From Conidiobolus incongruus B7586 (taxonomy: Eukaryota): DNA of 64,000 nt. The position numbers were made by a program, and so were the translations under genes. Shown here piece after piece: positions 1 to 64,000 of this stretch. Numbering within the stretch: the stretch's first letter is position 1; the number at the start of each line of letters is the position of its first letter. Location of the stretch: NCBI GenBank assembly GCA_000697335.1, contig JNEM01013221.1, positions 1 through 64,000 of the forward strand. The letters run 5' to 3'. The notes under the pieces are model-generated. The model did no database searches. It saw nothing but the letters and a program-made list of their open reading frames with translations, and had not been told where the DNA came from.

Positions 1-769
1 TATAATAAAACTATTTATTCCAAAATTAACTAATATTTAAACCAAAATAAATTATAAATATTGATATAGAATATTAAAAATTAATTTATAACTAATAAGT
101 TTAATTTATTAACTATTAGTTTGATATATAACATTTCTTAATATATTAGTTCAGAATCTAAAATATATAAATAAAAATATTATTATATCAATTATCATAG
201 ATTTTAATAAATATCTATATTATTATAAAATTTATATTCATAAACTTTTATTTTCAAATATGATAATTTAAATGAATTTAAAAGAAATAATAAATATATA
301 TATTTTTAATAAATAATTTCATTTAATAAAAAAAATAGTAAAAATTAAAAAAAATAAAAAAATTTATAAGAAGCCAAAAATAAATAAATTAATTCAAACT
401 ATAATATAAAACCCATTACCAAATAAATATCAGTCAATAAACTTATATTTAATGATCTATTAATATTAATAGATTATATATTAGAAAATAAATAACTTAA
501 AAATCAGTTCTATTAAAATAATTTATTTTGAAATAAACACTAATATATATTGGATATTTTTTATTATATATAAATATAAAATTAGTATTTTAAATTATTA
601 TAACATTATTTTTTTATTAAAGAAAAGATTTCCAACTAGAATATAATAGGAAAAGTTTGAGTTTAATTTAAATTAATTTTACTATGATATATTTTAAATA
701 TTATAAAAAAGAAATTTTTTATTATATTTTATTAACAAAATAATAACACTAATTTAAATAATAATTAAA

Positions 770-1559
770 ATCCTAATTATAATTATTCTCTTTATAAAAA
801 AACCTAATAAATTAAGGTTTTTATTTAAATTCCATAAAAAACTAAAATAACCAAATACTTAAGTGAAATGTATTTAAACTAGAAATTCTAAATATTGATT
901 TTGATATATCATTTTTACCACAATATATTTTTTGTTTATAAATTGATTAGAAAAAAAGGAATTGGGAGATTTTATCATTCTTTAAAATTAATAGCAAATC
1001 ATATAACTAATAATTTTAAATCAGAATCTATTATAGAAATTATTATATAAAAAGAAAAATAACTAAAAAGAGCAAAACAAACTTGATAAATAAAATGTAT
1101 AAAAATATATTAAATATGAAATAATAATATAATATTTTAATTTCCTTAATTTTATAATTTAAAATTGATGAAAAGTCAATTAATATTTTCAAAATAAAAA
1201 TATTAAAGGTTAAGATAGTCTTGTTAAAGATTTCAATAAAGTTTACTTAACAAGATATAAGAATACCTCTGGTTCAAGGTAATTATGATCAATAAATATC
1301 ATTTAAGCAAAATATTGGTAATTATTGATTTCTGGATTTGGAAATCAAATCAAGCAAAACTTTCAAATGTCCTTAATATTATGTAGAGATAGATCAAGGC
1401 ATCAATAATGTTATAAATATACTCCTTCACTCTCTAACAGTCAATTGCGCTAGTTTTCGAGGATTAGTACTGGAGCATACCCCTTGGAGTCTCTGGACTC
1501 CATGCAGGACTTGGACAGGGGTGATCAAATTTGACCAACTTTGGTCAGATTTAATTGTA
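770..1559 (+). mobile_element. Decayed Fanzor2/IS607-TnpB-like element, copy 1 (left boundary uncertain, may extend to the window start)
   Basis: Broken translations: IGRFYH (961), RFQ*SLLNKI*EYLWFKVIMINKYHLSK (1228), KTFKCP*YYVEIDQGINNVINILLHSLT (1356). These match the TnpB/Fanzor Zn-finger and RuvC-III end (KTFKCPxC...DRDxNxAxNIL). The 3' ~200 nt align with 31.1-31.3 kb and 52.3-52.5 kb. Confidence 0.85.
1441..1559 (+). ncRNA. Putative omegaRNA scaffold / element right end, copy 1
   Basis: Stem-loops at 1449-1468, 1472-1483 (GGAG-CATA-CCCC, one mismatch) and 1486-1501 (GGAGTC-TCTG-GACTCC, perfect). Near-palindrome at 1527-1552. Lies directly 3' of the nuclease C-terminus and is conserved in three copies. 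Confidence 0.6.
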
Positions 1560-2427
1560 TTTGTTTATTCTATCTCAGTATTTATAATAATAAAATAGAT
1601 AAATTAATTAGTTTGTAATTTCATTTATTATTTCAAATAATTTCGTATTTTTAAAATAAATATAATAACCTGATTATTATTTCTTAATTTATGGATAGCA
1701 TATAATGTATTATACATCGCTTTGTGTTAAAAATGAATCGTTACTTTAATAATCATTTTTCAAGATATTATATATAATTTCAAATTTTGCATTTATAAAA
1801 ATAACAAAAATCTTAAGATTTTAGTATTTAGATTATAGACTTGTATGACTTACTACAACACCTGAATTAAAATTTTGAATTTTAATTTTTGGTCAATATA
1901 AATAGTATAATAATATTTATATATAGATATATATATATTAATATCAAATTCAAAATAATGCAATTATTCATTTTATTACTGGTTGTACATATTATATTCT
2001 CTCAATGTCTATTCAACTAAAATTAAAAATTCGAGATTCACACCAGTTCTATTATATAGAAAAATTCTTCTATTTGAAATACACCTTAGGTGGTGTGTTA
2101 AATGTAGTCAATGTCTACGTGGATTGTATAATATATTTAGTCTTGATAAAAGCAATTTATAACATATAAAATGATTTTAACTTGGCTTGTGTTTTATGCT
2201 AAATGCCCAAATCCCCCATTTTAGCAAATTAAGTAAACCCTTTCAAAATTTACTATATAAATCAAGTAAAAGATAATTATTAATTGAGGATTTGCATTCA
2301 ATTAGGTTTTTGTCAATTAATAATTATTAATAGCAAATTCATGCAGTTTTGCCATACTTCAAATTAAAACTGATTCTAACTAAAACGTTTTTAACTACTT
2401 TGAAAAGTGTTAATCCTAGTTGTGAAC

Positions 2428-4050
2428 ATGTTATCTTGTGATGCTTGTCGTATTGCTAAAAAGAAATGCAATAGGAAGAGACCCTGTGAGCGATGCAGTG
2501 AAAAAGAAATTGAATGTACCTACAAAGCTACCAGTTATCATTCTGAAGTTGTGCCTAAATACAAACAGTATGAAGTCAGACTGAAGAAGTTGGAAGATAT
2601 GATTTCTCAAATTAGACAATTTAATGGCTTACCTAAATTCGATCCCGAGTTATTATACTTCAATAATCCTTCAGATGATTTCTTCGGATTTTCATATAGA
2701 ATACCAATTAAATCTCCTGTTAAAAGTGTTCAACGAACAAAACTTTATCTCAAGAATTTACTTGAAGTCTTTTTAAATAGTATACTACCTCCTTTTCCAT
2801 TTATTAATCCAGCAACACTCAAAGCTAAATTCGAAATCAATCCTTTTGATAGTCCCTTATTAACTGCAGCATATTGTAAAGCCCAGCTATTTTTAAACCA
2901 GTTTTCAACTAGCTGCTGTGTACCTCCAGTCCTCGATAACTATTTTTATAAATTCACCTTATTATTACTCCAGAAAAATGCAGATGAAATAACTTTAGAA
3001 TCCGTACAAGCCCTATTATTAACATCCCTGATAGAATTAGAAACCAACATGGGCACCGCTTTCAGAGGTCATTGCACCGAAGCCATCAAAAAAGCAAATA
3101 TGCTATACTTGCATGATCCAGACAGTTTCCAAAGAATCAGTGATTTATATATCCTCAAACTTGAAAAAGATGCCACCTGGTGTATGGTATTCCTTCTTGA
3201 TTACTTATCATCCTGTATTTGGGGTCTTCCGCCGATCATGCCTAATTTGCCTACAACAATTAACAATATTGAAGATGATGTTGCCCGGACTTACCAATCG
3301 ATACAAATACCATGTACTTACCCTGATCCGTTGGCGGAGAAATTTTTGTCTATGAAACTATATGTAGCTTGGGTTAAGATATTTAGTATTGTAAACTCTC
3401 ACAAAGCGCCCTTACAACCATTTGATGTATCTTTCCCAGAAAAATTCAAAAAGCGATATACAACCTCTTCAAATGTACTCACAGCAATTCAAAATATTTT
3501 GTCACCTTTTCTATCTCCTGAATACTTTAACTCCAAACACCCTCTGCATCCCGCCCGCGCTGTGCACCTTTCCGTTTATTTATTACACCATTCTGTCATT
3601 ATTGATCTAGTTGAACTGTTGATCAATACCTCCAAAATTATTGATATGCAAGCTTATCCTGAACTAATGGAAGTCACTCAGGCGTTCCATCTTGTACGAG
3701 TTAACTCTGCTAAGCTGTTGAATCAAGTCCTTGGACCACACATGAACCAACTTATTTACCAGAAATCTAATCTAGATCTTAGCTTTGTATTTACTATCGC
3801 TTACTACCATATGTACAAGGCCTTTATGATGGATTTAATATCACCCCACTCACAATTATATGCCAATCGTGCTAAGCAACAGTTCTTGAAATTGATGAAA
3901 TACTACCCAAGCCTGAATAGAATCTTAGTTAATTTGGATATATTAGAAACTGAGCCCAAGACCATTAGCTCTAATGGAGGTTTTCAGTTTATTGGCGTAT
4001 GTACCAGTCCAATCTGCCCTTTTACAGCATCAAGGCAAATTAGACCATAA
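2428..4050 (+). CDS. Zn(II)2Cys6 fungal transcription factor with fungal-specific TF middle domain
   Basis: CDACRIAKKKCNRKRPCERCSEKEIEC binuclear cluster followed by a coiled coil. First ATG is at 2428; an upstream exon is possible (ctaac...aag before 2408). Confidence 0.9.
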   Translation: MLSCDACRIAKKKCNRKRPCERCSEKEIECTYKATSYHSEVVPKYKQYEVRLKKLEDMISQIRQFNGLPKFDPELLYFNNPSDDFFGFSYRIPIKSPVKSVQRTKLYLKNLLEVFLNSILPPFPFINPATLKAKFEINPFDSPLLTAAYCKAQLFLNQFSTSCCVPPVLDNYFYKFTLLLLQKNADEITLESVQALLLTSLIELETNMGTAFRGHCTEAIKKANMLYLHDPDSFQRISDLYILKLEKDATWCMVFLLDYLSSCIWGLPPIMPNLPTTINNIEDDVARTYQSIQIPCTYPDPLAEKFLSMKLYVAWVKIFSIVNSHKAPLQPFDVSFPEKFKKRYTTSSNVLTAIQNILSPFLSPEYFNSKHPLHPARAVHLSVYLLHHSVIIDLVELLINTSKIIDMQAYPELMEVTQAFHLVRVNSAKLLNQVLGPHMNQLIYQKSNLDLSFVFTIAYYHMYKAFMMDLISPHSQLYANRAKQQFLKLMKYYPSLNRILVNLDILETEPKTISSNGGFQFIGVCTSPICPFTASRQIRP

Positions 4051-4370
4051 TATTTGTAATTTTAAACACTACATCCAATTTAATCTCCATATAAATTTTT
4101 GGTATTTAATAGAGTATGCATAATTTGAAATTAGCATTTCATTTTTTTACAATGATGTTTATTCAGTTGGATTCAATACTTAAGACTTTTGTAATGAAGT
4201 AGTCTATTAAAAATTTGCAAGAATTAGTACTATATAAAATTATATAAAAATCAAAAAAATACAAAATTTGGTCTAATATAGTTTATAATATATTTAAAAC
4301 AATGATTAAAATTATAAGTGTAATTGAATTTCTATAAATGATATTTTTAAAATAACTATAATCAATCCAA

Positions 4371-5351
4371 CTAATTGAGTCTCATTAAAATACGGTTGAT
4401 GAATTCTGACTTCTCTTTAGGGGTCTGTTTCTCCATAACAGAAGAGCTAATAATTCCTTTCTTAGCCTTCTTATCAACGAATTTACCGAATCTGAAGGGG
4501 ACTAAGAATTTAGAGACCTTTTCAAAGTTCTCGCCATTGGTACTTAATTCGTGAATTAAATCATCCAAACAAATGAATCCCAAATCACCAAGGGTTTCTT
4601 CAATAATGGTATTGTTATCTAAAGGAATTACTTTACCATCCTTGTTAGTAAAACCTCTCTTGAGAATAAGGTTCTTGATAGATTTAAGCGAAGGTTCACT
4701 AAAAATTAAATATCAGTAATATAAATTAAAATAGTTGAAAGATAATTTACCCATAGAAAACGTAAGGATCAATTAATTTTATCTTTTTAATATTTTCTTC
4801 AGTAGGTTTAACGAATACACCAAAATTAAGGGAAGTTAATCTAAACTCCTTTAAAATTTTTTGAACTTGATCAGGAATTTTATTGATTCTAAATATAATA
4901 AATTAATAAAATTATTAAAAAAAATAATTAAACTAAAATAAATTACTTTCTACTGCGAATAACGAATAAACATTTGGCATCTTTAAATTCGGGTAACTGA
5001 GCTTGACCAGATTCTAATCTCTTCAATCTTCTCTTTTCATTTTCAAAAGCTTTTCTTTCCTTTAATATTTGGTCTAATCTCTTAAAATGGAATTTGGGCT
5101 TTTGTTTTTGCTAAAATATTTAAATAAGTTAAAAAATAATTAATATTAAATTAATTAATTAATATTTACTTTCTTTTTAGCTTCAAGTTTTTTAGCGGCA
5201 GCTTCCTTTAATTTATGCTGATCTCTTCTCTTTTTAAATACAACTTCTTTAGTGTGACTAAGTTGACTGAGAGGTAACTCACTATAATACTTTATTTTAA
5301 TACATTATACTTTATTTTTCCATTTCAAATATTACTGTACCTATTATCCAT
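4371..5351 (-). CDS. RLP7: Ribosome biogenesis protein RLP7 / RPL7-like (uL30 family), multi-exon
   Basis: Spliced translation includes LFVIRSRK..VQKILKEFRLTSLNFGVFVK..IDPYVFYGEPSLKSIKNLILKRG..PLDNNTIIEETLGDLGFICLDDLIHEL. ATG at 5351. Divergence from RPL7 favours RLP7. Confidence 0.8.
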
Positions 5352-6797
5352 TTTAAAAAAATATTTAATTCTTTTTTATATTCACAGATTTTTTTGTTCA
5401 GGTTATTTTGATTTAAATGATAAATAGTTACAAAAATTTCAATCAGAAATTATTATGGGATAAATAGTTATCCAATTGTTGAGATAATCGAATTTTGGAA
5501 AATTATATATTGAAAAATTGGAAAAATGAATGTATTGATTTATTAAATAATTTAATTTTTTAAAAAAAAAATCATTAAATAAAGCGTGTCTGAATATTCA
5601 AATAGAACTAAAATCCATTGAATTATGGATCTTAATATACGAATTTGTAACCCTAATCCAGATGTCAGTTAAACATATTAAAATTCGTTGATAATTTTCT
5701 TTTATTATTTGAAAATAGATTAATTTAAATAATATATTATAAAAATCCAGTAATCAAATAACTATCCATGTATTCAATATATTTTTCAAAAAAATTGGAT
5801 TAGAAATTATTTGAATTGAATTGAAAATAACGATGGTTTGATTAGAAATAGAGAGGAAACTATGATATGAGTGATTGTTATTTTCAACTAGGGATATATA
5901 TATTGATACTATCAAAATGTTGAATAACTAATCAATACTGAACTATTTTTATTTAGTCTGGTTGAATTGTATACTTTATTTGATTCAATTCAGATGTTCA
6001 GACATTAGTTTATTCAAAATTTTTAGCAAGCATTGTAGTTGTAATTTAATATTTAATCATATCAACATCTGCAAATTAATTTTCTTTCGTCAATTTCCTT
6101 TTAAATAGCTTTATGGTATATATAATATATTATTAATTTATCAGAATTATATGATGTTATTAAAAAACTAACTTGTATCTCATAATAATGAAAAAAAGAA
6201 ATATCGCAAACCCAATGATTTTTTAATAAATATAAAAAAAATATTTTAATTTTTGAACTTTTTGGTATTTAAATTTCATTTATTACATATGATAGGATAT
6301 TTATTTACTAATATATTCAAAATTGATGATAATGTAAGTTGAATGATTTTTGAAATAGGATATGAATTTTTCAAAATTTTATATAAAATTTCGATTGTTA
6401 TAAATTCAATCTTTATTACTATATATCATAAATTTATTCACCAAAATAGAACTGAGAGTTAGATTAAAATACCTTCATTATATCGAGATCAGCTAACTTT
6501 ATATTTTGCTAAATTGACCTTCTAACTGAGTAATTAACATCGCTACAATAAAACTTGAAATCTATTTCAAGTATTTATCCCAACTAAATCATTTATTCAG
6601 AATTGAAAGTAAAAGTGATTGATTCATCCCATATATTGAATCCACAAATCAAAAAATTTATTTAGAGCTGAAATATTGCAAAAATATAAAACAAAGGTAA
6701 TTTAATTATAAAATACATAATTAATAAAATAATATGTTAACGTTGAATAAAATAAGCTCTATCAGATTCAATCAATTGAATCGCTCTTTAAGGTACT

Positions 6798-7571
6798 ATG
6801 TTTTTGAAGAATTATAATTTAATTACTTATAATGAAAATAGCTCCAATATCAATTCATATAGAGTATTTAATATCAACAGTATTCTTAAGCCGAATCAAA
6901 TAAATATTAAATCATTCTCCAATGTTTCCAAAGCTTTGGGGGAATCCAACACCACTAGAGTGACTATTCCTCAAAATAAAAAACCAAAATTGTTAAACGA
7001 GACTTTTCATGTCGTCTACCTTTCACCTTTAGCCAATACTATTCGTAATTTTATTATGATTGGTAACTCCTTTGTCGTTATGGCCATGGTTGTTTCTCCT
7101 TATATTTTCTTTAAAGGAGCTGTCCCAATTACTGGTTCTTTATTAGGTACCTTAATTATTTCATTATCTTAACAAATTTAATATTGATACGTTCCGAATA
7201 TAGTACTTGCTTCAGCAATCCTTCCTGTTATGTACATCCACTACTTGACTGGTGGATTTGTTTCCCGTATGTCCCTTATCATTAATAAACAGACCCGTGG
7301 AAAGCCCATTGATGCAAGCACTCCTGTGTTAATTGACAACTTTAGCAACATGGGCAAGAGCCAACAATTCCAAGTCACTTTAGGTGACATTCAACCTGTA
7401 AAGGGTTTTGCATCAATGGTGAACTTTAAAACTCATTTAACTGTTGGACAAAAGACTAAGAAAGTGAATCTCTTCTTGGATAAGAAATTATTTAGCAATC
7501 CTGATTCTGCCCAAGATCCCGTTCCTGGATTAATTTGGAAGTATTTAAATAGACACAAGGAATCTAAATAA
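6798..7571 (+). CDS. Probable mitochondrial inner-membrane protein (TMEM70/186/223-like), 2 exons (6798-7146, 7204-7571)
   Basis: Two ORFs joined in frame by a GT-AG intron. Presequence-like N-terminus and two hydrophobic helices followed by 'FVSRMSL'. Family assignment is tentative. Confidence 0.5.
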
Positions 7572-8064
7572 AATAACTACAAATGTTTGAATATATAATA
7601 AATAGCATTAGATACTTTTGTTTAATAAATATAATTGGAAGATAAGTTTAATTCATATCAATATCTTATTCATCTTAACATTCTAGAATAATGGATATAT
7701 ACTCAACAAAGGATTGATGCTATTTTAATGAAAGCGTGATCTTTATTTGACCTGAAAATGCTTTTAAAAAAAGAAATTTGAAGCATTAAAATAGTTTATT
7801 ATTATTGAAAATTAATAATCATTGTAGAGATTTAGAAGAAGTGATAAATAAACTAATATTGTAATCTAGTTTGTGACATAAAGATATTTTTAATGACGGA
7901 AAAAAAAACAAAATTTTGAATGTGATAAGAACTGAATCCAGCAACTAGAACATTCGAAATAAAGAATCCCACAAATTGGTTTATGCATGAAATACATAAT
8001 AATGGAATACTTGGATTAAGAGTATCAATTAAAAAATAAAAATAATTATTTATTATTTAAAATA

Positions 8065-9611
8065 ATGTTATCAGCTAGAGCTTTAAAACAGTTAAATACT
8101 GTCAAGTTATTATCTACTAGAATTCCCACTAACCAATTAAGATCCATCCATGCTCAATCTGCATTATTAAATAATCAAAGTTTTTTTGGTGCATTTAGAG
8201 AATCTGTTAGGCGTCAAATCAAAGAGAATCAAGATTTCAACCAAGGTGTGAAACAATTACAAGATACAAGTACTGGTATCAGAGATTCAGAAACTTTGAG
8301 GAGAGCCAAAGAATTATTTAACAAAGCTAGAGTGAGTTTTTTATAATCAGCTTTTGATTTATAGGATATGAATATATTATAAATTTAGAGTGATGTTAAT
8401 GAAAGTGCCGCCACAAAACAAATCCAAGAAGGTCTTGCCGAAGTCAAAAAATACGCTGATAGCGTTGGTAAAACTGTAGATGAGGTTTTGAAAGAAATGA
8501 ATGAAACCGCCTTTATTAAGGCTACAAAAGAACGTGTAAGTTTAACTAACAAATCTTTATTATTATAGTTGAATGACACCAAGATTATTTTAGTTGGCTA
8601 AAGTTGGCAAGACTCTTTACGATACTACCGAACCCATTCGTCAAAGTGAAGCCTACAAGGCTGTTAAGAGTGATATTGAAACCATTGTTGATGACAGCAG
8701 TTCAAGATATGGAGGTTATCGCAACAAAGAAGCCCGTCTAGCTGCTAAAGAAAAATTAGATAAAAAATTTGGAGCTCAATCTGGCAAAGCTCGCTATGTC
8801 AAAGCCAACCCTGAAGCTGGTGAAAATATTGTTTTACACAAAGATTCTAAATGGGCCCAATCTTGGAAGAACTTCAAAGATAACAGCTCCCTTATTCAGG
8901 GACTCTATTCTGCCAAAAAGAGTTACGATGAAAGTGAAAACAGTTTAGTAAGTTCCGTTAGAGATGTTACAGACAAAATTTCAGATATCTGGTCCAGCAT
9001 ATTTGCGGAATCTGAGCAAGCCAAAGCCATCAAGCAACTTCGCATGACTTTGGATCCTACTTTTGACCTCGAAAACTTTTTAAGAGAACTCCGTGAATAT
9101 ATTGTTCCAGATATTTTAGATGCTTTCCACTCATCAGACAAAATTACACTCAAACAATGGTGCTCTGAAGCAACTTTCAATGTTCTCAATGAAGGCTTCA
9201 AGGCCCAAGAACAGCAAGGTCTCATACCTGATTCCCAAATTTTAGACTTAAGAAGAGTTGATGTATGTTATAGTTTTCTCATGATACACTCATTTCCTAA
9301 TTTTATATGTTAAATTAGATTCCTGCTGTTAAAATATTGGATAATGATGTGCCCGTTTTCGTTGTATCCTTTGAAACTAGAGAAATTGTTTTATTCCGCA
9401 AAAAGACCACCAAAGAAATCGCATTTGGTCGTGAAGTAAATATTTTCAATTGGACTTATATTTTTTTTATTAATCTATGATTTAGGACCATGTTGAACAT
9501 GTTCGCTATGTGATGGTCTTTGTTAAGTCAGAAGAAGATTTGGACAATAAGCACACTAATGGTTGGAAGATCATGGAAATGTCCAGACATTCTAGTTCCC
9601 GCTCCGCCTAA
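8065..9611 (+). CDS. TIM44: Mitochondrial import translocase subunit Tim44, multi-exon
   Basis: Presequence; SSRYGGYR; DPTFDLENFLRELREYIVPDILDAF..LKQWCSEATFN; C-terminal GWKIMEM. Confidence 0.95.
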
Positions 9612-10341
9612 TCTCTGCAACTAATTGACATTTAATTATTCATCTAACAATTTAGATTTTTAATTATTATAAAATTTATATTTTTGTATCTAATGTAATT
9701 TATTTATTTGTCAAGTCCTAATAACAGTTTAAATCAATATTAATTTAAATGAATTACTGTTATTAACATTTTTATATAAACTTACCATAATTCAAAACTA
9801 ACACTTTATCATTTACCAGATATTTATGAATTGATTTCTTCTTGTCCCTAAATCGAATAACAACTAATACCGTAATTTTTTATATATTCTACATTTTAAT
9901 TTCAGTTATAAATATCATCCAAAACAGACTTTTTCAACACATATTAGCAATTATACACTTTGCAAACATTAATTCAATGTGCATATTTTTATAATTTTAC
10001 TTAATTCATTTAATTTTTGATCCAATTCTCCTCGATTTTTTTGAATTATTCAAGAAATAATTAAATTATCTGTATTGTATAAATCCATTGAAATAATGTA
10101 ATCTTATATTATGTTGTTTTTTCTCCACATTTGATAAGTATGAGATGTTATTTTTCTTATACTAAATTTTTCGACAAATACCATATTAAGTAATTCCCAA
10201 TATACAACTATCAAATTAAGCTTGATTACTAATTCAATCCCAAAATTTCACTTGGTAATAAATCATATAAAAAGGGGGCCTTCGAATCAATGATCATTTT
10301 TACTGTTATTCATATTAAAATCATTGATTATAATAACTAAT

Positions 10342-11784
10342 ATGCAATTTGTATCTTCTCCCACCCAGCCTCAATCTCAGTTGTTTACATGTCTTACCTG
10401 CCAAATCGCTTTCCCTACAGCCGAAGGCCAAAGGGATCATTATCGTACTGATTGGCACAGATATAATTTGAAGCGTAAAGTTGTTGATTTACCTCCTGTT
10501 GCTTTAAAAAATTTTCAAGATAAAATTCAAGGTATTTAATATATAAATATTTAAGCTTAATATAGTGTTATTAATATTATTTTACTAGAACAAAAAGCCG
10601 AAGAGGAGCAAGCTGCTACTGATAATTCAAATTATTGTGCTCCTTGCAAGTATGTTATCCATATCATTTTATAAATTCATATTTTTCTTATTATATTATT
10701 TTAGAAAGAGTTTCAACTCTGAAAATACTTTTTTAAATCACCAAAAATCAAAGAAACACATTGAAAACGCGGCTAAATATGGTATGATAAATTGACCTTC
10801 ATATAAATAATACCTGTCTAATTCAATTTTAGATCCTTACAAAGATGCTCCAGTTAAAGAAAAAGCTCAGCCCGCTGGATACTCTGAAATTGAACAAGAA
10901 CTGAATTTAGATGGATTGACTGAAGAAGAAAAAATCCTCAAGATTGTTGACCATAAAATTTCTAAAGCTGTCCGCTTACAACCTGAAGATTGTATTTTCT
11001 GTCCTCACAAATCTGATAGCTTTGAAGCTAATATGGAACATATGACCAAAATCCATGATTTCTTCATTCCTGATATTGAATATTTGGCTGATTTGAAGGG
11101 TTTGATCAAGTACTTGGGCGAAAAGGTTTCAGTTGCCAATGTTTGTCTTTACTGTAATGGTAAGGGTAGAGAACTCAAGAGTTTGGAAGCTGTCCGTAAG
11201 CATATGAAAGATAAGGGTCACTGTAAGATTGCCTATGACCTCGATATGGATATCATGGAAATTTCAGACTTTTATGATTATCGACCAAGTTATGGTGTTG
11301 CTCTTGAAGGTGATGAAGAAGAAGAAATCGATGGTCAACAACAGTAATCATTTATTTAATTTTTATAGTGGTATTTTTAGTAACTTTATATTTTAGAAAA
11401 GCCATGTTGGCTGAAGATGAAATGGAGCTTGTTTTACCTTCAGGCGCTCGACTTGGACATCGTTCACTTCGCAAATATTATAAGCAACATATTAGACCTC
11501 ACTCTGTAATTTTTTATTTTTTTGTAGTATATTCTTCTTAATAATCTTTTTTCTTCTAGGAGGACGACGATACTGTTGACAAGATGATTGAATATTATGA
11601 AGAGAAGGGTTACACTCCTCCACCACAATCTCGTGGTCGTCGCATGATGATCACACAAGGCGAGCAAATCAAGGTTCCCGCTCATCATGGCTTCAAAGAC
11701 GTCAAACATCGCGAACAATACAGAACACGTGTCGGTGTTAATGCCAATAGGTTACAAAGACATTTCAGAGAACAAATATTATAG
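10342..11784 (+). CDS. REI1: Pre-60S factor REI1/ZNF622 (C2H2 zinc fingers), multi-exon
   Basis: FTCLTCQIAF..QRDHYRTDWHRYNLKRKV; CLYCN..SLEAVRKHMKDKGHCK; ends LQRHFREQIL. Confidence 0.95.
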
Positions 11785-12412
11785 TTGTATCTCTTTAGTT
11801 TAAATTATAGATATTTACATATTATTGTATAAAATCATCTAATTTTATAAATTTGCAATAATTATTTAAAATTTATATAGAGTGAAATGCCTGGACATAT
11901 TAATGTATTTGATCATCTCGTTTTGTTAACTCATCATTCTTTAATAAACAAGATATTCCTTAAAGCTTACATTTAATTTTATATCTTTGTTCATTGATTT
12001 TAATGTTTGCATTCTTTATATGTATTGATTATAGCTTGTACTACTAAATTAAATTTTTCAATAGTAAAATTTTTAAATCCTATGTAATCATCATACTCAA
12101 ACTATGCTCATAGTGTTCCAAAAATATACACAATTTAAATTTACTATTATAAAATTCAATTTAATAATAAATATTAGATGCTGAGTTAATTGAAATTTTG
12201 AAAAGGTGAGTTAAACCCATAAATAAAATTGATTGGAAATTCAATGTAACTAAATAAATTCGAGTAATGTTTAAAAAGACAAAATTCAACTATTAAAATT
12301 AAATTACTAATATTATTCGTATATATGCCATTTTAAACATTCTAAATTAATAAAATATTCGTTTTACTAGTCTATTTAATATTATTTATTATAAAAATAA
12401 GAATATTTTTGG

Positions 12413-14223
12413 ATGAGCTCAAATCAAACATTCTCTAGGTTATCGGTAAATTATCAATTAATAAATTAGATTCAATTTATATATTAAATATGGAATTAGT
12501 ATCTAGTTAATCAAATACATAGTTTAACAAAACCACCATTAGAGCAAATTGGGAGGCATTTGTCAAGAATAACTGGTCAACATATCAACCATCGTGCGAA
12601 TAAACCTATTTTGATAACTAGTATTGTAAATTTAATTCAATATTTACACAGAAATCACAAGCCACTGTTTGAAGCAGTTTATAACTGTATATTAAAGGGT
12701 ATTGAAAAGTAAGAATAAAATTATTTATCTTTGTTCTATGACTAATTTTGAATTAGGGGATATATAGGTACAGAGCATGCAAGCCAAGATTATTATCATC
12801 GCCATTTAGGCCGTATTTTACCTATGACACAACATTCATCAACTACTAGTTATCGTCAAAGTATTACACCTGATTCATATTTAAATAATCATCAAACATC
12901 TCCAACAAATAATTATAATAGATCTAATGGACGACGTAACCCTATGTATGAACAATATTATAATAACAGAATTATTGAAAGTCTTATAGGAAATTCGAAT
13001 TATCAAATATATTCAGAAAATTCTTTACCGCTTCCAAGTTTATCAGATATATTACCTGGAAAGTCTTCTAATCATGGCTACCAAAGAAGTGACAATAAAT
13101 CTCATGGTACCAATGGATCTACTTACCACTCCAAATTTGATGGTAAATATGCGCCTAGTCCTTTTTACAAAACCATTAAGGTTCTCACACCGAATAAATT
13201 GATCCATCCATCCCAGGCTAAAGCTACCGTCTCGCTAAGCTTTATTTTATATTCTGACGATTATACTAAAATTAAAGAACAGTCCAAACTGGTCAATCCT
13301 GACAGATGGGTAGGTTTACGACTTCTCTGTGGCCGTGTTAACCATAAAGATCAAAAAGGATATGACATTGTTGAATTTCCTGCTGTTTGTGAAGTAAAGG
13401 TTAATGGTATAATCCAAAAGGGCAATCTTAGAGGTATCAAGAATAAACCAGGAACCACCGCACCTCCAGATATTACCTCTAATTGTAAGATTATTCCAAA
13501 TGTTCCTAACCGAATTGATATTACATACATTCACACGACGTACGAATACTTTATGAGCGTGCATTTAGTAGAAGAAATTTCGGTGGATTCATTGACTTTC
13601 GACATTAAAAAACAGAGGCTATTATCTTCGGAAAATGTTAAAAGCAGTAGTAAGTAATTTTTGATTATTAGCCTCGACACATTTTTAATGCTGTCTATTT
13701 AGTGTTCCTTACTAAAAACGAAGACGATATTGTCACGTTGCAAGCATCTCTATCTCTCAAAGATCCTCTTACCCTTACGAGAATAGTAACACCTTTTCGA
13801 TCTACGGCGTGTAATCACGTTCAGTGCTTCGAAGCTACATCATTTTTATCTATGAACCAGCAAACTCCCACTTGGGACTGCCCAGTATGTCAAAAACACA
13901 TTGGCGGTGTACAATATCTTGTTTGTGATGGTTTCTTCCTTAGTATCTTGAATGATCCTCGTACCCAGGATGTTGAACAAGTTATCTTGAATCCCGATGG
14001 TAGCTGGGAACTACAAAAGGAAGCAACTACTCAAGCTCCAGTTAAGTCCCAGAAAAAGCAAACTAACAGTGTGGCTATTGCACTTGACATATCGGATAGC
14101 GATAATGAGGGTTATGAGCTTGTTCATAAGACACCTGCTCCTTCGATAACCATAGCTCAACCCTCTCCCATAAGTAACTTATTATCCGTTCCCGAGGTCA
14201 TAGATCTCACTTTTAGCGATTAA
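12413..14223 (+). CDS. SIZ1: SIZ/PIAS SUMO E3 ligase (SAP-like, PINIT, SP-RING), multi-exon
   Basis: NLRGIKNKPGTTAPPDIT (PINIT); SLKDPLTLTRIVTPFRSTACNHVQCF..TWDCPVC (SP-RING); C-terminal SIM VIDLT. 5' exons inferred. Confidence 0.9.
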
Positions 14224-15364
14224 AATAACTGGTAATATTTTCACTCTCTAGGGTTTATATTTTTTATATAATTCACTTTTTTAAACACAATGTATTTTAT
14301 TATTATTGAAGGTTCTACATCGACTATACGTTTTATTGTTAACTGATATTTCAATTAACATTAAATAGGATTTTATTTATATCTGGAAAATAAATTATGT
14401 GTATATCTATTTTCTTCAATTATAATAATATTCATAGGATAGACTTAATCTGATACAATACTGATATTACATATTAATATTTAACTAAAACATATATTTT
14501 CAGCTTTCGTTGGTTTAATTATTTGTTAGATATAATTAAAGGAATAAACATATGTCCTAGTATATAATTCATCATAGTAAATATCTTGGTCCAACATTCG
14601 TAAATAGAAATTTGATTAAAATATCCAGGTTTAACAGATTAGGTTTATTCACTAATAATATATTTTAACGATTTTCAACTATACCATTTATTTAAATCAC
14701 TTCACTATATAGCAAAATATTACTAAGAATACATTTAGATTACAAGCATTCATTGAAAAGATAAGTGAAATTCTTACTCTAGATAAGATTTTTTCAGACT
14801 TTGATAATATAAATTCAAAATATAAATCATTATGAAAACTTTAATATTATTAGGTTAAAATTTTTATCATCATTACAACCAACAGATAATATTCAAATAA
14901 TTAAAATGTATAGGAAATGCGATATATATGCAAATTGAATTTTTTTTAATCAAAATAATTTAGTATATTTGAATATTTGGAGCATGATAATTATTAATCT
15001 CACTACGGAATAAATAGCTATTGAAATATTACATTATTAAGAATATTAGATAATTTTAAATAATTATTTATATATTGTCGCCAAAAAATTAGGACAACAA
15101 TGATATTATCATGTTGATCTTTTATTTTTAAATTGCAATAATTCAACTACCTAATTATATACATTAAAATCATATTTATAAAAATTAAGAGTGAGCGAAA
15201 GTAACCGTTATATTAATGCATTATATTAAAACAAAAAGAAAAATTTTATACCATAATTTACATTATTCAATTAAAATTGAAAATTTGTCATTGTTAAATA
15301 CAACCAATAATGCTGAACTAATTACAGTTATTATTAAATCAAATTTTAAATATAAAATATATTA

Positions 15365-16863
15365 TTAATTCCAAAATAAAATTGATAAAGATTTGGATCT
15401 AAATTGTCGCTTATCAGGACTTAAGTAAATTTGGTTGGATTGAATCTTTTCAATCAAATTTTTCACTATTTTTACAGGATAGTCAATTATTTCAAATCCT
15501 TCCTTTGATTCATCACTATGACTATATAAATTATTATTATTAATATTGACCGATTATAAAAATATTGAATTATAATTACTCGTTATTTTCATAATTAATT
15601 AATTCATAAATAAATTTTGTACCTAATAATTAAAATTGAATAAATTGTAATAATAAAATATTAAATTCCTTACTTGGACGCAATGTTGTTTTTTGATCTA
15701 AATCAGTTGAAGCTATATAAACTTGCCAATTCATAATAGTTATCTAAATAATATTAAGTACATATTTTATATTAAAAAATGGCTTCATAACATTACTTTA
15801 ACCTTAGGTGTATTGGGATCAGGACTACTCAGAAGGAATTTTGAAAAAGAATGATGTTGATTTAAATCGTATAAATCTTGAAGTAAAAAAATAGAATAAG
15901 GGATAATAGAATGCTCATTAAATGGATTTTGAGCGTATATATGATGCTTAGGAATACTGACTACAGCTGAATAGTCCTTTTGATCTTCTTTCAAGACTGG
16001 ATCTATTATAATCTTTCCAAGAGCATCTAAGCAATGTAAGCATTGGAAATCCAAGAAAATGAGTTCATTTAAATGCTCTGGATGGGTTGAGGAATATGTG
16101 TTCATATGATCGTGTACGATCTAATTAACAATGAGTTAATAAAATCAAAAATTTTAAGAAATTATAAGAAACCTACCTTTTTATACTTGTCATATAATGA
16201 ATCTATCAAATGGTCTGGATGAAACAAAATACTTCTTGTTCCTACATGCAAAAGACCAGGTCCTGGGAAAAAGATGCCTTGGTTGGAAAAGTTTGATGCT
16301 TGGATAGTTGAATATTCTTCATTGTGGCACACCCAACATTCGACCAGTTCAGTCCATCCTTCGCTAGGTAAATCCCTAACTTTATCAAATAAAAACTTGG
16401 ATTGTTTGCGACTGATATCGATTTGCTTCATGAAATCGACTAATTCATCGCCATCTAAATCTTTCAACTGGATGGGATCTTTCCATTTGGAGTTTTTGAC
16501 GATTGGCAACTGAGTTTGATAGCATCCAATAAAATCAACCTGATTAAAGTACCTTGCATTCCATATTAAGTTTAGCTGAGTGTGCATATCCAGCTCATTA
16601 GAAGTTAATTTACTATCCATGCGCTTTAATTCCAGTGGTATCATTAACTGTTTGGTTGGAGTATATTTGACTTTCATAGCTTTGCATTCAAATGGTAGTT
16701 TTATTGGTGTGCGTTGAATTTGATTGTCATATTGAGTGATTACTGTGAGTATTTTGTTTATCAATTCAACTCCAATAATATAGACTTGATCAACTGAAAT
16801 GATATGTAATTTATTAATGTTATTTAATAACTCTATATATAATTTAGACTCGATGGATTTCAT
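15365..16863 (-). CDS. HECT_2 / UBE3D / Ipa1-like E2-binding protein, multi-exon
   Basis: RDLPSEGWTELVECWVCH motif, a later CLHC, and several short 3' exons ending SILFWN*. Confidence 0.75.
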
Positions 16864-17123
16864 AGTCAATAGTTGTATTTGTTATATTTTTATTGTGGAT
16901 GCAATATTTCATTCAAGAAGTTCACGTATAATTATTAGAAAGATTATATTTTAAAAATTTATGGGATCAGGATTTGCCAATACTTGGTAAGTTTCAATTT
17001 TTAATCAAACACTTGGCAATTCAAATTCACTTCAATAATCCCATAATTTAATTAATTCATAATTTAATTTATTTAGTCTTTCATTAAAGTCACTGAAATT
17101 TATCTATGAAATATCAAAATATT

Positions 17124-20100
17124 ATGAGTTTGAGCGAAATTTATGAGACCACAATTAAACTAGCTTCTAAAGCTGTTGATTTAGACAGTCAAGGGGAATT
17201 ATATCAAGCTAAACAAGTTTATCATTCTGTTATTGAGGGGTTAAGTCAAATATTAAATGGTAATAGTTTTGAAACTATATAAATTTAAGAATAATAATAT
17301 TGATTTTGTATTATAGTTGAGAAGAATAGTTCCAAAATTAATCAATTAAATAATCAATTATTAAAATATCAAAATCGTTTAAAACAAATTGAAAGTTATT
17401 TAAATCAATTGAATATTAATCAAATTAATTTTGATCAGTTAGATTTGATTAATTGGAAAAATTTTGTATTTGTAATTTATTTATAATTATGAATATTTAA
17501 TAGAAATATTGATTCGGTTTTTATTAGGTTCAGTTGGATAAAATTCAAGTTTTGGAAATTGAATCACATTATAGAGTGGCAGTTGATTTAGCAACGCAAT
17601 TGGTTGAGTTATTGATCAAACATGTACAGAGTAATATCATCGATATTCAATTACACCAATCCAGTATTTACTTAATGCATCAATTAGGATTTAATGATCC
17701 AGAAGATACTTTGTTATTTAAATCATTTATTCAAAAAACATTAGATATTGCAGAGCGTTGTAAAGCACGTCAAAGTGATAAAAATGAAGAAATTCTTGAA
17801 AAGATCCAATATTTATGTAGTTATACAATATATATGCATATATAACAATTTAAATATATTGACAAATATTTTAGCCATTAGCCAACATTCGCCAATTCCT
17901 AAATCACCACTACCTTCTCCTCCTGTACATCCATTGAATGAAATCGAATTAGCTATTTTAAAAGAAACTTCTTACATCAACGACAGAATCTTTCTACCAT
18001 GGTCTTCGCAACTTGATTTGAATTCATTTCACTCTGGTCCATCTCTTTACTATGACCCCGACGGCTTTCTATCTCTATCTGAATTGCAACTTGAGCAGTT
18101 TGAGAGTTGGAAACGCCCTGCTCAATTCTTCCATCCAATCTCCCCAAAAATGATAGGATTGGTGTCAAGGTAATTTATATTTCGTCAAATTACTCATACT
18201 AGTATTAATATGTAAAATGGTCTTTAGTGATCACATCATTCAAGTAAATATTCTATCTAGCTAATTAAGAATTATTGAGGTTAATTATTGATTCGATATA
18301 TAGGACGTTGTAACTGATTGTTCTTTCGTTGCTTCTTTGTGTATTTGCGCAAATTATGAAAGAAAATTCAGAAAAAGAGTAAAATATTTATTAAAGTTAA
18401 TATTTCATATATTGATTGTGGTTTTTAGCTGATCACTTCAATCATTTTTCCTCAAGATGATAGTGGTAATCCAATTTATAATCCTCTTGGGCAATACGTC
18501 ATTCGCCTTCACTTTAATGGTATATTTCGTAAAGTAGTCGTTGATGATTATTTACCAGTATCCAAATCTAATGCACCACTCTGTACATTCTCAAAGTTCG
18601 CGGGAGAACTATGGCCAAGTATCATTGAGAAGGCTTATATGAAATTGATGGGTGGCTACGCATTTCCTGGATCGAATAGTTCTATCGATCTTCATGCATT
18701 AACTGGATGGATTCCTGAGCTTATTCTTTTCAAAGTACCATCTTTCGATTCAGAGACTCAGTGGCTACGACTTAGAGATGGGCATGAGTATGGTGATGCA
18801 CTGATCACAGTGGCAACAGGTCCAGAGGATGACGATAGACTTCATAATATGGGACTTGTTCCTGCTCACGCTTATGCAGTATTAGATTTGAGAGAGCTAC
18901 ATGGACTTCGAGTTCTCAAAATAAAGAATCCGTGGAGCCATTGTCGTTGGAAAGGCCGTCTTAGTCATCTGGATCAAGAGTATTGGACACCTGAGCTATT
19001 GGAAGAGCTTGGTTATGACCTTAATAAGGCACAGTCGCGTGATGATGGTGTTTTTTGGATTTTATATGATGATCTATTGGAATATTTTGAGTGCTTCAAT
19101 GTAAATTGGAATCCTGAGCTATTTCCTCATTCTCAGGTGATTCATACAAAATGGAAAACCGACCAAGGTCCCAAGAAAGATACTTACAATATTGGATATA
19201 ACCCTCAGTTCAGTCTGAAAGTGAATGGAGTGAACGACGAACCATGCCCTGTATGGGTGCTTATTACAAAGCACCGACTTAAAACAGAGGTTAATCAACA
19301 ATATTTTGCCCTCCACGTATATGAAGACTCAAGTACACAAGCATCAAGCCACAGACTTCATCAAAGGATTTACTACCCTGACTCACCTTTGATTAGAGTA
19401 AAATTAATGAACCCATTGATTACTACAATTTCTAATATGTTTTTATTTAGGGATTATATGTGAATAATGATCATATCTTGGTAATTACAATAATTCCATT
19501 CTATAATATTCATATTTATATTCTAATCAGATATTATATTATTTATATTAATAGACTCGAATTAATGTAAAGAGCAACCAAACTAAATTTATTTTAGTAT
19601 TGTCCCAAAAAGAAATTGTACAAGAGTGTTCATTTTCTATTAGAGCTTTTTCAACGGTTCCTGTTGAATTGTACCCGATTGATTTACCCAAGTATGAAGT
19701 GAAGGTAATATTTTTCAAATCTAATTAAGGAAATATTTCACTATTAAACTATTTAGTTAACTCGTAAATGGGATAACGAATCATCAGGTAGCTATATTTT
19801 ATGACACTCATTAAATGTAATACTAACTATCTATTCAACCCATTTAAGGCGGCAATTTAACACACCAATCCTTCTTGACTAATCCGCAATTTAAACTCAA
19901 AGTATCTGTGCCTTCGACGCAGGTAGTGGTAACTATTCAAGCACCTCGTACTTATCCGGTAGCATTATATGGGTTTTACGGTAGTAAAAGAGTGACTCAA
20001 TTACCCATTGATTCAAATCCCTTTTTATTCAATTCAGGCGATTATCGACTAGGGTTCTGTGCGGTGAAGCAAAATTATCTACCTGGTAACCAAATAATCT

Positions 20101-20897
20101 TCATTCTCATTTGCATTATATTCATAGTCATTTAGTTGGTTATTATATTCTTTTGGCATCTGCTTTGGAGCCTTATATGAACGGAGACTTTATTATTACT
20201 GTGGGCTCTAATAATCCTATCGAATTAACACAAATATTGCCTGAGGGCGCTGTAATTATTTTTTCAAATTTTTTATCATCAGTTAATTAAATAGATTTAT
20301 TTTAGGGTATGCTAAAATATCCAATTGAAGGCCAATGGTAATGATATTGATAATTTATAATCAAGGTCTATTGTTTAATTTATATCATTCAACTAGGTTC
20401 TCCAATAATACGATTGCAAAACATACTGTTAGATTAAGTGGTACAACAAAGCTAAGGTACTTTTTTCTATATCCCTCTAATTGAAATTACTGATCGAGAC
20501 GATTTAGTGCCAAGTTACAAGTTATTCCGCCATTATCTAAAGCTTACATATCAATGGATATAATGAATAGCAAGTTGCAATCTTTGATCTCAAAGCAACC
20601 AATTTATACAAACTCTCCTCAGGTATTCTAATTTCTATCTATTCAAAACATTTCAAAGGATATTAACACCAGTAATACTAAATGCATTTTAGGGTATTTT
20701 TATTGATGAAATTGTTGCAAGGGATAGCACAAGAGAATTTGGTAAATCTTAATTCTTCATTATAGAAGATTATTTTGATCTGATGTTACTTTTTAATAGA
20801 TATCATCATTTTGACTAAGTTAAAGACACCATCAGCAGATACTATCAAATTTTCATTGATCCTGTATTCGGACAAAAGAATTCAAGTTATGTCTTAA
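17124..20897 (+). CDS. palB: Calpain-7 / PalB (Rim13) cysteine protease with N-terminal MIT domain, many exons
   Basis: MIT-like ASKAVDLDSQGE; catalytic QDVVTDCSFVASL, PAHAYAVLD and KNPW; two calpain-III domains (YNPQF, TNPQF). Confidence 0.9.
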
Positions 20898-20930
20898 TAA
20901 TGATATTATTGTAATAATCTAAATTTCTAC

Positions 20931-22078
20931 CTAATCCTCAAGATTGATCCACTTCATAGGAAAATCAGGTGATTTGATTAGCATAGCTCTTCTATTCAAA
21001 ATTATATCTAATATGAGCAAGCTTGATATAAAAAATTGGTCCTTTACCTTTTATCCAAGTATCTATAAAGCCAAATTCGATGCGTTGGAATACTTGCCCA
21101 AAGATCTAAGAATTGATTCATTAATTAATGTTGTTCAAAATCCCCCAAAATCGACTTTACCAGTGTAAATATTAATAATACGATTAAAATTAAAATTTTG
21201 AGATTGATATTCATTAAATGGCAATAAAATTTTACTACATATAATTATCTAATAAAATCTTTTTAATTAGTATATGATATTTGGGGATTATTTCAATAAT
21301 TACACTAATATTGTGCTTGGTGGTTAAATTAATTAGTGATTGAGCAATCATTGGAATGAGTTGATTTTTTAAGGTATCGGATATTCCAGCTTTCATTTTA
21401 TTTAGTTGTAAAAATGGATCAATGATAACTAACTTGATCTAAGTAATCATTTAGTAAGAGATATATAATTCAAATATAAGTGGTATGATATTACCTCAGG
21501 GTGTTCGTTTACAAATATATCTAATTTTTGATATAATAAATTAAAGTAATATTCCCAACTTTCAATTTTGATCAAAATAATATTATTTAATACAGTTTCA
21601 TGTGTGAATTTCTTGTCTAATTGATTCTTTTCTAATTGATAGTATTTCAGTTAAATTACATTGATAAATGGATTGATAATTTGATTACTTAAAAATTCGT
21701 GTGATAAATTTGAGCATCGTCTTGGATCAAAACTATTATCACTATCTGAGTTGAAAATTATTATAACTATACTTTATTAGTTATAATCATGATATTATTT
21801 ACCTATATATAAAACCTTATATTGAAAATTATTTTTGATGATTAAATTAATGGCAATCTGATAGCTATATTAATATTAAATTAAATTTATTATAAATAAA
21901 TACCATCATGTTGAATATACCTTAAATAAGATTTTCCAGAATGAGAGCCACCTAATAACTCTATGATTTTACCAAATGGAATTCCATTGCTTTCAAATAA
22001 AGGCTTTAAACAAATTCCATCTAATGAAATATATAATTTGGATTTCAATTCTATCAAATGTTCACTTAACGATTTCAT
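20931..22078 (-). CDS. RAD51 paralog (RecA-like ATPase), multi-exon
   Basis: GIPFGKIIELLGGSHSGKS Walker A; C-terminal DLWASIPTHRIWLY..RAMLIKSP typical of RAD51 paralogs. Internal exon structure only partly resolved. Confidence 0.7.
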
Positions 22079-22370
22079 TTTTCCAATTTTTTCAATTAGC
22101 AGTCTGAACTATAGTTTTATAAATTTATAATAATTAAGTTTGAATTGTGGGATTTGGGTATTTAGAAACTCATTTGAGTTAATGTTTAGTTCTCTAAGTA
22201 TTTGAAAATCAAATAATCCTTTATACTTATAGAAAAGTAACAATTATCTAGGCTAAGATACCTTTTTATTTATAATAAAATTAAATACGATTAAAAGATC
22301 TATTTTTTAAATAATCAGATTACAATATAGTTGAAATATCTCTATTTTTATAAATAATATTGGTATCAAC

Positions 22371-22918
22371 TTAGTAGGAAAGATCGGGTGATTGATTGAG
22401 CTTGGATTTAGGGTGAGCATCTGAGGGATAAAGATATGGTATATTCATCAAAGTGAAGATAAGCTTCGCTTTAGATCTAATGGGAATCATCAAAGCATCA
22501 AAATCTGTGGTAGTGTCATTTTTTGTCGGGAATGCCTCTATTAAATTCATTAATTGATCTAAATGCTTATTCACTCTAAATTAATATTAATTATTAATTA
22601 TTAATTATAATTCAATAAAACCAAATTTATATTACCTCTTAGGAATAACATCAGGTTTGAACTTTTGAATTTTTAACATAGTTTGAACAAATCCATAAAG
22701 AGATCCAATTTCACGACCTAAAATAAACCCTTGTTCCATACCATGCATTCGACCCTGAGTGTGTCCGATGGGTTGTCCAGCTACTTCGCCATCTTTGATC
22801 CCCTGTTTGATAAAACTAAGTGATGTTAAACTTTATTAAGAATAACTTTTATAGTTTAATAAAATATTTACCTTTCTTCTATCATCACAATTTCGTCAAA
22901 ATCCCATTCAGAATCCAT
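22371..22918 (-). CDS. LTO1: LTO1/ORAOV1 (Yae1-Lto1 Fe-S adaptor), 3 exons
   Basis: MDSEWDFDEIVMIEES|FIKQGIKDGEVAG...GRMHGMEQGFILGREIG deca-GX3 pattern; IRSKAKL. Confidence 0.8.
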
Positions 22919-23723
22919 ATTAACCAATATTGATGTTTTAATTAATAATCGATTTGGATTATGACATTGAATTTGAACTTTAAATAATTTTTAATATTTG
23001 GTAGTTTATGGGATTATTGATAAAAAATTTATGAGTTATTGTTTGATAATCAAATTATCATCAATAATATTATATGCAAGTTTGGTTTTTTGTTAAAAAT
23101 AAAAAAATAGAGTTAATTTGATTACCGAATTAATAATTAATTGAGTAATTTATAATATTTAAACTAATTTGATTAAAGTTTGTTATTGAAAGGGCACAAT
23201 TTAATAAACCAATATTGATTATGACCCATGTTTAGAAATTTGAAGGTTGTATGGATTGGTATAGTGTGCATTTTTACAATGAGGCTAAGGATAAGGGCAC
23301 AGGGCTGAGATTGTTGGCTGGATCTATTGAAATCAAGTAATAAATTACCATCAATACAGTCATTTCCATTTAGCTAATCTACTATAAATTTGGGACTTAG
23401 TTGATTTTGGTTTTTTGCGGTTTAGAAAAATGAATCGAAGCATATTATGACTTTGAATTCTAAATAACAATTTCTCCATAATTAATCCATTCGGACGAAT
23501 AATCAACTTAAACCCTAATTCAATCCACCACCTTTAAGCGAAATAAAAGGAAAGTATACATCATGTGATGGTGTGAAACCACTTTCAGGGTATCCAATGG
23601 ATTGAAAGATATTGAATGCGAAAATAAGCCCAACTATCAACGTCATTCCAAAACAATTAATGAAGTATAAATATAGCTATTGATGAAGGGTCTAATGAAA
23701 ATTTTGATTAAGAATTAAATAAG

Positions 23724-25484
23724 ATGACTAGTTTGTACAGAATTAATTACCAATTAAGAGCTCATAAGAGAGATGAGTTAATTGAATTTATCAAGAGTAT
23801 GATGATGAGTCCTTTCGTGTTGTACACTAAACCCCAATACGAAACTATTATCAACCCTGACGATATCAGCATTTCCAAGGACAAATCTGCTGACTTGAAT
23901 AAGACCAACTACTGCAACGTCTTAAGTCATGTTGAAGAACTCGTTCAAGTAGGTTATTTTCTGTTAGCCAATATAATTTCTTAACTAATATTGTTTTAGG
24001 AACATAGAGAAAAATTTGAATTAGGTATACTATTTACCAAAATAAAATCTGATTCAAGTTAATATTATATCATATAAAGGTTTGGAAGGCCACTCTCGTC
24101 TCAAGCGCCTCGTACCCAATATTGGTAACTTTTTTACTGAGTTACCATTAACAAAAGCTTTTGATATTATTGATAAGAAGCACTCCATTGCTGCTAGAAG
24201 ATTTGTTCCTCCCAGTTTTAATGATATCAGAAGGTATACATAGATGAAATTTATGTATGATAATATTATTGATCATCTAAATTTTAGAATATTAAATCTG
24301 GCCCAAGTTATGGCCATTGCTCCTCAACTCAAGTTAATCACTTTGTAAGTTATAATTTATATTCATTGATATTATTATTTTATTAAACATTTTTATATTT
24401 GAAATAATTGAATCACAGTGATGGGGATATGACATTATGTAAACAAATATTTATTCAACTCATTCGATCAATAACAATTAAACACATATTTTAGACGCTG
24501 ATGGTAAAGATTTTGAACATAACAGTAGTCTTGTAGGACTCCTCATTCAGCTTCTTAAACACGATCTCTACGTTGCTGTCGTGACAGCTGCGGGATATGG
24601 GGACGAGACTACAAAGTATGAAAAGAGATTGTCTGGCCTTTTGAAGGGCTTCGCTGAATCTGAACTTACTCCTGAACAATTGCAACGATTTTATGTATTT
24701 GGTAAATTCCTTATTACACATATATAGTCTAGAACCTAACTTTTGTTTAGGTGGAGAATGTAACTTCTTGCTCAAGCTGAAACCAGACTGTAAACTCGTC
24801 TACATTCCAGAATCCGACTATCTCCCTAATGGTATTCGTGACTGGACTGAACAAGATGTGGAATCTTTCCTCAACTGTGCTGAGAAGAATTTAAAGCGTT
24901 GTGTCAACAGTATGAATTTACCAGCCTCTGTATTGAGAAAAACTCGCGCAGTTGGTAAGTTTATCAATATTTAGTCAATTTTATTGATTCTAATGAATCT
25001 TTTCACAGGCATTGTTCCTAATCCTGGTGTTCAAATTTCAAGAGAACAATTGGTAATATGGATTAAAATAAACCCTTTAAACAAAGCTAACCCAACCTAA
25101 TTTATATAGGATGAATGTGTTCTTTCTACTCAAGCTCATTTATTTGAAAAACAACACAAATATAATCATCCTTCTGAACTCAAGAAGAACACTAGAGTCA
25201 GCCCCAACATTTCATTCTGTGCCTTCAACGGAGGATCTGATGTCTGGGTTGATGTTGGTAATAAGTCTATTGGTGTACAACTTCTCCAACGCTACCTTGA
25301 AGCCGGACCTGGCGAAACTTTGCATGTAGGTGATCAATTCCTCTCAACCGGTAACGACTATGCAACGAGAGCTGCTTGTTGTACAAATTGGATTATTAAT
25401 CCTGAAGAAACTAAAACTATGCTTACTCATTTGGTCGAATGCTGGGAACAAAATGGCCAAGTTGGTGATAACTACAAAAATTAA
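23724..25484 (+). CDS. ISN1: IMP-specific 5'-nucleotidase, multi-exon
   Basis: MTSLYRINYQLRAHKRDELIEFIK; RRFVPPSFNDIR; F|DGDMTLY; FCAFNGGSDVWVDVGNK; LHVGDQF. Confidence 0.95.
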
Positions 25485-25834
25485 ATATAATTATTTTATT
25501 AATAATATTTGTAAAATGATTCATTATATATTTACTAGTATTTAACATTACTATTCAATTACTATAGTAAAACTATTACTATTGCAATATTTTGTTAAAT
25601 TATTTATATTTTATTTAGTTTCTAACAGAGATTTTTTATATTATTTTACTATCAAACAATTGTCATTAATATCCATAAAATTTAATTTGTAATAGAACAT
25701 TATTCAGGAATTTACCACTCTATCCCATAAGTTAAATTGATAAATTTATCAAAGTTTAATATTTAATATAAATACCTATATATGCTTTTCAATTGCAAAG
25801 ATTGACTTAATCTACGATTTTGGTTAGATATAAC

Positions 25835-26755
25835 ATGAAAGTAAACCCATTAATATTAAGCAAATGCGCCATGATCTTGAACCCATCGTTAAATAATACA
25901 TTAAAAAATTTCATCCAACTTGATTTAGTAGGATTTGACTTTGATGAGACAATCACAAGTAAAGATACTATTTCATTACTTGGCCAATTGGGTGAGCAAA
26001 TAAATCGAGATCAAGTCGATAGAAAGCCATGGAAATATTTTGAGGATGAATATATGAAAGATTACCAGCTATTCAAACCTAATTTAGATTCGAAATTTAA
26101 GGAAAAAGTAAAGGACTTGGAACCAAATACTCCCACTAAAGATAAATTGAATATTTTAGTTCAATATATCGAATCATTGAAACAAATTGAATTGAACTCT
26201 TTAGAGCGTATTAATAGAGCTAAATGGTTTGATAATATCCATTCTACAGATATCAAGAATATAAGTCAATCTGTTCCATTAAGACCTAACTTTGATGTAA
26301 TTCTCAAATCCAGCGAATTAAAATTATTTAATCATTTCAAATCAAACTGGGATCAACTACACATTTTATCGGTAAACTGGTCTAAAGACCTCATTTACTA
26401 CTCCTTAAAAGAACAAGTTCCAAACAATCGCATCCATGTCAACGATTTTAATAAGGATTTGCAAACTGGCCTGACTGATGGAACTATTCAAATCAAAATG
26501 ATCGATGGCGCAGACAAGTTAAACCATTGGAAGAATCTCATCAAGCAGAACAATGCATCCCGCACCCTGTTTGTAGGAGACTCTCTCAACGACTTACCAT
26601 GTATGTTAAGTTCAACTTATGGCATTATCATTGGTAATAATACTAAATTACTTGAAACCTGCAAATTATTAAACATTCAAGTATTTAATGAGTTTGAGCA
26701 ATATCAAAATTATTCCAGTGCTTGGAAATTACTAAAAGTGGATCATTGGTATTAA
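25835..26755 (+). CDS. HAD-superfamily hydrolase (YCR015C/Cto1-like, UPF0655), intronless
   Basis: DFDETIT motif I, LSVNWS motif II, GADK and VGDSLNDLPC motif IV. Start could be 25871. Confidence 0.8.
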   Translation: MKVNPLILSKCAMILNPSLNNTLKNFIQLDLVGFDFDETITSKDTISLLGQLGEQINRDQVDRKPWKYFEDEYMKDYQLFKPNLDSKFKEKVKDLEPNTPTKDKLNILVQYIESLKQIELNSLERINRAKWFDNIHSTDIKNISQSVPLRPNFDVILKSSELKLFNHFKSNWDQLHILSVNWSKDLIYYSLKEQVPNNRIHVNDFNKDLQTGLTDGTIQIKMIDGADKLNHWKNLIKQNNASRTLFVGDSLNDLPCMLSSTYGIIIGNNTKLLETCKLLNIQVFNEFEQYQNYSSAWKLLKVDHWY

Positions 26756-27085
26756 AGGATTTATTTATTTATTGACAATATATGAGTTTATTAATAAAAA
26801 AATGATTTATTCAAATCTCTATTATGTACTTTTAATAATTATCTGTTGATCCTTAGTATACTGTGAATCAAAATGTAATTTAAATCATATTCATTTACCT
26901 TGAATATGATTCATGCTCTTATATTTATTAATCGAAATCTATAAAACTATTGAGTTAACCCTAAACACATAATCAATGTGATTAATCGTATTCAATGATA
27001 CATATTGATAAAACTAATCCACTATAAAATAATATATCAATCCAATACATTGAATATAATTCAAAGCTTTTATATTATTTTTAAG

Positions 27086-27990
27086 ATGATAAAAGGAAAC
27101 AATTTAAGTATTTGGTGTTGAATGCATTTATTGTTAGATTGAATAAGTTTCTTTGGATTATTAGTAGTGATATGATTTATAGAGACTATTCCATCTTTTA
27201 AGGATAAACAATTCACTTTAAAAAATACTGCAATTCAGTATCCTAATAATTTAATGAAATTGTTCTTGTTAATTTATTATTTGTAATACAAATTTAAAAT
27301 ATTGTTAAGGTAATATGAACTCAATTTATACCTTTAGTGATTTTCAATATGATTACTAATTTTAATTAATTTATCAATTTAAAATGTAACAATTTTAATA
27401 TGTTCATTTTGCTAAAAGTGATGATTTATATTTCAACATTCAACATTATTGAATAAACCAAGATTGTTAGGTTTTTCTCATTTCCTTTATCAATATTTAT
27501 CATACAATTGTTAGAGATAATGTTAATTGCTAAGATGCTTTGATATTGATGATTATATATAATTTGGTAGGTTGATTCCGTCATGTTTCATTGTTCGATT
27601 CTAATCATCTTCCAAGTACCAATTAAATGCTACTTAATTGATCACTTCGTTCATTTACACTCAGAAGGACAAATGGTTAATACGATATGGTGCGCAAAGG
27701 TTTTTTCAACTCACATTCAAAGTAATTAAATTACATTCATACATCCTATTCGTGAGGGAATACAATGTTTAAGATTCATTCAGTGTATTATTTTTAGCAC
27801 TGTATTTGAACCATATCTATAAATTACAAGATCAGAGAATCAAAATGATTCAATAACACCATTTTTTAATACCAAGTGTAGCTACACTTATTGCAATTAG
27901 TAGGACTCGTGATCATCCTCTTCATTGGAAAGATGTATTGATTTACTATATATTTATATATAGTTGTCGCTTCATATTTATTTTTTATAA
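27086..27990 (+). pseudogene. Degenerate tandem paralog of the PAP2 lipid phosphate phosphatase gene at 31742
   Basis: Collinear relics: ISFFGLLVVI*F..KQFT..AIQYP, NLVG*FRH, IYTQKDKWLIRYGAQRF, LIAISRTRDHPLHWKDVL. Same ttaagATGAT start context as the intact gene. Contains stops and frameshifts. Confidence 0.85.
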
Positions 27991-30529
27991 TCATTAATGA
28001 AATTTAGAATTATACTAATTTTTAATTATCAATTCATGCACATTCATTCAAATTAAAATATAACTAAAATTTTTTAATTTTGAATGTTTATATAATATAT
28101 ATAATATTACATTGGTAACTCTATAAAGTTCTTTAATAATAATCAGACAGAAAAAAAAATTAGAAATATATATTAATAAATATCTTTTTTTATTATTTCC
28201 ACACTTGGTAATTTAAGCTAAATAAAAGAGTAAAGTTAGAGTTTTAATTTAATAGGAGATTTACCTTGACTTAATACTTTATTGATAAAGAATAATGAAA
28301 AATATTAATGTGGCATAATTATTACTAGTGATTATTTTGAAAATTTATAATAATTACATCAATAGTATTTTAAAATTTGATTATTCCTAGAATATCTAAT
28401 GATTTCTAATGCACCAATCAATCTTTAATGAAAACTTAAATAGGTAATCATATCAAAATATTTTGGGATTGTTCTATAATATAATTTGGTTTCAACGATA
28501 TAATACTAAATATTTTATTATTATCATTAATCAAATATAGCTTATTTAGATTACATTTTTACTATTCAAATATCAGGGAGTTGGAATTTATTACGAATGG
28601 TTAACTTTTACCATATCACCTAATTATTTTATATATATTCCATAAAATATTCTACTCACAATCTGATAAAATTACTCTCAAATGCTTTGATTTTCCAGCT
28701 TAAATTCTTGATATCATTAATCAGAGTTGCAAATTATTTTATAGTTTCTTTTTATATTATATTAAATCCTTCATTTATCAATTGTATATTAAGCATTTAT
28801 ATTAATATATTAAATAATTAGTATTATATTTAATTACAATATAAGCGCCTTAATACATCTAAGGATTATATTACTTAGTATAATATCTATCAATATTAAT
28901 AATAAATATATTAAAATATCAAGGGAATTGTTTTCAAATTTATTGTATATCTCTTTTTTCTATAATGAATTTTAATTAATTAATTTTTTTATAGTTAATC
29001 AGATAAATAGCACTGATTTAACTTTAATCATGTGTTTCTTTTTCCTCCTCTTAATATCTTACTATTCCCTCTCTGATTATATTAAAATATTATTATTTTT
29101 TTAATAATTAAGATTGCTTTTAATTTTATTATATTATATTGAGATCTTTTGATATATATTAAGTAATATAATTATATAAACTCTTATAGTTATATTAACT
29201 AATATATTTCAAACCTAATTAAACTTACTGATATATTAAGTTAATTATGTCATTTTTAATCCAAAACTTCATTTATACAATAATAACTTTAACTATTGAT
29301 AAATCTTATAAAAATATCAAAAATTAACTTTTTTAAGAAATAGTTTGGTGATTTATAAATCACAATATATAGTTTGTTAATATTTTTTGCTTAAAAATTA
29401 AAAGATATGTAAGATAATAAACTTATATTACTATAATTTATATATAACATACTTTATACCATTATGCCAATTATAACCCTGTTTTATAAGTTTTTTGTTG
29501 AATAACTCTAGGAACAAAGATTTAGATGGATATAAATTTATTTTAATAATAATGATAATAAATTTTATAAATAACATTGGTGAGTATTATCTTTTATGGC
29601 GTAAACTTATTCCTTGTAATAAGCTATTTTATCTTAATAAATTCCATTAAGAAATCTTCAATATCTGAATTCAGTTAAAGGAGTAAAAAATATATACACT
29701 TTAAATAAATAAAAGTTTTACTTAATATATAAAATAATTATTAATACAATGCGATAACAGGTTGTAAACCAATTAAATATTTTAAAAAAGTTTTTCAAAA
29801 AACCAAAATCAAGGCTTTAAATCTGATATTTGAAAAAAAGGTTTTTGAATAGGATAGTTTTGAATATTAAATCAAAATTATATTATATTATATCTTGCCT
29901 TTAAACCATACTAACATAAGTATATAAAATGAATAACTTTATAGCGATTGTTATTTATATATAAAAAACTTTATCACTATAGATTTAATTTAACTGATTT
30001 TTTTACAATTGAAAATAAACATATATTTTTTAATTAAATCATCAAAGAATATGATTCAAAATTTAATTCATAGATAATCCACCTATTATTTGTAATTTTT
30101 TATAGTCAAGAAATCTAAATTATATTTGAAAAAACCAAAAAATATAATATATTGGAAAATCAAGAATAAAATCTTTTTAAAATATGAAATGAAAAAGACA
30201 TTGAAAAAATATTTTAAAATTCAAATAAATTGAATAATTAATATTTTATTATATCTAAAGAGATCAGTATTTTAAATTTGAAAAACTAAGGATCAAATGA
30301 ATAAATATAGATTATTTGAAATATTAATACTTATTAATTATTAAAAAATAACTAATAACCCTGTAAAAATATATAACACGATTATTATTACACAAAAACA
30401 TTCAAATTTGAAAGAGTAATAGAAAATAAATATTGATATAAATTAAATATTAACCAATTTGAATTATAAAAATTGTTGTTTTTATTTTACTATTTTTTAA
30501 AATAAGCCAATTACTCAATGGAACTATTA

Positions 30530-31314
30530 TTGGAAAAGCTCAATTATAATTTCTATCTTCAAAAAACAATACTTAGTGAATGTTATTTCCTCTTATAACA
30601 CTATATGATATTAAAAATGATGATTAAACTCTTAAATAAATAAAATTAAAAACCTCAGTTTATGATATTAAATCTTAAGCTTTTATAAAAGATAATTTTA
30701 TGGTTTGTTTATGAAATAAAAAAATATTAAGAAAAATCATTATCTTTATAATACATGTAAAAAGCCATAGAATAAATAGTTTAAGAAGTAATATGTTATA
30801 TGAAATATCACAAGGTGAGAAAAACAACCAATAATATTAAAAAGAAAAATCAATATATAAATAAGGTACATAAGAAATTTACCAAATTCATTATTAAACA
30901 ATTTCATATTACGACACTTCTCAATTTAAGATTTAAAGATGGTAAGAAGAGCTTACAAATATATTAAAAATATAAGTATGGAAGCAATGCTAAGATAACC
31001 TCATTACAGATCTAAACAACCCCTACTCAACCAAATAAGAAAATACCATTGGTATAAAGTAATCATTTATAACAAGCATATTATAAGTAAAAATATAATA
31101 ATTATGGATATTTGCATATAGAAACTAAATAAGGAAAACCTTCCAAGTATCCTTAATATTATATAGATCAAGGCATCGATACTGCTAAAAATATACTCTT
31201 TCACTATCTAAGAGCCAATCAAGCTGGTCTTCCAAAATTGGTATTGGGGTTTACCCCCTTGGAGTCTCCAGGCTCTATGCAGGACTTGGACAAGGGTGAT
31301 CAAATTTAATTGTA
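30530..31314 (+). mobile_element. Decayed Fanzor2/IS607-TnpB-like element, copy 2 (may extend left to ~29400)
   Basis: EKLNYNFYLQKTILSECYF (30533); INKVHKKFTKF; MVRRAYKYIKNISMEAMLR*PHYRSKQPLLNQIRKYHWYKVIIYNKH (30939); IDQGIDTAKNILFHYL; conserved 3' end. Confidence 0.85.
31215..31314 (+). ncRNA. Putative omegaRNA scaffold / right end, copy 2
   Basis: GGGG-TTTA-CCCC (31246-31257); GGAGTC-TCCA-GGCTCT (31261-31276, fully paired with two G.U); then ATGCAGGACTTGGACAAGGGTGATCAAATTTAATTGTA. Confidence 0.6.
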
Positions 31315-31741
31315 AGCGTTCTACTGTTCTATTATCAACATGTAATAGTTATGAATTATTAACAATTTTTCTTATAACGAATGATTTTTTGTTCTATTTA
31401 TAGAGTCTGATTTCTAATATTAATAAAAATAATAGATAAAACTTAAAAATTTAAATAATTTGAATATAAGTAATTTAGAAATAAAAATTACTTAATTTGG
31501 ATAAACTAATATTTGAAATATGTTCTAATATTACTAAATTATCAAAGTTTTGAAGAATTTGAAGTTACACAAATTCTCCCATGATCTTGTTATTAATAAA
31601 TATTTTAATCTATACAATTCACACTAATATCTCAATTCAAAAATGTTGAAAATTAAAATGTAAATGAAATTCCAGTATAAATAAGAATCCAGTCACTCAA
31701 AATTCTCATTCAAAATATTTTTTTAATCAGTTTTAATTAAG

Positions 31742-32848
31742 ATGATAGAAAAACTAAAGTCCATATTTAATTCAGAAATTGCTCTGCTAGCAGTGGACTG
31801 GATCAGCTGTTTTGGTTTGTTCATATTAATTAAAATATTTGATTTTTTGGTACCTCCTTTTCAGAGACAGTTCTCTTTAACCGATGAAACCATTCAATAT
31901 ACTCACACTCTCAAAGAAACTGTGCCCAATTGGTTACTCTGGGTAAATTCATATTAGCTGTTTTTGTTATAACTTTTATTAATATTTATGTGTGTGCATT
32001 TAGGTATTTGGATTAGCTATACCGGCTGTAATCATTTTATTAAGTTATTTTAAAGTGAGAAATTCTGAGCAAATTCATTTAGCACTTATTGGTAATAATA
32101 TTTTTTTAAAAAATTAATTATTTTGATATTTATTCTTTTTAGGATTACTATTCTCTAGTGGTATTGCATATTTTATTACTCATTTTTTGAAAGTATATTT
32201 ATTCTTTTTTATTTAAAATTTTATATTAATTATTCTGTTTTATCATAGAATTTAATTGGAAGATTACGTCCCGATTTTATTGCAAGATGTCAACCTTCTG
32301 AAGATATTATCAAAGAAACTCAAAAACTTTATCAACTTTTTACAGCTGCTATTTGTAGCCAAACAGATAAATCACTACTGAGAGCTGGTATGCAGAGCTT
32401 TCCTTCAGGGCACACTTCAAGTAAATAATCATTACTTATTCAACTAAACTGTTGATTAATTTCTTTATTTTAATATTAGCTTCATTTTCAGGACTTGGGT
32501 TCTTATCATACTTTTTGAATCATATTTTACAACTCTCTCACAGAAGGGCAGGTTTATTCCAATATTATGCAGTGTTAATACCTTTTCTATTGGCTACATT
32601 CATTGGAGTGAGTAGAATTAGCGATTACCGCCACCATTGGCAAGATGTATTAGTTGGAGCTATTATCGGTAATTTGATTTAAAGTTATCAGTATATTCGC
32701 AAGATATTAATTCAAATGATTAGGTATACTATCAGCTCATTTTAGTTATACTAGATATTATAAGAAGCGAATACATCCAAGCGGAACTAGTCAAATGCTC
32801 CCATCTGATGATAATGTATTAAGTAATTTTAACAGTCGATTAGCTTAA
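31742..32848 (+). CDS. PAP2 diacylglycerol pyrophosphate / lipid phosphate phosphatase (DPP1-like), multi-exon
   Basis: K|NLIGRLRPDF, SFPSGH and SRISDYRHHWQDV catalytic motifs. Confidence 0.92.
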
Positions 32849-33408
32849 ATATATCCAATATATACATTGTTAATATCATTTAGTAATATGATAAAGCTGC
32901 ATTTTTGATACAATTATAATTGTCTAATTAATCAAATTGTTCAATCAATAAACGCATTTTATACTTTACCTCCTTATCTTGCAACCTCAAGGTTTCTGTA
33001 CAGGCCGATTGGTGTAAATGATTAATGTGTTTTATAACTTCAAATATTTCGCTATTTTATAGGATCTGTATATTGTTACACGTTTGAGTCAACACAATTA
33101 TTGTAAAAAACATCCTCTTTTAAAGCAGGTAAAAAATTAAAAAAAGAACTTATCAATAAAAATATATTAAATATATTAAATATATTAAATATATTATTCA
33201 TAACCTATACTAGCCTATCGAATAAATTACAAGTCTTGTTTTAGACAGAATATTAATATAACAACTTTGTATAACTTCACGAATTCTAATTATATAAAAT
33301 TTTAAATTTTAGTTCAAATTTAATTCTCATAGAAATTTCAAATTAAAATAATAATAATATAAACAATGAATAATTCTGTCATTTGAAATTAAAGTTTAAT
33401 TAATAAAT

Positions 33409-34446
33409 ATGGATAGAAGAAAGGAATTAAATCCAGATATATCTAACGAAAATAAAGCAAATGAGAATGAATTAATTATCCCTAATATTGATTTATATAC
33501 TTTTACACCTGATCTATTCCCTTCAATAAAGCGAACTATAGAAGCCCACATTGATGTTAAAATTAATTTGGATAAAATGTTAGAAATATTGACAAATGCT
33601 TCAATAGAACTGTAGAGCTTTGAAATGAGAGATAATGTAATCCAATAAGATTATATGATATTTCTAATACTAATAATGTGAATATTAGTCAGACGAGTTA
33701 GAGAACCAAGTTAAAAACATTATTGATAATAAAGAAAAATGTGGTTTATTCAATTATGAATTAAGAAATTTTCAAACTTTAGCACGCGCTGAAGGTAGTC
33801 ATGAGTTAGAAGTAATTATAAACTCAATCATCAAATGATATCGCTATTCAGCATTAATAATCATTTTCAAGGAATCTATATATGATCAAGTATTAAGTCA
33901 ATACGAGAAAGAGTGTAATACATTTTTTAAAAAGTCAAAAAATGCATGCTATAATGACAATGAAGATTATATTGAGTACAAAACTAAAGTATGGAAAGTT
34001 CACCACCCGAATCAACCTCTACCAAACTTGAATCGACGTAGGATTAACGATGACTTAATTGTTGCAGAAGTGCGCGAATCTCTCAAATGCCCTATTACAA
34101 CAAATTATTATGAAGATCCAGTTATTTCAAGTCAATGCAACATAGCTTCTCCAGATCTTCAATTGAAGAATGCATCCAATTAAATAGAGGAAGTTATACA
34201 TGCCCGATATCAGGTAAATCATTATCAGCTAAAAATTGAAGACCTATATTTAAATAATTGATACTTTTAGGATGTAATAAAACTATCAGACAGTCTTATT
34301 TGAGACCAAACGAAGAGCTAAAGAAAAAAGTGGAAGAACATTTGCTAGAGCAGCAAACACTAGCTGCTGATCAGGTAATTATTAAAAGATTTGATATGGC
34401 TAGTATTAAATTAATTCCTTTTAGTTTACTGTTGTTGGATAATTGA
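33409..34446 (+). pseudogene. NSE2: NSE2/MMS21 SUMO ligase of Smc5/6, with an in-frame stop and a frameshift (pseudogene or assembly errors)
   Basis: VWKVHHPNQPLP..DDLIVAEVRESLKCPIT..EDPV..C/HSFSR..TCPISG|C SP-RING. TAG at 33613-33615 lies inside exon 1; one base is missing at 34139-34140. Confidence 0.75.
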
Positions 34447-34731
34447 TATTATAATTTCTAATGAATGTATATTCTAATAAGTTTCAAATCATGATTTTTA
34501 AAATTTCCTCTTTCCTGAAGTTATCGCTATTATTTATATTTGAACATTTTTAACTAATTAAAATAGCCATTTTATGCTATATTTTAATATTAAAAAAATA
34601 TATATTAAACACGAAAATCGTATAATAAATTTATATTTCAAAACTATAAATGTTATTTATTATTTAATATTGAAAAAAAATCCATGATCAAGAGTTTGAT
34701 ATTACATTTGAATATATTAAATAAAAACAAG

Positions 34732-35942
34732 TTATTTATTATGTCTTTTTTTCTTAGGAATGGGTTCGAAGTCATCATCTGAAAGATCACTGCTAAGTGG
34801 ACTGATTGAATCATCGTCACTATATAAATTTGATCGTAAACACTCTTTTTCTTGAAATATAGCTCTGTTTTTAGAACTACTATCAGAGGAAGAAGGTTGT
34901 GGGGATAAAATTTTGGATTCAACGCTACTTTCAGAATTAATATTTAGCTTTATCAAAGTGTTGGTAGTTGTGTTGATTTCTATAGTTTGAGTGACCGACG
35001 AAGAAGGGCTTGTATTATTTGAAGAAATATCCATCAGCAGTTCATTATCCGATTTCAATGCATTGATTTTTTCATTGATTCTGGCTAATTCCAACTCTAG
35101 TTGTTGAAGTTGTGATTTTTTATCGGCTAAAACTAAAACAAAATAAATATATATATATAATAAAAATACAAAGATATATTCTGTCTTACTTTTAACAGGC
35201 TAACAAAGCAATTAGTACTATAACAAATGAAATAGAAATAACAGAACTTACATCAGTAGGTTTAGGAAGTTCAATATTTCGCCACTCGGATTCTGGAAGC
35301 TCATATCTATAAATAAAAGAGTTAGTAATTACTGCTACGATATTCACAATATATTTACAATTTTTTGTTTTCTTGAATTTTTCTTCTAATTTCTTCTCTA
35401 GACCTTTTACCTAAAACTCAAAATTAATAATTAGAAAACATCCCATTCGCAAGGATCATACCTCCGGTATTAACAATAAAATTATTCTTTCTCTTTATAT
35501 TAGGACCAGTCTTTTTTGAATTGAGCTCTCCAATAACAAATGGATCAATATGAAGATTGGCAAATTCTTCAAAAGAAATAAGCATCAAACTGATGTAAAT
35601 ATTTTTAAGTATTACCAGCAGTAGATTGTTGGCCTAACATTCTTTGAGTTTGTAAGTTCATTTGAGCAATCGTCTTCCCCATAAGACACTGTGATTCGAT
35701 AATTTTAGACCAATTCCCAATTCCGAATTTAATAAGTGCTTTCCGCAGTATCTGTACTTCTTCTGAAGTCCAACCTAAAATTGTGATAATTAAATTGAGC
35801 TGAATAAACGATAAAAAAATGACTTACCAGGAGAAAGTGTACAATTCCATAAACTTGCCGAGTCATTAGAACGTAAAACGTTCCTTTCACCCGTAGGCAT
35901 ACTTTTAGGTTTGTAAATAGCAGTAGTGGGAGGCGTTGACAT
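34732..35942 (-). CDS. Myb/homeobox-like p1 subunit homolog of the MTA1c DNA N6-adenine methyltransferase complex, multi-exon
   Basis: Spliced: LWNCTLSPG|WTSEEVQILRKALIKFGIGNWSKIIESQCLMGKTIAQMNLQTQRMLGQQSTA|EFANLHID..KRKNNFIVNTG, then a coiled coil and an acidic/basic tail. Includes a 10-nt microexon at 35190-35199. Confidence 0.8.
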
Positions 35943-37253
35943 TTTGAATAAATCAGGAATGAATAATTATTTTATAATTATTTAGTATATACTATATGCT
36001 AAAAATTTGAAAGATAGCGGGTGCGGAAAACCTATTTGAAATAACTTATTAACTCAATAAATGCCAACAAAATTTTATTATTATTGTAAAAGATAAAAAT
36101 TAGTCTCAATATAAAAAACTAATTTTGAATACAGTAAAACCAACTCATATATCGCTAATTTGAACTTAGTTTATCATGTAATGGATTTCATTTTGATTGT
36201 GGGATTTTCAGAATTAATTTCGCGTTTGAAATTCAACGTGTCTCATTTTTGAATTTGAACCCTTACTCACTTAGAATCAAGATCGATGATTGGCTAACCA
36301 TCCCGACGCGATATTATCCAATCATCCGTCTCTAAATCAAGGATTTTAATTTACTTGACAAAAATAAAGCATAAAAGTTAAAATTAACACAAATAATAAA
36401 CGTTAAATATAAATAGATTTAGATTTTATCTTTAACCGAAATTTTATATATGAATAAAACTTTAAATATTTTTTTACTTATTTGAATTTACTAAAAACGA
36501 AATATTTATTGAACATATAATATATTTACTCTGCTATTCATTCAACAAATATTTATTGTATTTAAAAAATTTGAAAATTATAATTTGTAACTATTGAATA
36601 CAAGACAATAATGATTATGTTCGAAAATTTACCAAGTCTTTATATAAAAATTTACCATAAATCATTAATGAAGCTATATTATATTCTTTTTATTTATTAG
36701 ATTTAATATTCAGACTAATGAAATATTTTAATTTTATTAATGATAAACAATTATACTTTTAATAGATTTCAATTATTCATTAGATTGGCAAAATATTATG
36801 AAAATTTATTGAATGAGATTGAGTTGGGTTATATTTAAAACCATAGTATTTAAATGATAATATTTTAATAATATTAAAAACATAATATATCCAGGTCTAT
36901 TTAGTTTAATATTCAAAAATATTTAATTGATTATAATAGTATACAAAGTATCAGAATAATAATTTTATAACTAAATTATCATGCAAATTACAAGAAAAAA
37001 AGAATACTTATTTATTTTATTTTTACATACTACATGTATCTATATTTAAATATTTATTAGTTTAAAAGTTAAATTTATACAAATTTCATTTCATTTCTGA
37101 CAAATATTTAATAAATTTGAACAAAATCAATTTGGTGAATTTTACAACCTATTTCAAATATCCCACAATTCCAAAAAAATTAAATATCTATTTTAAATAT
37201 CATTATTCTTTATACCAATTTGATATATTTAATTGTTAATAATCGAAATAAAT

Positions 37254-38626
37254 ATGAAAGATAAATCTACTCTATTTGAAGTGATAATTGGAACTTATGA
37301 AAAAATTTTATACGGTTTACAAGTTACCGAAATAAAAAATTCTAAATTTCCATTAAAAATTGAACCCAGTTTTATTATTCCTGCTCATTTAAACTCTATT
37401 AAAACTTTAAAATGTGGTGGTAGATTTTTAGCTTCCGGTAGTGCCGACGAAAACATCATGTAATTTATCTAGTCTTGAATATTTAATTTCATTTTTATTA
37501 ATACAACCCTATATAGTGTTTATGACTTGAAAAAGAGGATTGATCTTGGCACTCTAATGCATCACCAAGGTATTTTGTTATACTTAATTAAATATCGAAT
37601 TTATATTAATTTTACTATAGGTTCCATTACCTCTCTCCAATTTGTTGGTCAAAAGAACCTTCTTTCAGCAAGTGAAGATAGCTCTATTGTCATTTGGAAA
37701 ACTAAAGACTGGGAATTATTAAAAGTATTGCGTGGTCACAAGTAATATAATTACATTCATCTAATGATTTTTATTAATTTGTTATCTATTTAGGGGTCGC
37801 ATCAATGATATTTCCGTACATCCTAACGGTCAACTTGCTCTCAGTGTAGGACAAGATAAGTCACTATTCGTATGGAATTTAATGACTGGTAAAAAGGCCT
37901 CTTCCATTAATCTCAGAAAAGGTAGAATTAAATATTGATATCGCTATAATATCAATACTTATCATATTTTTAGAGGGCCTTTCTGTATTCTGGGACAAAT
38001 TGGGCACATACTATGCCGTTTTATTCGATTCATCCATTCAAATTTATAGTATTGGTGTAAGAATATTAATGTACATATAAAATTAATTTCAATTTATTCA
38101 CCACATTTTTCAATAGCTTCCAGATCCTAAGCACACTATTACTGCTAAAGCCACGAGATTCACGTCAGCTGAATTTGTTCAACACAAAGATGATATATAT
38201 TTAATTGCTGGTTGCAACAACTCTTCCTTTTATATTTATGGCCCCCTAAATGGTGATTTCAAACAAGAGAATCACTATGTTGTCAAAGGACATAAAACAA
38301 GAATCAAGTCCATCAAATTCATTGCTAAGGATGACAAAATGACCTATTTAGTCACTTCTTCATCCGATGGTTTAGTCGTCGTATGGGAATGGGACAAATT
38401 ATTAACAACTCTAAAATCTGAAAAATCTACAAACTATGATATTTCAGAAAAAATATCATCACTTGCAGTTGTATACAAACATAAGAAATTAGTTCCAGAA
38501 GTCAAACCTAATATAGAGAAAACTGAATCTAAACATGAAGATCCCATTGATCTTCCTGTGGGCGGCATATGGTTTGGAAAGGTTAGAGTTACTTGTATGG
38601 ATATCAATCCTGCTGATTATAAATAG
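37254..38626 (+). CDS. MAK11: MAK11/PAK1IP1 WD40 60S biogenesis factor, multi-exon
   Basis: IIGTYEKILYG; AHLNSIK..LASGSADE; VHPNGQLALSVGQDK..WNLMTGK; GHKTRIKS. Confidence 0.9.
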
Positions 38627-39940
38627 ACTTATTAAGTTATAATATTCTTCAAATAAATTATTAGACTTAATACATTATAAGTAATGTAAACTTATTATAG
38701 CCTTTGTTCGATGATTTTGGTATTCCAAGATTTCAATCTCTGTCAGATACAGTAATGATATCTACATCAATTTAAGTTATAGATACTTGAACAGTGCGTT
38801 GAACTTTAGATATAAAATTTGTTTAATAATTTTATATCTAACTGCTTATAGGTCATTCAATTTACAATTTGAAAATTTATAATATATTAAAAAAATTTTA
38901 TAATTTTGTTAAAATTAGAATTTTTAATCATCATTATAATTATTTTATTTTAATTTGGCAGTTAACATTATTATTGCTATCTTTTATAACGAATATAATG
39001 ATCATTGGTCAATTTAATCTTTTGAAAACAAAAATATATTTTAGACAACCTTAAATGTAAACAATTCATTATCGACAAAAGTTAATCAACATATGAAACA
39101 TTAATAAAACTACTTTTTGAAATTGTATACTGTCTATAATTCATGCAACTATCTGATCAATATAAATATATATTAACAAATTTACTTGAAAATGCTGCAA
39201 TTATGAGTTTTATTTGATATTTCACAGTATCTAAAATATATTGTATTTAATTTAAAAATTTATCTTATATTAACTAATTACAAATTTCGGGACCTATATA
39301 TTTGAGAATATATAAAGTTGAATAAATTTCACATGTTGATAGAATTATTATGCAGATAAATACTAGTTTGAATAATATATTTATTTTAATAATTATCAGT
39401 CATATATTCATATCGATTAAAATAATCTAAACTAAAATAATTCAAATTGTAAATTTTTATAATATTGAGATAATTAAAGGAAATTAACTATTAACTATTT
39501 CTGAATATTCATATTATTACTAACAATTTTGTAAAAAATTGTCTGAAATTCCCAAATATTTTCCTTGAGAACAATATTGTTAAGTATTTTTTGTTCATGA
39601 ACATATATTTCAAAGGTATATAATATATGTTGTGGTAAATGCGGAGCTATTAAAAATTTTAAGAGATAGGTGATATTTGTCTTTGAAGATATTAAAGATT
39701 TGATAAAATCAAATTTGAATACAGTCATGACCAAGTTGTATATTATGTAATAAATTGTTATAATTGTATGCAATCAGAACCTGTTCTATAATTCACACCA
39801 CTATTATCATCTCACCAATTTTCATACCCATAATTTTCCATCAACGTGAATGGAGATTTATGGATGACTGTGACCGAATAATAACGAAAATTATCTCTAG
39901 TCAATTATTACAGCTTGGAGAAATTTGAACTCTATCAACC

Positions 39941-40846
39941 ATGAAATTAATCTTAACAGGAGGATCCAAATCCAACCCCAAAAAATATGATTTGACCGTT
40001 GAACTTCCCGACACCGCCACCGTCGGAGATCTTCAAGCCAAAATTGTGGCTAAATATCCCAAACTCACTCCTGAAAGGCAGAGAATTAAGTATAATGAAA
40101 AGGTATTGAAGAACCCTTCGGATACATTAAAAGCCTATGATTTATCTGATGGTGCCACCTTGTCTTTAAAGGACTTGGGTCCTCAAATTGGTTGGAGAAC
40201 TGTATTCTTGATCGAATATGCCGGCCCTCTATTCATCCATCCTCTGTTTTACTATTTCTCTAGCCTCTTCTATGGACAAGAAGTTCAACACAGCTCAGTT
40301 CAAACTGCGGCCTACTATATGGTTATGGCCCACTTTTTAAAGCGTGAATTTGAAACCGTTTTTGTTCATCGTTTTAGTAATGGAACTATGCCTTTCTTCA
40401 ATGTTTTTAAGAATTCATTCCACTACCATGTCCTTTCTGGAGTTTTATTGGCTTATTTCACCTATGGTCCTTCCTTATCTGCCACTTCTCCATCTTCCTT
40501 CCGTAGCGATGTGAGCTTTTATCTTCCTATTTTGTTGTTTATTTACGGACAAATCTCTAACTTGAGCACTCATATCACCCTTCGCAACTTGCGTCCTCCT
40601 GGCTCTACAGTTCGTAAGATTCCTTATGGCTATGGCTTCGATTGGGTCAGCTGTCCTAACTACCTCTTCGAATCTATTGTTTGGATCGCTTTTGCTTTAT
40701 TGACCCGTACCTTTGCCTCTTTGTTATTCTTATCTGTTTCAGTTGGTCAAATGTATCTCTGGTCTGTTAAAAAGCACAAGCAATACCGTAAAGAATTCCC
40801 CAATTATCCTAAAAATCGTAAAATATTCATTCCATTTATCCATTAA
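39941..40846 (+). CDS. TSC13: Very-long-chain enoyl-CoA reductase, intronless
   Basis: Ubiquitin-like N-terminus; KDLGPQIGWRTVFLIEYAGP; HFLKREFETVFVHRFS; VSCPNY. Confidence 0.96.
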   Translation: MKLILTGGSKSNPKKYDLTVELPDTATVGDLQAKIVAKYPKLTPERQRIKYNEKVLKNPSDTLKAYDLSDGATLSLKDLGPQIGWRTVFLIEYAGPLFIHPLFYYFSSLFYGQEVQHSSVQTAAYYMVMAHFLKREFETVFVHRFSNGTMPFFNVFKNSFHYHVLSGVLLAYFTYGPSLSATSPSSFRSDVSFYLPILLFIYGQISNLSTHITLRNLRPPGSTVRKIPYGYGFDWVSCPNYLFESIVWIAFALLTRTFASLLFLSVSVGQMYLWSVKKHKQYRKEFPNYPKNRKIFIPFIH

Positions 40847-41148
40847 ATATTAAATGATCAATAAATAAGAAAATAATGATGATTATTTATCTAATAATTA
40901 ATGTAATTTAAATTAATAGTTCTAATATACTTGCTCTGGTTCATAATAATAGGAAATTATTGAAAATGAATGATAATCAAATTGATTAAATTAATTTGAA
41001 TTTGAAACGTTTGAAAGTAGTTAAATAAGGAAATTAACTTGAAAGAAGTAAATGATTGTCAATGGATATGAAATAACTTTAGTATATAAATCAACTACAT
41101 TTAATAAATTCAATCAATAGTAATTTATTATAAAATATTGATTGAAAG

Positions 41149-41403
41149 ATGAAATTAGCCTTAATTACTTTTATTTTCAGTTTGGTTTCATGTCAAAAGG
41201 TTTGGAACAATGCTGACGATAGTGAGCAATTTGTTAACAACGGTAAAGTAAGAGTCTGGAATGATGCCGAAGACCAAGATCAAAGAATAGTCATTGGAAG
41301 CAAAGATATTGTCAACGACGGTTTTCACATGCCTACATTTCTGGAGTTTTTTGAGCTAGAGGAAGATAATAGAGAGGGTGATGTCGAAGAAATTATATTA
41401 TGA
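41149..41403 (+). CDS. Small acidic secreted protein (84 aa) with an internal repeat
   Basis: Signal peptide MKLALITFIFSLVSC; repeats KVWNNADDSEQ / RVWNDAEDQDQ; TATATAAA about 65 nt upstream; coding-like GC content. Confidence 0.7.
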   Translation: MKLALITFIFSLVSCQKVWNNADDSEQFVNNGKVRVWNDAEDQDQRIVIGSKDIVNDGFHMPTFLEFFELEEDNREGDVEEIIL

Positions 41404-41641
41404 AAATCATAAATTTACGCTCTTCAGGATTAACATAATTGAAAAAAAAGTAAATATGTAAACGAGTCGTTAAATACTGAAATCCCGACACACTTATTTT
41501 ATACTTTGAGAAGCTAAACCCTATCAAGACTAATTCATTTTTATATAGTAATTCAGAACTTATTTATTTAATAAAAACAAAAATAATTTGTTAATTTAAT
41601 TTTGAAATTTATTAATAAATAGCACTGGTTTAATTTTACAA

Positions 41642-44038
41642 TTAATGAAACGTTCTGGTGGTTCCTAAACCCCATTCACCCACAATCTTCATGCTAGCTT
41701 CCGCACCTTGACTCAATAAGTCCAACTGATCCTCAACCTTTTTGTCGACACCAGCAGAACTATTTGTAAGTTCAAAGCGGTACAGACATTTACTGATGGA
41801 TACCCAAGGATCTCTACCGCCGCCAGGAGCGAGGACTTCTTCACGGAAAATGGAACCTATATCACCACGAAGCTCATGGCCTGCAAAGCCTTTGGTCCAA
41901 ATTCTATTGGCAAAACAGCGGCCTAGAAGATAGCTATAATATGTTGCGCTGTAAGAAAATAAGTGACCAAACTTAATACCGAGATGAGTATTGTTAACAT
42001 AGGGATAAGTTCCCCATTTATTTTGCCAATCTTGTATGACCTGATAACTAAAATTAGGCTCAGGAGGATTCGATAAATCAATTGAGTGATATGATTGGTC
42101 AATTGCACTGAGCAAGATCTGGTGCTGTGTCTCTAAAGTGTTAAATGGACTTGACAGCTTTTTATACTCATCAATCAAAGGAAGAGGAATGGGTTCTAAT
42201 GTACTGTAATGCTTGGCATAGAATGGAATTGCAGTAGATGAAGTACCCAAGGTCTCCATGAAAATAGATGGTAATTCGACAAAGTCAATTTTGCAACGAG
42301 TTCCAGCAACGTTGTGGAAATCAGTTCGTGCAACCATACTATGAATAGCATGGCCCATTTCATGGAATAAAGTTTCAACTTCGTTCATGCTTAGAAAAGT
42401 AGGTGTACCATTTATGGGGTGGTTAAAGCAGCAGGAGAGCACAACAACAGGAATTTGATAGCTTTTGGGTCCTTGTGTATGTATAGGCCCCATTGCTGGA
42501 TTTTCTATGATGTGAGAATTGGAGTGAATACTATTATGATCATCGTCGTCTATTCTCCTGCTACACTGTAGAGTGTAATGTGCGGCAATAGGCGGCTTGT
42601 TGGGTCTGCCAAAAAGATCAAAGTAAATAATTCCAACGACAGAGTCTGATTCATCTAAAACTTCGACCTTTCTTACTGAAGGATCCCATAGCTCAGTGTA
42701 ACTTACATCATCTACCAATCTAAATCTCAATTGATACATTGTTTCAAGTATATTGGATAATCCTTTGATCACTGTTCCTACTGAGAAATATTGACTCATC
42801 TTTTTGAGAATAGTTCGATGACTTTGGCGAAGTTGAGATTCATAAAGATGAGTGTAATATTGTTGATCCCATCCATAAATTTCACTGGATTTCTCGTTCT
42901 GCATCTTCAATTGTCTCAATAAATTCATTTCATGATTCAATTTTGGCTGGCTCTTGGAAACAAGTGAGCTTAAGAAAGTAGCAACATTTTGAGGGCTATG
43001 TGCCATCTTGTCCTCCAGGAACAAGTGAGCAAATGTGGGCTTTCCTAACAAATTAGCCAGTTCTGCACGCTTCATGAGCATTGTTTCTAGTACTTGAACT
43101 TGGCGTGGAGATGGTTGATTGGAAGCGATATACATTTTTTGACGAAGTTTGCTATCATGAGCAGTCCTCAATAAGAGAGAAGAATGATATGGTGTAGTAG
43201 GAATGAATTGAACACTCTGAGTACCATTCCACCAGCCTTCGCATCCTCTAAGCTCTGATCGATCTACTTGAATGGAATTTTTCAAAGGACTTGTTTCTGA
43301 TAAAAATTCACGACCCAATTCATTAATATCGTCATTTAATGATACAAATTGTCTTCTACTCATTTCATCTAAATGAATACCGCTCTTTTCAAAATCAATG
43401 AGAAATAATCGAGCTACCGCAAGCTCTTCATCCGACATATGCTTGACTAAATCTTTATCTTTGAGTAAATCTTTTAAGGTCTATAAAGACAGAAAAATTA
43501 ATATCTCAGACTAGTTTAGTTATAATTTACTTACATGATAGAGCCCTGGATGGGTGTTGAGTGTGTTCATAAAGCTAACAACTTCCAAATAAGCTTTGTT
43601 AGCATAATTCAAAAATTTTGGATTTGGATGTAATGATCTAACCAACTCTGCAACATCTATAATGCTACATAAAACATCTGACAGTTGGTCTAATCTTTTT
43701 ACAATTTTCAATTTATCCTGGTTTTCTAAATTAGGTTGACAAATTTTATCAACCAATATCTTCGCTTTTTGAATGGTAAACTGGGACCAACTTATAAATC
43801 CTGAAGGTTCAATTAAAAAGGGCTTCCCGAGGAGTCCATTGGAAGAAGGATATTTGTTTAATCTTTGCGACCACAAATGTGGGACATCGAAACCCAAGCG
43901 TAAATCTTTCTCTCTATTATTTTCCAAGGATTGAGATATAGTCTCAGTTTTTATACTAACAAATCTCTTAATTTGATATGTATTAACTCGTTTAATGGAG
44001 CTATTATGTATTCTCTGTATAATTTTAGAATAAATCAT
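41642..44038 (-). CDS. OCT1: Mitochondrial intermediate peptidase (M3A), 2 exons
   Basis: LDQLSDVLCSIIDVAELVR; DFEKSGIHL; LFHEMGHAIH zinc motif; DFVELPS; FGHLFSYSATYYSY. Confidence 0.95.
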
Positions 44039-46771
44039 ATTGAAGATCAAAATGTGGGGTTATGAATCAACCAAATAAATTAATTGAACGAAAATAATAA
44101 TATTTGAATTTTAATAAATTATAGTCGTTATTAAATATTAATATAATTGTTGAAATTATGATATTTGCTAATTTAATAGTTTAATGTTGGAATTTAAGGA
44201 TTACCATGAATACTCTTTTGGCTAATTAATGGTTTTAGTATAGCTCCTTTTTATGGGATTTGTCAAGATAGAATCCAGGTTTATTTAATGTTTGTTGATA
44301 AAAGGGTGAATAAAATTGATTCATGTGAAAATCAATCTATCAATTTTTGTTAATGTTCATTAATTCACTATAACCTTAAAACATATCATTACTTTTAAAA
44401 ATCACTAATCGTTAATGCACAATATTCTAACCTCAATTATACTCTATTGTTATACTTATATTCCGAGTAATTTTTTCCAACATCATATTTCGAATTTTCC
44501 AAATGGGGAAATAATAGTTATTTCATGAATAATAATAATAATAACAATAACTAAGATTAAGAGTTTGATATTTGAATATAACTAATAACATATATAATAC
44601 GAACTTTGATCTATTTCATCAATTACATTAGTTAAATATTTTATATTTATACAATAGATTTAGCCAATTTTATAATATTTTTAGAATACATAGATATCAG
44701 AACAAACTTTCAGTAATAAGGAAATTTGATTCAGTAATGAATTTAATTTTGCGTAGGATAATTTAAATATTGATTGAAGTATTGAATAATCGAATATGAT
44801 GTAACCACATTAAAATAATGCTATTATTAAAAAATATTTTATTATAAAGTTATTAAACTATTTCTCAATTCGATAATACTTTATATAATCATAGTGTATA
44901 CTTTGTTATTCCCAAACTATTTATGATAAACAATCAGTTGATGTTATATTCAGTTTGTGCTGGAAATGCTATTTAATTACATCTTTATATATTTTACTTT
45001 TGAAGGATAATTTTATAATATTAGTTTCAAAATTTTCCTGTATTATGAATATTTCATTTAATTTTACCGACTTGTGGTCACTGTAAATTTATTTCAAATA
45101 CAAATTTTTTACCAAGGTAGACAATTATAAAATTTTACATTTCCTCGGCTTTTTCATGCCTTGTTCAGAACATATAATTTTTTGACCTATATACATTTTG
45201 GATATATAACTCAATAACTGTATAGTAACTTGCAAAGCTGAGCTTTACCGATAATATTTTCAATTATCATTTATAATCATTTTTGTAATATCACAATAAG
45301 TAAGATTCTAGCATTTTATATTAAAATCAGGATGTTTAAGGGCAATCAAGATGTATAATATCATCAATTATTTAAATTTGATTCTAAAATTCTATTAACT
45401 ATTTTTGTATTTTATAATATGTTTAAAAGTTTTAGAATTCAATATCTATTTCAACATAATTTATTTACTATATTAAATTATTGATTTTATATATAATTCA
45501 AATATAATTATATGGGAATAGAATCAATAAAATATATTACTGGTACAGTTAATTAGCAATTAATATTATATAATTCTATATTACAAGAGATAAATCATAA
45601 TTTCATATATTTATATACCTATATTTGTTAAATGATGTTTTTCTATAAACTAATCAAAACATTATTTCAAAATTATTTTATCTAATATAATCTATTAAAG
45701 TTAAATATCATTGTTAATATTAGGCAATCTTTAACATTACGTAGTTTTATCATTGGTATAACACACTAAATAAAACTAGAATATATGTATTAATTTAAAA
45801 TTCGATGAATTATTTAATTAAAAAAATTTTAATCATCAAGTTCAAATATATAATGCAAATAATAAATATATTAGAAATCAAGTTGAAAGATGATATTATA
45901 TTTAAATATGACTATATTTCTGATATTTAATTAAAAATCTAAATATTTACATTAATAAATATGATATTTAAAACCAATACAAATTTTTTTTCATCAACTA
46001 TCAAAATATTACTTAATATTTTCATTAAATAATTTAAAAAATCGAATATTAAATTACTTATTAGACGATTATTAGTAGAATAAGCTAAAAAAATATTCGA
46101 ATTCTTAGTGTTCAAAATGTATAATAAAAACTGATATTATTATATTGATTTTAATTGTTTACGTTGGTATATTTATATATGCTAATATTATAAATATTTA
46201 GTATACAAAACATAACATTTAAATAATTCGATGATTTTTGAATTGCTATTATTATATATATTGAAGAGATCAGTAATGACCTTAATTGCATTTAATTAAT
46301 ACAATATACTGCTAATTTAATGATGATATTTTTAATATTAGTTAAAATTTTGCAAATTTGAATAATTCAAATAATATAGCATAGACATGTAAAATACGGT
46401 ATTTGCTATTACAGGTTGTTTGAACTCAGGAAATAAGGATATTCGAAAAAAATCATTAAGTAAAGTATACATACTTAAATAAATGAATTAATAAAATAAC
46501 ACTATATATAATTTTATATATAACAATAGTAATATATTCCAATTTTTACTGTATCACTGGAAAAAAAATCAAATCATAAAATTGAAACAAAAATAATTCC
46601 AAAAAAGTTAATTTAAACCTCAAATTGCAAATCATAGGGAAAATATGCAGAAAATATGAAGAAAATTAAGGAGAAAAGTGATAAATTTTACAAAATAGAT
46701 TTGGGTATTACTAATTGTACGGCCTCTTAAACTGGAAATCCCTTTCGCAGTTGAATATCATCAGATACACA

Positions 46772-47506
<735 letters not shown>

Positions 47507-47578
47507 ACGTATATTACTGGATATGTTGGCAATAAACTGACAATATTTGTACACTTCGATATTTACCAACACCGTCAT

Positions 47579-47599
47579 TATATATATATATATATATAT
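47579..47599. repeat. (TA)n microsatellite
   Basis: Run of TA dinucleotides. Confidence 0.9.
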
Positions 47600-48355
47600 T
47601 GTATATCAACTCCCATACATTATTCAAGGCTATGTATCTTAGTATATCAAGTTTTTCTCCATAACAGGGTTCTTTGTTACATTTCGATAATACATATTTG
47701 CATTCATATACTGACAAATTTATTCACCATTTTTCTATCTTCATATTTTGATATTTTGCCCAATATCATTAAATTCTCTGATCATGTCAATTTTCATATC
47801 GCTCATTTCATTCTACTATTTTATACACATTAATTATTTTATAGATCCTATTTATTAACACATATCTTATTCTTGACAGTCCTAAATCAATTCATTTTAA
47901 CCACTTTTTATTCTGTATTTAGGGTCATTTTTCCATATTCAGTATATATATAGTAGCACTTGAATCTTCTTACAAATATATTATAAACAACAATCAATAT
48001 AAGCAATATGTTTTTTGATATTTTTAATTAATTGTATGCGTAATCAATTTATCATATTAAAATAATAAATTTTAGTACTATACTCAATTTGGAATTTATG
48101 ATAATATTGTTTATGAATTTAATAGACGCATTAAAATTCAATTTTTTATCAAATGGTATTTTAGTTATTTTTATTATAAAAATTTACCATTATTTTTGAA
48201 TTTTGTTAAAATGAACAATTCAAAAAATAATAAAACAAACGATATAAATCTTCAAATTAAAGGGATATTATTGTTTAATTAAATTCAAATTGGTTAAAAA
48301 TGAATTAATTTTTGTTGGTTCTTAAATAATTAACTAATTAATTGAAAACCATGCT

Positions 48356-50530
48356 CTAATCCTTGTTAAATACATTGCGAGTTAAAGATGATACAGTTTT
48401 CTGGAAGATGGCACCGTCTTCAGCGTGAGGATTGGCTAATGATGGTACCTCACAGACATAAATCTTACCATCAGAGGCACCAATAGCGACTTTAGAGCCT
48501 TCTTTATCCCATTTAAGTTTGTTCAAGCCTCGTGAAGTTAAATTAATTGTGGAGGCAGGAATTTCAAGATCATGATTTAAATTCCATACACTAAAATTGC
48601 CACCAGCATCAACTGAGCCAAATGCAGCAGGATGTGAGGGGGACCATTGAGCATCGAGAACATAATCAGAGCCATGCTCAAATGAAACGAGGGGTGCAAT
48701 TTGAGTGGGTGTGGGAGAAGGACGGGTTAATGATTTAGCCTGCCACAATTTGATAGTCCAATCGAAAGAGGTGGTAAGGAAGAGATCCGAGAAATCAAGA
48801 GCTCCAACCTGTGGGTGGAAGTGCAGACTGGTAATTGGACCGCTATGACCAGTGTAAATATCATTAGGGTGGACACCAACCTTTATTCCTGCACGGTCGT
48901 AACGGTTGATTTGGTAAACTGCACCTTCCTCTGTACCTACCCAGAAGGTAGCGGTTTCATTGGTGGGGAAGTCGAGGGCAGTGATTCCAAGATCATCTGC
49001 ACGTAAAGGGCTTGGATGTAGTAATTCAAGTACTTCTTGGGGCTGAGCTAATAAATCTAATTGCCAGGCACAGATCATACCATCAGAACTTGCAGTGATG
49101 CAATTGTGGGCATTATGAGTTCCAATCATAGTTAAATTATAAACAGGATGAGTATGGCCAGTGGAATTTAGGGGACTCTTGAGCACTGGAAGGCGTTTGC
49201 TTCTAGTATCCCAGAGTAAAATCTGACCAGTGTAAGTTCCACCAACAATGTAGTTGGGATGGAAGGGAGAAAATTTAGCTGTTAAAACGTCACTTGGTGC
49301 ATGGAATACAAATTCTGCTCTATCTGTGAGATGGGTATTCCATACACAAACAAGACCATCGGGATCATGGGTTGCAGACAAATTCTTATTATAAGCACCT
49401 AAAAATAGTTCTGGGTATTTAATGGACCAATCAATATCCATCACTGATCTGTTTTTAGTGAGACGCTCATCAAAAAAGGTTTGCGTAAGTTTGATCGTTT
49501 CAACAGCTTCGTCTCTAATGGAAAACAAAAGTCAATGATATGATAAGGATTGGCTAAAATTATGAAATTACTTATTAAGGTCCTCAGTTTGAGTATAATC
49601 AACTAGATAATCGTAAGGTTGAGATAAAGCTCTTTCAACAACTTTTGATGAATTGTTAATAAATTCCAAGAATTCATCATTTGAGAGAATAGCTAAGCGC
49701 TCTTCTTCAGTCAATTCTAAATCAAAGTGATAAGGATAATTTCATCTACATTAATTTTATTTGAAGTACCCTTATTAATTTTCTCTTCTTCCAACTCTAA
49801 AGCTCTTGCCTCTTCTTCCAATTGAGCTTGTCTTAATTGCTCTTCCTTTTCTCTCTCCTCCTTAAGTCTACGTTGGACTTCTTCTTCATCAATAACGGGT
49901 TCATCGTACATACTAGAGGTAGTTTGAACCTCCTTGGAATAAAGGACTTTTTCCTATATATTTCAGCGTTAATTGTATGCTAATTGATGTTTCAATCAAT
50001 TAAATAATACCTTAGGAGGCTGATCGAAAATCACAGTTTCTACCATTTCTAATTTGACAGGAGGTCTAGAAAACCTTTGAAGTTGAATTAATTTAAATAT
50101 TAAGGGATTTACAAAGTAGAAAATTACTGAGGAGATTTGTCAAATGTAGGGGATAAAGTATTCAATGGAGTAGTATTGCCCCCTGTACCAGATAAGGAGC
50201 CTTGGTTAGATGAAAAGGAAATATCATCAGTATTTACACCGATAGATAAGCTGGAAGTAGAGTTGGTACGATCGCCAACGAGGGACGAAACGAGTTCGTC
50301 AATATTTTGTCTATGGCGACTGAAACTGAGATTTCCTGATAATCCTAATTCCTGAGCTGTAGCCTAATTAAATGCATGCTCAATTAAGTGGAATTTAATA
50401 AAATTTTTATCTGAATAATTACCTCATCACCAACCGATTGAGTCATAGTTTTCCTTCTTTCAGCTCTCTGTTTACGTAATTCCTGTAATTTTTGCCTTTT
50501 TGCATCGAGTTCAGCTCTTCTTTGTTCCAT
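48356..50530 (-). CDS. Cytoplasmic dynein intermediate chain (WD40), multi-exon
   Basis: MEQRRAELDAKRQKLQELR; YSKEVQT light-chain binding motif; WD40 repeats with GHTHPVY and LFLTTSFDWTIKLW. Confidence 0.93.
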
Positions 50531-51710
50531 TTTGAAATAAATTTAATTACAATTAAAATATTAAATAAAAAATTTATATTTTTTAATATTTATTTTATAA
50601 TTATTTAATTGCAGTATAAGTTTATATATGTTAAATAAAGAATATAATTTTTCAATTTTGACTTTTAAATTCAGAGTTTATTTAATTGTAAATGTTAAAT
50701 GATTTATCCCATAAATATGGTTCAAATTAATCTAATTGCATGTAATACTACTGAAAAATGAATTTACTAAATATATTATATTAATTAGTAAACTAAATTA
50801 TATCATAGTCAATATATTTATAATTATTTAAGAATTTTTCAAATTTACTAAATTAAATTGATGATTGAATAAAATTTGATTTAATCAGCTGATAAGACTG
50901 TGAATTATTAAGATTTAAAGATCAAATTCTTATAAAATCAAACATCAGCCCATTATAAAATATTTTTCAATTGAGTTAATTATAATGAAATTAATTCCTC
51001 ATATTCATTTCAGAACTTAAAATATAATTTGAAAGATTAATTGCAAAATAAGCAATTTATTATATATACTGATCTTATCGATTTTACTGTTTTCTAATGT
51101 AGAATACATCTTTGTAATCAATTAAAGAAATATATTTCTAGTTTTGCATTCAATTTTACCAATTTTTTATTTTTCAAAATTGTTAAATAATGTTATTCAC
51201 CAAATAAACATATTAATATAACTATAATTAAAAACTGAAGCTGAGTATAATGCTGTTCCCAGAATTTCCACTGGAACTGAAAACATCTATCAATATTTGA
51301 TCAAGATGTAGATAAGCTATCCCTGGCAGCACAGAAACTTGGATTTTATTTTATAAATACCAATTGTGATATGCTTGATTTTCAATTTAATTGTATTTTT
51401 ATTCTATCTAATTCAATTGCATTCCATTCAAATTTTAGTTTTGAATCATTGGTTTAATATATACATTTATTGAATACTCGCACCATTAATAATACCTATT
51501 AATTTAATTTCATCATCATTGATTTAGTACAAATATACTATATTAAGCTTAACACACTTCACTTTTTTTATTAATTTTTAAATTTATAGTCATTTTTGTT
51601 GTAAATATAAGGACTTAAAATCTAGATCAAAAAGTTAATTTGATTAATCTTAATCATTACTAACTTCCTTTGTTTATAAATATTAACAAGGTCCTACTAC
51701 TATTACAGTT

Positions 51711-52468
51711 GGTGAATTCTATCTTTGTATTCTAATGTAAATGGGAATTAAGTGTCATGACAAAGCTTGTAAATTAAATAAACTGAAAAGAGAATTTTTG
51801 TTCTTAACATACAAACTTTTACAACAGGCTGTTTTCTTTTTCGTTTGCTTATTGAATGGGGAAAACATTCAGGAAATTTATTATCTTTGTAATACTTATA
51901 GCAAAATATAAAGTAAAAAGTATTAGAAGGAAATCTGCTATAAAAGCACAATATTATAAGAAAAGCAACTGGTAAAATCAAAAAGAAGTTTAAAAATTTG
52001 ATAGATTTGGTTTATAAGAAACTTATTAAATTGATTGAACAACATCAAGTAGTTTTATTTCCTGAATTTAAGACTCAAAAAATGATAAAAAACAAATAAA
52101 TATAATGAAAGTAGAAGTATAGGAGTAATGTTAAAAGTAATCTCACTACAGATTTAGACAATACTTACTCAATAAAACAAAGGCATACCTTTGATACAAG
52201 CTAATCATTTGCAACAAATATCACACAGATAAAATATATGGTAATTGTGGATATTTACATATGTAACTTAGATAAGACTTTCAAATATCTTCAATGTCAT
52301 GTAAAAATGGATCAAGACATCAATATTGATACAAATATACTCTTTTACTATTTCACAGTTAATCAAGCTAGTCTTCCAGAATTAATGCTGGGATTTACCC
52401 CATTGGAGGTTCTGGACTGCGTGCAAGACTTAGATAAGGTTGATCAACTTTGGACAAGTTTAGTTGTA
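51711..52468 (+). mobile_element. Decayed Fanzor2/IS607-TnpB-like element, copy 3 (most legible)
   Basis: GEFYLCI (51711); RIFVLN-IQTFTTG..IEWG (51785, RuvC-I 'ALDPGVRTFMTG' relic); NLIDLVYKKLIK..VVLFPEFKTQKMI; SHYRFRQYLLNKTKAYL*YKLIICNKYHTDKIYGNCGYLH (52141); KTFKYLQCHVKMDQDINIDTNILFYY. Confidence 0.9.
52358..52468 (+). ncRNA. Putative omegaRNA scaffold / right end, copy 3 (more degraded)
   Basis: GCTAGTCTTCCAGAATTAATGCTGGGATTTACCCCATTGGAGGTTCTGGACTGCGTGCAAGACTT... aligns with copies 1 and 2; ends TTTAGTTGTA. Confidence 0.5.
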
Positions 52469-52777
52469 TATATTAGATTAACTAATGAATTTAATTAATA
52501 TAGTTATTATTAATTTGATAGAAAAATTTATACTCGAGAATTATCAATTATACAATATATTCAAAAAAATGATAAATTATATAAAGTTATTTTTATGGTC
52601 ATGAAAAATTATTCAATAAATCATAGTAAGCAATTAAATATAAAAATTGAAAATATAATTAATAAAAGACTTATTGATTATATATATATTGATTTTTACT
52701 TATTAGCTGTAGATTAAATAATTAAAATATGTAAAATAAAAATGAATAATTATATTCAATCCTATGAAATTGGGTTT

Positions 52778-54013
52778 CTAATTCAAAGGTAAACCGTCTT
52801 GACCAAGTAAAGTCATGGATGCATCGGCAACGCGAGGTCCATCGCCTAATTTAGTATGAAGAATACTCTTAATGGAATCAGCAGGAAATGGGTCAATGAT
52901 CTTGGAAATAGATTCAGGAATTTGATCAGCGCTGGAGGTAGACCATTCTTGAGAGTTGTTGAATAATTGATAAGGATCCTTGAAATAAGTTTCGGGGATG
53001 GAACCAGGGAAGAAGTAAGCAATAATGGGGATGATTTCCTTGATAGCATCACGGGGAGCATAAAGGACAGCATTTGGTCCAGCATCGTAAGTGTAGGCAA
53101 CACGAACTCCCTTAGGGCCTTTGTTGAATTCAGTAACCAAGCGGACAATGGCTCTGGAAACATCATTCATGTAAGAGATAGGAGGATAAGTGTCAAGACA
53201 GACAGCGTGGAATTGGTTACTATCTTGCATGGTCAATAGAGCGAAAGTTTCAAAATCACGATCCAAAATAGCCTTCTTCATTTGCTCCATTCTTTCGGGG
53301 ACAACATTTTTGATACGATATTGGAGTAAGGGAGATGTCTTGACGGTAGTTTGCATGCCAACAGTACTACTGGTGGCTTTCTTGGCATCGCTGACGACCA
53401 AGATCAAAGCCTCAATTTCGGGCCAGTGAGTCTCAGGAGCAATTTGGACAGCTCTGCTGTCTGATCCATCTTCCTTTTCACCCATTTCCCAAGCGACAAA
53501 TCCTCCAAATAAGGAACGACAGGCAGAACCCGAGCCAACTCTAGCAATCTTGGACATCTCTTCCAGAGAAATGGGAAGTTCGAACAACTTGCATAAAGTA
53601 AATACAAAACAAGCGTATCCAGATGCGGAAGAAGCGAGACCAGCAGCGGTAGGGAAGTTGTTGACGGAGCAGGCGTGGATATTCAAAGTGGATAACTTTT
53701 CAGCATCAGGATTGTTGTCTTCGAATTCTTTTCTCAACTTACGAGTCTCATTCAAGCAGTTTTGGAGTCTCTTGCTATTTGCAACATCTTCTTCTTTACC
53801 GTTGAGCCAAAGTCTATCTTGGGTGAATTCAGAGCTGACAGCAATGGTAGTTCTAGTCTGTAATTGATCTTGAGAGAGAGTACCAGAGAGTGATGAGTTG
53901 GTAGGCAAAATCAATTTTTCGTCTCTCTTTCCCCAGTATTTAATCACAGCAATGTTAACGGGAGCTGTACAAGTGATCTCTTTTTTAATAATATTAGAAT
54001 TATTTAAGCTCAT
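52778..54013 (-). CDS. MVD1: Diphosphomevalonate decarboxylase, intronless
   Basis: APVNIAVIKYWGKRD; NNFPTAAGLASSASG; GSGSACRS; AYTYDAGPNA. Confidence 0.98.
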   Translation of the reverse strand: MSLNNSNIIKKEITCTAPVNIAVIKYWGKRDEKLILPTNSSLSGTLSQDQLQTRTTIAVSSEFTQDRLWLNGKEEDVANSKRLQNCLNETRKLRKEFEDNNPDAEKLSTLNIHACSVNNFPTAAGLASSASGYACFVFTLCKLFELPISLEEMSKIARVGSGSACRSLFGGFVAWEMGEKEDGSDSRAVQIAPETHWPEIEALILVVSDAKKATSSTVGMQTTVKTSPLLQYRIKNVVPERMEQMKKAILDRDFETFALLTMQDSNQFHAVCLDTYPPISYMNDVSRAIVRLVTEFNKGPKGVRVAYTYDAGPNAVLYAPRDAIKEIIPIIAYFFPGSIPETYFKDPYQLFNNSQEWSTSSADQIPESISKIIDPFPADSIKSILHTKLGDGPRVADASMTLLGQDGLPLN

Positions 54014-55758
54014 GATTTTTCAATTAACTAATAAATCAATTCAGATCACTTGGTTCCAATGGTATTTATATTAATTCATTATTTACCATCAATTGTGGCA
54101 CATTGAATATTTGATGTGTATTTGATTATTTTTTTTTTACAAAATCATTTAATCAAAATAATATTCGTCACAACATTTAAAATATATTCATTAATATATA
54201 TCATAATTAGTGAGCTATTGGTATATATTATGTTTATAGTTTGTATTTATATTTTATTCTAGTTTTTCACTAATGCTATCATTGTTAATAATACTTATGA
54301 AAATTATCAATTATTATGATTTCAAATTGATGATTCCATATTTAATAGATACAATATGATAAATCTTTATGAATCATATCATACCATTTTAAATATTTTA
54401 CACTTCATTATTATACCTTAGTAATGATTTTGTACTATAACTTTGATAAAGCACAAAATATGTATCAAAATATTAATTTTTTTAACAATAGTTTGAATTT
54501 GTTCTTATTAAATCTATATTATAATAAATTTTATGTGAATATAAATATTTTATTTAGATCATATTATAATCAATGAAATTATCACCTTTACTATGAACAT
54601 ACCGATTGAATCATTTGATTTATATTATACAGATTACATTTTTTAAATTTCCAATACATCTTTAATATCATATTAATTAATTTGTTAATATATTCATTTT
54701 ACTAGGACAATATAAAAGGTACAATTATATTAGAATTGATTTTCTTGTAATTTATTCTTTAAATTATGAGGTATATTATTGAAAAGTTATTTGAGAAATG
54801 TTAAATTTGCTGGATCAAAAATTATGGTTTATATGGTCTTATTTAAAATAGGATTCTTGCATTAGATATTTTTGTTGTTTACTGCTATAATATCATATTG
54901 TAATCTTAATAGATTGATATTCTTGTCTTAACATATTGAAAAAAATATAGAATTTGAACTAATTTTTTTCTCATCTCTAAAATCGAAAACCGAAATTTGA
55001 GGATTAATGCGATTTCCATTACAAAATAGGAAGGTAATTGATAAAAGTTAATTCCGTGATTATTATCAAATATTTTTTGAGTTAGTAATTGTAAATATTA
55101 GGTATTTTAATAAAATATCAAGGGTTTTATTAGCAATCCAAAAGAGTACATAACATTAAATTGATTTAATGAGAAGATTCAAATTATAGTTTTCTATAAT
55201 GATCACTACAAATAATCAGAATAGTTATTAAATAAAAAGCGTGACTGTAAAATTTATTGAATATTAAAATACAACTTAGTATAAATGCAAAATTCTATAA
55301 ACTAATATTAATAATTTTAAAAATTTTTCGAAAATTTCAAAAATGAAATTATTATTGGATTTTTTATATAATAAATGAGTTTTTATATATTGTGAAATTA
55401 CCAAAATATAATAATTTTTATTGAAAAAAAATTATGTTTTATCGATTATGAAAAAATAGGAATATTTAATTTGAATCTACTCTGTTGATGAATAGATATA
55501 TCGATACACGGAGATTTAATCCAATATAAAAATATTATTTATATATTTTCATATTTCAGTAACTTAGTAATATAGCTTATGAATTATTCATTGTTATAAT
55601 CATTCAAAATCTTATCCACATTATTAAAAATCAATTTAATTTATCCCATAAAAATAAATCTCATAAACTAGTTTATAAAGATAAGGTAGTAATAAAATTT
55701 TAAAACATTTAATAATTGTATATTTTTAAGATATTAATAATTTAAATAATAATTGAAA

Positions 55759-57887
55759 ATGGTTTTGGATTTTGTTATGACAATTGATGACGATGCCCCT
55801 ATCCCCGAGGAAGAGGAAATTATTGAAGAGGAAGAAGTAAATAAAATTATTAATTATTTTTCAGGGAATTAATTATAATTGAATAGGTTAAACAAGTTAA
55901 AAACAAAAAGCAGAATAAGAATAAGAAGGACAAAAATGGAACAAAAGAAACTCAAGATAAAAAGAGAGAGGAACCCGAAGAGGGGTTTGCCGAAGAATTC
56001 ACTTTTGATATTCAGGACGATAGTCTTACCAAATCATTTCATATTTTAGAATTTGACGAAGCTAAAAATGATTTGAAATCTAGAAAAGTATGCTTAACAT
56101 TATATATTTTTATAATTCAAAATTAACTGAGCGATTTTAGAGTAATAACACTTCCATTGATGACAAAATTCAACTTCGCTTAGCTCAGAAAAAGATCAAG
56201 AGTAGAAAATCAGGAACTGAATCTGAAGATAAAGACGATGAGGATCAAGAGTCTGAAGAAAATGAAGAAGAATCCGATTCCAATGAATCAGGTGATTCAG
56301 ACGAAGATGACAAAAATAATGATATTGAAGAAAGCTCTGATGATGATTCTGAAGAAGAAACAGAAGAGCAAATCAAGGTATTTGCTTTCACACACTTGTA
56401 ATCAACATTTATTTAACCTGTTCAATAATAGAGGAAGAAAGAATTTTTTTCAGAAGAAACATTCGATGAAGAAGTTGCTGAAACTTTTGCCACAATGAAC
56501 TTGTCAAGACCTATTATGAAGGGTATCAGTCAATTGGGATTCGTTTCACCTACCCCTATTCAAGCTAAGTCCATTCCAATGGCTTTGATGGGTAAAGATA
56601 TTTGTGGCGGTGCCGTCACTGGTTCTGGTAAAACTGCTGCCTTCACTATTCCTATCCTCGAAAGGCTTTTATATCGTCCTCGCAACGCTCCCGTTACCAG
56701 AGTATTAATCTTGTGCCCTACTCGTGAATTGGCCATCCAATGTCACAATGTTGCTACCAAGTTGGCTGCTTTCACCGATATTACTTTCTGCTTAGCAGTT
56801 GGTGGTTTATCATTGAAAGCTCAACAAGCTGCTCTAAAGAAAAAGCCTGACGTAGTAATTGCTACCCCAGGTAGATTGATTGATCACATTCACAATGCTA
56901 ACGCTTTTTCACTCGATCAAATTGAAATTCTCGTTATGGATGAAGCTGATCGAATGCTAGAAGATGGTTTTGCCGATGAATTAAATGAAATCGTCAAATC
57001 TTGCCCCAAGAGCCGTCAAACAATGCTCTTCTCTGCCACCATGACTGACAACGTTGATCAATTGATCCGTATGTCATTGAACCGTCCAGTCCGCTTAATG
57101 GTTGATCCTGGAAAATCCACTGCCAAGCGTTTGATACAAGAATTCATCCGTATTCGTGCCCATCGCGAAGATGACAGAGCCGCTATTTTAGTAGCCCTCT
57201 GTACCAAAACCTTCAAGCGCAATACCATTATCTTCTTCAGAAGTAAGGCTGCTGCTCACCAGATGAAGATTGTATTTGGTCTCTTGGGGCTTTCTGCTGC
57301 TGAACTTCACGGTAATTTGACCCAAGAACAGAGAATGACTGCTTTGGAAGAGTTCAGAGATGATAAGGTTGCATTCTTACTTGCTACCGATATTGCTGCT
57401 AGAGGTTTAGATATTAAGGGTATCAATACCGTTATCAATTACAATATGCCCACTCAATTTGCTCAATACTTGCATCGTATTGGTCGTACGGCGCGTGCTG
57501 GACGTGCTGGTAGAGCTGTTACATTAGTAGGTGAAGGTGATCGCAAAATTTTGAAAATGGCTATGAAATACAGCTCCAAAGACAAGATTAAGCAAAGAGT
57601 GGTCGATCCTCAACTCATCGAAAAATATAATACTAAGGTCCAATCTCTTCAAGCTGAAATTAAGGATATTTTGGAAGAAGAGAAGACTGAGAAGGAGGTG
57701 AGTCATTTATTAATATTGTATTGTAATCTTATTTACTAATCATGTTATATAGTTGAGAGTTGCTGAAATGCAAGTCAATAGAACCAATAATTTATTAGTT
57801 CACAAAGAAGAGATCATGTCACGACCAGCTCGTCAGTGGTTTCAAGATAAAAAGAAAAAGAAATCAAAGAAATCCACTCAAGAATAG
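55759..57887 (+). CDS. DRS1: DEAD-box RNA helicase DRS1/DDX27, multi-exon
   Basis: [12 protein letters not shown]-terminus; [40 protein letters not shown]-terminal [10 protein letters not shown]. Confidence 0.95.
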
Positions 57888-58504
57888 ATAAGACGTTCAA
57901 ATACTAACATAAATGATATAGACTGTGACATAGAATATATTCCTTAATAAATACGATTCTTTAGAATGTTTTTCATCACATATTTATATTATATATTGTT
58001 AACAGTCTGTTAACAACTACATATTTAGAGTTTTATTTTCAACTTTGTTGTCAAAATAAACATTTAAATTATGAAGTTAAACTGGTTTGTGGTTGATGTA
58101 GTTATATTCAAGCTCAATTTGGATATATTGGTTAGATATATATTAATATTCTTTGCCAAGTATATCAATAAAATAGAATTATTATTACAAATTAATTTTA
58201 TCTCTTCATAACAATATCTTTTAAACTCACTTAAATTACAAAGTATTTATTTTGTGAATAATTGATTAAAATTATATAATATAGAAAATGAACAGTGTAT
58301 TATCTTAATTAATTTGCAAAGATTTTGTGTATTCACTATTATGAATAATTTATATAAATTAATTACAAATAAAGCACTTAAATGATAGCAGCTGTATTAA
58401 GATTATTGTTTAAGTATAATAATCTATTATGTCTAAATTTTAACATATACTATGAACGTTTATTTACTTTAATGAATAAAAATTATAAGAATACAATGAA
58501 TTAT

Positions 58505-61500
58505 CTACCATTTAAGAGATTCAATATCTTCGGCACTAGCACAGTTCTTCCTGTTTGAAGAAGTCAATGGCTGAGTCAAAGTGGATTTAACATTTTCAAA
58601 TTGAGAGATGTCGTTGGACATAGCAGCACGGAACAATTTAGATCCATATTTGGCATACATTTCAGAAACACCACCACCAGCCATCAATCTTTCTTCCATC
58701 TTACTCAATTGGAAGGGAAACTGCTCGCCATTGCATTTGATGATGCGATTAGGTACATCAATTTCAACTTCAGCACCTTCTTGAGCCAATTCGTAGAATC
58801 TTTCATCAGCAAGAGTAATGCCCAAGAGAGACATGTTGGGCTGATTACGAGAGTAAATAAAGGCAAATGACTTGGCAATTACAGCCTTGACACCGGCACC
58901 CTTGAGAGCACGAGGAGCTTCTTCACGAGAGGAACCAGAGCCAAAACCGATGCCACCGACCACAATGTCGAAACCGGCCTTGACCTTTTCAAAGAATTCG
59001 GGACGGTAGTATTGGAATGAGTGGGTACCAAGATCTTCATCGGATGTACCAGGCATAAATTGAGCTGGAATGATAGCATCGGTATCAATGTTGTCTTCAA
59101 ATCTTTGAACCTTTCCTGAAATAACTGGAATTCCAAAGGATTCACCAGAGCCTTCAGCAGCTGAACTTTGACCTTGGGAGGCACCAGTTGGAGTAGAGTC
59201 AGCGTAGAGTGGATTGGGTTCAGAAATTTGGACGGGTTGGTTCTTGTCGAGCCATTGATCAAGCATCTCGGCATAACGTTGACGATCAATACCTTCCAAG
59301 AGTTCTCTGGGGTCGCGAATCTTCATATCGAAACTACTGGCGGCGACGGTAGCAGCACTGGCCAAATTACCAATACTACCCTTACCCATTCTGTTTCTAA
59401 AGTTCCTGTTTTGGGAGCTGAGCCATACTTCACCTTCTTCGGCCTTATCAGCAGCTACAGCAATACAGTATGAGCAGCCAGGAGCACCAATTTCGAAACC
59501 GCATTGTTCATAAACGTCAAGCAAGCCCAATTTTCTCAATTTGGCAACGATGGGAACAGATCCGGGTGTGACCTTACGCTTGCCACCAACAACAGGTACC
59601 CAGCCCTTCTTGAGACCTTGTTCCAAGACAAGACCAGCAAGGATAAGATCTTCTTCAGCAGTGGTACAAGCACCAATGAAACATCCATCGAGTTCTTTGC
59701 CTTCAACTTCTTTGACGGAAACGACATTGTCAGGAGAAGGATAGATGGCAACCAAAGAATCAACCTTGGACAAATCGATGGTATAAGATTCAGCATACTC
59801 AGCATCTTCATCAGCCTTGAAATAAAGAGATGAATTCTTATGCTGAGGAACCTTACGCTTCTGAATGAAAGTTTGAGTAATTTCATCAGCTTCGAAAACA
59901 CCAGCAATACCACCAAATTCGGTGGTCATGTTGGCAATGGCAAATCTAGCATCACAACTGAGGTGCTTGAGGCCAGGACCAGTAAATTCAACAGCTCTTT
60001 CGAAGGCAACAGTGTTACGCTTCAATTCACCCATGACATACAAGATAGTATCCTTACCACCAATACCGAAAGGAGGTTCATTAATAAATCGGATGTTAAG
60101 AACTTCGGGAACTTTGAACCAAGTTTCACCCGTGACCAAAGGCATAAGAACATCAGCAGCACCCAAACCAACAGCAAATGCACCGACAGCACCGGCGGAG
60201 CAACTGTGAGAATCAGCGCCGACAATGACCATACCGGGCTGAGCTCTTTGGCGGTAGAATTCAGTGTGAAGAATAGTTTGATTAGGGCCATAGAAATCGG
60301 TCAAGTTGGCTTCTTTAGCAAACTTTTCAGAAGCAGCAATCAACTCTTTAGGTTTAGGAAGGTGATTGATCTTGGGATCCACGGTATGATCGATAGCAAG
60401 CCAGAATCTATCATTTCTATGAATTCCGGGACGGCCCATCTGTTCGTATGTCTTTTCCATACCTTTCCATGTAAGTTCGGAGGCCAAAGTCCAATCAACG
60501 CGTACACAAATCATATCACCAGGTTTGATATTACCAGGTTCTTCGAGTCCAATGGCAGCATGGCAGAGAATTTTTTCACAAATAGTCATACCTCTTCTGC
60601 CAGGAGGACGCTGGAGAAGAAGCTGCTGACCAACACGTGGACCAGGAGACCTGGATCCAGATCTTCGTTTAATTGAATTTTGAAGGGCTTTGACAATTTG
60701 ATCTCCAATCTCGGCAGTTGAAGCTTGACCGCCCAAGTCTTTCGTCCTGAGCTCAAGACCTCCTGAGCTCTTTTCATCTAAGACTTTACGTACTGCATCT
60801 TCAACCAATTTGGCTTCACTGTGAAGTCCTAAAGAGTATTTGAGGAGCATTGCAGCGCTGAGAATGGTACCAATAGGATTGGCAATACCTTGACCAGCAA
60901 TATCGGGAGCAGATCCATGGATAGGCTCATAGAGACCAAAGCAAGGATTTGCACCATCTGGCAAACCGTTGAGAGAAGCCGAGGGAAGGAGACCCAAACT
61001 TCCAGGAATTACACTTGATTCATCACTCAAGATATCACCAAACATGTTTTCAGTAAGGACGATACCATTCAACTTAGTGGGACGTTGAACCATTAACATA
61101 GAAGCAGAGTCAACCAAGTGGTGATCAAGAGGTACTTGAGGGAATTCTTTCTCAAATACTTCAGTAACAACACGACGCCATAGACGGGAAGTGGCAAGGA
61201 CATTAGCCTTATCAATGGAGTGAACAGCAAGGGGAGGGTTATGTTGAGAAGCCATCGTGCCTGCAAGGCGAGCTATTCTTTGTACTTCGGAAACCTTATA
61301 GGGCATTGTGTCATAAGCTAAATAAATAATTAGATTTTAACTAAAGTAAACTCACAATATAAATTACCTAGACCATCAGCATCTTCTTCTTGTCTCTCGC
61401 CAAAGTAAACACCCCCAACGAGTTCTCTTATGACGATGAATTCAGTACCTTGGACCACTTCAGATTTTAGAGGGCTATTATTTACAAGTGATTGACTGGG

Positions 61501-61930
61501 GAATACACAAGGTCTAATATTAGCAAATAGATCCAACTCTTTGCGAAGGCTCAACAACCCTTGTTCAGGGCGAGGTCCAAGTCCCTTAGAGGAATCGGAG
61601 GGATCTACAGGCTTGGGCCATTGAGGACCGCCAACAGCTCCCAAAAGGATAGCAGTGGCTGATTTACAAGCTTCAGCTGTAGATGGAGGGAAAGGATGAC
61701 CTTTGGATGGGATTAGATAAACCTTTAGTATTGAAGAGTTAGGATTTACCTGTCTGATCAATAGCATGACCACCAAAAGCATGTTCTTCAAATTGAAATT
61801 CCCATGTATCATTGTTTTGAGCAATTACTTCCAAAACTCTTCTAGCTTGAGCGGTGACTTCGGGACCAATCCCGTCACCTGGCAAAACAACAATCTTTGC
61901 TATTTTTTTGCTATTTGTATATGTACTCAT
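58505..61930 (-). CDS. Fusion of 3-isopropylmalate dehydrogenase (Leu2/LeuB) with aconitase-family isomerase large (LeuC-like) and small (LeuD-like) domains; exons 61930-61750, 61700-61368, 61317-58505; ~1108 aa
   Basis: [28 protein letters not shown] and [12 protein letters not shown], then without a stop or intron [51 protein letters not shown] and [10 protein letters not shown]. Confidence 0.93.
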
Positions 61931-62308
61931 TTTATGTATAAGTTAAATTAGTGATAATCGTTAAAATGATAAATAAATATTAAACTTAATGCATGTTATG
62001 GATATTTATAGGATTGCAATTATTTTTAAGGTCAGGGTTTACAATTTCACATGATTTACTCTAAATAGTGTAAGCTGATTGACTTGCCTTATTAGGAAGT
62101 ATCAGATGACCTAGGATTGGACCTAAATTCTGACGTGGTTTGAATCATTAAAATTATAACTAAAAAGACGCCCCATTCAGACATAAATATTTCGTATAGC
62201 TTTGATTTCGAAAGAATTGACGAAATATATAGTTTGATCACTTTTAATCAATTTAATCTTATCAATTATCTTTATCAAACCAATATTAAAATCAATTTTG
62301 ACTATTGG

Positions 62309-62315
62309 TGACTCA
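62309..62315. promoter_or_regulatory. Gcn4/CpcA (AP-1-type) consensus site upstream of the LEU2 fusion gene
   Basis: TGACTCA about 380 bp upstream of the ATG of an amino-acid biosynthesis gene. Confidence 0.4.
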
Positions 62316-62463
62316 TATTTATTAAAGCATTTTCAATTGTTGAATTTCGTTTTAATATTTAATTTCAGCTATATAACATCATCACTGATTCCAAGAGAAT
62401 AAGTGTTTGTGTTGGTAATATAAGAATGTGAAAGCTATATACACTACAGCTTAAGAACTATCA

Positions 62464-62486
62464 TATATATATATATATATATATAT
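62464..62486. repeat. (TA)n microsatellite
   Basis: Run of TA dinucleotides. Confidence 0.9.
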
Positions 62487-63828
62487 CCCTATTCATACTA
62501 TATTATTTAATTAGTTTAATTGATTATTTTTTAATTTGTTAAGGATTAAATGATTAATCACAGTAATATCATATAGTATCAAGCTATTAAAAAACTAATA
62601 TGTCTAATATTATTAAATATAGCCAAATCTATACTATACTATATTTCTTGAAAGTAGTTTCAAATGCCAAATCAGACTCTAATATTTTATCTTGATTTCA
62701 TTTCGGATTTTTTTTTCAAAAATTATTTTCAATACCATTCCACTAGTTACTGGTTATAAAATTTGTACAACATCTTAATTGGATTACTTGCAATCATCAT
62801 CCGAATTACGACTATCAGATTCATAATTATCAATATAAAATATTTGAATATGCGAATATCATTGACAGCTTTTAATACTTATACTACCAATGATTTCAAT
62901 ATGTAATGTTTGAAATAAACAGATTAGAATAATAATTGATATTATTATTCATATTGGATAATGTTGGTTATTTATCACAATTGGTGCATAATTTACATCA
63001 GAAAAATAAAGTTATGCATCATTCTTTATCCAATTTAAATTGCTTCAGTATCTGTCTAAATTCCCATGCGTTCTAAATCTTATAAATTGGTATTTTTAAT
63101 TGGTGAGGTTATAAAATTAATAAAATGGGTAAAATCAATTTATTTATAATATAGTGGATATATGAAGCTAGTATTATTACTATTTTTATATATAATTTGG
63201 ATGATAAATTATAAATATTGGGTTTTGTTTGCTATACATTGATAATTATTTGACTTAATAATATTATTTATATTAAACTATTAATTAGTATTTCAATTAT
63301 GGCTCATTTTGAACCTTAGTAACTTGAATAGTTCTTAATTATGAATATATTATTAAACGCACAATCTACTAAAAGTAATTATAACATATAATCCATTTCT
63401 ACAAATAATTTGTAACTGCTCTGTGATACTTTTTCATTTGGAAATATCCTATTCCAATACTTAATTTTTTAACAAGTTGAAACAATTAATGAGTTTAATT
63501 GTTGATATAAATTGAATTTAAAAATTCACTAAAATCAATTGAGTAGTATATGTTTTAATAAAATGTTTTATAGCAAAAAAGACTATGTGACATTTTGAGT
63601 TATTATGATGATAATTTGAGTTAGTTCATTTACACTTTTTGATAAAATCATACATGGATTTAATATATTTTTATTAATAAATTGATTTAAGTACAAATAA
63701 AACGATATCCTTTATCTAACTCAAGTTATCAATCTCCCTAATCAAATTGCCAGATAAACTAATTTTTGCTATAATACTTTGTAAATATATAGCTATCAAA
63801 TCATATAAAGAAGATTTTTTTAAAAAAC

Positions 63829-63832
<4 letters not shown>

Positions 63833-63861
<29 letters not shown>
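63833..63861. repeat. (TA)n microsatellite
   Basis: Run of TA dinucleotides. Confidence 0.9.
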
Positions 63862-63862
<1 letters not shown>

Positions 63863-64000
63863 CACAGTATATAAATAATAATAATGATAATGTATTCTTG
63901 AATAACAAAGGCATATATTTCATAAGTATTTCAAATAATTGAATTATTATATATTAAATGACAATAATTAATTAAGCTATTTTCTCGCTTATTTATTTAT

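Follow-up and report, generated by a model that had tools for sequence, protein, structure and literature searches.

The window, meaning the whole 64,000-nt stretch of DNA analysed, contains three copies of a module whose sequence identifies it as the right end of an IS607-type Fanzor2 transposon, now decayed, and which likely encoded the guide-RNA (omegaRNA) scaffold of that Fanzor2 element. The complete reading, in which this decayed right end would have carried a scaffold working like the published ones, with a guide beginning after GCG or GCGT, and in which the copies are now inert, is regarded as probable. The guide-scaffold identity had been proposed in a preliminary description of this DNA and is supported by the same order of parts found beside intact Fanzor2 genes in related loci, together with a covarying pseudoknot that reaches to the right end of the element.

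Element copies and nuclease remnants

The window is AT-rich fungal DNA with genes for a zinc-cluster factor, mevalonate decarboxylase, a DEAD helicase and others. The three homologous copies of one element all lie on the + strand and are the sole repeats in the window at E 1e-4. They were correctly located in the preliminary description as GC-richer stretches after a NILLxYLT-like motif; pairwise identity is 76-81% over 145-166 nt, and the G+C content of the module is 41-45%, compared with 6-34% in flanking DNA (50-nt steps). The flanks past the element end have 12-18% G+C, and identity between copies drops to 44-53% in the window flanks. A covariance model run on the window with filters off gave E < 3 only for the same three copies. 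The repeat search found no left end of the element in the window, and a search of the window for a TnpA remnant found none (best E 1.2). The module had no match in Rfam at gathering score, and a scaffold pattern search of viral contigs gave no match. The best window matches of the would-be guides carry 2-3 mismatches and lie in AT-rich DNA.

Remnants of the nuclease open reading frame (ORF) were defined by tblastn of intact homologs and by frameshift-aware alignment to homolog P0035, and all lie on the + strand. The remnant of copy 1 (955-1445, REC to RuvC-III) has 11 stops and 3 frameshifts over 161 aligned codons, that of copy 2 (30447-31219) has 11 stops and 6 frameshifts over 252, and that of copy 3 (51708-52363) has 7 stops and 6 frameshifts over 216. 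With homolog P0031 as the query, tblastn gave E values of 2e-20 for copy 3, 2e-14 for copy 1 and 3e-10 for copy 2. The copy 3 read-through, with X at stops, matched 20 of 1.84 billion protein representatives, 18 of which carry PF07282 (Cas12f1-like TNB domain) and one more PF01385 (OrfB domain). No match was obtained with the broken ORF in Pfam, PDB, plasmid tblastn, the viral scan, the atlas or a word-indexed protein search. The intact homologs score above the cut-off for PF07282 and NF040570, align to all three copies, and show a RuvC-I DPG, a shifted RuvC-II Glu and a RuvC-III Asp. In the window the RuvC-II Glu is replaced by Lys in all three copies and the RuvC-III Asp by Gly in two, and the RuvC-I Asp is lost where aligned; none of the copies has an open ORF with the catalytic residues of an active nuclease. 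The best solved-structure match of the intact homolog P0035 is 9B0L (E 2e-23), which we take to be ApmFz2, and the nearest named proteins are from Gigaspora rosea (RIB18763.1) and Racocetra persica. On these motifs, fungal homologs and the 9B0L match, the remnants are assigned to Fanzor2.

The element family is larger than the window shows, since 77-78 contig records of the source sample match copy 3 and 35 (one run) match the end of copy 2 (at least 80%), part of the matches to these two copies being short AT-rich noise. Among the matches listed (16 of 198 and 8 of 39 pieces), contigs are mostly at single-copy depth, depth not being equal to copy number. The depth peak falls on the coding end when contigs are placed on copy 3 and on the scaffold when they are placed on copy 2, and depth was therefore not used to rank the coding end against the scaffold. 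A 143-nt contig at depth 72 (about 4-5 times single-copy; the others listed are at 13-23) spans window positions 31175-31307 with 22 differences and covers the RuvC-III codons and the scaffold. Its depth matches an A at 31251, which is the loop letter of copy 1, and the copy 1 end has the pairing T; the contig may represent a subfamily that is younger and carries a compensatory pair in the knot, and its depth hints at younger copies that may not be inert. A separate 27-nt match of 93% to the last bases and flank of copy 1 was seen at 51385-51409 (E 7e-5 without the low-complexity filter). There is no scaffold upstream of it and it is probably a chance match in AT-rich DNA; if it instead marked a join at the end of copy 1, the GTAT pairing of that copy would be spurious.

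Stem-loops, pseudoknot and right end

Each module runs on the + strand through three stem-loops, a linker with a long stem 4, and a pseudoknot strand that joins the right end. In copy 1, stem-loop 1 (1449-1468) has 9/9 pairs with 4 G.U, stem-loop 2 (1472-1483) has a 3-bp stem with one A.C mismatch and a 6-nt pseudoknot loop GCATAC, and stem-loop 3 (1486-1501) has 6/6 Watson-Crick pairs. The TGCAG linker and long stem 4 of this copy (1503-1552) are 10 nt longer than in copy 3, and the extra bases form an 11-pair hairpin (1527-1552) found in copy 1 only. The stem-loops of copy 2 occupy 31223-31276 (31223-31242, 31246-31257 with loop GTTTAC at 31249-31254, and 31261-31276); its linker and stem 4 (31277-31311) are 10 nt shorter than in copy 3, and the stem no longer folds (-1.0 kcal/mol). 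Copy 3 has stem-loops at 52367-52420 (52367-52386, 52390-52401 and 52405-52420), with two mismatches each in stem-loops 1 and 3 and an intact stem 2 with loop ATTTAC, and its long stem 4 (52426-52461) is the best kept of the three. Hairpin 1 thus keeps 9/9, 8/9 and 7/9 pairs in copies 1 to 3, with 3-4 G.U in each, and hairpin 3, fully Watson-Crick paired in copy 1, contains two G.U pairs in copy 2 and is broken at two positions in copy 3.

The three consecutive hairpins of the preliminary description are in place as stem-loops 1-3, but they are not whole in all copies, and stem 4 and the pseudoknot were missed. Its second hairpin, GGGG-N4-CCCC, is whole in copy 2 only (copy 1 has GGAG and copy 3 GGGA), and the 4-nt loop was rejected in favour of a 3-bp stem with a 6-nt loop pseudoknotted with the element end. 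The third, GGAGTC-N4-GACTCC, forms 6/6 pairs in copies 1 and 2, and 2/6 are broken in copy 3 (GGAGGT..GACTGC). The GGCTCT arm of copy 2 does keep two G.U pairs, as was noted, but this is not covariation: at 31272 and 31276 the Watson-Crick letter stands in 13 and 10 other contigs, so the copy 2 changes are one-sided transitions, and the G.U pairs are ordinary decay. Within the window, private changes fall on 15/43 paired sites compared with 19/53 other sites (stem 4 counted as unpaired), and the pair was kept in 10/15 of them, against a null of 8.4 (P 0.19).

The three-hairpin fold is the minimum-energy fold in copy 1 only. Against shuffles, the common core folded with z of -1.2, +0.5 and -1.7 in copies 1-3, which is within chance, and the window alone therefore does not prove a structure. 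A z of -2.96 for copy 1 was discarded as evidence of folding because it is due to the private hairpin at 1527-1552. RNAalifold on the three copies alone, a check that had been proposed earlier, recovers hairpin 3 only.

The element ends at TTGTAAGCG (copy 2, position 31318), 4 nt further than the TTGTA first taken as the end. The pseudoknot strand and right end are intact in copy 2 (31312-31318, GTAAGCG), with 5/5 knot pairs (one G.U) and a sixth G-C. They are decayed in copy 1 (1557-1563, GTATTTG; relatives GTA(A/G)GCG) and in copy 3 (52466-52472, GTATATA), each with 4/5 knot pairs. Fourteen other host contigs continue copy 2 with TTTAATTGTAAGC. The commoner loop letters among host contigs are GCTTAC, 14 contigs end in TTGTAAGC, and the commoner letters pair fully; the host-genome loop GCTTAC together with the TTTAATTGTAAGC ends indicates that the knot belongs to the family itself. 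Every window copy combines structural damage with a dead ORF: copy 1 has a mismatch in stem 2, a knot pair missing and the CG end gone; copy 2 retains stems 1-3, knot and end and lacks 10 nt of stem 4; copy 3 lacks a knot pair and the end and has mismatches in stems 1 and 3.

For comparison, 320 related loci were fetched, the closest of which are metagenomic. In the closest loci the ORF is followed by a first hairpin and a 3-bp stem that closes a 6-nt loop; a third hairpin is usually present before the long stem, and (G/C)TA(G/A)GCG comes last. Four close relatives fold with z of -1.6 to -4.5. The last five bases of the loop pair with the five bases before CG (CCTAC/GTAGG, CTTAC/GTAAG and CCTAG/CTAGG), the partners standing 55-107 nt apart. 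When loci with one and the same element inserted at different places are compared, similarity ends after GCGT on the right (L082/L083/L090, L085/L091 and L087/L134) and before ACGG on the left, so that the crossover is likely at CG. The TAM is predicted to end in CG, and the base on the left flank is A at 2 of 2 sites. The base after GCG is T in 8/10 loci and A in 2. CG stands at both ends in L083 and L090; among window copies the right-end CG is intact in copy 2 alone. A MerR-resolvase TnpA is carried by relatives L081, L083 and L086, and the TnpA profile NF033518 scored 109.6 bits on half the protein (cut-off 110).

Covariation was scored in 11 sequences (the three window copies and eight relatives, L087 and L134 having been added by eye), with near-duplicates L090 and L091, truncated loci and the family ending in TGTAG excluded. 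Only eight pairs, those of the stem-loop 2 stem and the knot, were counted because stem-loops 1, 3 and 4 are not alignable across families. In this set 94% of cells pair and two-sided change is seen in 5/8 pairs, so that the knot and the stem change together across relatives; the score was 0.357, compared with 0.144 for shuffled and at most 0.166 for slid sequences. With one row per lineage (seven), the knot has 33/35 pairs, equalled by 24/5040 permutations, and the stem 21/21, equalled by 48/5040. These lineage statistics ignore relatedness and use no tree, and L086 and L171 may share one event, so the permutation figures are read as support and not as probabilities.

A strict automatic test, consisting of the hairpin, the 5-bp knot and CG (the last term chosen after the loci had been viewed), was applied to the 297 of 320 loci with enough downstream DNA. 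In order of falling similarity it was passed by 7/26, 1/30, 2/65 and 8/176 loci, against 0.2, 0.1, 0.65 and 6.85 from shuffles, and by none of the three window copies. A knot search demanding 6 pairs missed most true cases. The covariance model, run among 100 of the 320 loci, returned the training loci, two near-duplicates and one weak match (L112), and nothing more.

Several features of the relatives were recorded alongside. The IS607 TnpA of L083 is split in two frames (195-620 and 683-1105) by about 60 nt of T-rich DNA, as it is at the same place in L082 and L090, and the break is likely an intron, to judge by its composition and position. In L083, 10 nt of the left end also match the stem-4 loop in inverted orientation, a candidate recombinase site. 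A second Fanzor2 family (L100, L101, L104, L113, L139 and L145) ends at or near TGTAG with no CG and has CCCTAC upstream, and the 916-residue frame of its member L096 includes a long extension at the N-terminus.

Preservation of the scaffold and the ORF

Most of the ORF has decayed further than the 3' end. Raw identity between copies is 74-78% in the scaffold, 61-72% in the upstream ORF (where the alignment is gappy), 75-81% in the last 110 nt of the ORF and 80-86% in the RuvC-III codons. Decay here runs from G/C to A/T, so G/C-rich DNA should decay faster. With no outside reference, private change at G/C-majority sites affected 54/79 sites in the ORF and 17/41 in the scaffold (P 0.006). The earlier statement that the scaffold is better preserved than the nuclease ORF accordingly stands against the upstream ORF, but not, within the window, against its last 110 nt, which changed like the scaffold: along the ORF the rate is 23/26, 22/31 and, at this end, 9/22. 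Stem-loop 1 taken alone changed at 7/11 such sites.

An outside reference was provided by intact homologs. The G/C forced by P0004 residues was kept at 78/164 positions in the ORF and 52/69 in the tail, with A/T kept at 89% and 83%; P0004 was retrieved partly through the tail, which may flatter this measure. With P0005 as the reference, forced G/C was kept at 22/44 positions in the ORF and 49/63 in the tail. From ORF rates by dinucleotide context, 35.7 of the 69 tail positions would be expected to survive, and counted by site the retention was 21/43 in the ORF and 18/23 in the tail (P 0.03). From residue 180 on, each 30-residue ORF bin kept 0.23-0.52 of its forced G/C, the last bin (7/21) included. 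ORF losses over the copies are near-binomial (9, 13, 12, 9 versus 5.5, 16.2, 16.0, 5.3), which indicates that most arose separately. The scaffold exceeds the ORF in G+C by 20-31 points in the copies, compared with 2-15 points in eight relatives.

CpG observed/expected is 0-0.3 in the copies (971-1563, 30697-31318 and 51706-52472) versus 0.69 window-wide, only 1/18 G/C sites in CpG context survives in the ORF, and TA is not raised, a pattern pointing to methylation-driven decay rather than classical RIP.

From these figures the 3' end likely stayed constrained for a while after nuclease death, the timing being the weak part of this claim. The principal alternative, which we hold to be a real possibility though not the favoured one, is that the scaffold is a fossil preserved without selection after ORF death, through an inherited gradient, weaker methylation decay at the edge, or gene conversion of the 3' end. 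Identity rises from 88-90% to 96% in the 5'-to-3' direction in the intact pair L082/L083, the decayed relatives L087/L134 share the gradient, and the private-change rate in the window was already falling along the ORF ahead of the scaffold. The near absence of CpG from the copies and the lack of an excess of pair-keeping changes are in keeping with it as well. The outside reference, on the other hand, gives a step at the tail and not a slope along the ORF bins, the scaffold-minus-ORF gap in the copies exceeds that of the relatives, and the flanks past the element end are as poor in G+C as given above.

If constraint is accepted, a parasitic phase may tentatively be proposed, in which selection maintained the scaffold of ORF-dead Fanzor2 copies and intact copies supplied them with nuclease and recombinase, and which younger, nearly identical copies at other genomic sites may continue. 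The same tentative reading has each of three lineages independently losing close to half of its ORF G/C, against about a fifth in the scaffold. Such a phase would be the Fanzor2 counterpart of the ghost and PATE elements discussed below. Should the slower decay of the scaffold reflect selection after ORF death, it would be population-level evidence of Fanzor2 guides acting in trans in a eukaryote; as things stand, the module is a fossil of a known system.

Proposed mechanism and known systems

Published Fanzor2 and IS607 TnpB work suggests how the decayed right end would have functioned. The RNA would have been transcribed through the element end, the pseudoknot would have formed its protein-bound core, and 15-20 host bases after GCG or GCGT would have served as the guide. 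By cleaving donor sites left empty, the nuclease would have caused the element to be copied back into them. On the present comparison, a serine recombinase would have moved the element with crossover at the CG dinucleotide, and after the ORFs began decaying the 3' end would have been constrained for part of the time, likely because copies with a dead ORF were still mobilised or supplied with protein from elsewhere. At present the three window copies are likely inert relics.

The RNA and nuclease steps follow reported systems. The reRNA of IS607 TnpB comprises three stem-loops together with an essential pseudoknot, which is predicted for Fanzor2 as well (PMC10711439); the pseudoknot is seen in ApmFz2 and described as absent in Fanzor1 (PMC11832414). 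The element that houses ApmFz2 is of the IS607 type and includes a conserved noncoding 3' region (PMC10530073), and the MmeFz2 RNA, built of two stems and a knot, withstands truncation of its distal parts (PMC12923547). By cleaving the emptied donor site, TnpB causes elements to be retained there, and the omegaRNAs of PATEs depend on protein supplied in trans (bioRxiv 2023.03.14.532601). The ghost omegaRNAs of Fanzor1 are active in cells and were proposed as a trans repertoire, with the native-host role left open (PMC10432273).

The module resembles the reRNAs of ApmFz2 (PMC11832414) and ISXfa1 TnpB (PMC10711439) in several ways: the nuclease ORF has a scaffold with several stem-loops at its 3' end, an apical loop forms a knot with the last right-end bases, and relatives have a serine recombinase, a dinucleotide crossover and a nearly fixed base after the end. 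It differs from ApmFz2 in length (about 115 nt versus 205 nt; PMC11832414), and from both in its CG rather than GG core, its dead window ORFs and its being known from sequence alone. Like the Spu-1 ghost loci of Spizellomyces punctatus Fanzor1 (PMC10432273) and the PATEs (bioRxiv 2023.03.14.532601), it is a scaffold that outlasts its nuclease gene and for which use in trans is proposed. The Spu-1 ghosts are described as Fanzor1 loci with no ORF at all, conserved inverted repeats and no pseudoknot (PMC10432273), whereas the window copies keep Fanzor2 ORF remnants and a knot, and their scaffolds are 22-27% diverged. Compared as proteins, the Fanzor2-like products of the glomeromycetes Gigaspora rosea and Racocetra persica share an LGPTP/LGLTP tail that corresponds to the stem-loop 2 DNA. 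TldR proteins are nuclease-dead TnpB regulators with an open frame; the window copies have likewise lost catalytic residues, but carry 7-11 stops and several frameshifts.

The comparison defines a compact Fanzor2 scaffold of about 115 nt with a 5-bp pseudoknot bearing natural compensatory changes and a CG-core right end, and this right end shows the guide start for the open-frame relatives L082, L083, L086 and L171. No title or abstract opening in the literature searched describes a fungal scaffold with a CG core, or an ORF and scaffold decayed to unequal extents; figures or supplements of Fanzor papers may hold this family.

Continued transcription of the scaffolds, with an intact Fanzor2 encoded elsewhere as the protein that they guide, appears unlikely on the sequences at hand, in which no intact partner gene was seen; copy 2 rather than copy 1 would be the candidate. 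In copy 2, stem-loops 1-3, the right end and every knot pair survive; MmeFz2 can do without distal long stems (PMC12923547), the SpuFz1 ghost omegaRNAs function in trans in cells (PMC10432273), G/C is better kept in the scaffold than in the ORF, and the 143-nt contig at depth 72 suggests several near-identical copies. Copy 2 nevertheless lacks the 10 nt without which its stem 4 is unfolded, copies 1 and 3 are without the CG end and each lack a knot pair, private changes strike paired and unpaired sites alike with pair-keeping at chance, and most of the contigs among the matches listed are at single-copy depth.

We regard it as very improbable that the module is a DNA signal only, a transposase-binding right end in which the hairpins are incidental. 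The module does adjoin the element boundary, the inverted match of L083 connects the left end with the stem-4 region, and non-autonomous copies need right ends alone; yet a loop whose changes are compensated at a site 55-107 nt downstream is an RNA signature, and the relatives fold better than shuffled sequences, at the z values given. Conservation through coding of the C-terminal tail of the nuclease is scarcely tenable: copies 2 and 3 have a frame open through the stretch, and a similar peptide terminates P0004 and P0005, but in P0031 and P0034 the tail DNA is read in the two remaining frames, the P0035 frame closes ahead of it and P0015 and P0032 stop half-way through, so that it is conserved as nucleotides and not as protein. 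A search with the copy 2 tail for a longer host protein found none, which is weak evidence.

Elsewhere in the window, an isopropylmalate-dehydrogenase (LeuB-like) gene in two pieces runs in frame into an aconitase-family dehydratase on the - strand at 58505-61824. The dehydratase has large and small domains, its best models being archaeal-type homoaconitase/isopropylmalate dehydratase, and the whole is an apparent three-part fusion in a fungus.

Follow-up and report, generated by a model that had tools for sequence, protein, structure and literature searches.

The window analysed here, a stretch of 64,000 nucleotides with a GC content of 28%, carries fungal genes split by introns and, among them, three decayed copies of one element, numbered 1 to 3 in their order along the forward strand (Table 1). 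The best named relatives of a housekeeping gene are from Neoconidiobolus thromboides (69%) and Entomophthora muscae (65%), with one closer protein at 94%, and based on these named relatives the host is referred to as entomophthoralean-like. One long frame (58505-61824) apparently encodes isopropylmalate dehydrogenase-like and aconitase-family (isomerase) domains, which we take to be a possible fused gene of the leucine or lysine pathway. Two sets of sequences were compared with the copies. Briefly, other copies in the genome were viewed via contigs from four runs of one sample, the possible source of the window DNA, with 46 to 49 contigs per run aligned to copy 2 (31320-31403 is uncovered, a gap that is uninformative) and 40 contigs, from one run, aligned to copy 1. 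The second set comprises 110 fetched relative loci (L001 and following), of which L001 is the closest DNA relative of the copies.

Table 1. Positions of the features of the three element copies in the window and the basis of each assignment
Feature	Position	Strand	Basis
Copy 1, Fanzor2 pseudogene remnant	971-1534	+	tblastn with P0001, E 5e-16
Copy 1, putative omegaRNA core, pseudoknot hairpin (1472-1483) to eroded end	1472-1563	+	loop pairing
Copy 1, array of four 10-bp units, including hairpin 1527-1552	1512-1551	+	direct reading
Copy 2, remnant (3' half) of a Fanzor2 pseudogene, interrupted by stops and frameshifts; 5' limit weak	30521-31309	+	tblastn with P0001, E 8e-21; weak HSP from 30521
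Copy 2, putative omegaRNA hairpin, its 6-nt loop being one side of the pseudoknot	31246-31257	+	alignment with relatives, covariation
Copy 2, array of two 10-bp subterminal units left of the family's four	31287-31306	+	reading, contigs, P0001 C-terminus aligning to 31306
Copy 2, Fanzor2 stop codon, just after the two units	31307-31309	+	C-terminal alignment of P0001 reaching 31306
Copy 2, 3' pseudoknot strand (31312-31317) and terminal G; intact right end at 31318	31312-31318	+	pairing, relatives' ends, profile
Copy 2, host flank, would-be guide of the active ancestor	31319-31335	+	inferred from junction
Copy 3, Fanzor2 pseudogene remnant	51708-52450	+	tblastn with P0001, E 1e-25
Copy 3, putative omegaRNA core, pseudoknot hairpin (52390-52401) to eroded end	52390-52472	+	loop pairing
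Copy 3, array of three 10-bp units	52431-52460	+	direct reading

Each copy contains the remnant of a Fanzor2 gene. Nine raw frames of the window yielded no Pfam family; a phmmer search with copy 3, its stops written as X, returned 11 matches, 10 of which carry PF07282, and the best of them, P0001, aligned back to all three copies by tblastn (Table 1). Both searches find in the window copies C-terminal RuvC-ZnF motifs homologous to those of TnpB/Fanzor. The named close protein relatives are from Racocetra, Gigaspora, Scutellospora, and Diversispora; P0029, 85% identical to P0001, has the C-terminus of CAG8798034.1 (Table S2 of PMC10711439), and P0031 matches ApmFz2 best in the PDB (9B0L, E 1e-27). 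The DPG motif (RuvC-I) is present in intact close relatives (P0026, P0027, and P0030 to P0034) and eroded or absent in the window copies, all of which have stops and frameshifts, a DRD motif that reads DQG or DQD, and zinc cysteines that are partly gone. The recognisable part of each copy is the 3' half alone and no open frame is kept. None of the copies encodes an intact RNA-guided nuclease, which counts against an active Fanzor2 and not against a Fanzor2 relic.

The copies are 68 to 72% identical to each other over the last 360 to 630 bp and 65 to 68% identical to L001. Compared to the latter, they show 47, 49, and 53 GC-to-AT transitions versus 18, 23, and 22 in the reverse direction, a direction that is not certain because L001 is a relative and not the ancestor. 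The CpG observed/expected ratio is 0.14-0.24 in the copies versus 0.61-0.63 in two host genes. Identity within the guide-RNA scaffold (see below) is 79, 75, and 74% for the three copy pairs versus 71, 71, and 75% for the coding part, slightly higher for the scaffold in two of the three, and the 60-base flanks have a gapped identity of 71-76%, which is uninformative in such AT-rich DNA. Two further stretches lie close to copy 3. A slightly GC-richer patch at 51240-51345, with short words like Fanzor2 motifs (LFPEF, DQDVD), is not picked up by profile searches and is possibly a host exon or a product of chance. A 24-base look-alike of the copy 1 end and flank occurs at 51386-51409, 300 bp upstream of the copy 3 remnant; its score of 20 is reached by only 1 in 150 comparable random 26-mers, but two DNA profiles found no fourth copy there, and it is likely a chance match.

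An earlier note on this DNA had described 10-nt units just inside the right end, numbering four, two, and three in copies 1 to 3, and a near-palindrome at 1527-1552 of copy 1. Both descriptions were confirmed (11 of 12 positions of the palindrome pair). Within the window, phased unit pairs on the + strand are confined to the three arrays, and a 26-base piece of the element end occurs twice versus 0.00 expected. A weight matrix built from the arrays found no left-end array in the window, its best other triple scoring 12.3 versus 32-35 for copies 1 and 3. The C-terminus of P0001 extends into the array and its stop directly follows the second unit, as do those of copies 1 and 2. With regard to the varying number of units, the differing counts are real, and they are due to deletion in decayed copies and not to designed variation: L001 has four units, same-sample contigs leaving copy 2 at 31307 have two extra ones, and the family state is four, with copies 2 and 3 shortened by 20 and 10 bp. 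In 23 relatives, over the 44 bases before the pseudoknot strand (see below), identity at a lag of 10 is 0.391 versus 0.282 in shuffled sequences (z 6.8), with a further peak at lag 20 (z 4.4) and shoulders at lags 9 and 19; no such periodicity is present outside the array, where lag-10 identity is 0.28 in the flanks and 0.265 upstream. The short phased direct repeats that the earlier note had seen near the right end are found, then, both in the window arrays and in the relatives.

By analogy to the work on IS1535 and the Cbo IStron, the units are likely TnpA binding sites. TnpA binds phased subterminal motifs, with helical phasing in IS1535 (PMC6188088), and a saturation study on a bacterial IS607 end reports no obvious discrete TnpA sites (10.64898/2026.03.11.711047). 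The units might instead be only the arms of the terminal omegaRNA hairpin, that is, short tandem duplications of a self-complementary word without a role as transposase sites. The core of the unit, TGATCA, is self-complementary, and folding turns the array into a single long hairpin, with z values of -3.5 for L001, -2.9 for L003, and -2.6 for copy 1. Also, the sharing of units with left ends is not significant (same units inverted at left ends of relatives, seven families, p 0.065; forward-orientation control, p 0.082). Since the core is self-complementary, direct repeats and palindromes arise together and the palindrome of copy 1, predicted from folding to be the terminal hairpin of the omegaRNA, does not count as independent evidence. 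However, a hairpin does not need a 10-bp period, yet 23 diverse relatives with differing units have clear peaks at lags of 10 and 20, and the period agrees with the helical phasing given for IS1535 (PMC6188088). The roles of hairpin and transposase site are compatible. We consider it unlikely that the units served the hairpin only.

The earlier assignment to the IS607 type, with a TnpB-like (Fanzor2) gene, holds, given that many intact relatives have TnpA upstream and that relatives have different flanks after a sharp end. A TnpA motif is present in 46 of the 110 relative loci, and a serine-recombinase TnpA lies upstream in 18 of the 36 loci with a defined end. Motif, profile, and tblastn searches of the window for TnpA remnants gave no real match, no left end of the element was found in it, and the 5' halves of the copies are unrecognisable. 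The IS607 membership of the window copies is thus argued from their relatives, and transposase binding and guide use are proposed for the ancestor only, the copies having no TnpA, left end, or open frame. An IS607-Fanzor2 family of 2.2 kb (L003, positions 1356-3558, together with L005, L007, L010, and L013) is >99% identical, has TnpA and different flanks, and was recently active. Its members do not share one left breakpoint, which points to alternative left ends or to truncation at the 5' side. In L003 and L006, the TnpA frame ends after ~130 aa, perhaps due to an intron or a frameshift. Two TnpA motifs each occur in L020 and L039, suggesting nested or neighbouring IS607 elements.

At the junctions of the relatives, CG is found on both sides in L003/L007 and at most right ends, while L033/L040 start with CCG; the left junctions of these two pairs start at CG, preceded by C or A. 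The only junction surviving in the window is the right one of copy 2, and no empty site turned up. In other IS607 systems, a dinucleotide crossover and a pseudoknot adjoining the guide are described (PMC10711439, PMC11832414), as is a right end common to excision and omegaRNA (10.64898/2026.03.11.711047). The G ending the element is likely part of a CG crossover core, and the few junctions suggest a CCG-like TAM for the clade. The GCG at the right end may avoid self-cutting, as suggested by ISXfa1, in which GGG versus CGG has this effect (10.1101/2023.08.09.552727). A different origin would be the capture of a Fanzor2 by a non-IS607 eukaryotic transposon, the repeats being the ends of the latter. 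Captures are described for mollusc and Chloropicon Fanzor2* (PMC10711439), and no TnpA was detected in the window; yet this absence says little, because the 5' halves are gone altogether. Considering that the layout and the terminal sequence of the end match those of relatives with TnpA, and that the L003 family showed neither a terminal inverted repeat nor a target duplication, a capture is very improbable.

The position of the right end itself had to be moved. The sequence TTTA(A/G)TTGTA does end at 1559, 31314, and 52468, as previously given, and is by itself unspecific, with four further occurrences in the window. The claim that homology among copies stops at TTGTA did not hold: same-sample contigs and intact relatives run four bases on (...GTAAGCG), and homology past TTGTA in other copies is what the earlier note had itself named as speaking against its placement. 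Leaving copy 2 at 31307, 14 contigs have the two additional units and a tail reaching ...TTGTAAGC. Among the 40 contigs on copy 1, at least five continue past 1559 with a consensus starting AGC (agreement 0.61 over 30 letters) and at least four more carry an eroded version of this tail; the summed contig depth is down to the level of copy 1's own contig by 1569 (one run). From the contigs, the genome appears to hold tens of element copies, a number that they do not give exactly. On the side of the relatives, L001 ends in ...GTAAGCG and the intact ones in ...GTAAGCG or ...GTAGGCG, while five near-identical copies of the L003 family have ...GTAGGCGT in common and diverge thereafter. The right breakpoints of eight usable clusters of the clade fall at GCG or at most 3 nt after it in five cases and at variant ends in three, and on copy 2, a DNA profile built exclusively from relatives ends at 31318. 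These comparisons place the true right ends at 1563, 31318, and 52472 in copies 1, 2, and 3. Copy 2 alone keeps the intact end; AGCG is replaced by TTTG in copy 1 and by TATA in copy 3, most likely its eroded remains. Because contigs and intact relatives continue through AGC(G), the "agcg" at the start of copy 2's supposed flank is assigned to the element. An element end at TTGTA directly followed by guide, as the differing next bases of the three window copies might indicate, is next to impossible with contigs and relatives going on to AGC(G) and with the extra bases pairing with an upstream loop in all three copies.

This loop, of 6 nt, belongs to a 3-bp hairpin located ~85-130 nt upstream of the end, and can pair with the six bases that precede the terminal G. 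In copy 2, 31249-31254 and 31312-31317 form five Watson-Crick pairs and one GU; in copy 1, 1475-1480 and 1557-1562 form four and one GU, and in copy 3, 52393-52398 and 52466-52471 form five, so that 5, 6, and 5 of 6 pairs are kept in copies 1, 2, and 3 if GU is counted. Across 28 non-redundant loci, the mean is 4.46 Watson-Crick pairs of 6 versus 2.91 +/- 0.19 with shuffled partners (0 of 5000 shuffles). The anchors were set independently of pairing, and of 83 anchored loci, 32 were excluded for weak anchors, 8 for being too short, and 15 as duplicates. The terminal scorer of this test rewarded GCG, and a GCG count derived from it is therefore circular. In an alignment (A4) of 20 relatives chosen for pairing and the three window copies (23 sequences), all six pairs change on both sides, and covariation is 0.56 versus 0.21 shuffled and at most 0.20 slid, with the reservation that kinship can beat the shuffle control. 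Covariation thus supports an omegaRNA at the element's right end whose pseudoknot adjoins the guide, a layout described for ISXfa1 and ApmFz2 (PMC10711439, PMC11832414); a search of the window and five loci against Rfam gave no match. Compared to copy 2 and L001, the pseudoknot of copy 1 has changed on both sides, hinting that copy 1 comes from a subfamily that was separate while still active.

Since the end lies 4 nt further, the three guides listed in the earlier note begin inside the scaffold. Their derivation from the flank stands, while their positions are four bases off. The first flank base of copy 2 is T, the commonest one in the relatives (16 of 34). Within the window, no target was found for the corrected guide of copy 2, and those of copies 1 and 3 match only AT-rich sequence (11 to 12 of 12) without the CG-ending motif. 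The idea that each insertion would specify its own guide fits the ancestor, and not a working system at this locus, because all three copies are pseudogenes.

We consider the feature, with a probability of about 0.9, to be the right end of a Fanzor2 transposon of the IS607 type, which is broken and belongs to a set of three decayed copies. Its units were likely TnpA sites as well as an omegaRNA hairpin in the ancestor. In that ancestor, by analogy to known IS607 elements, TnpA dimers would have assembled on the phased units and cut at a CG dinucleotide common to both ends and the target, giving insertion without target duplication. As RNA, the units would form the final hairpin of the scaffold, and transcription past the end and on into the flank would yield an omegaRNA with the guide starting after CG. 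The guided Fanzor2 would then cut empty sites beside a CG-ending motif, perhaps CCG. After spreading to tens of genomic places, the family died: its copies decayed from GC to AT, slippage removed units, and the 5' half disappeared. In a wider scenario, an IS607-Fanzor2 lineage with a CG core moved between arbuscular mycorrhizal and entomophthoralean fungi, perhaps carried by giant viruses, while the tens of gene-dead copies in this genome still make omegaRNAs, a library of ghost guides that would serve an intact Fanzor2 at another locus. The only hints are the scaffolds slightly better kept in two of three pairs, the partly kept pairing, and the alike viral ends, and we regard this scenario as speculative and improbable. 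Viral contigs (L081-L084 and L107) carry the clade's element with a pseudoknot-type end and are a possible route between hosts.

Among known systems, ApmFz2/ISvMimi (9B0L), ACa-1/2, and ISvNY2A (PMC3627910, PMC11832414) likewise have a Fanzor2 gene with DPG and TnpA upstream, both seen here in intact relatives. IS607 Fanzor2 of the ApmFz2 type also share the lack of terminal inverted repeats and a right-end omegaRNA with a pseudoknot by the guide (PMC11832414), whereas here the core looks like CG instead of GG, the scaffold takes up ~85-130 nt from hairpin to end, and the window copies are dead. The Glomeromycota Fanzor2 (Racocetra persica CAG8798034.1, Diversispora epigaea RHZ56817.1) are of the identical protein clade, and FZ2 rows for Glomeromycota fungi are present in the supplement of PMC10432273; the host here is, instead, entomophthoralean-like. 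For NlovFz2 of Naegleria lovaniensis, PMC10432273 gives the TAM 5'-CCG, which agrees with CCG/ACG at the relatives' left junctions, the clade's own TAM being suggested by few junctions. IS1535, ISXfa1, and CboIStron have in common with the element the phased direct repeats, the dinucleotide crossover, and terminal bases shared by excision and the omegaRNA pseudoknot; they differ in their GG core and in that TnpA binding was tested there, and no intron is present here.

Conidiobolus, Entomophthora, and Zoopagomycota have no matches in the supplements of PMC10711439, PMC10432273 (one scanned file aside), and PMC10530073; preprint supplements could list further hosts. In published full texts, no pairing of Conidiobolus with IS607 or of Fanzor with Entomophthora was found, whereas Fanzor and Zoopagomycota do co-occur. 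The novelty is ordinary: the system is described and the protein clade is in print, and the copies would be a new fossil IS607-Fanzor2 in a host group absent from the tables searched. As dead copies of a described system with a catalogued protein clade, they have little significance as such. They extend the range of IS607-Fanzor2 to an entomophthoralean-like fungus, and their comparison fixes the boundary between scaffold and guide in a large clade of intact Fanzor2, such as the L003 family with its TnpA and several insertions, and provides a candidate CG core for it. Both boundary and core are needed for nuclease assays on members of this clade, and for asking if transposase and guide RNA use one and the same stretch of 40 bases.

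Follow-up and report, generated by a model that had tools for sequence, protein, structure and literature searches.

Decayed remnants of a Fanzor2-bearing IS607-type transposon in the genome of Conidiobolus incongruus

Three AT-rich stretches lie between genes in a 64-kb window of the genome of Conidiobolus incongruus B7586 (the window is the whole 64,000-nucleotide stretch that we analysed, positions 1 to 64,000 of contig JNEM01013221.1). They raise the question of whether they descend from a transposon that encoded an RNA-guided nuclease and, if so, of which kind. A preliminary description, made from the letters alone, had proposed dead copies of a Fanzor2-type element. The reading that we favour, at a probability of about 0.88, is that the stretches are three dispersed and long-dead remnants of a Fanzor2-bearing IS607-type transposon that likely spread through this genome long ago.

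Homologous relics and their surroundings

The window has the AT-rich composition of fungal DNA (28% GC overall, 20% in non-coding DNA) and holds housekeeping genes that include a WD40 gene, a mevalonate diphosphate decarboxylase (MVD) gene and a Zn2Cys6 factor. The genes adjoining the relics, the Zn2Cys6 factor among them, are fungal or eukaryotic, which places the relics in a eukaryotic genome, as expected of Fanzor2. The region is present in four DNA runs, all of one sample. A single contig (runs X1 and X4) runs through copy 3 and reaches 1515 nt into the MVD gene end with zero differences, and the copy 3 stretch is therefore not an assembly artefact. A second locus (contig record 7 in X1, 13 in X4) is about 85% identical to window positions 52442-52814, and appears to be a duplicated or homeologous segment of the genome. 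Because this match extends from the right end of copy 3 across the flank into the MVD gene end, the insertion likely predates the duplication of the segment.

Elsewhere in the window, a stop-free frame of 943 residues (58505-61824, − strand) encodes the C-terminal part of an isopropylmalate/isocitrate-type dehydrogenase (best match LeuB) followed by a complete aconitase-family hydratase with large and small subunits, and the next frame upstream holds more dehydrogenase sequence. The arrangement resembles a fusion gene of the LeuB-LeuC/D or the homoisocitrate dehydrogenase-homoaconitase type; a literature search by title returned no paper on a fusion of either type.

The three stretches are homologous to one another, as had been proposed. 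Blastn aligned copies 1 and 3 at 68% over 595 columns (E 7e-51), copies 2 and 3 at 69% over 630 columns (E 3e-62) and copies 1 and 2 at 72% over 356 columns (E 7e-51), and these pairs were the only off-diagonal matches at E<1e-5 in a self-search of the whole window. A 26-nt pattern from the tail of the element matched the window exactly three times, a count reached by 0 of 100 shuffles. The proposed series of protein motifs was found across frames, although several of its motifs proved to be composites of two or three copies. The features are as follows.

51705..52472, + strand: copy 3, the 3' third of an IS607-Fanzor2 element (WED end, split RuvC, zinc finger, omegaRNA tail and right end)
51791..51832, + strand: copy 3, RuvC-I relic with V-L-N in the DPG column; the catalytic Asp codon (51800-51802) is GTT
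52055..52084, + strand: copy 3, LFPEFKTQKM, with Pro at the canonical RuvC-II Glu position
52216..52218, + strand: copy 3, the shifted catalytic Glu of RuvC-II, replaced by Lys (AAA)
52237..52297, + strand: copy 3, zinc-finger relic, two of four Cys remaining
52310..52357, + strand: copy 3, RuvC-III DQD (Asp 52316 kept, Arg>Gln) and the NILLxYLT end
52360..52472, + strand: copy 3, relic of the omegaRNA template, with a decayed right end (GTATATA, where relatives have GTAAGCG)
about 30447..31318, + strand: copy 2, RuvC-I Asp kept (30664), Glu>Lys (31074), DQG (31166-31174)
31310-31318, + strand: copy 2, intact right end TTGTAAGCG
897..1563, + strand: copy 1, the most decayed, RuvC-I Asp kept (897), Glu>Lys (1294), DQG (1392-1400)

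Copy 2 starts about 85 nt earlier than first described, and the part of copy 1 at 770-970 is weak. The 5' limit of copy 1 is uncertain, with blastn similarity from 971 and a secure start from about 900-970. For the 85-nt extension of copy 2, the scores with two of four test proteins were reached by 0 of 200 shuffles. The 5' reach of copy 2 exceeds that of copy 3 by about 120 nt, so the copies have no common 5' end. Extending the element upstream from the similarity of copies 1 and 2 was rejected as too weak (it scored 215.5, and the highest of 16 natural AT-rich controls scored 194), and neither the left ends of the copies nor an insertion-site dinucleotide was found.

Single reading frames of the relics are nearly invisible to standard protein models. 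Nine of them, with X at stops, gave one weak Pfam match (PF07282, E 0.18), NCBIfam gave nothing among eight translations from the window, and searches of the PDB, a protein collection, plasmids and viral contigs returned nothing useful. The lack of a significant Pfam or NCBIfam match speaks for the reading that the relics are Fanzor1, or a chance similarity of AT-rich DNA. Because single frames scarcely match Pfam or NCBIfam, we collected relatives from outside the window. PEFKTQKM of copy 3, used as a search pattern, found seven loci in viral contigs, all seven coding for TnpB/Fanzor2-type proteins. A frameshift-aware profile built from such viral proteins gave copy 3 a score of 80 bits, whereas the highest of 150 shuffles scored 24.9; copies 2 and 1 received 35 and 21 bits, again reached by 0 of 150 shuffles each. 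Once the strictest null was applied, copy 1 lost its significance with the viral profile: 106 of 150 shuffles reached its score.

A C-terminal pattern search then yielded 46 metagenome and 2 viral loci. With a frameshift-aware profile of 25 of these outside relatives, a conservative null and both strands of the window, the three copies took the top three places (copy 3 69.6, copy 2 28.3 and copy 1 22.6 bits); the next score was 21.0, which makes copy 1 only marginal by protein score. An outside DNA profile of 12 sequences gave exactly three nhmmer matches, the copies themselves (E 5e-30, 2e-17 and 2e-12), although relatives retrieved with motifs taken partly from the window itself favour look-alikes. 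Scores in host genes under an AT-rich null, including apparent 'TnpA' and 'N-terminal' scores at 50116-50336 in a host exon, were composition artefacts that vanished under the conservative null. The homology, the shuffles and the outside profiles together refute chance AT-rich similarity. Relics of this Fanzor2 kind evidently hide below Pfam detection.

Placement, right end and route of movement

We placed the relics with a quick IQ-TREE analysis of 92 rows, with SH-aLRT support and without Fanzor1 rows; roughly one third of the bacterial rows entered it, with 15 of the P proteins, and a further 150 representatives added outgroup rows only. The relics form one clade (SH-aLRT 98, a value that common decay can inflate), sister to the metagenomic element L159 (90). 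Together with L159 they are nested in a 31-row clade (98) of metagenomic IS607-Fanzor2 elements, TnpA-bearing members included, and cyanobacterial pro-Fanzors form a separate clade (100). L159 is 60-63% identical to each copy at the DNA level, agrees with their tail nearly letter for letter over 25 nt and ends in GTAAGCG; it and L157, L132, L115 and L128, all metagenomic IS607-Fanzor2 elements, gave the best pairwise scores with the relics. L159 and L157 are cut by the ends of their contigs. Unlike the relics, full-length members have an intact D-E-D triad, a zinc finger, an HTH domain and an overlapping TnpA gene, and all 15 full-length relatives checked carry DPG, the shifted Glu, TSKxCxxC and DRD.

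The full-length protein of L132 scores above the guided_TnpB cut-off, and its best PDB match is 9B0L (E 1e-27); the 16 matches at E<=10 include no Fanzor1 chain. We take 9B0L to be ApmFz2, the mimivirus protein L79, which lies in an IS607 element. The mark of Fanzor1, a divergent clade on eukaryotic transposons, is not seen when the relics are judged through their intact relatives. The blastn homology, the ranks in the outside-profile and nhmmer searches, the tree, the PDB matches of L132 and C-terminal motifs matching proteins labelled FZ2 in the consulted portion of Saito et al. 2023 all stand against Fanzor1 or chance, a reading that we consider scarcely credible. The proposed Fanzor2/IS607 assignment is thus borne out by the tree position among TnpA-bearing elements, the match of L132 to 9B0L and the kind of right end, and the relics descend from an IS607-Fanzor2 element.

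Two relatives deserve a remark of their own. L017 (19-3340), like L018, L161 and L162, holds a complete IS607 element in which TnpA overlaps Fanzor2, and the ORF just ahead of the L017 element is presumably that of a giant-virus major capsid protein. L035, a 2116-nt contig from a Hydrogenophaga MAG, carries a Fanzor2 that falls in the clade of the fungal relics rather than among bacterial TnpBs; the contig may have been mis-binned.

The right end of the element can be located through the tails of its relatives. The L159 tail aligns to all three copies. Forty-nine tails were collected, of which 22 were dropped since our script did not find the hairpin or right end, and merging of duplicates left 20. 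In 17 of these 20 distinct tails, the hairpin loop carries a 5-mer that is reverse-complementary to the one preceding the terminal (C/T)G. The 17 comprise nine pair types, against a mean of 2.7 and a maximum of 9 in 5000 shuffles, a comparison that does not correct for relatedness. The relatives thus have a conserved, covarying pseudoknot, which is predicted to fix the 3' end of the omegaRNA; a pseudoknot of this kind was tested in ISXfa1, according to the available part of Yoon et al. (bioRxiv 10.1101/2023.08.09.552727). This pairing in the relatives fixes the right ends of our copies at 31318 (intact GTAAGCG) and at 52472 and 1563 (both decayed). Copy 2 keeps four Watson-Crick pairs and one G-U pair; copies 1 and 3 keep four of five pairs, and their terminal GCG has decayed.

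Pairing in the first hairpin of the tail is lost in all copies, single-strand folds of the three tails are weak (z −1.5, 0.2 and −2.5), Rfam had no match for L159, and the 26-nt tail pattern had no match in metagenome contigs, although L159 departs from it only at the last base. Selection on the tail was considered and set aside, as transitions relative to L159 in the whole tail (47 of 159) did not differ significantly from those at ORF positions 1 and 2 (65 of 168; p 0.10). The 25-nt tail core (52417-52444, 31277-31300 and 1501-1525) and the small hairpin show 6 transitions in 67 positions relative to L159, in segments picked post hoc. In copy 1, a near-perfect hairpin at 1527-1549 (the TGATCAAATTTGACCAACTTTGGTCAGATTTAA region) stands just before the right end; copy 3 has a shorter version of it and copy 2 has none. 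The stretch GGTGATCAA, in common with L017, was dropped as a coincidence after the right ends were mapped.

No TnpA relic was detected beside any copy or in the window, and so the copies show no trace of the serine recombinase that lies upstream of the nuclease in IS607 elements; no Fanzor N-terminal half was detected beside any copy either, and the RuvC half and the tail are all that can still be recognised. The IS607 mobility of these very copies is accordingly attributed from their relatives, with a TnpA match (TnpA query, Resolvase) in 28 of the 48 related loci. The missing TnpA lowers the case for complete IS607 elements at these sites, not for their descent. It also fits a Fanzor2 carried by a eukaryotic cut-and-paste transposon (Fanzor2*) instead of IS607, and such captures are described for Mya and Chloropicon in the accessible portion of Yoon et al. 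(bioRxiv 10.1101/2023.08.09.552727). The right end, however, is of the IS607 kind and common to TnpA-bearing relatives, which makes such a carrier very unlikely here. IS607 elements have neither terminal inverted repeats nor target duplications and insert at a short dinucleotide core; in analyses aimed at other features, no inverted repeat or target duplication stood out around the relics.

For an IS607-Fanzor2 element, the literature on IS607 and TnpB suggests how it would have moved. A live element would have been mobilised by TnpA. The 3' end of its transcript would fold into the omegaRNA, with the loop of the small hairpin paired to the last bases of the element in the pseudoknot, and the next ~17-20 nt, from the flanking host DNA, would serve as the guide. 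After excision, the nuclease would cut the emptied site, and repair from an element-bearing copy would restore the element there. Neutral, AT-biased mutation would then have decayed the copies.

Loss of function and copies elsewhere in the genome

The catalytic residues have been lost in much the same way across the copies. The shifted catalytic Glu, whose place is six residues ahead of the zinc finger, has become Lys in every copy (AAA, AAG and AAA), and the Arg of DRD is CAA in all three (R>Q). The RuvC-III Asp has become Gly in copies 1 and 2, which read DQG; copy 3 reads DQD and retains two of the four zinc-finger Cys. Pro at the canonical RuvC-II Glu position is present in copy 3 (LFPEFKTQKM) and lost in copies 1 and 2. 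In RuvC-I, the DPG column reads D-F-D in copy 1, D-I-K in copy 2 and V-L-N in copy 3, and an ungapped register of all three places GAT (897), GAT (30664) and GTT (51800) in the Asp column. This register makes it most likely that the Asp of copy 3 changed to Val and that its 'N' is the decayed Gly of DPG. The preliminary description had read D>N at this position, which would need a 6-nt deletion in all three copies; its other catalytic losses, E>K in all copies and RuvC-III D>G in copies 1 and 2, stand. The best path through copy 3 crosses about seven frameshifts and two stops. With the Glu replaced by Lys, DRD reduced to DQD or DQG and the frames broken, all three copies are, judged from sequence, dead, as first thought, and could not support RNA-guided DNA cleavage.

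The copies are old. K2P distances between them are 0.39-0.42, and, relative to L159, about 40% of the G/C sites have undergone transitions, compared with 13% of the A/T sites; L159's own divergence is part of both values. The excess of G/C>A/T changes would fit ordinary drift towards the 20% GC of non-coding DNA. Because this decay is heavy and one-directional, a majority reading of the copies keeps dead residues. It had been suggested that a working enzyme could be rebuilt from a three-copy consensus; with E>K and R>Q common to all and D>G in two, that consensus would be dead. As a by-product, this work yielded 15 full-length metagenomic relatives whose catalytic motifs are intact, together with the covarying pseudoknot, and these are better candidates for testing than any reconstruction.

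CpG is depleted in the relics (770-1561, 30535-31317 and 51685-52470), with an observed/expected ratio of 0.16 (six seen) against 0.62-0.64 in coding and non-coding window DNA, which may reflect methylation of repeats. At CpG, however, the rate of transitions relative to L159 (0.48) is not raised above that at CpA or CpT (0.43 and 0.45). This context test does not single CpG out, and RIP is not needed to explain the decay.

The losses common to all copies could also mean that the copies were amplified from a master that was already nuclease-dead (E>K, R>Q) and non-autonomous, mobilised in trans, an idea that is compatible with our main reading. E>K and the CAA at R553 occur in all three copies, the alternative TGA in none; copies 1 and 2 have in common a stop, a frameshift site and, at the RuvC-III Asp, a non-decay A>G change; and the number of G/C sites altered in every copy is 24, where a uniform rate would predict about 8. 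However, part of these 24 sites reflects divergence on L159's own branch, and a per-site loss near 40-50% leads one to expect G>A changes in common often. A conserved Trp codon has decayed differently (TAA, TAA and TAG), derived states common to two copies occur in each of the three possible pairings (14, 13 and 8), and the 5' limits differ between copies. We regard a dead master as possible, if on balance unlikely.

Other copies of the family exist outside the window. At 80% identity, up to 12 other contigs of run X1 cover a single position of copy 3, and at copy 2, 14 plus 4 contigs (18) continue with the family right end as a loose end. Copies 1 and 2 themselves fall below 80% identity to copy 3, so these contig counts are lower bounds. 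The family is thus multi-copy, on other contigs of the genome, as had been proposed, and the term 'high-copy' is likely to be right.

One contig of 143 nt, covering the ORF end and tail (window 31175-31307) with 22 differences from copy 2, has a depth of 156.9 against 29 for the locus contig. This ratio of about five, which is not a copy number, is what several near-identical copies would give, and other contigs keep ancestral bases at several sites, as a young subfamily might. Both observations would suit a genome in which a young, possibly intact and active subfamily persists elsewhere and the window holds only old debris. Against this, among the matches listed, the part of copy 2 or 3 that any one contig fits at >=80% is no longer than about 145 nt, and the loose-end consensus of 6 and 3 other contigs also has Lys in place of the catalytic Glu. 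A segmental or tandem duplicate, moreover, would give the same high depth. We think such a subfamily unlikely. Less likely still is its strongest form, in which a young intact IS607-Fanzor2 subfamily would persist among tens to hundreds of older copies whose tails form a guide repertoire. If true, it would offer a natural fungal host for watching Fanzor2-assisted transposition, and a native eukaryotic Fanzor2 for editing. Our main reading remains that of long-dead remnants, and the finding would matter more only if an intact, active copy existed in this genome.

Comparison with known Fanzor2 elements

The preliminary description had named Fanzor1 as the type of the best-known fungal Fanzors. 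That Fanzor2 in a fungus is unexpected is not supported. Bao and Jurka 2013, in the part available, report Fanzor2 in four yeasts and Fanzor1 in early-diverging fungi, and the text consulted of Saito et al. 2023 (PMC10432273) describes Fz2 as broad in fungi. Its Supplementary file 3, as far as it was accessible, contains FZ2 rows from Rhizophagus, Ambispora, Diversispora, Gigaspora and others, including these matching entries:

Rhizophagus irregularis CAB5365895.1
Rhizophagus clarus GET01997.1
Ambispora gerdemannii CAG8576195.1
Diversispora epigaea RHZ54568.1 and RHZ61369.1
Gigaspora margarita CAG8716393.1

Six early-diverging genus names that we guessed are absent from the portion of that table covered. 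A literature search returned no paper devoted to this Fanzor2 family in fungi; the supplements of Jiang et al. and Yoon et al. may add fungal copies.

Among characterized proteins, ApmFz2 (9B0L) resembles the family in its DPG, its Pro at the canonical RuvC-II Glu and its Glu six residues before the zinc finger. In the portions available, DPG is given as the RuvC-I motif of Fanzor2 by Yoon et al. (bioRxiv 10.1101/2023.08.09.552727) and Pro or Gly at the canonical RuvC-II Glu by Jiang et al. In contrast to the relics, ApmFz2 is viral, intact and shown to be active (Jiang et al., as far as consulted), and it is only distantly related. Cyanobacterial IS607 'pro-Fanzor' TnpBs, in the sources seen in part, have the active-site arrangement found here and a pseudoknotted right-end RNA, in a clade that is separate.

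A like series of motifs is seen in the Glomeromycotina FZ2 entries, which, in the part of the table consulted and compared by eye only, have LGEFYLCIP, DPGVRTFMTGYDP, IEWGK, LLPEF, HxRFxQxLL, NILL(R/H)YLT and an AGxYP tail as in the relics. Most of these entries are themselves broken, and some come with TnpA sequence. They differ from our copies, which sit in a different, AT-rich fungal host and are too decayed to be called genes. On this motif match, the Glomeromycotina FZ2 proteins appear to be the family of the relics. Since that family is already catalogued, a fungal Fanzor2 is not new, and the relics add one fungal host to an IS607-Fanzor2 family known in Glomeromycotina.

What the first reader, a model, noticed from the sequence alone, without database searches (positions are those of the whole stretch)
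58505..61930. Leu2 + LeuC-like + LeuD-like triple fusion: isomerase and dehydrogenase in one chain
Seen: a complete fungal-type IPMDH runs, within one 2.8-kb exon, through a basic linker ([16 protein letters not shown]) into a [4Fe-4S] aconitase-family large domain (Cys in GACTT and GCSYC) and a swivel domain. Codon usage looks like that of a highly expressed gene. Established: LEU1 and LEU2 are separate genes in model fungi. Inference: the isomerase part looks like the short LeuC2/HacA/DmdA-type subfamily rather than canonical fungal Leu1, so this may be a bifunctional, channelling enzyme for leucine synthesis or another 2-oxo-acid elongation route (citramalate/isoleucine, homocitrate).
Basis: partly seen in the sequence, partly recalled or inferred. 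Interest (0 to 1): 0.72.

Follow-up and report, generated by a model that had tools for sequence, protein, structure and literature searches.

The report
Ancient two-step leucine enzyme fusion
This fungal gene joins the leucine-pathway dehydrogenase LEU2 to an unstudied iron-sulfur isomerase in one protein that likely runs two consecutive steps of leucine synthesis; the fusion is shared by many early-branching fungi and protists, and the short textbook LEU2 likely arose from it by repeated loss of the isomerase half.

Summary
The fusion is real. It is a three-exon, 1108-aa gene: an intact LEU2-type dehydrogenase, a short linker, and a single-chain LeuC-LeuD-like [4Fe-4S] isomerase ending in Trp. 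It is not rare: 97 of the top 120 homologues span the same layout, across early-diverging fungi, a choanoflagellate and other protists. Relatives have intron-free contigs with A-rich 3' ends, and some chains add LeuA in front. This scan noted the same fusion twice before, on other genomes.

The dehydrogenase half is the fungal LEU2 orthologue. Fused and stand-alone forms interleave in the tree, and AU tests reject either as one clade, which favours an ancestral fusion cut repeatedly. The isomerase is neither Leu1 nor a member of the LeuC2/HacA models. It forms its own clade, whose nearest bacterial members (myxobacteria) cluster with a LeuA-like synthase and a dehydrogenase.

Best reading: a cytosolic isopropylmalate isomerase-dehydrogenase (about 0.6). 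The main rival is an isomerase for another alkylmalate (about 0.3). Channelling is unsupported. Ten literature searches found no description, though the key fungal gene-fusion survey could not be read. Verdict: new variant of a known kind.

The parts
61750..61930 (-). Exon 1 (start codon; dehydrogenase aa 1-60)
   Evidence: (Iso_dh 5.6e-11)
61701..61749 (-). Intron 1, 49 nt, GT..AG
   Evidence: 5 of the listed allele differences fall here; same position in L127 and L166
61368..61700 (-). Exon 2 (dehydrogenase aa 61-171; substrate loop [24 protein letters not shown])
   Evidence: (Iso_dh 6.4e-29)
61318..61367 (-). Intron 2, 50 nt, GT..AG
   Evidence: 2 allele differences; same position in L166
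58505..61317 (-). Exon 3, 2813 nt: rest of the dehydrogenase, linker, isomerase, stop codon
60671..61930 (-). 3-isopropylmalate dehydrogenase module (LEU2 orthologue), aa 1-387, interrupted by the two introns
   Evidence: 14 of 14 catalytic, substrate and cofactor positions present; tree
60593..60670 (-). Basic linker, aa 388-413, variable in length and sequence among homologues, predicted flexible
59306..60592 (-). LeuC-like [4Fe-4S] large module, aa 414-842; cluster cysteines C722 (59668-59666), C786 (59476-59474), C789 (59467-59465)
   Evidence: 4kp1 TM-score by target 0.89, 4kp2 0.92
58652..59116 (-). LeuD-like swivel module, aa 906-1060, with substrate loop AQFMPG and GSSREE
   Evidence: (TIGR02087 118.1 bits, cut-off 108.95)
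58508..58516 (-). C-terminal LKW; terminal Trp resembles the cytosolic Fe-S assembly targeting signal
   Evidence: 113 of 120 homologues end in Trp; signal described in bioRxiv 10.1101/2023.05.19.541488

Best explanation
The gene encodes one 1108-residue chain holding an intact LEU2-type dehydrogenase and a single-chain LeuC-LeuD-like iron-sulfur isomerase, which likely works in the cytosol to turn 2-isopropylmalate into 3-isopropylmalate and then into 2-ketoisocaproate for leucine. Shown: the one-frame layout, the catalytic residues, LEU2 orthology, and purifying selection on both halves. Inferred from family knowledge: the [4Fe-4S] cluster on C722/C786/C789 with dehydration-rehydration chemistry at the large/swivel interface; NAD- and metal-dependent decarboxylation by a dehydrogenase homodimer that carries two tethered isomerase modules; cluster loading through the terminal Trp. 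Inferred from guilt by association: isopropylmalate as the isomerase's substrate. The benefit is more likely fixed stoichiometry and proximity than a true channel. History (inferred): the fusion predates the fungi, and stand-alone fungal LEU2 arose several times by loss of the tail.
For: Dehydrogenase: 14 of 14 key positions in the window's protein and in 62 of 70 non-Pezizomycotina fused homologues (Thermus numbering recalled). Close homologues pass TIGR00169 leuB (453 bits, cut-off 353). Isomerase: the aconitase-family motifs DH, H, DSH, NMxxE, three Cys, NRNxxxR and GSSRE are kept across the alignment, and the fold matches M. jannaschii MJ0499/MJ1003. It is more conserved than the dehydrogenase (mean 72% against 62% identity to the window in 63 homologues). 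Leucine association: 5 of the top 120 homologues (P0107, P0109-P0113 minus none; six ids, five with the LeuA motifs checked) carry an isopropylmalate-synthase-like domain in front, whose best NCBIfam synthase model is PRK00915 (P0111 is Leptophrys vorax). In L140 a stand-alone member lies head to head with a LeuA-like gene. Bacterial sisters have an HMGL-type synthase within about 9 kb in 20 of 22 loci and a decarboxylating dehydrogenase in 17 of 22. The substrate loop is hydrophobic (AQFMPG), like isopropylmalate isomerases (ARYLVY, KQFLLA) and unlike homoaconitase (GPYLRT). One mRNA in relatives: intron-free full-length contigs L128-L130, of which L129 and L130 end in A runs, plus transcriptome-derived EukProt entries. 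No complete stand-alone LEU2 named from Entomophthorales, Kickxellomycotina or Glomeromycota among the best 120 short dehydrogenases. Fused and stand-alone forms interleave: 7 changes on the tree, p-AU 8e-08; without M. alpina 6 changes, p-AU 2e-36 and 6e-75.
Against: No activity data. Whether this genome, or any fusion carrier, also has a canonical Leu1 is untested: no genome is held and the search for fungal Leu1 returned bacterial fusions instead. The active site departs from known isomerases (ASELTW for xx[17 protein letters not shown] for GSCTNGRIEDL, SSREE for SSREH). In bacteria the subfamily coexists with canonical leuC in 11 of 40 genomes, and its neighbouring synthase is only about 30% identical to LeuA and scores equally as homocitrate synthase. 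Ascomycetes keep the module although they have Leu1 (established), with a dehydrogenase that lost the NAD-loop His in 28 of 28 rows, and two such loci lie beside a PEP-mutase/isocitrate-lyase-family gene. The trees are quick IQ-TREE runs; stand-alone rows came from one top-120 list without ascomycete or protist LEU2, and the groups were named after the first tree was seen. No RNA of this organism was examined.
Confidence: 0.6

Rival explanations
1. The dehydrogenase is the leucine LEU2, but the isomerase module works on another alkylmalate (citramalate/citraconate for isoleucine, ethyl- or dimethylmalate, or longer 2-oxo-acid elongation), while a separate Leu1 does the leucine step.
For: Distinct active-site signature. 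Coexistence with canonical leuC in 11 of 40 bacterial genomes. Bacterial clusters with thiolase (15 of 22) or with 2-oxo-acid dehydrogenase E1 subunits. Ascomycete derivatives beside a PEP-mutase-family lyase. M. alpina and Phycomyces have a Leu1-type gene (PMC8880518 Table 1; PMC2904702 passage), so relatives of M. alpina that carry the fusion may hold both. The nearest solved relative, MJ0499/MJ1277, is named isopropylmalate/citramalate isomerase, so broad specificity is likely anyway.
Against: LeuA-LeuB-isomerase chains and the head-to-head LeuA pair tie the module to the leucine synthase. The M. alpina LEU2 seen here is the truncated form (381 aa in 6 of 6 members), which fits replacement by Leu1 rather than coexistence.
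Confidence: 0.3
2. The isomerase is a homoaconitase or aconitase serving lysine or TCA chemistry.
For: HacA-family models and the M. jannaschii homoaconitase subunits are among the top hits. The bacterial neighbour synthase scores as well with homocitrate-synthase models.
Against: No Arg in the swivel substrate loop (the loop's role from PMC7308503 passages; the Arg rule is recalled from Jeyakanthan 2010, not read). TIGR00139 216 bits against a cut-off of 530. The partner dehydrogenase has the isopropylmalate-type Glu-x-x-Leu-Leu loop. The chain starts directly with the dehydrogenase and ends in a cytosolic-type Trp, whereas fungal homoaconitases are mitochondrial (established).
Confidence: 0.04
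3. A strict substrate-channelling machine: 3-isopropylmalate passes between docked active sites. This would add to the best explanation rather than replace it.
For: Consecutive steps in one chain; the fusion has been kept across many lineages.
Against: Linker length varies from a few to about 50 residues. Linker pLDDT is under 50 in both models, and pTM is only 0.68 for the full-length homologue. The tail was lost repeatedly. 3-isopropylmalate is stable and diffusible, and yeast manages with separate enzymes (established).
Confidence: 0.15
4. Assembly or annotation artefact, or a recent dead read-through of two genes.
For: No RNA from this organism was examined.
Against: Contigs bridge the junction; 29 synonymous against 4 non-synonymous allele differences; same layout in 97 of 120 homologues; intron-free full-length contigs in relatives.
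Confidence: 0.01

Closest known systems
Fungal LEU2 / bacterial LeuB, 3-isopropylmalate dehydrogenase (EC 1.1.1.85, TIGR00169)
   Same: All 14 checked active-site positions; nests among fungal LEU2 in the tree; about 60% identity between the close homologue P0004 and stand-alone fungal LEU2s.
   Different: Continues into a 700-residue isomerase instead of stopping at about 380 aa.
M. jannaschii isopropylmalate/citramalate isomerase MJ0499 + MJ1277 (PDB 4kp1, 4nqy, 3vba) and clostridial LeuC2/LeuD2, HacA/HacB
   Same: Short large-subunit type, same fold (TM by target 0.87-0.92), three Cys, small subunit passes TIGR02087.
   Different: Only 32-36% identical; below the large-subunit cut-offs; single chain; own signature (SELTW, ILHTEF, GACTT-EEDL, SSREE); separate clade.
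Yeast Leu1 / canonical LeuC-LeuD (TIGR00170)
   Same: Same proposed reaction; single chain LeuC-LeuD; C-terminal Trp.
   Different: Not orthologous: 144 bits against a cut-off of 560; canonical LeuC rows sit on a distant branch. No fungal Leu1 sequence was in hand for the tree.
Uncharacterised myxobacterial single-chain LeuC-LeuD proteins (L001, L002; also a Schekmanbacteria protein)
   Same: Nearest prokaryotic clade, 47-49% identity, same signature motifs, clustered with synthase and dehydrogenase genes.
   Different: Not fused to the dehydrogenase in any bacterial locus among the 80 metagenome loci; the neighbouring dehydrogenase is the PRK03437 type, 34-38% identical to the window's; no terminal Trp in L001/L002.
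Pathway multi-enzymes such as fungal AROM or the FolB-FolK-FolP fusion (PMC4224340, abstract start in the listing; AROM recalled)
   Same: Consecutive biosynthetic steps in one chain with repeated later fission.
   Different: Different pathway; no such chain was found described for leucine.

Membership tests
3-isopropylmalate dehydrogenase (LeuB/LEU2) | Substrate, metal and NAD residues (E87, L90, L91, R94, R104, R132, Y139, K185, D217, D241, D245, E270, H273, D278; Thermus numbering, recalled) | tested here: met
   14 of 14; alignment to solved IPMDHs
3-isopropylmalate dehydrogenase (LeuB/LEU2) | Passes the TIGR00169 cut-off | tested here: met
   Met by close homologues P0003 and P0004 (454 and 453 bits, cut-off 353). 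The window's exon-3 piece alone gives 249 bits on half the model; the spliced protein was not scanned.
3-isopropylmalate dehydrogenase (LeuB/LEU2) | Orthology to fungal LEU2 | tested here: met
   Nested among fungal stand-alone LEU2s
3-isopropylmalate dehydrogenase (LeuB/LEU2) | NAD-dependent oxidative decarboxylation of 3-isopropylmalate | not testable with these tools
   Needs an assay
Aconitase superfamily Fe-S hydro-lyase | Three cluster Cys plus DH, H, DSH, N..E, NRN..R and SSR motifs; aconitase fold | tested here: met
Canonical LeuC/Leu1 isopropylmalate isomerase | TIGR00170 cut-off and clade membership | tested here: not met
   144 bits against 560; separate branch
LeuC2/HacA/DmdA-type (PRK00402, TIGR01343, TIGR02086) | Large-subunit model cut-offs and the GSCTNGR motif | tested here: not met
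   306/385, 277/386 and 276/410 bits; [10 protein letters not shown] instead; own clade with SH-aLRT 100
LeuC2/HacA/DmdA-type (PRK00402, TIGR01343, TIGR02086) | LeuD/DmdB-type small subunit (TIGR02087) | tested here: met
   118.1 bits against 108.95
Homoaconitase | Arg in the small-subunit substrate loop (YLRT type; rule recalled) and model cut-offs | tested here: not met
   AQFMPG against GPYLRT; TIGR00139 216/530, HacA_Meth 235/550
Isopropylmalate isomerase (EC 4.2.1.33), by activity | Interconverts 2- and 3-isopropylmalate; rescues leu1 | not testable with these tools
   Only contextual support
Cytosolic Fe-S (CIA) client with TCR signal | C-terminal [LIM]-[DES]-[WF] | tested here: inconclusive
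   Terminal Trp present and kept in 113 of 120 homologues, but the middle residue is K here and mostly A in homologues. The paper reports the terminal aromatic as the critical part.
Fungal HtyD / AMT8 / A. fumigatus AcoC 'aconitases' | Sequence kinship with this isomerase clade | not tested
   No sequence could be obtained; only review passages seen; supplement unreadable

The most novel reading that the evidence does not exclude
The ancestor of fungi and animals made leucine with a fused LeuB-isomerase chain whose isomerase belongs to a third, unnamed clade related to myxobacterial proteins. Some protists carry the whole LeuA-B-C-D pathway in one polypeptide. Textbook LEU2 is the stump left at least six times after Leu1 took over the isomerase step, and the freed isomerase was recycled in ascomycetes for other acids.
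Probability: 0.45. Interest if true: 0.68.

Novelty: new variant of a known kind. Interest (0 to 1): 0.5.

Why it matters
It would reverse the yeast-based picture of separate LEU1 and LEU2 as the fungal ground state. It would give a function to a conserved, unnamed aconitase-family clade that databases label variously as dehydrogenase, aconitate hydratase or hypothetical. It also affects metabolic models and auxotrophic-marker design for mycorrhizal, gut, insect-associated and oleaginous early-diverging fungi. A two-plasmid yeast complementation would settle the main question. The interest is capped because the chemistry is most likely ordinary leucine synthesis, the proteins are already in public databases, and this scan has flagged the fusion twice.

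Tried and rejected
Own genome: none held, so stand-alone LEU1/LEU2 could not be checked. RNA: no RNA holder listed. Fungal Leu1 census: a bacterial LeuC fragment searched against longer proteins returned bacterial LeuA-LeuC and LeuC-LeuD fusions in the listed 120, no named fungal Leu1. Docking of the two modules: the complex predictor was not available, so nothing was folded. M. alpina primers: the leuB1 and leuB2 primer peptides match both the stand-alone P0166 and fused Mortierellaceae proteins, so they do not tell which gene the paper studied. Relic test: the 130-240 aa N-terminal extensions of six stand-alone fungal isomerases were scored against a profile of the dehydrogenase tail; only P0378 (14.6 bits) beat all 1200 shuffles, the others did not, so it is inconclusive. 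The careful tree did not finish; quick trees were used. A bacterial origin of the fusion itself was not found. The 280-codon plus-strand frame at 59834-60673 has no Pfam match and is read as a shadow of the real gene. No leucine gene cluster in the window: 16 other frames scanned plus the adjacent DEAD-box helicase are housekeeping or unmatched. ESM Atlas gave only generic aconitase clusters. Sequence look-up in earlier findings gave nothing.
Full report
1. Observation. The window is AT-rich and intron-bearing (housekeeping frames). On the minus strand, 61930-58505 splices through two short GT..AG introns into 1108 codons with one terminal stop. The last exon (2813 nt) runs without a stop from mid-dehydrogenase through the linker into Aconitase and Aconitase_C domains. 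Contigs of four DNA runs, all one sample and possibly the window's source, cover the gene; two bridge the junction and no joint is listed. Of the 40 allele differences listed (45 more not shown), 29 are synonymous, 4 non-synonymous and 7 intronic, which supports both the gene model and selection on both halves. Codon bias is moderate (ENC 43.3; other frames 41-52). The nearest named homologues are Entomophthora, Neoconidiobolus and Massospora at 73-75%, so the organism is likely an entomophthoralean fungus.

2. Distribution. The search scored 7990 candidates, passed 1090 and listed 120. Of the 120, 97 cover the window's protein from residue 60 or earlier to 1000 or later, and 113 end in Trp. 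They come from Zoopagomycota, Glomeromycota, Mortierellaceae, Endogonales, chytrids, Blastocladiomycota, Neocallimastigales, Neolecta and Pezizomycotina, and from Salpingoeca urceolata, Amoeboradix, Ancoracysta (partial), Petalomonas and Leptophrys, plus EukProt entries labelled Phypoly and Nk52. Six entries (P0107, P0109-P0113) add an HMGL-type domain in front; the three scanned score best with isopropylmalate-synthase models among synthases, and five checked keep the synthase motifs. Three metagenome-collection contigs of 3.4-3.7 kb hold the whole fusion without introns, two ending in A runs. I read these as mRNAs, so relatives transcribe the fusion as one message. No RNA of this organism was examined.

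3. Dehydrogenase half. All 14 checked positions are intact, and close homologues pass the leuB cut-off. The best 120 short dehydrogenases (8000 candidates scored) include Basidiobolus, Mucorales, Umbelopsis, several chytrids, basidiomycetes and M. alpina, but no complete named entry from Entomophthorales, Kickxellomycotina or Glomeromycota; many rows are unnamed. In trees of 95 and 48 rows the fused and stand-alone forms interleave roughly along the species tree: Jimgerdemannia (fused) with Umbelopsis and Mucorales, Syncephalis with Basidiobolus, Piromyces among stand-alone chytrids, M. alpina with fused Mortierellaceae. AU tests reject stand-alone monophyly (p 8e-08; 2e-36 without M. alpina) and fused monophyly (6e-75), with 6-7 state changes. 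Long-branch rows (Pezizomycotina, Amoeboradix, Petalomonas, Sorochytrium) were left out of the tested trees, the groups were named after the first tree, and ascomycete and protist stand-alone LEU2s were not sampled. With bacterial roots the deepest eukaryotic rows are all fused, and the isomerase tree recovers the same fungal groups. Repeated loss of the tail is therefore the simpler history. In Pezizomycotina the fused dehydrogenase has decayed: 0 of 28 rows keep the NAD-loop His.

4. Isomerase half. The fold is that of M. jannaschii MJ0499/MJ1003 and aconitase, with cluster and catalytic motifs conserved. It is below the cut-offs of canonical LeuC, LeuC2/HacA and homoaconitase models; only the small-subunit model passes. 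A profile-free search of 1.84 billion representatives shows full-length hits at 41-68% identity, then a drop to 38% or less. The tree gives one clade (SH-aLRT 100) of eukaryotic fused and stand-alone proteins (Achlya, Scheffersomyces, Colletotrichum) next to myxobacterial and Schekmanbacteria single-chain proteins. In the phylum of G002, 40 of 301 genomes carry it (one of the 40, G198, is unpublished and counts only in this tally). Of 40 carriers tested, 11 also have canonical leuC; the genomes are of unknown completeness. In 22 loci examined (L001, L002 and 20 picked for long flanks), an HMGL synthase lies nearby in 20, a decarboxylating dehydrogenase in 17 and a thiolase in 15. So the clade belongs to 2-oxo-acid elongation modules, but the bacterial synthase is ambiguous between isopropylmalate and homocitrate types. 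The fusion itself was not seen in bacteria. The swivel loop lacks the homoaconitase Arg.

5. Mechanism. Most likely (0.6) the chain is cytosolic, dimerises through the dehydrogenase, loads a [4Fe-4S] cluster with help from the terminal Trp, isomerises 2- to 3-isopropylmalate and decarboxylates it to 2-ketoisocaproate. The dehydrogenase step is near certain; the isomerase substrate is inferred from fusion and neighbourhood with LeuA and LeuB. The main rival (0.3) is another alkylmalate with Leu1 present elsewhere; it is favoured by the altered active site, bacterial coexistence with leuC, and ascomycete derivatives beside a PEP-mutase-family lyase. Broad specificity may make both partly true. 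Channelling is not supported: the linker varies and is disordered in both models, and the full-length pTM is 0.68.

6. Literature. Ten full-text searches listed no paper describing the fusion; most hits were seen only as listings and abstract starts. Read in part: PMC8880518 (introduction, Table 1, section 3.1, passages, supplement hits), which lists M. alpina LeuA2 as a Leu1 homologue and LeuB1/2 as dehydrogenases and has no occurrence of 'fusion'. Passages only: PMC2904702, PMC8262921, PMC3556520 (AcoC left unstudied), bioRxiv 10.1101/2023.05.19.541488 (17), PMC7308503, PMC7778625, PMC8102738, PMC9202105, PMC5592239. PMC4977696 had no matching terms and its supplement was unreadable (73, 74). 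Not seen: Leonard and Richards 2012, a survey of fungal gene fusions whose supplement could list this one, Cacho 2012, Tang 2021 and Jeyakanthan 2010 (recalled). Two earlier notes of this scan describe the same fusion on other genomes; they agree with my reading but are not independent support.

7. Verdict. Real, conserved and apparently uncharacterised: a new variant of known leucine enzymes, with an unnamed isomerase clade and a probable fusion-then-fission history. Interest 0.5.

Noticed in passing
P0107, P0109-P0113 (1340-1573 aa; P0111 = Leptophrys vorax): LeuA-like synthase + LeuB + this isomerase in one polypeptide: all three leucine-specific steps in one chain. The synthase match covers only the catalytic part of the LeuA models.
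   Followed up: partly
L001, L002, L107-L126: Myxobacterial cluster of single-chain LeuC-LeuD, a short HMGL synthase (about 30% to LeuA), a PRK03437-type dehydrogenase and often a thiolase or 2-oxo-acid dehydrogenase E1 pair; separate from canonical leuABCD; product unknown.
   Followed up: partly
P0064, P0079-P0106, P0114-P0120 (Pezizomycotina-type): Fused copies whose dehydrogenase lost the NAD-binding loop (Sordariomycetes) or decayed almost wholly (Aspergillus, Penicillium) while the isomerase stays intact.
   Followed up: partly
L137:3497-7756 and L203:4882-8396: Fungal-type derivatives of the isomerase lie next to a PEP-mutase/isocitrate-lyase-family gene (and an MFS transporter in L137): possibly a catabolic hydratase-lyase pair for methylated maleates or malates.
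   Followed up: no
L140:1-2886: Stand-alone isomerase of this clade head to head with a LeuA-like gene that has a Ser/Arg-rich N-terminal extension resembling a mitochondrial presequence.
   Followed up: partly
P0166 cluster (Mortierella alpina, M. antarctica): 381-aa stand-alone LEU2 that groups with fused Mortierellaceae proteins and stops at the start of the linker: a recent fission suited to study.
   Followed up: partly
L198:9494-21777: Bacterial operon-like run: dehydrogenase, HMGL synthase, this isomerase, aminotransferase, PALP enzyme, two ATP-grasp proteins, MFS; looks like a pathway for a non-standard amino acid or peptide.
   Followed up: no
P0244-P0355: Many bacterial LeuA-LeuC fusion proteins (about 850-1000 aa; named ones from Gemmatimonadaceae and Lysobacter).
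   Followed up: no
window 58300-62200: DNA runs show two alleles a few percent apart, so the organism or sample is heterozygous or mixed.
   Followed up: partly
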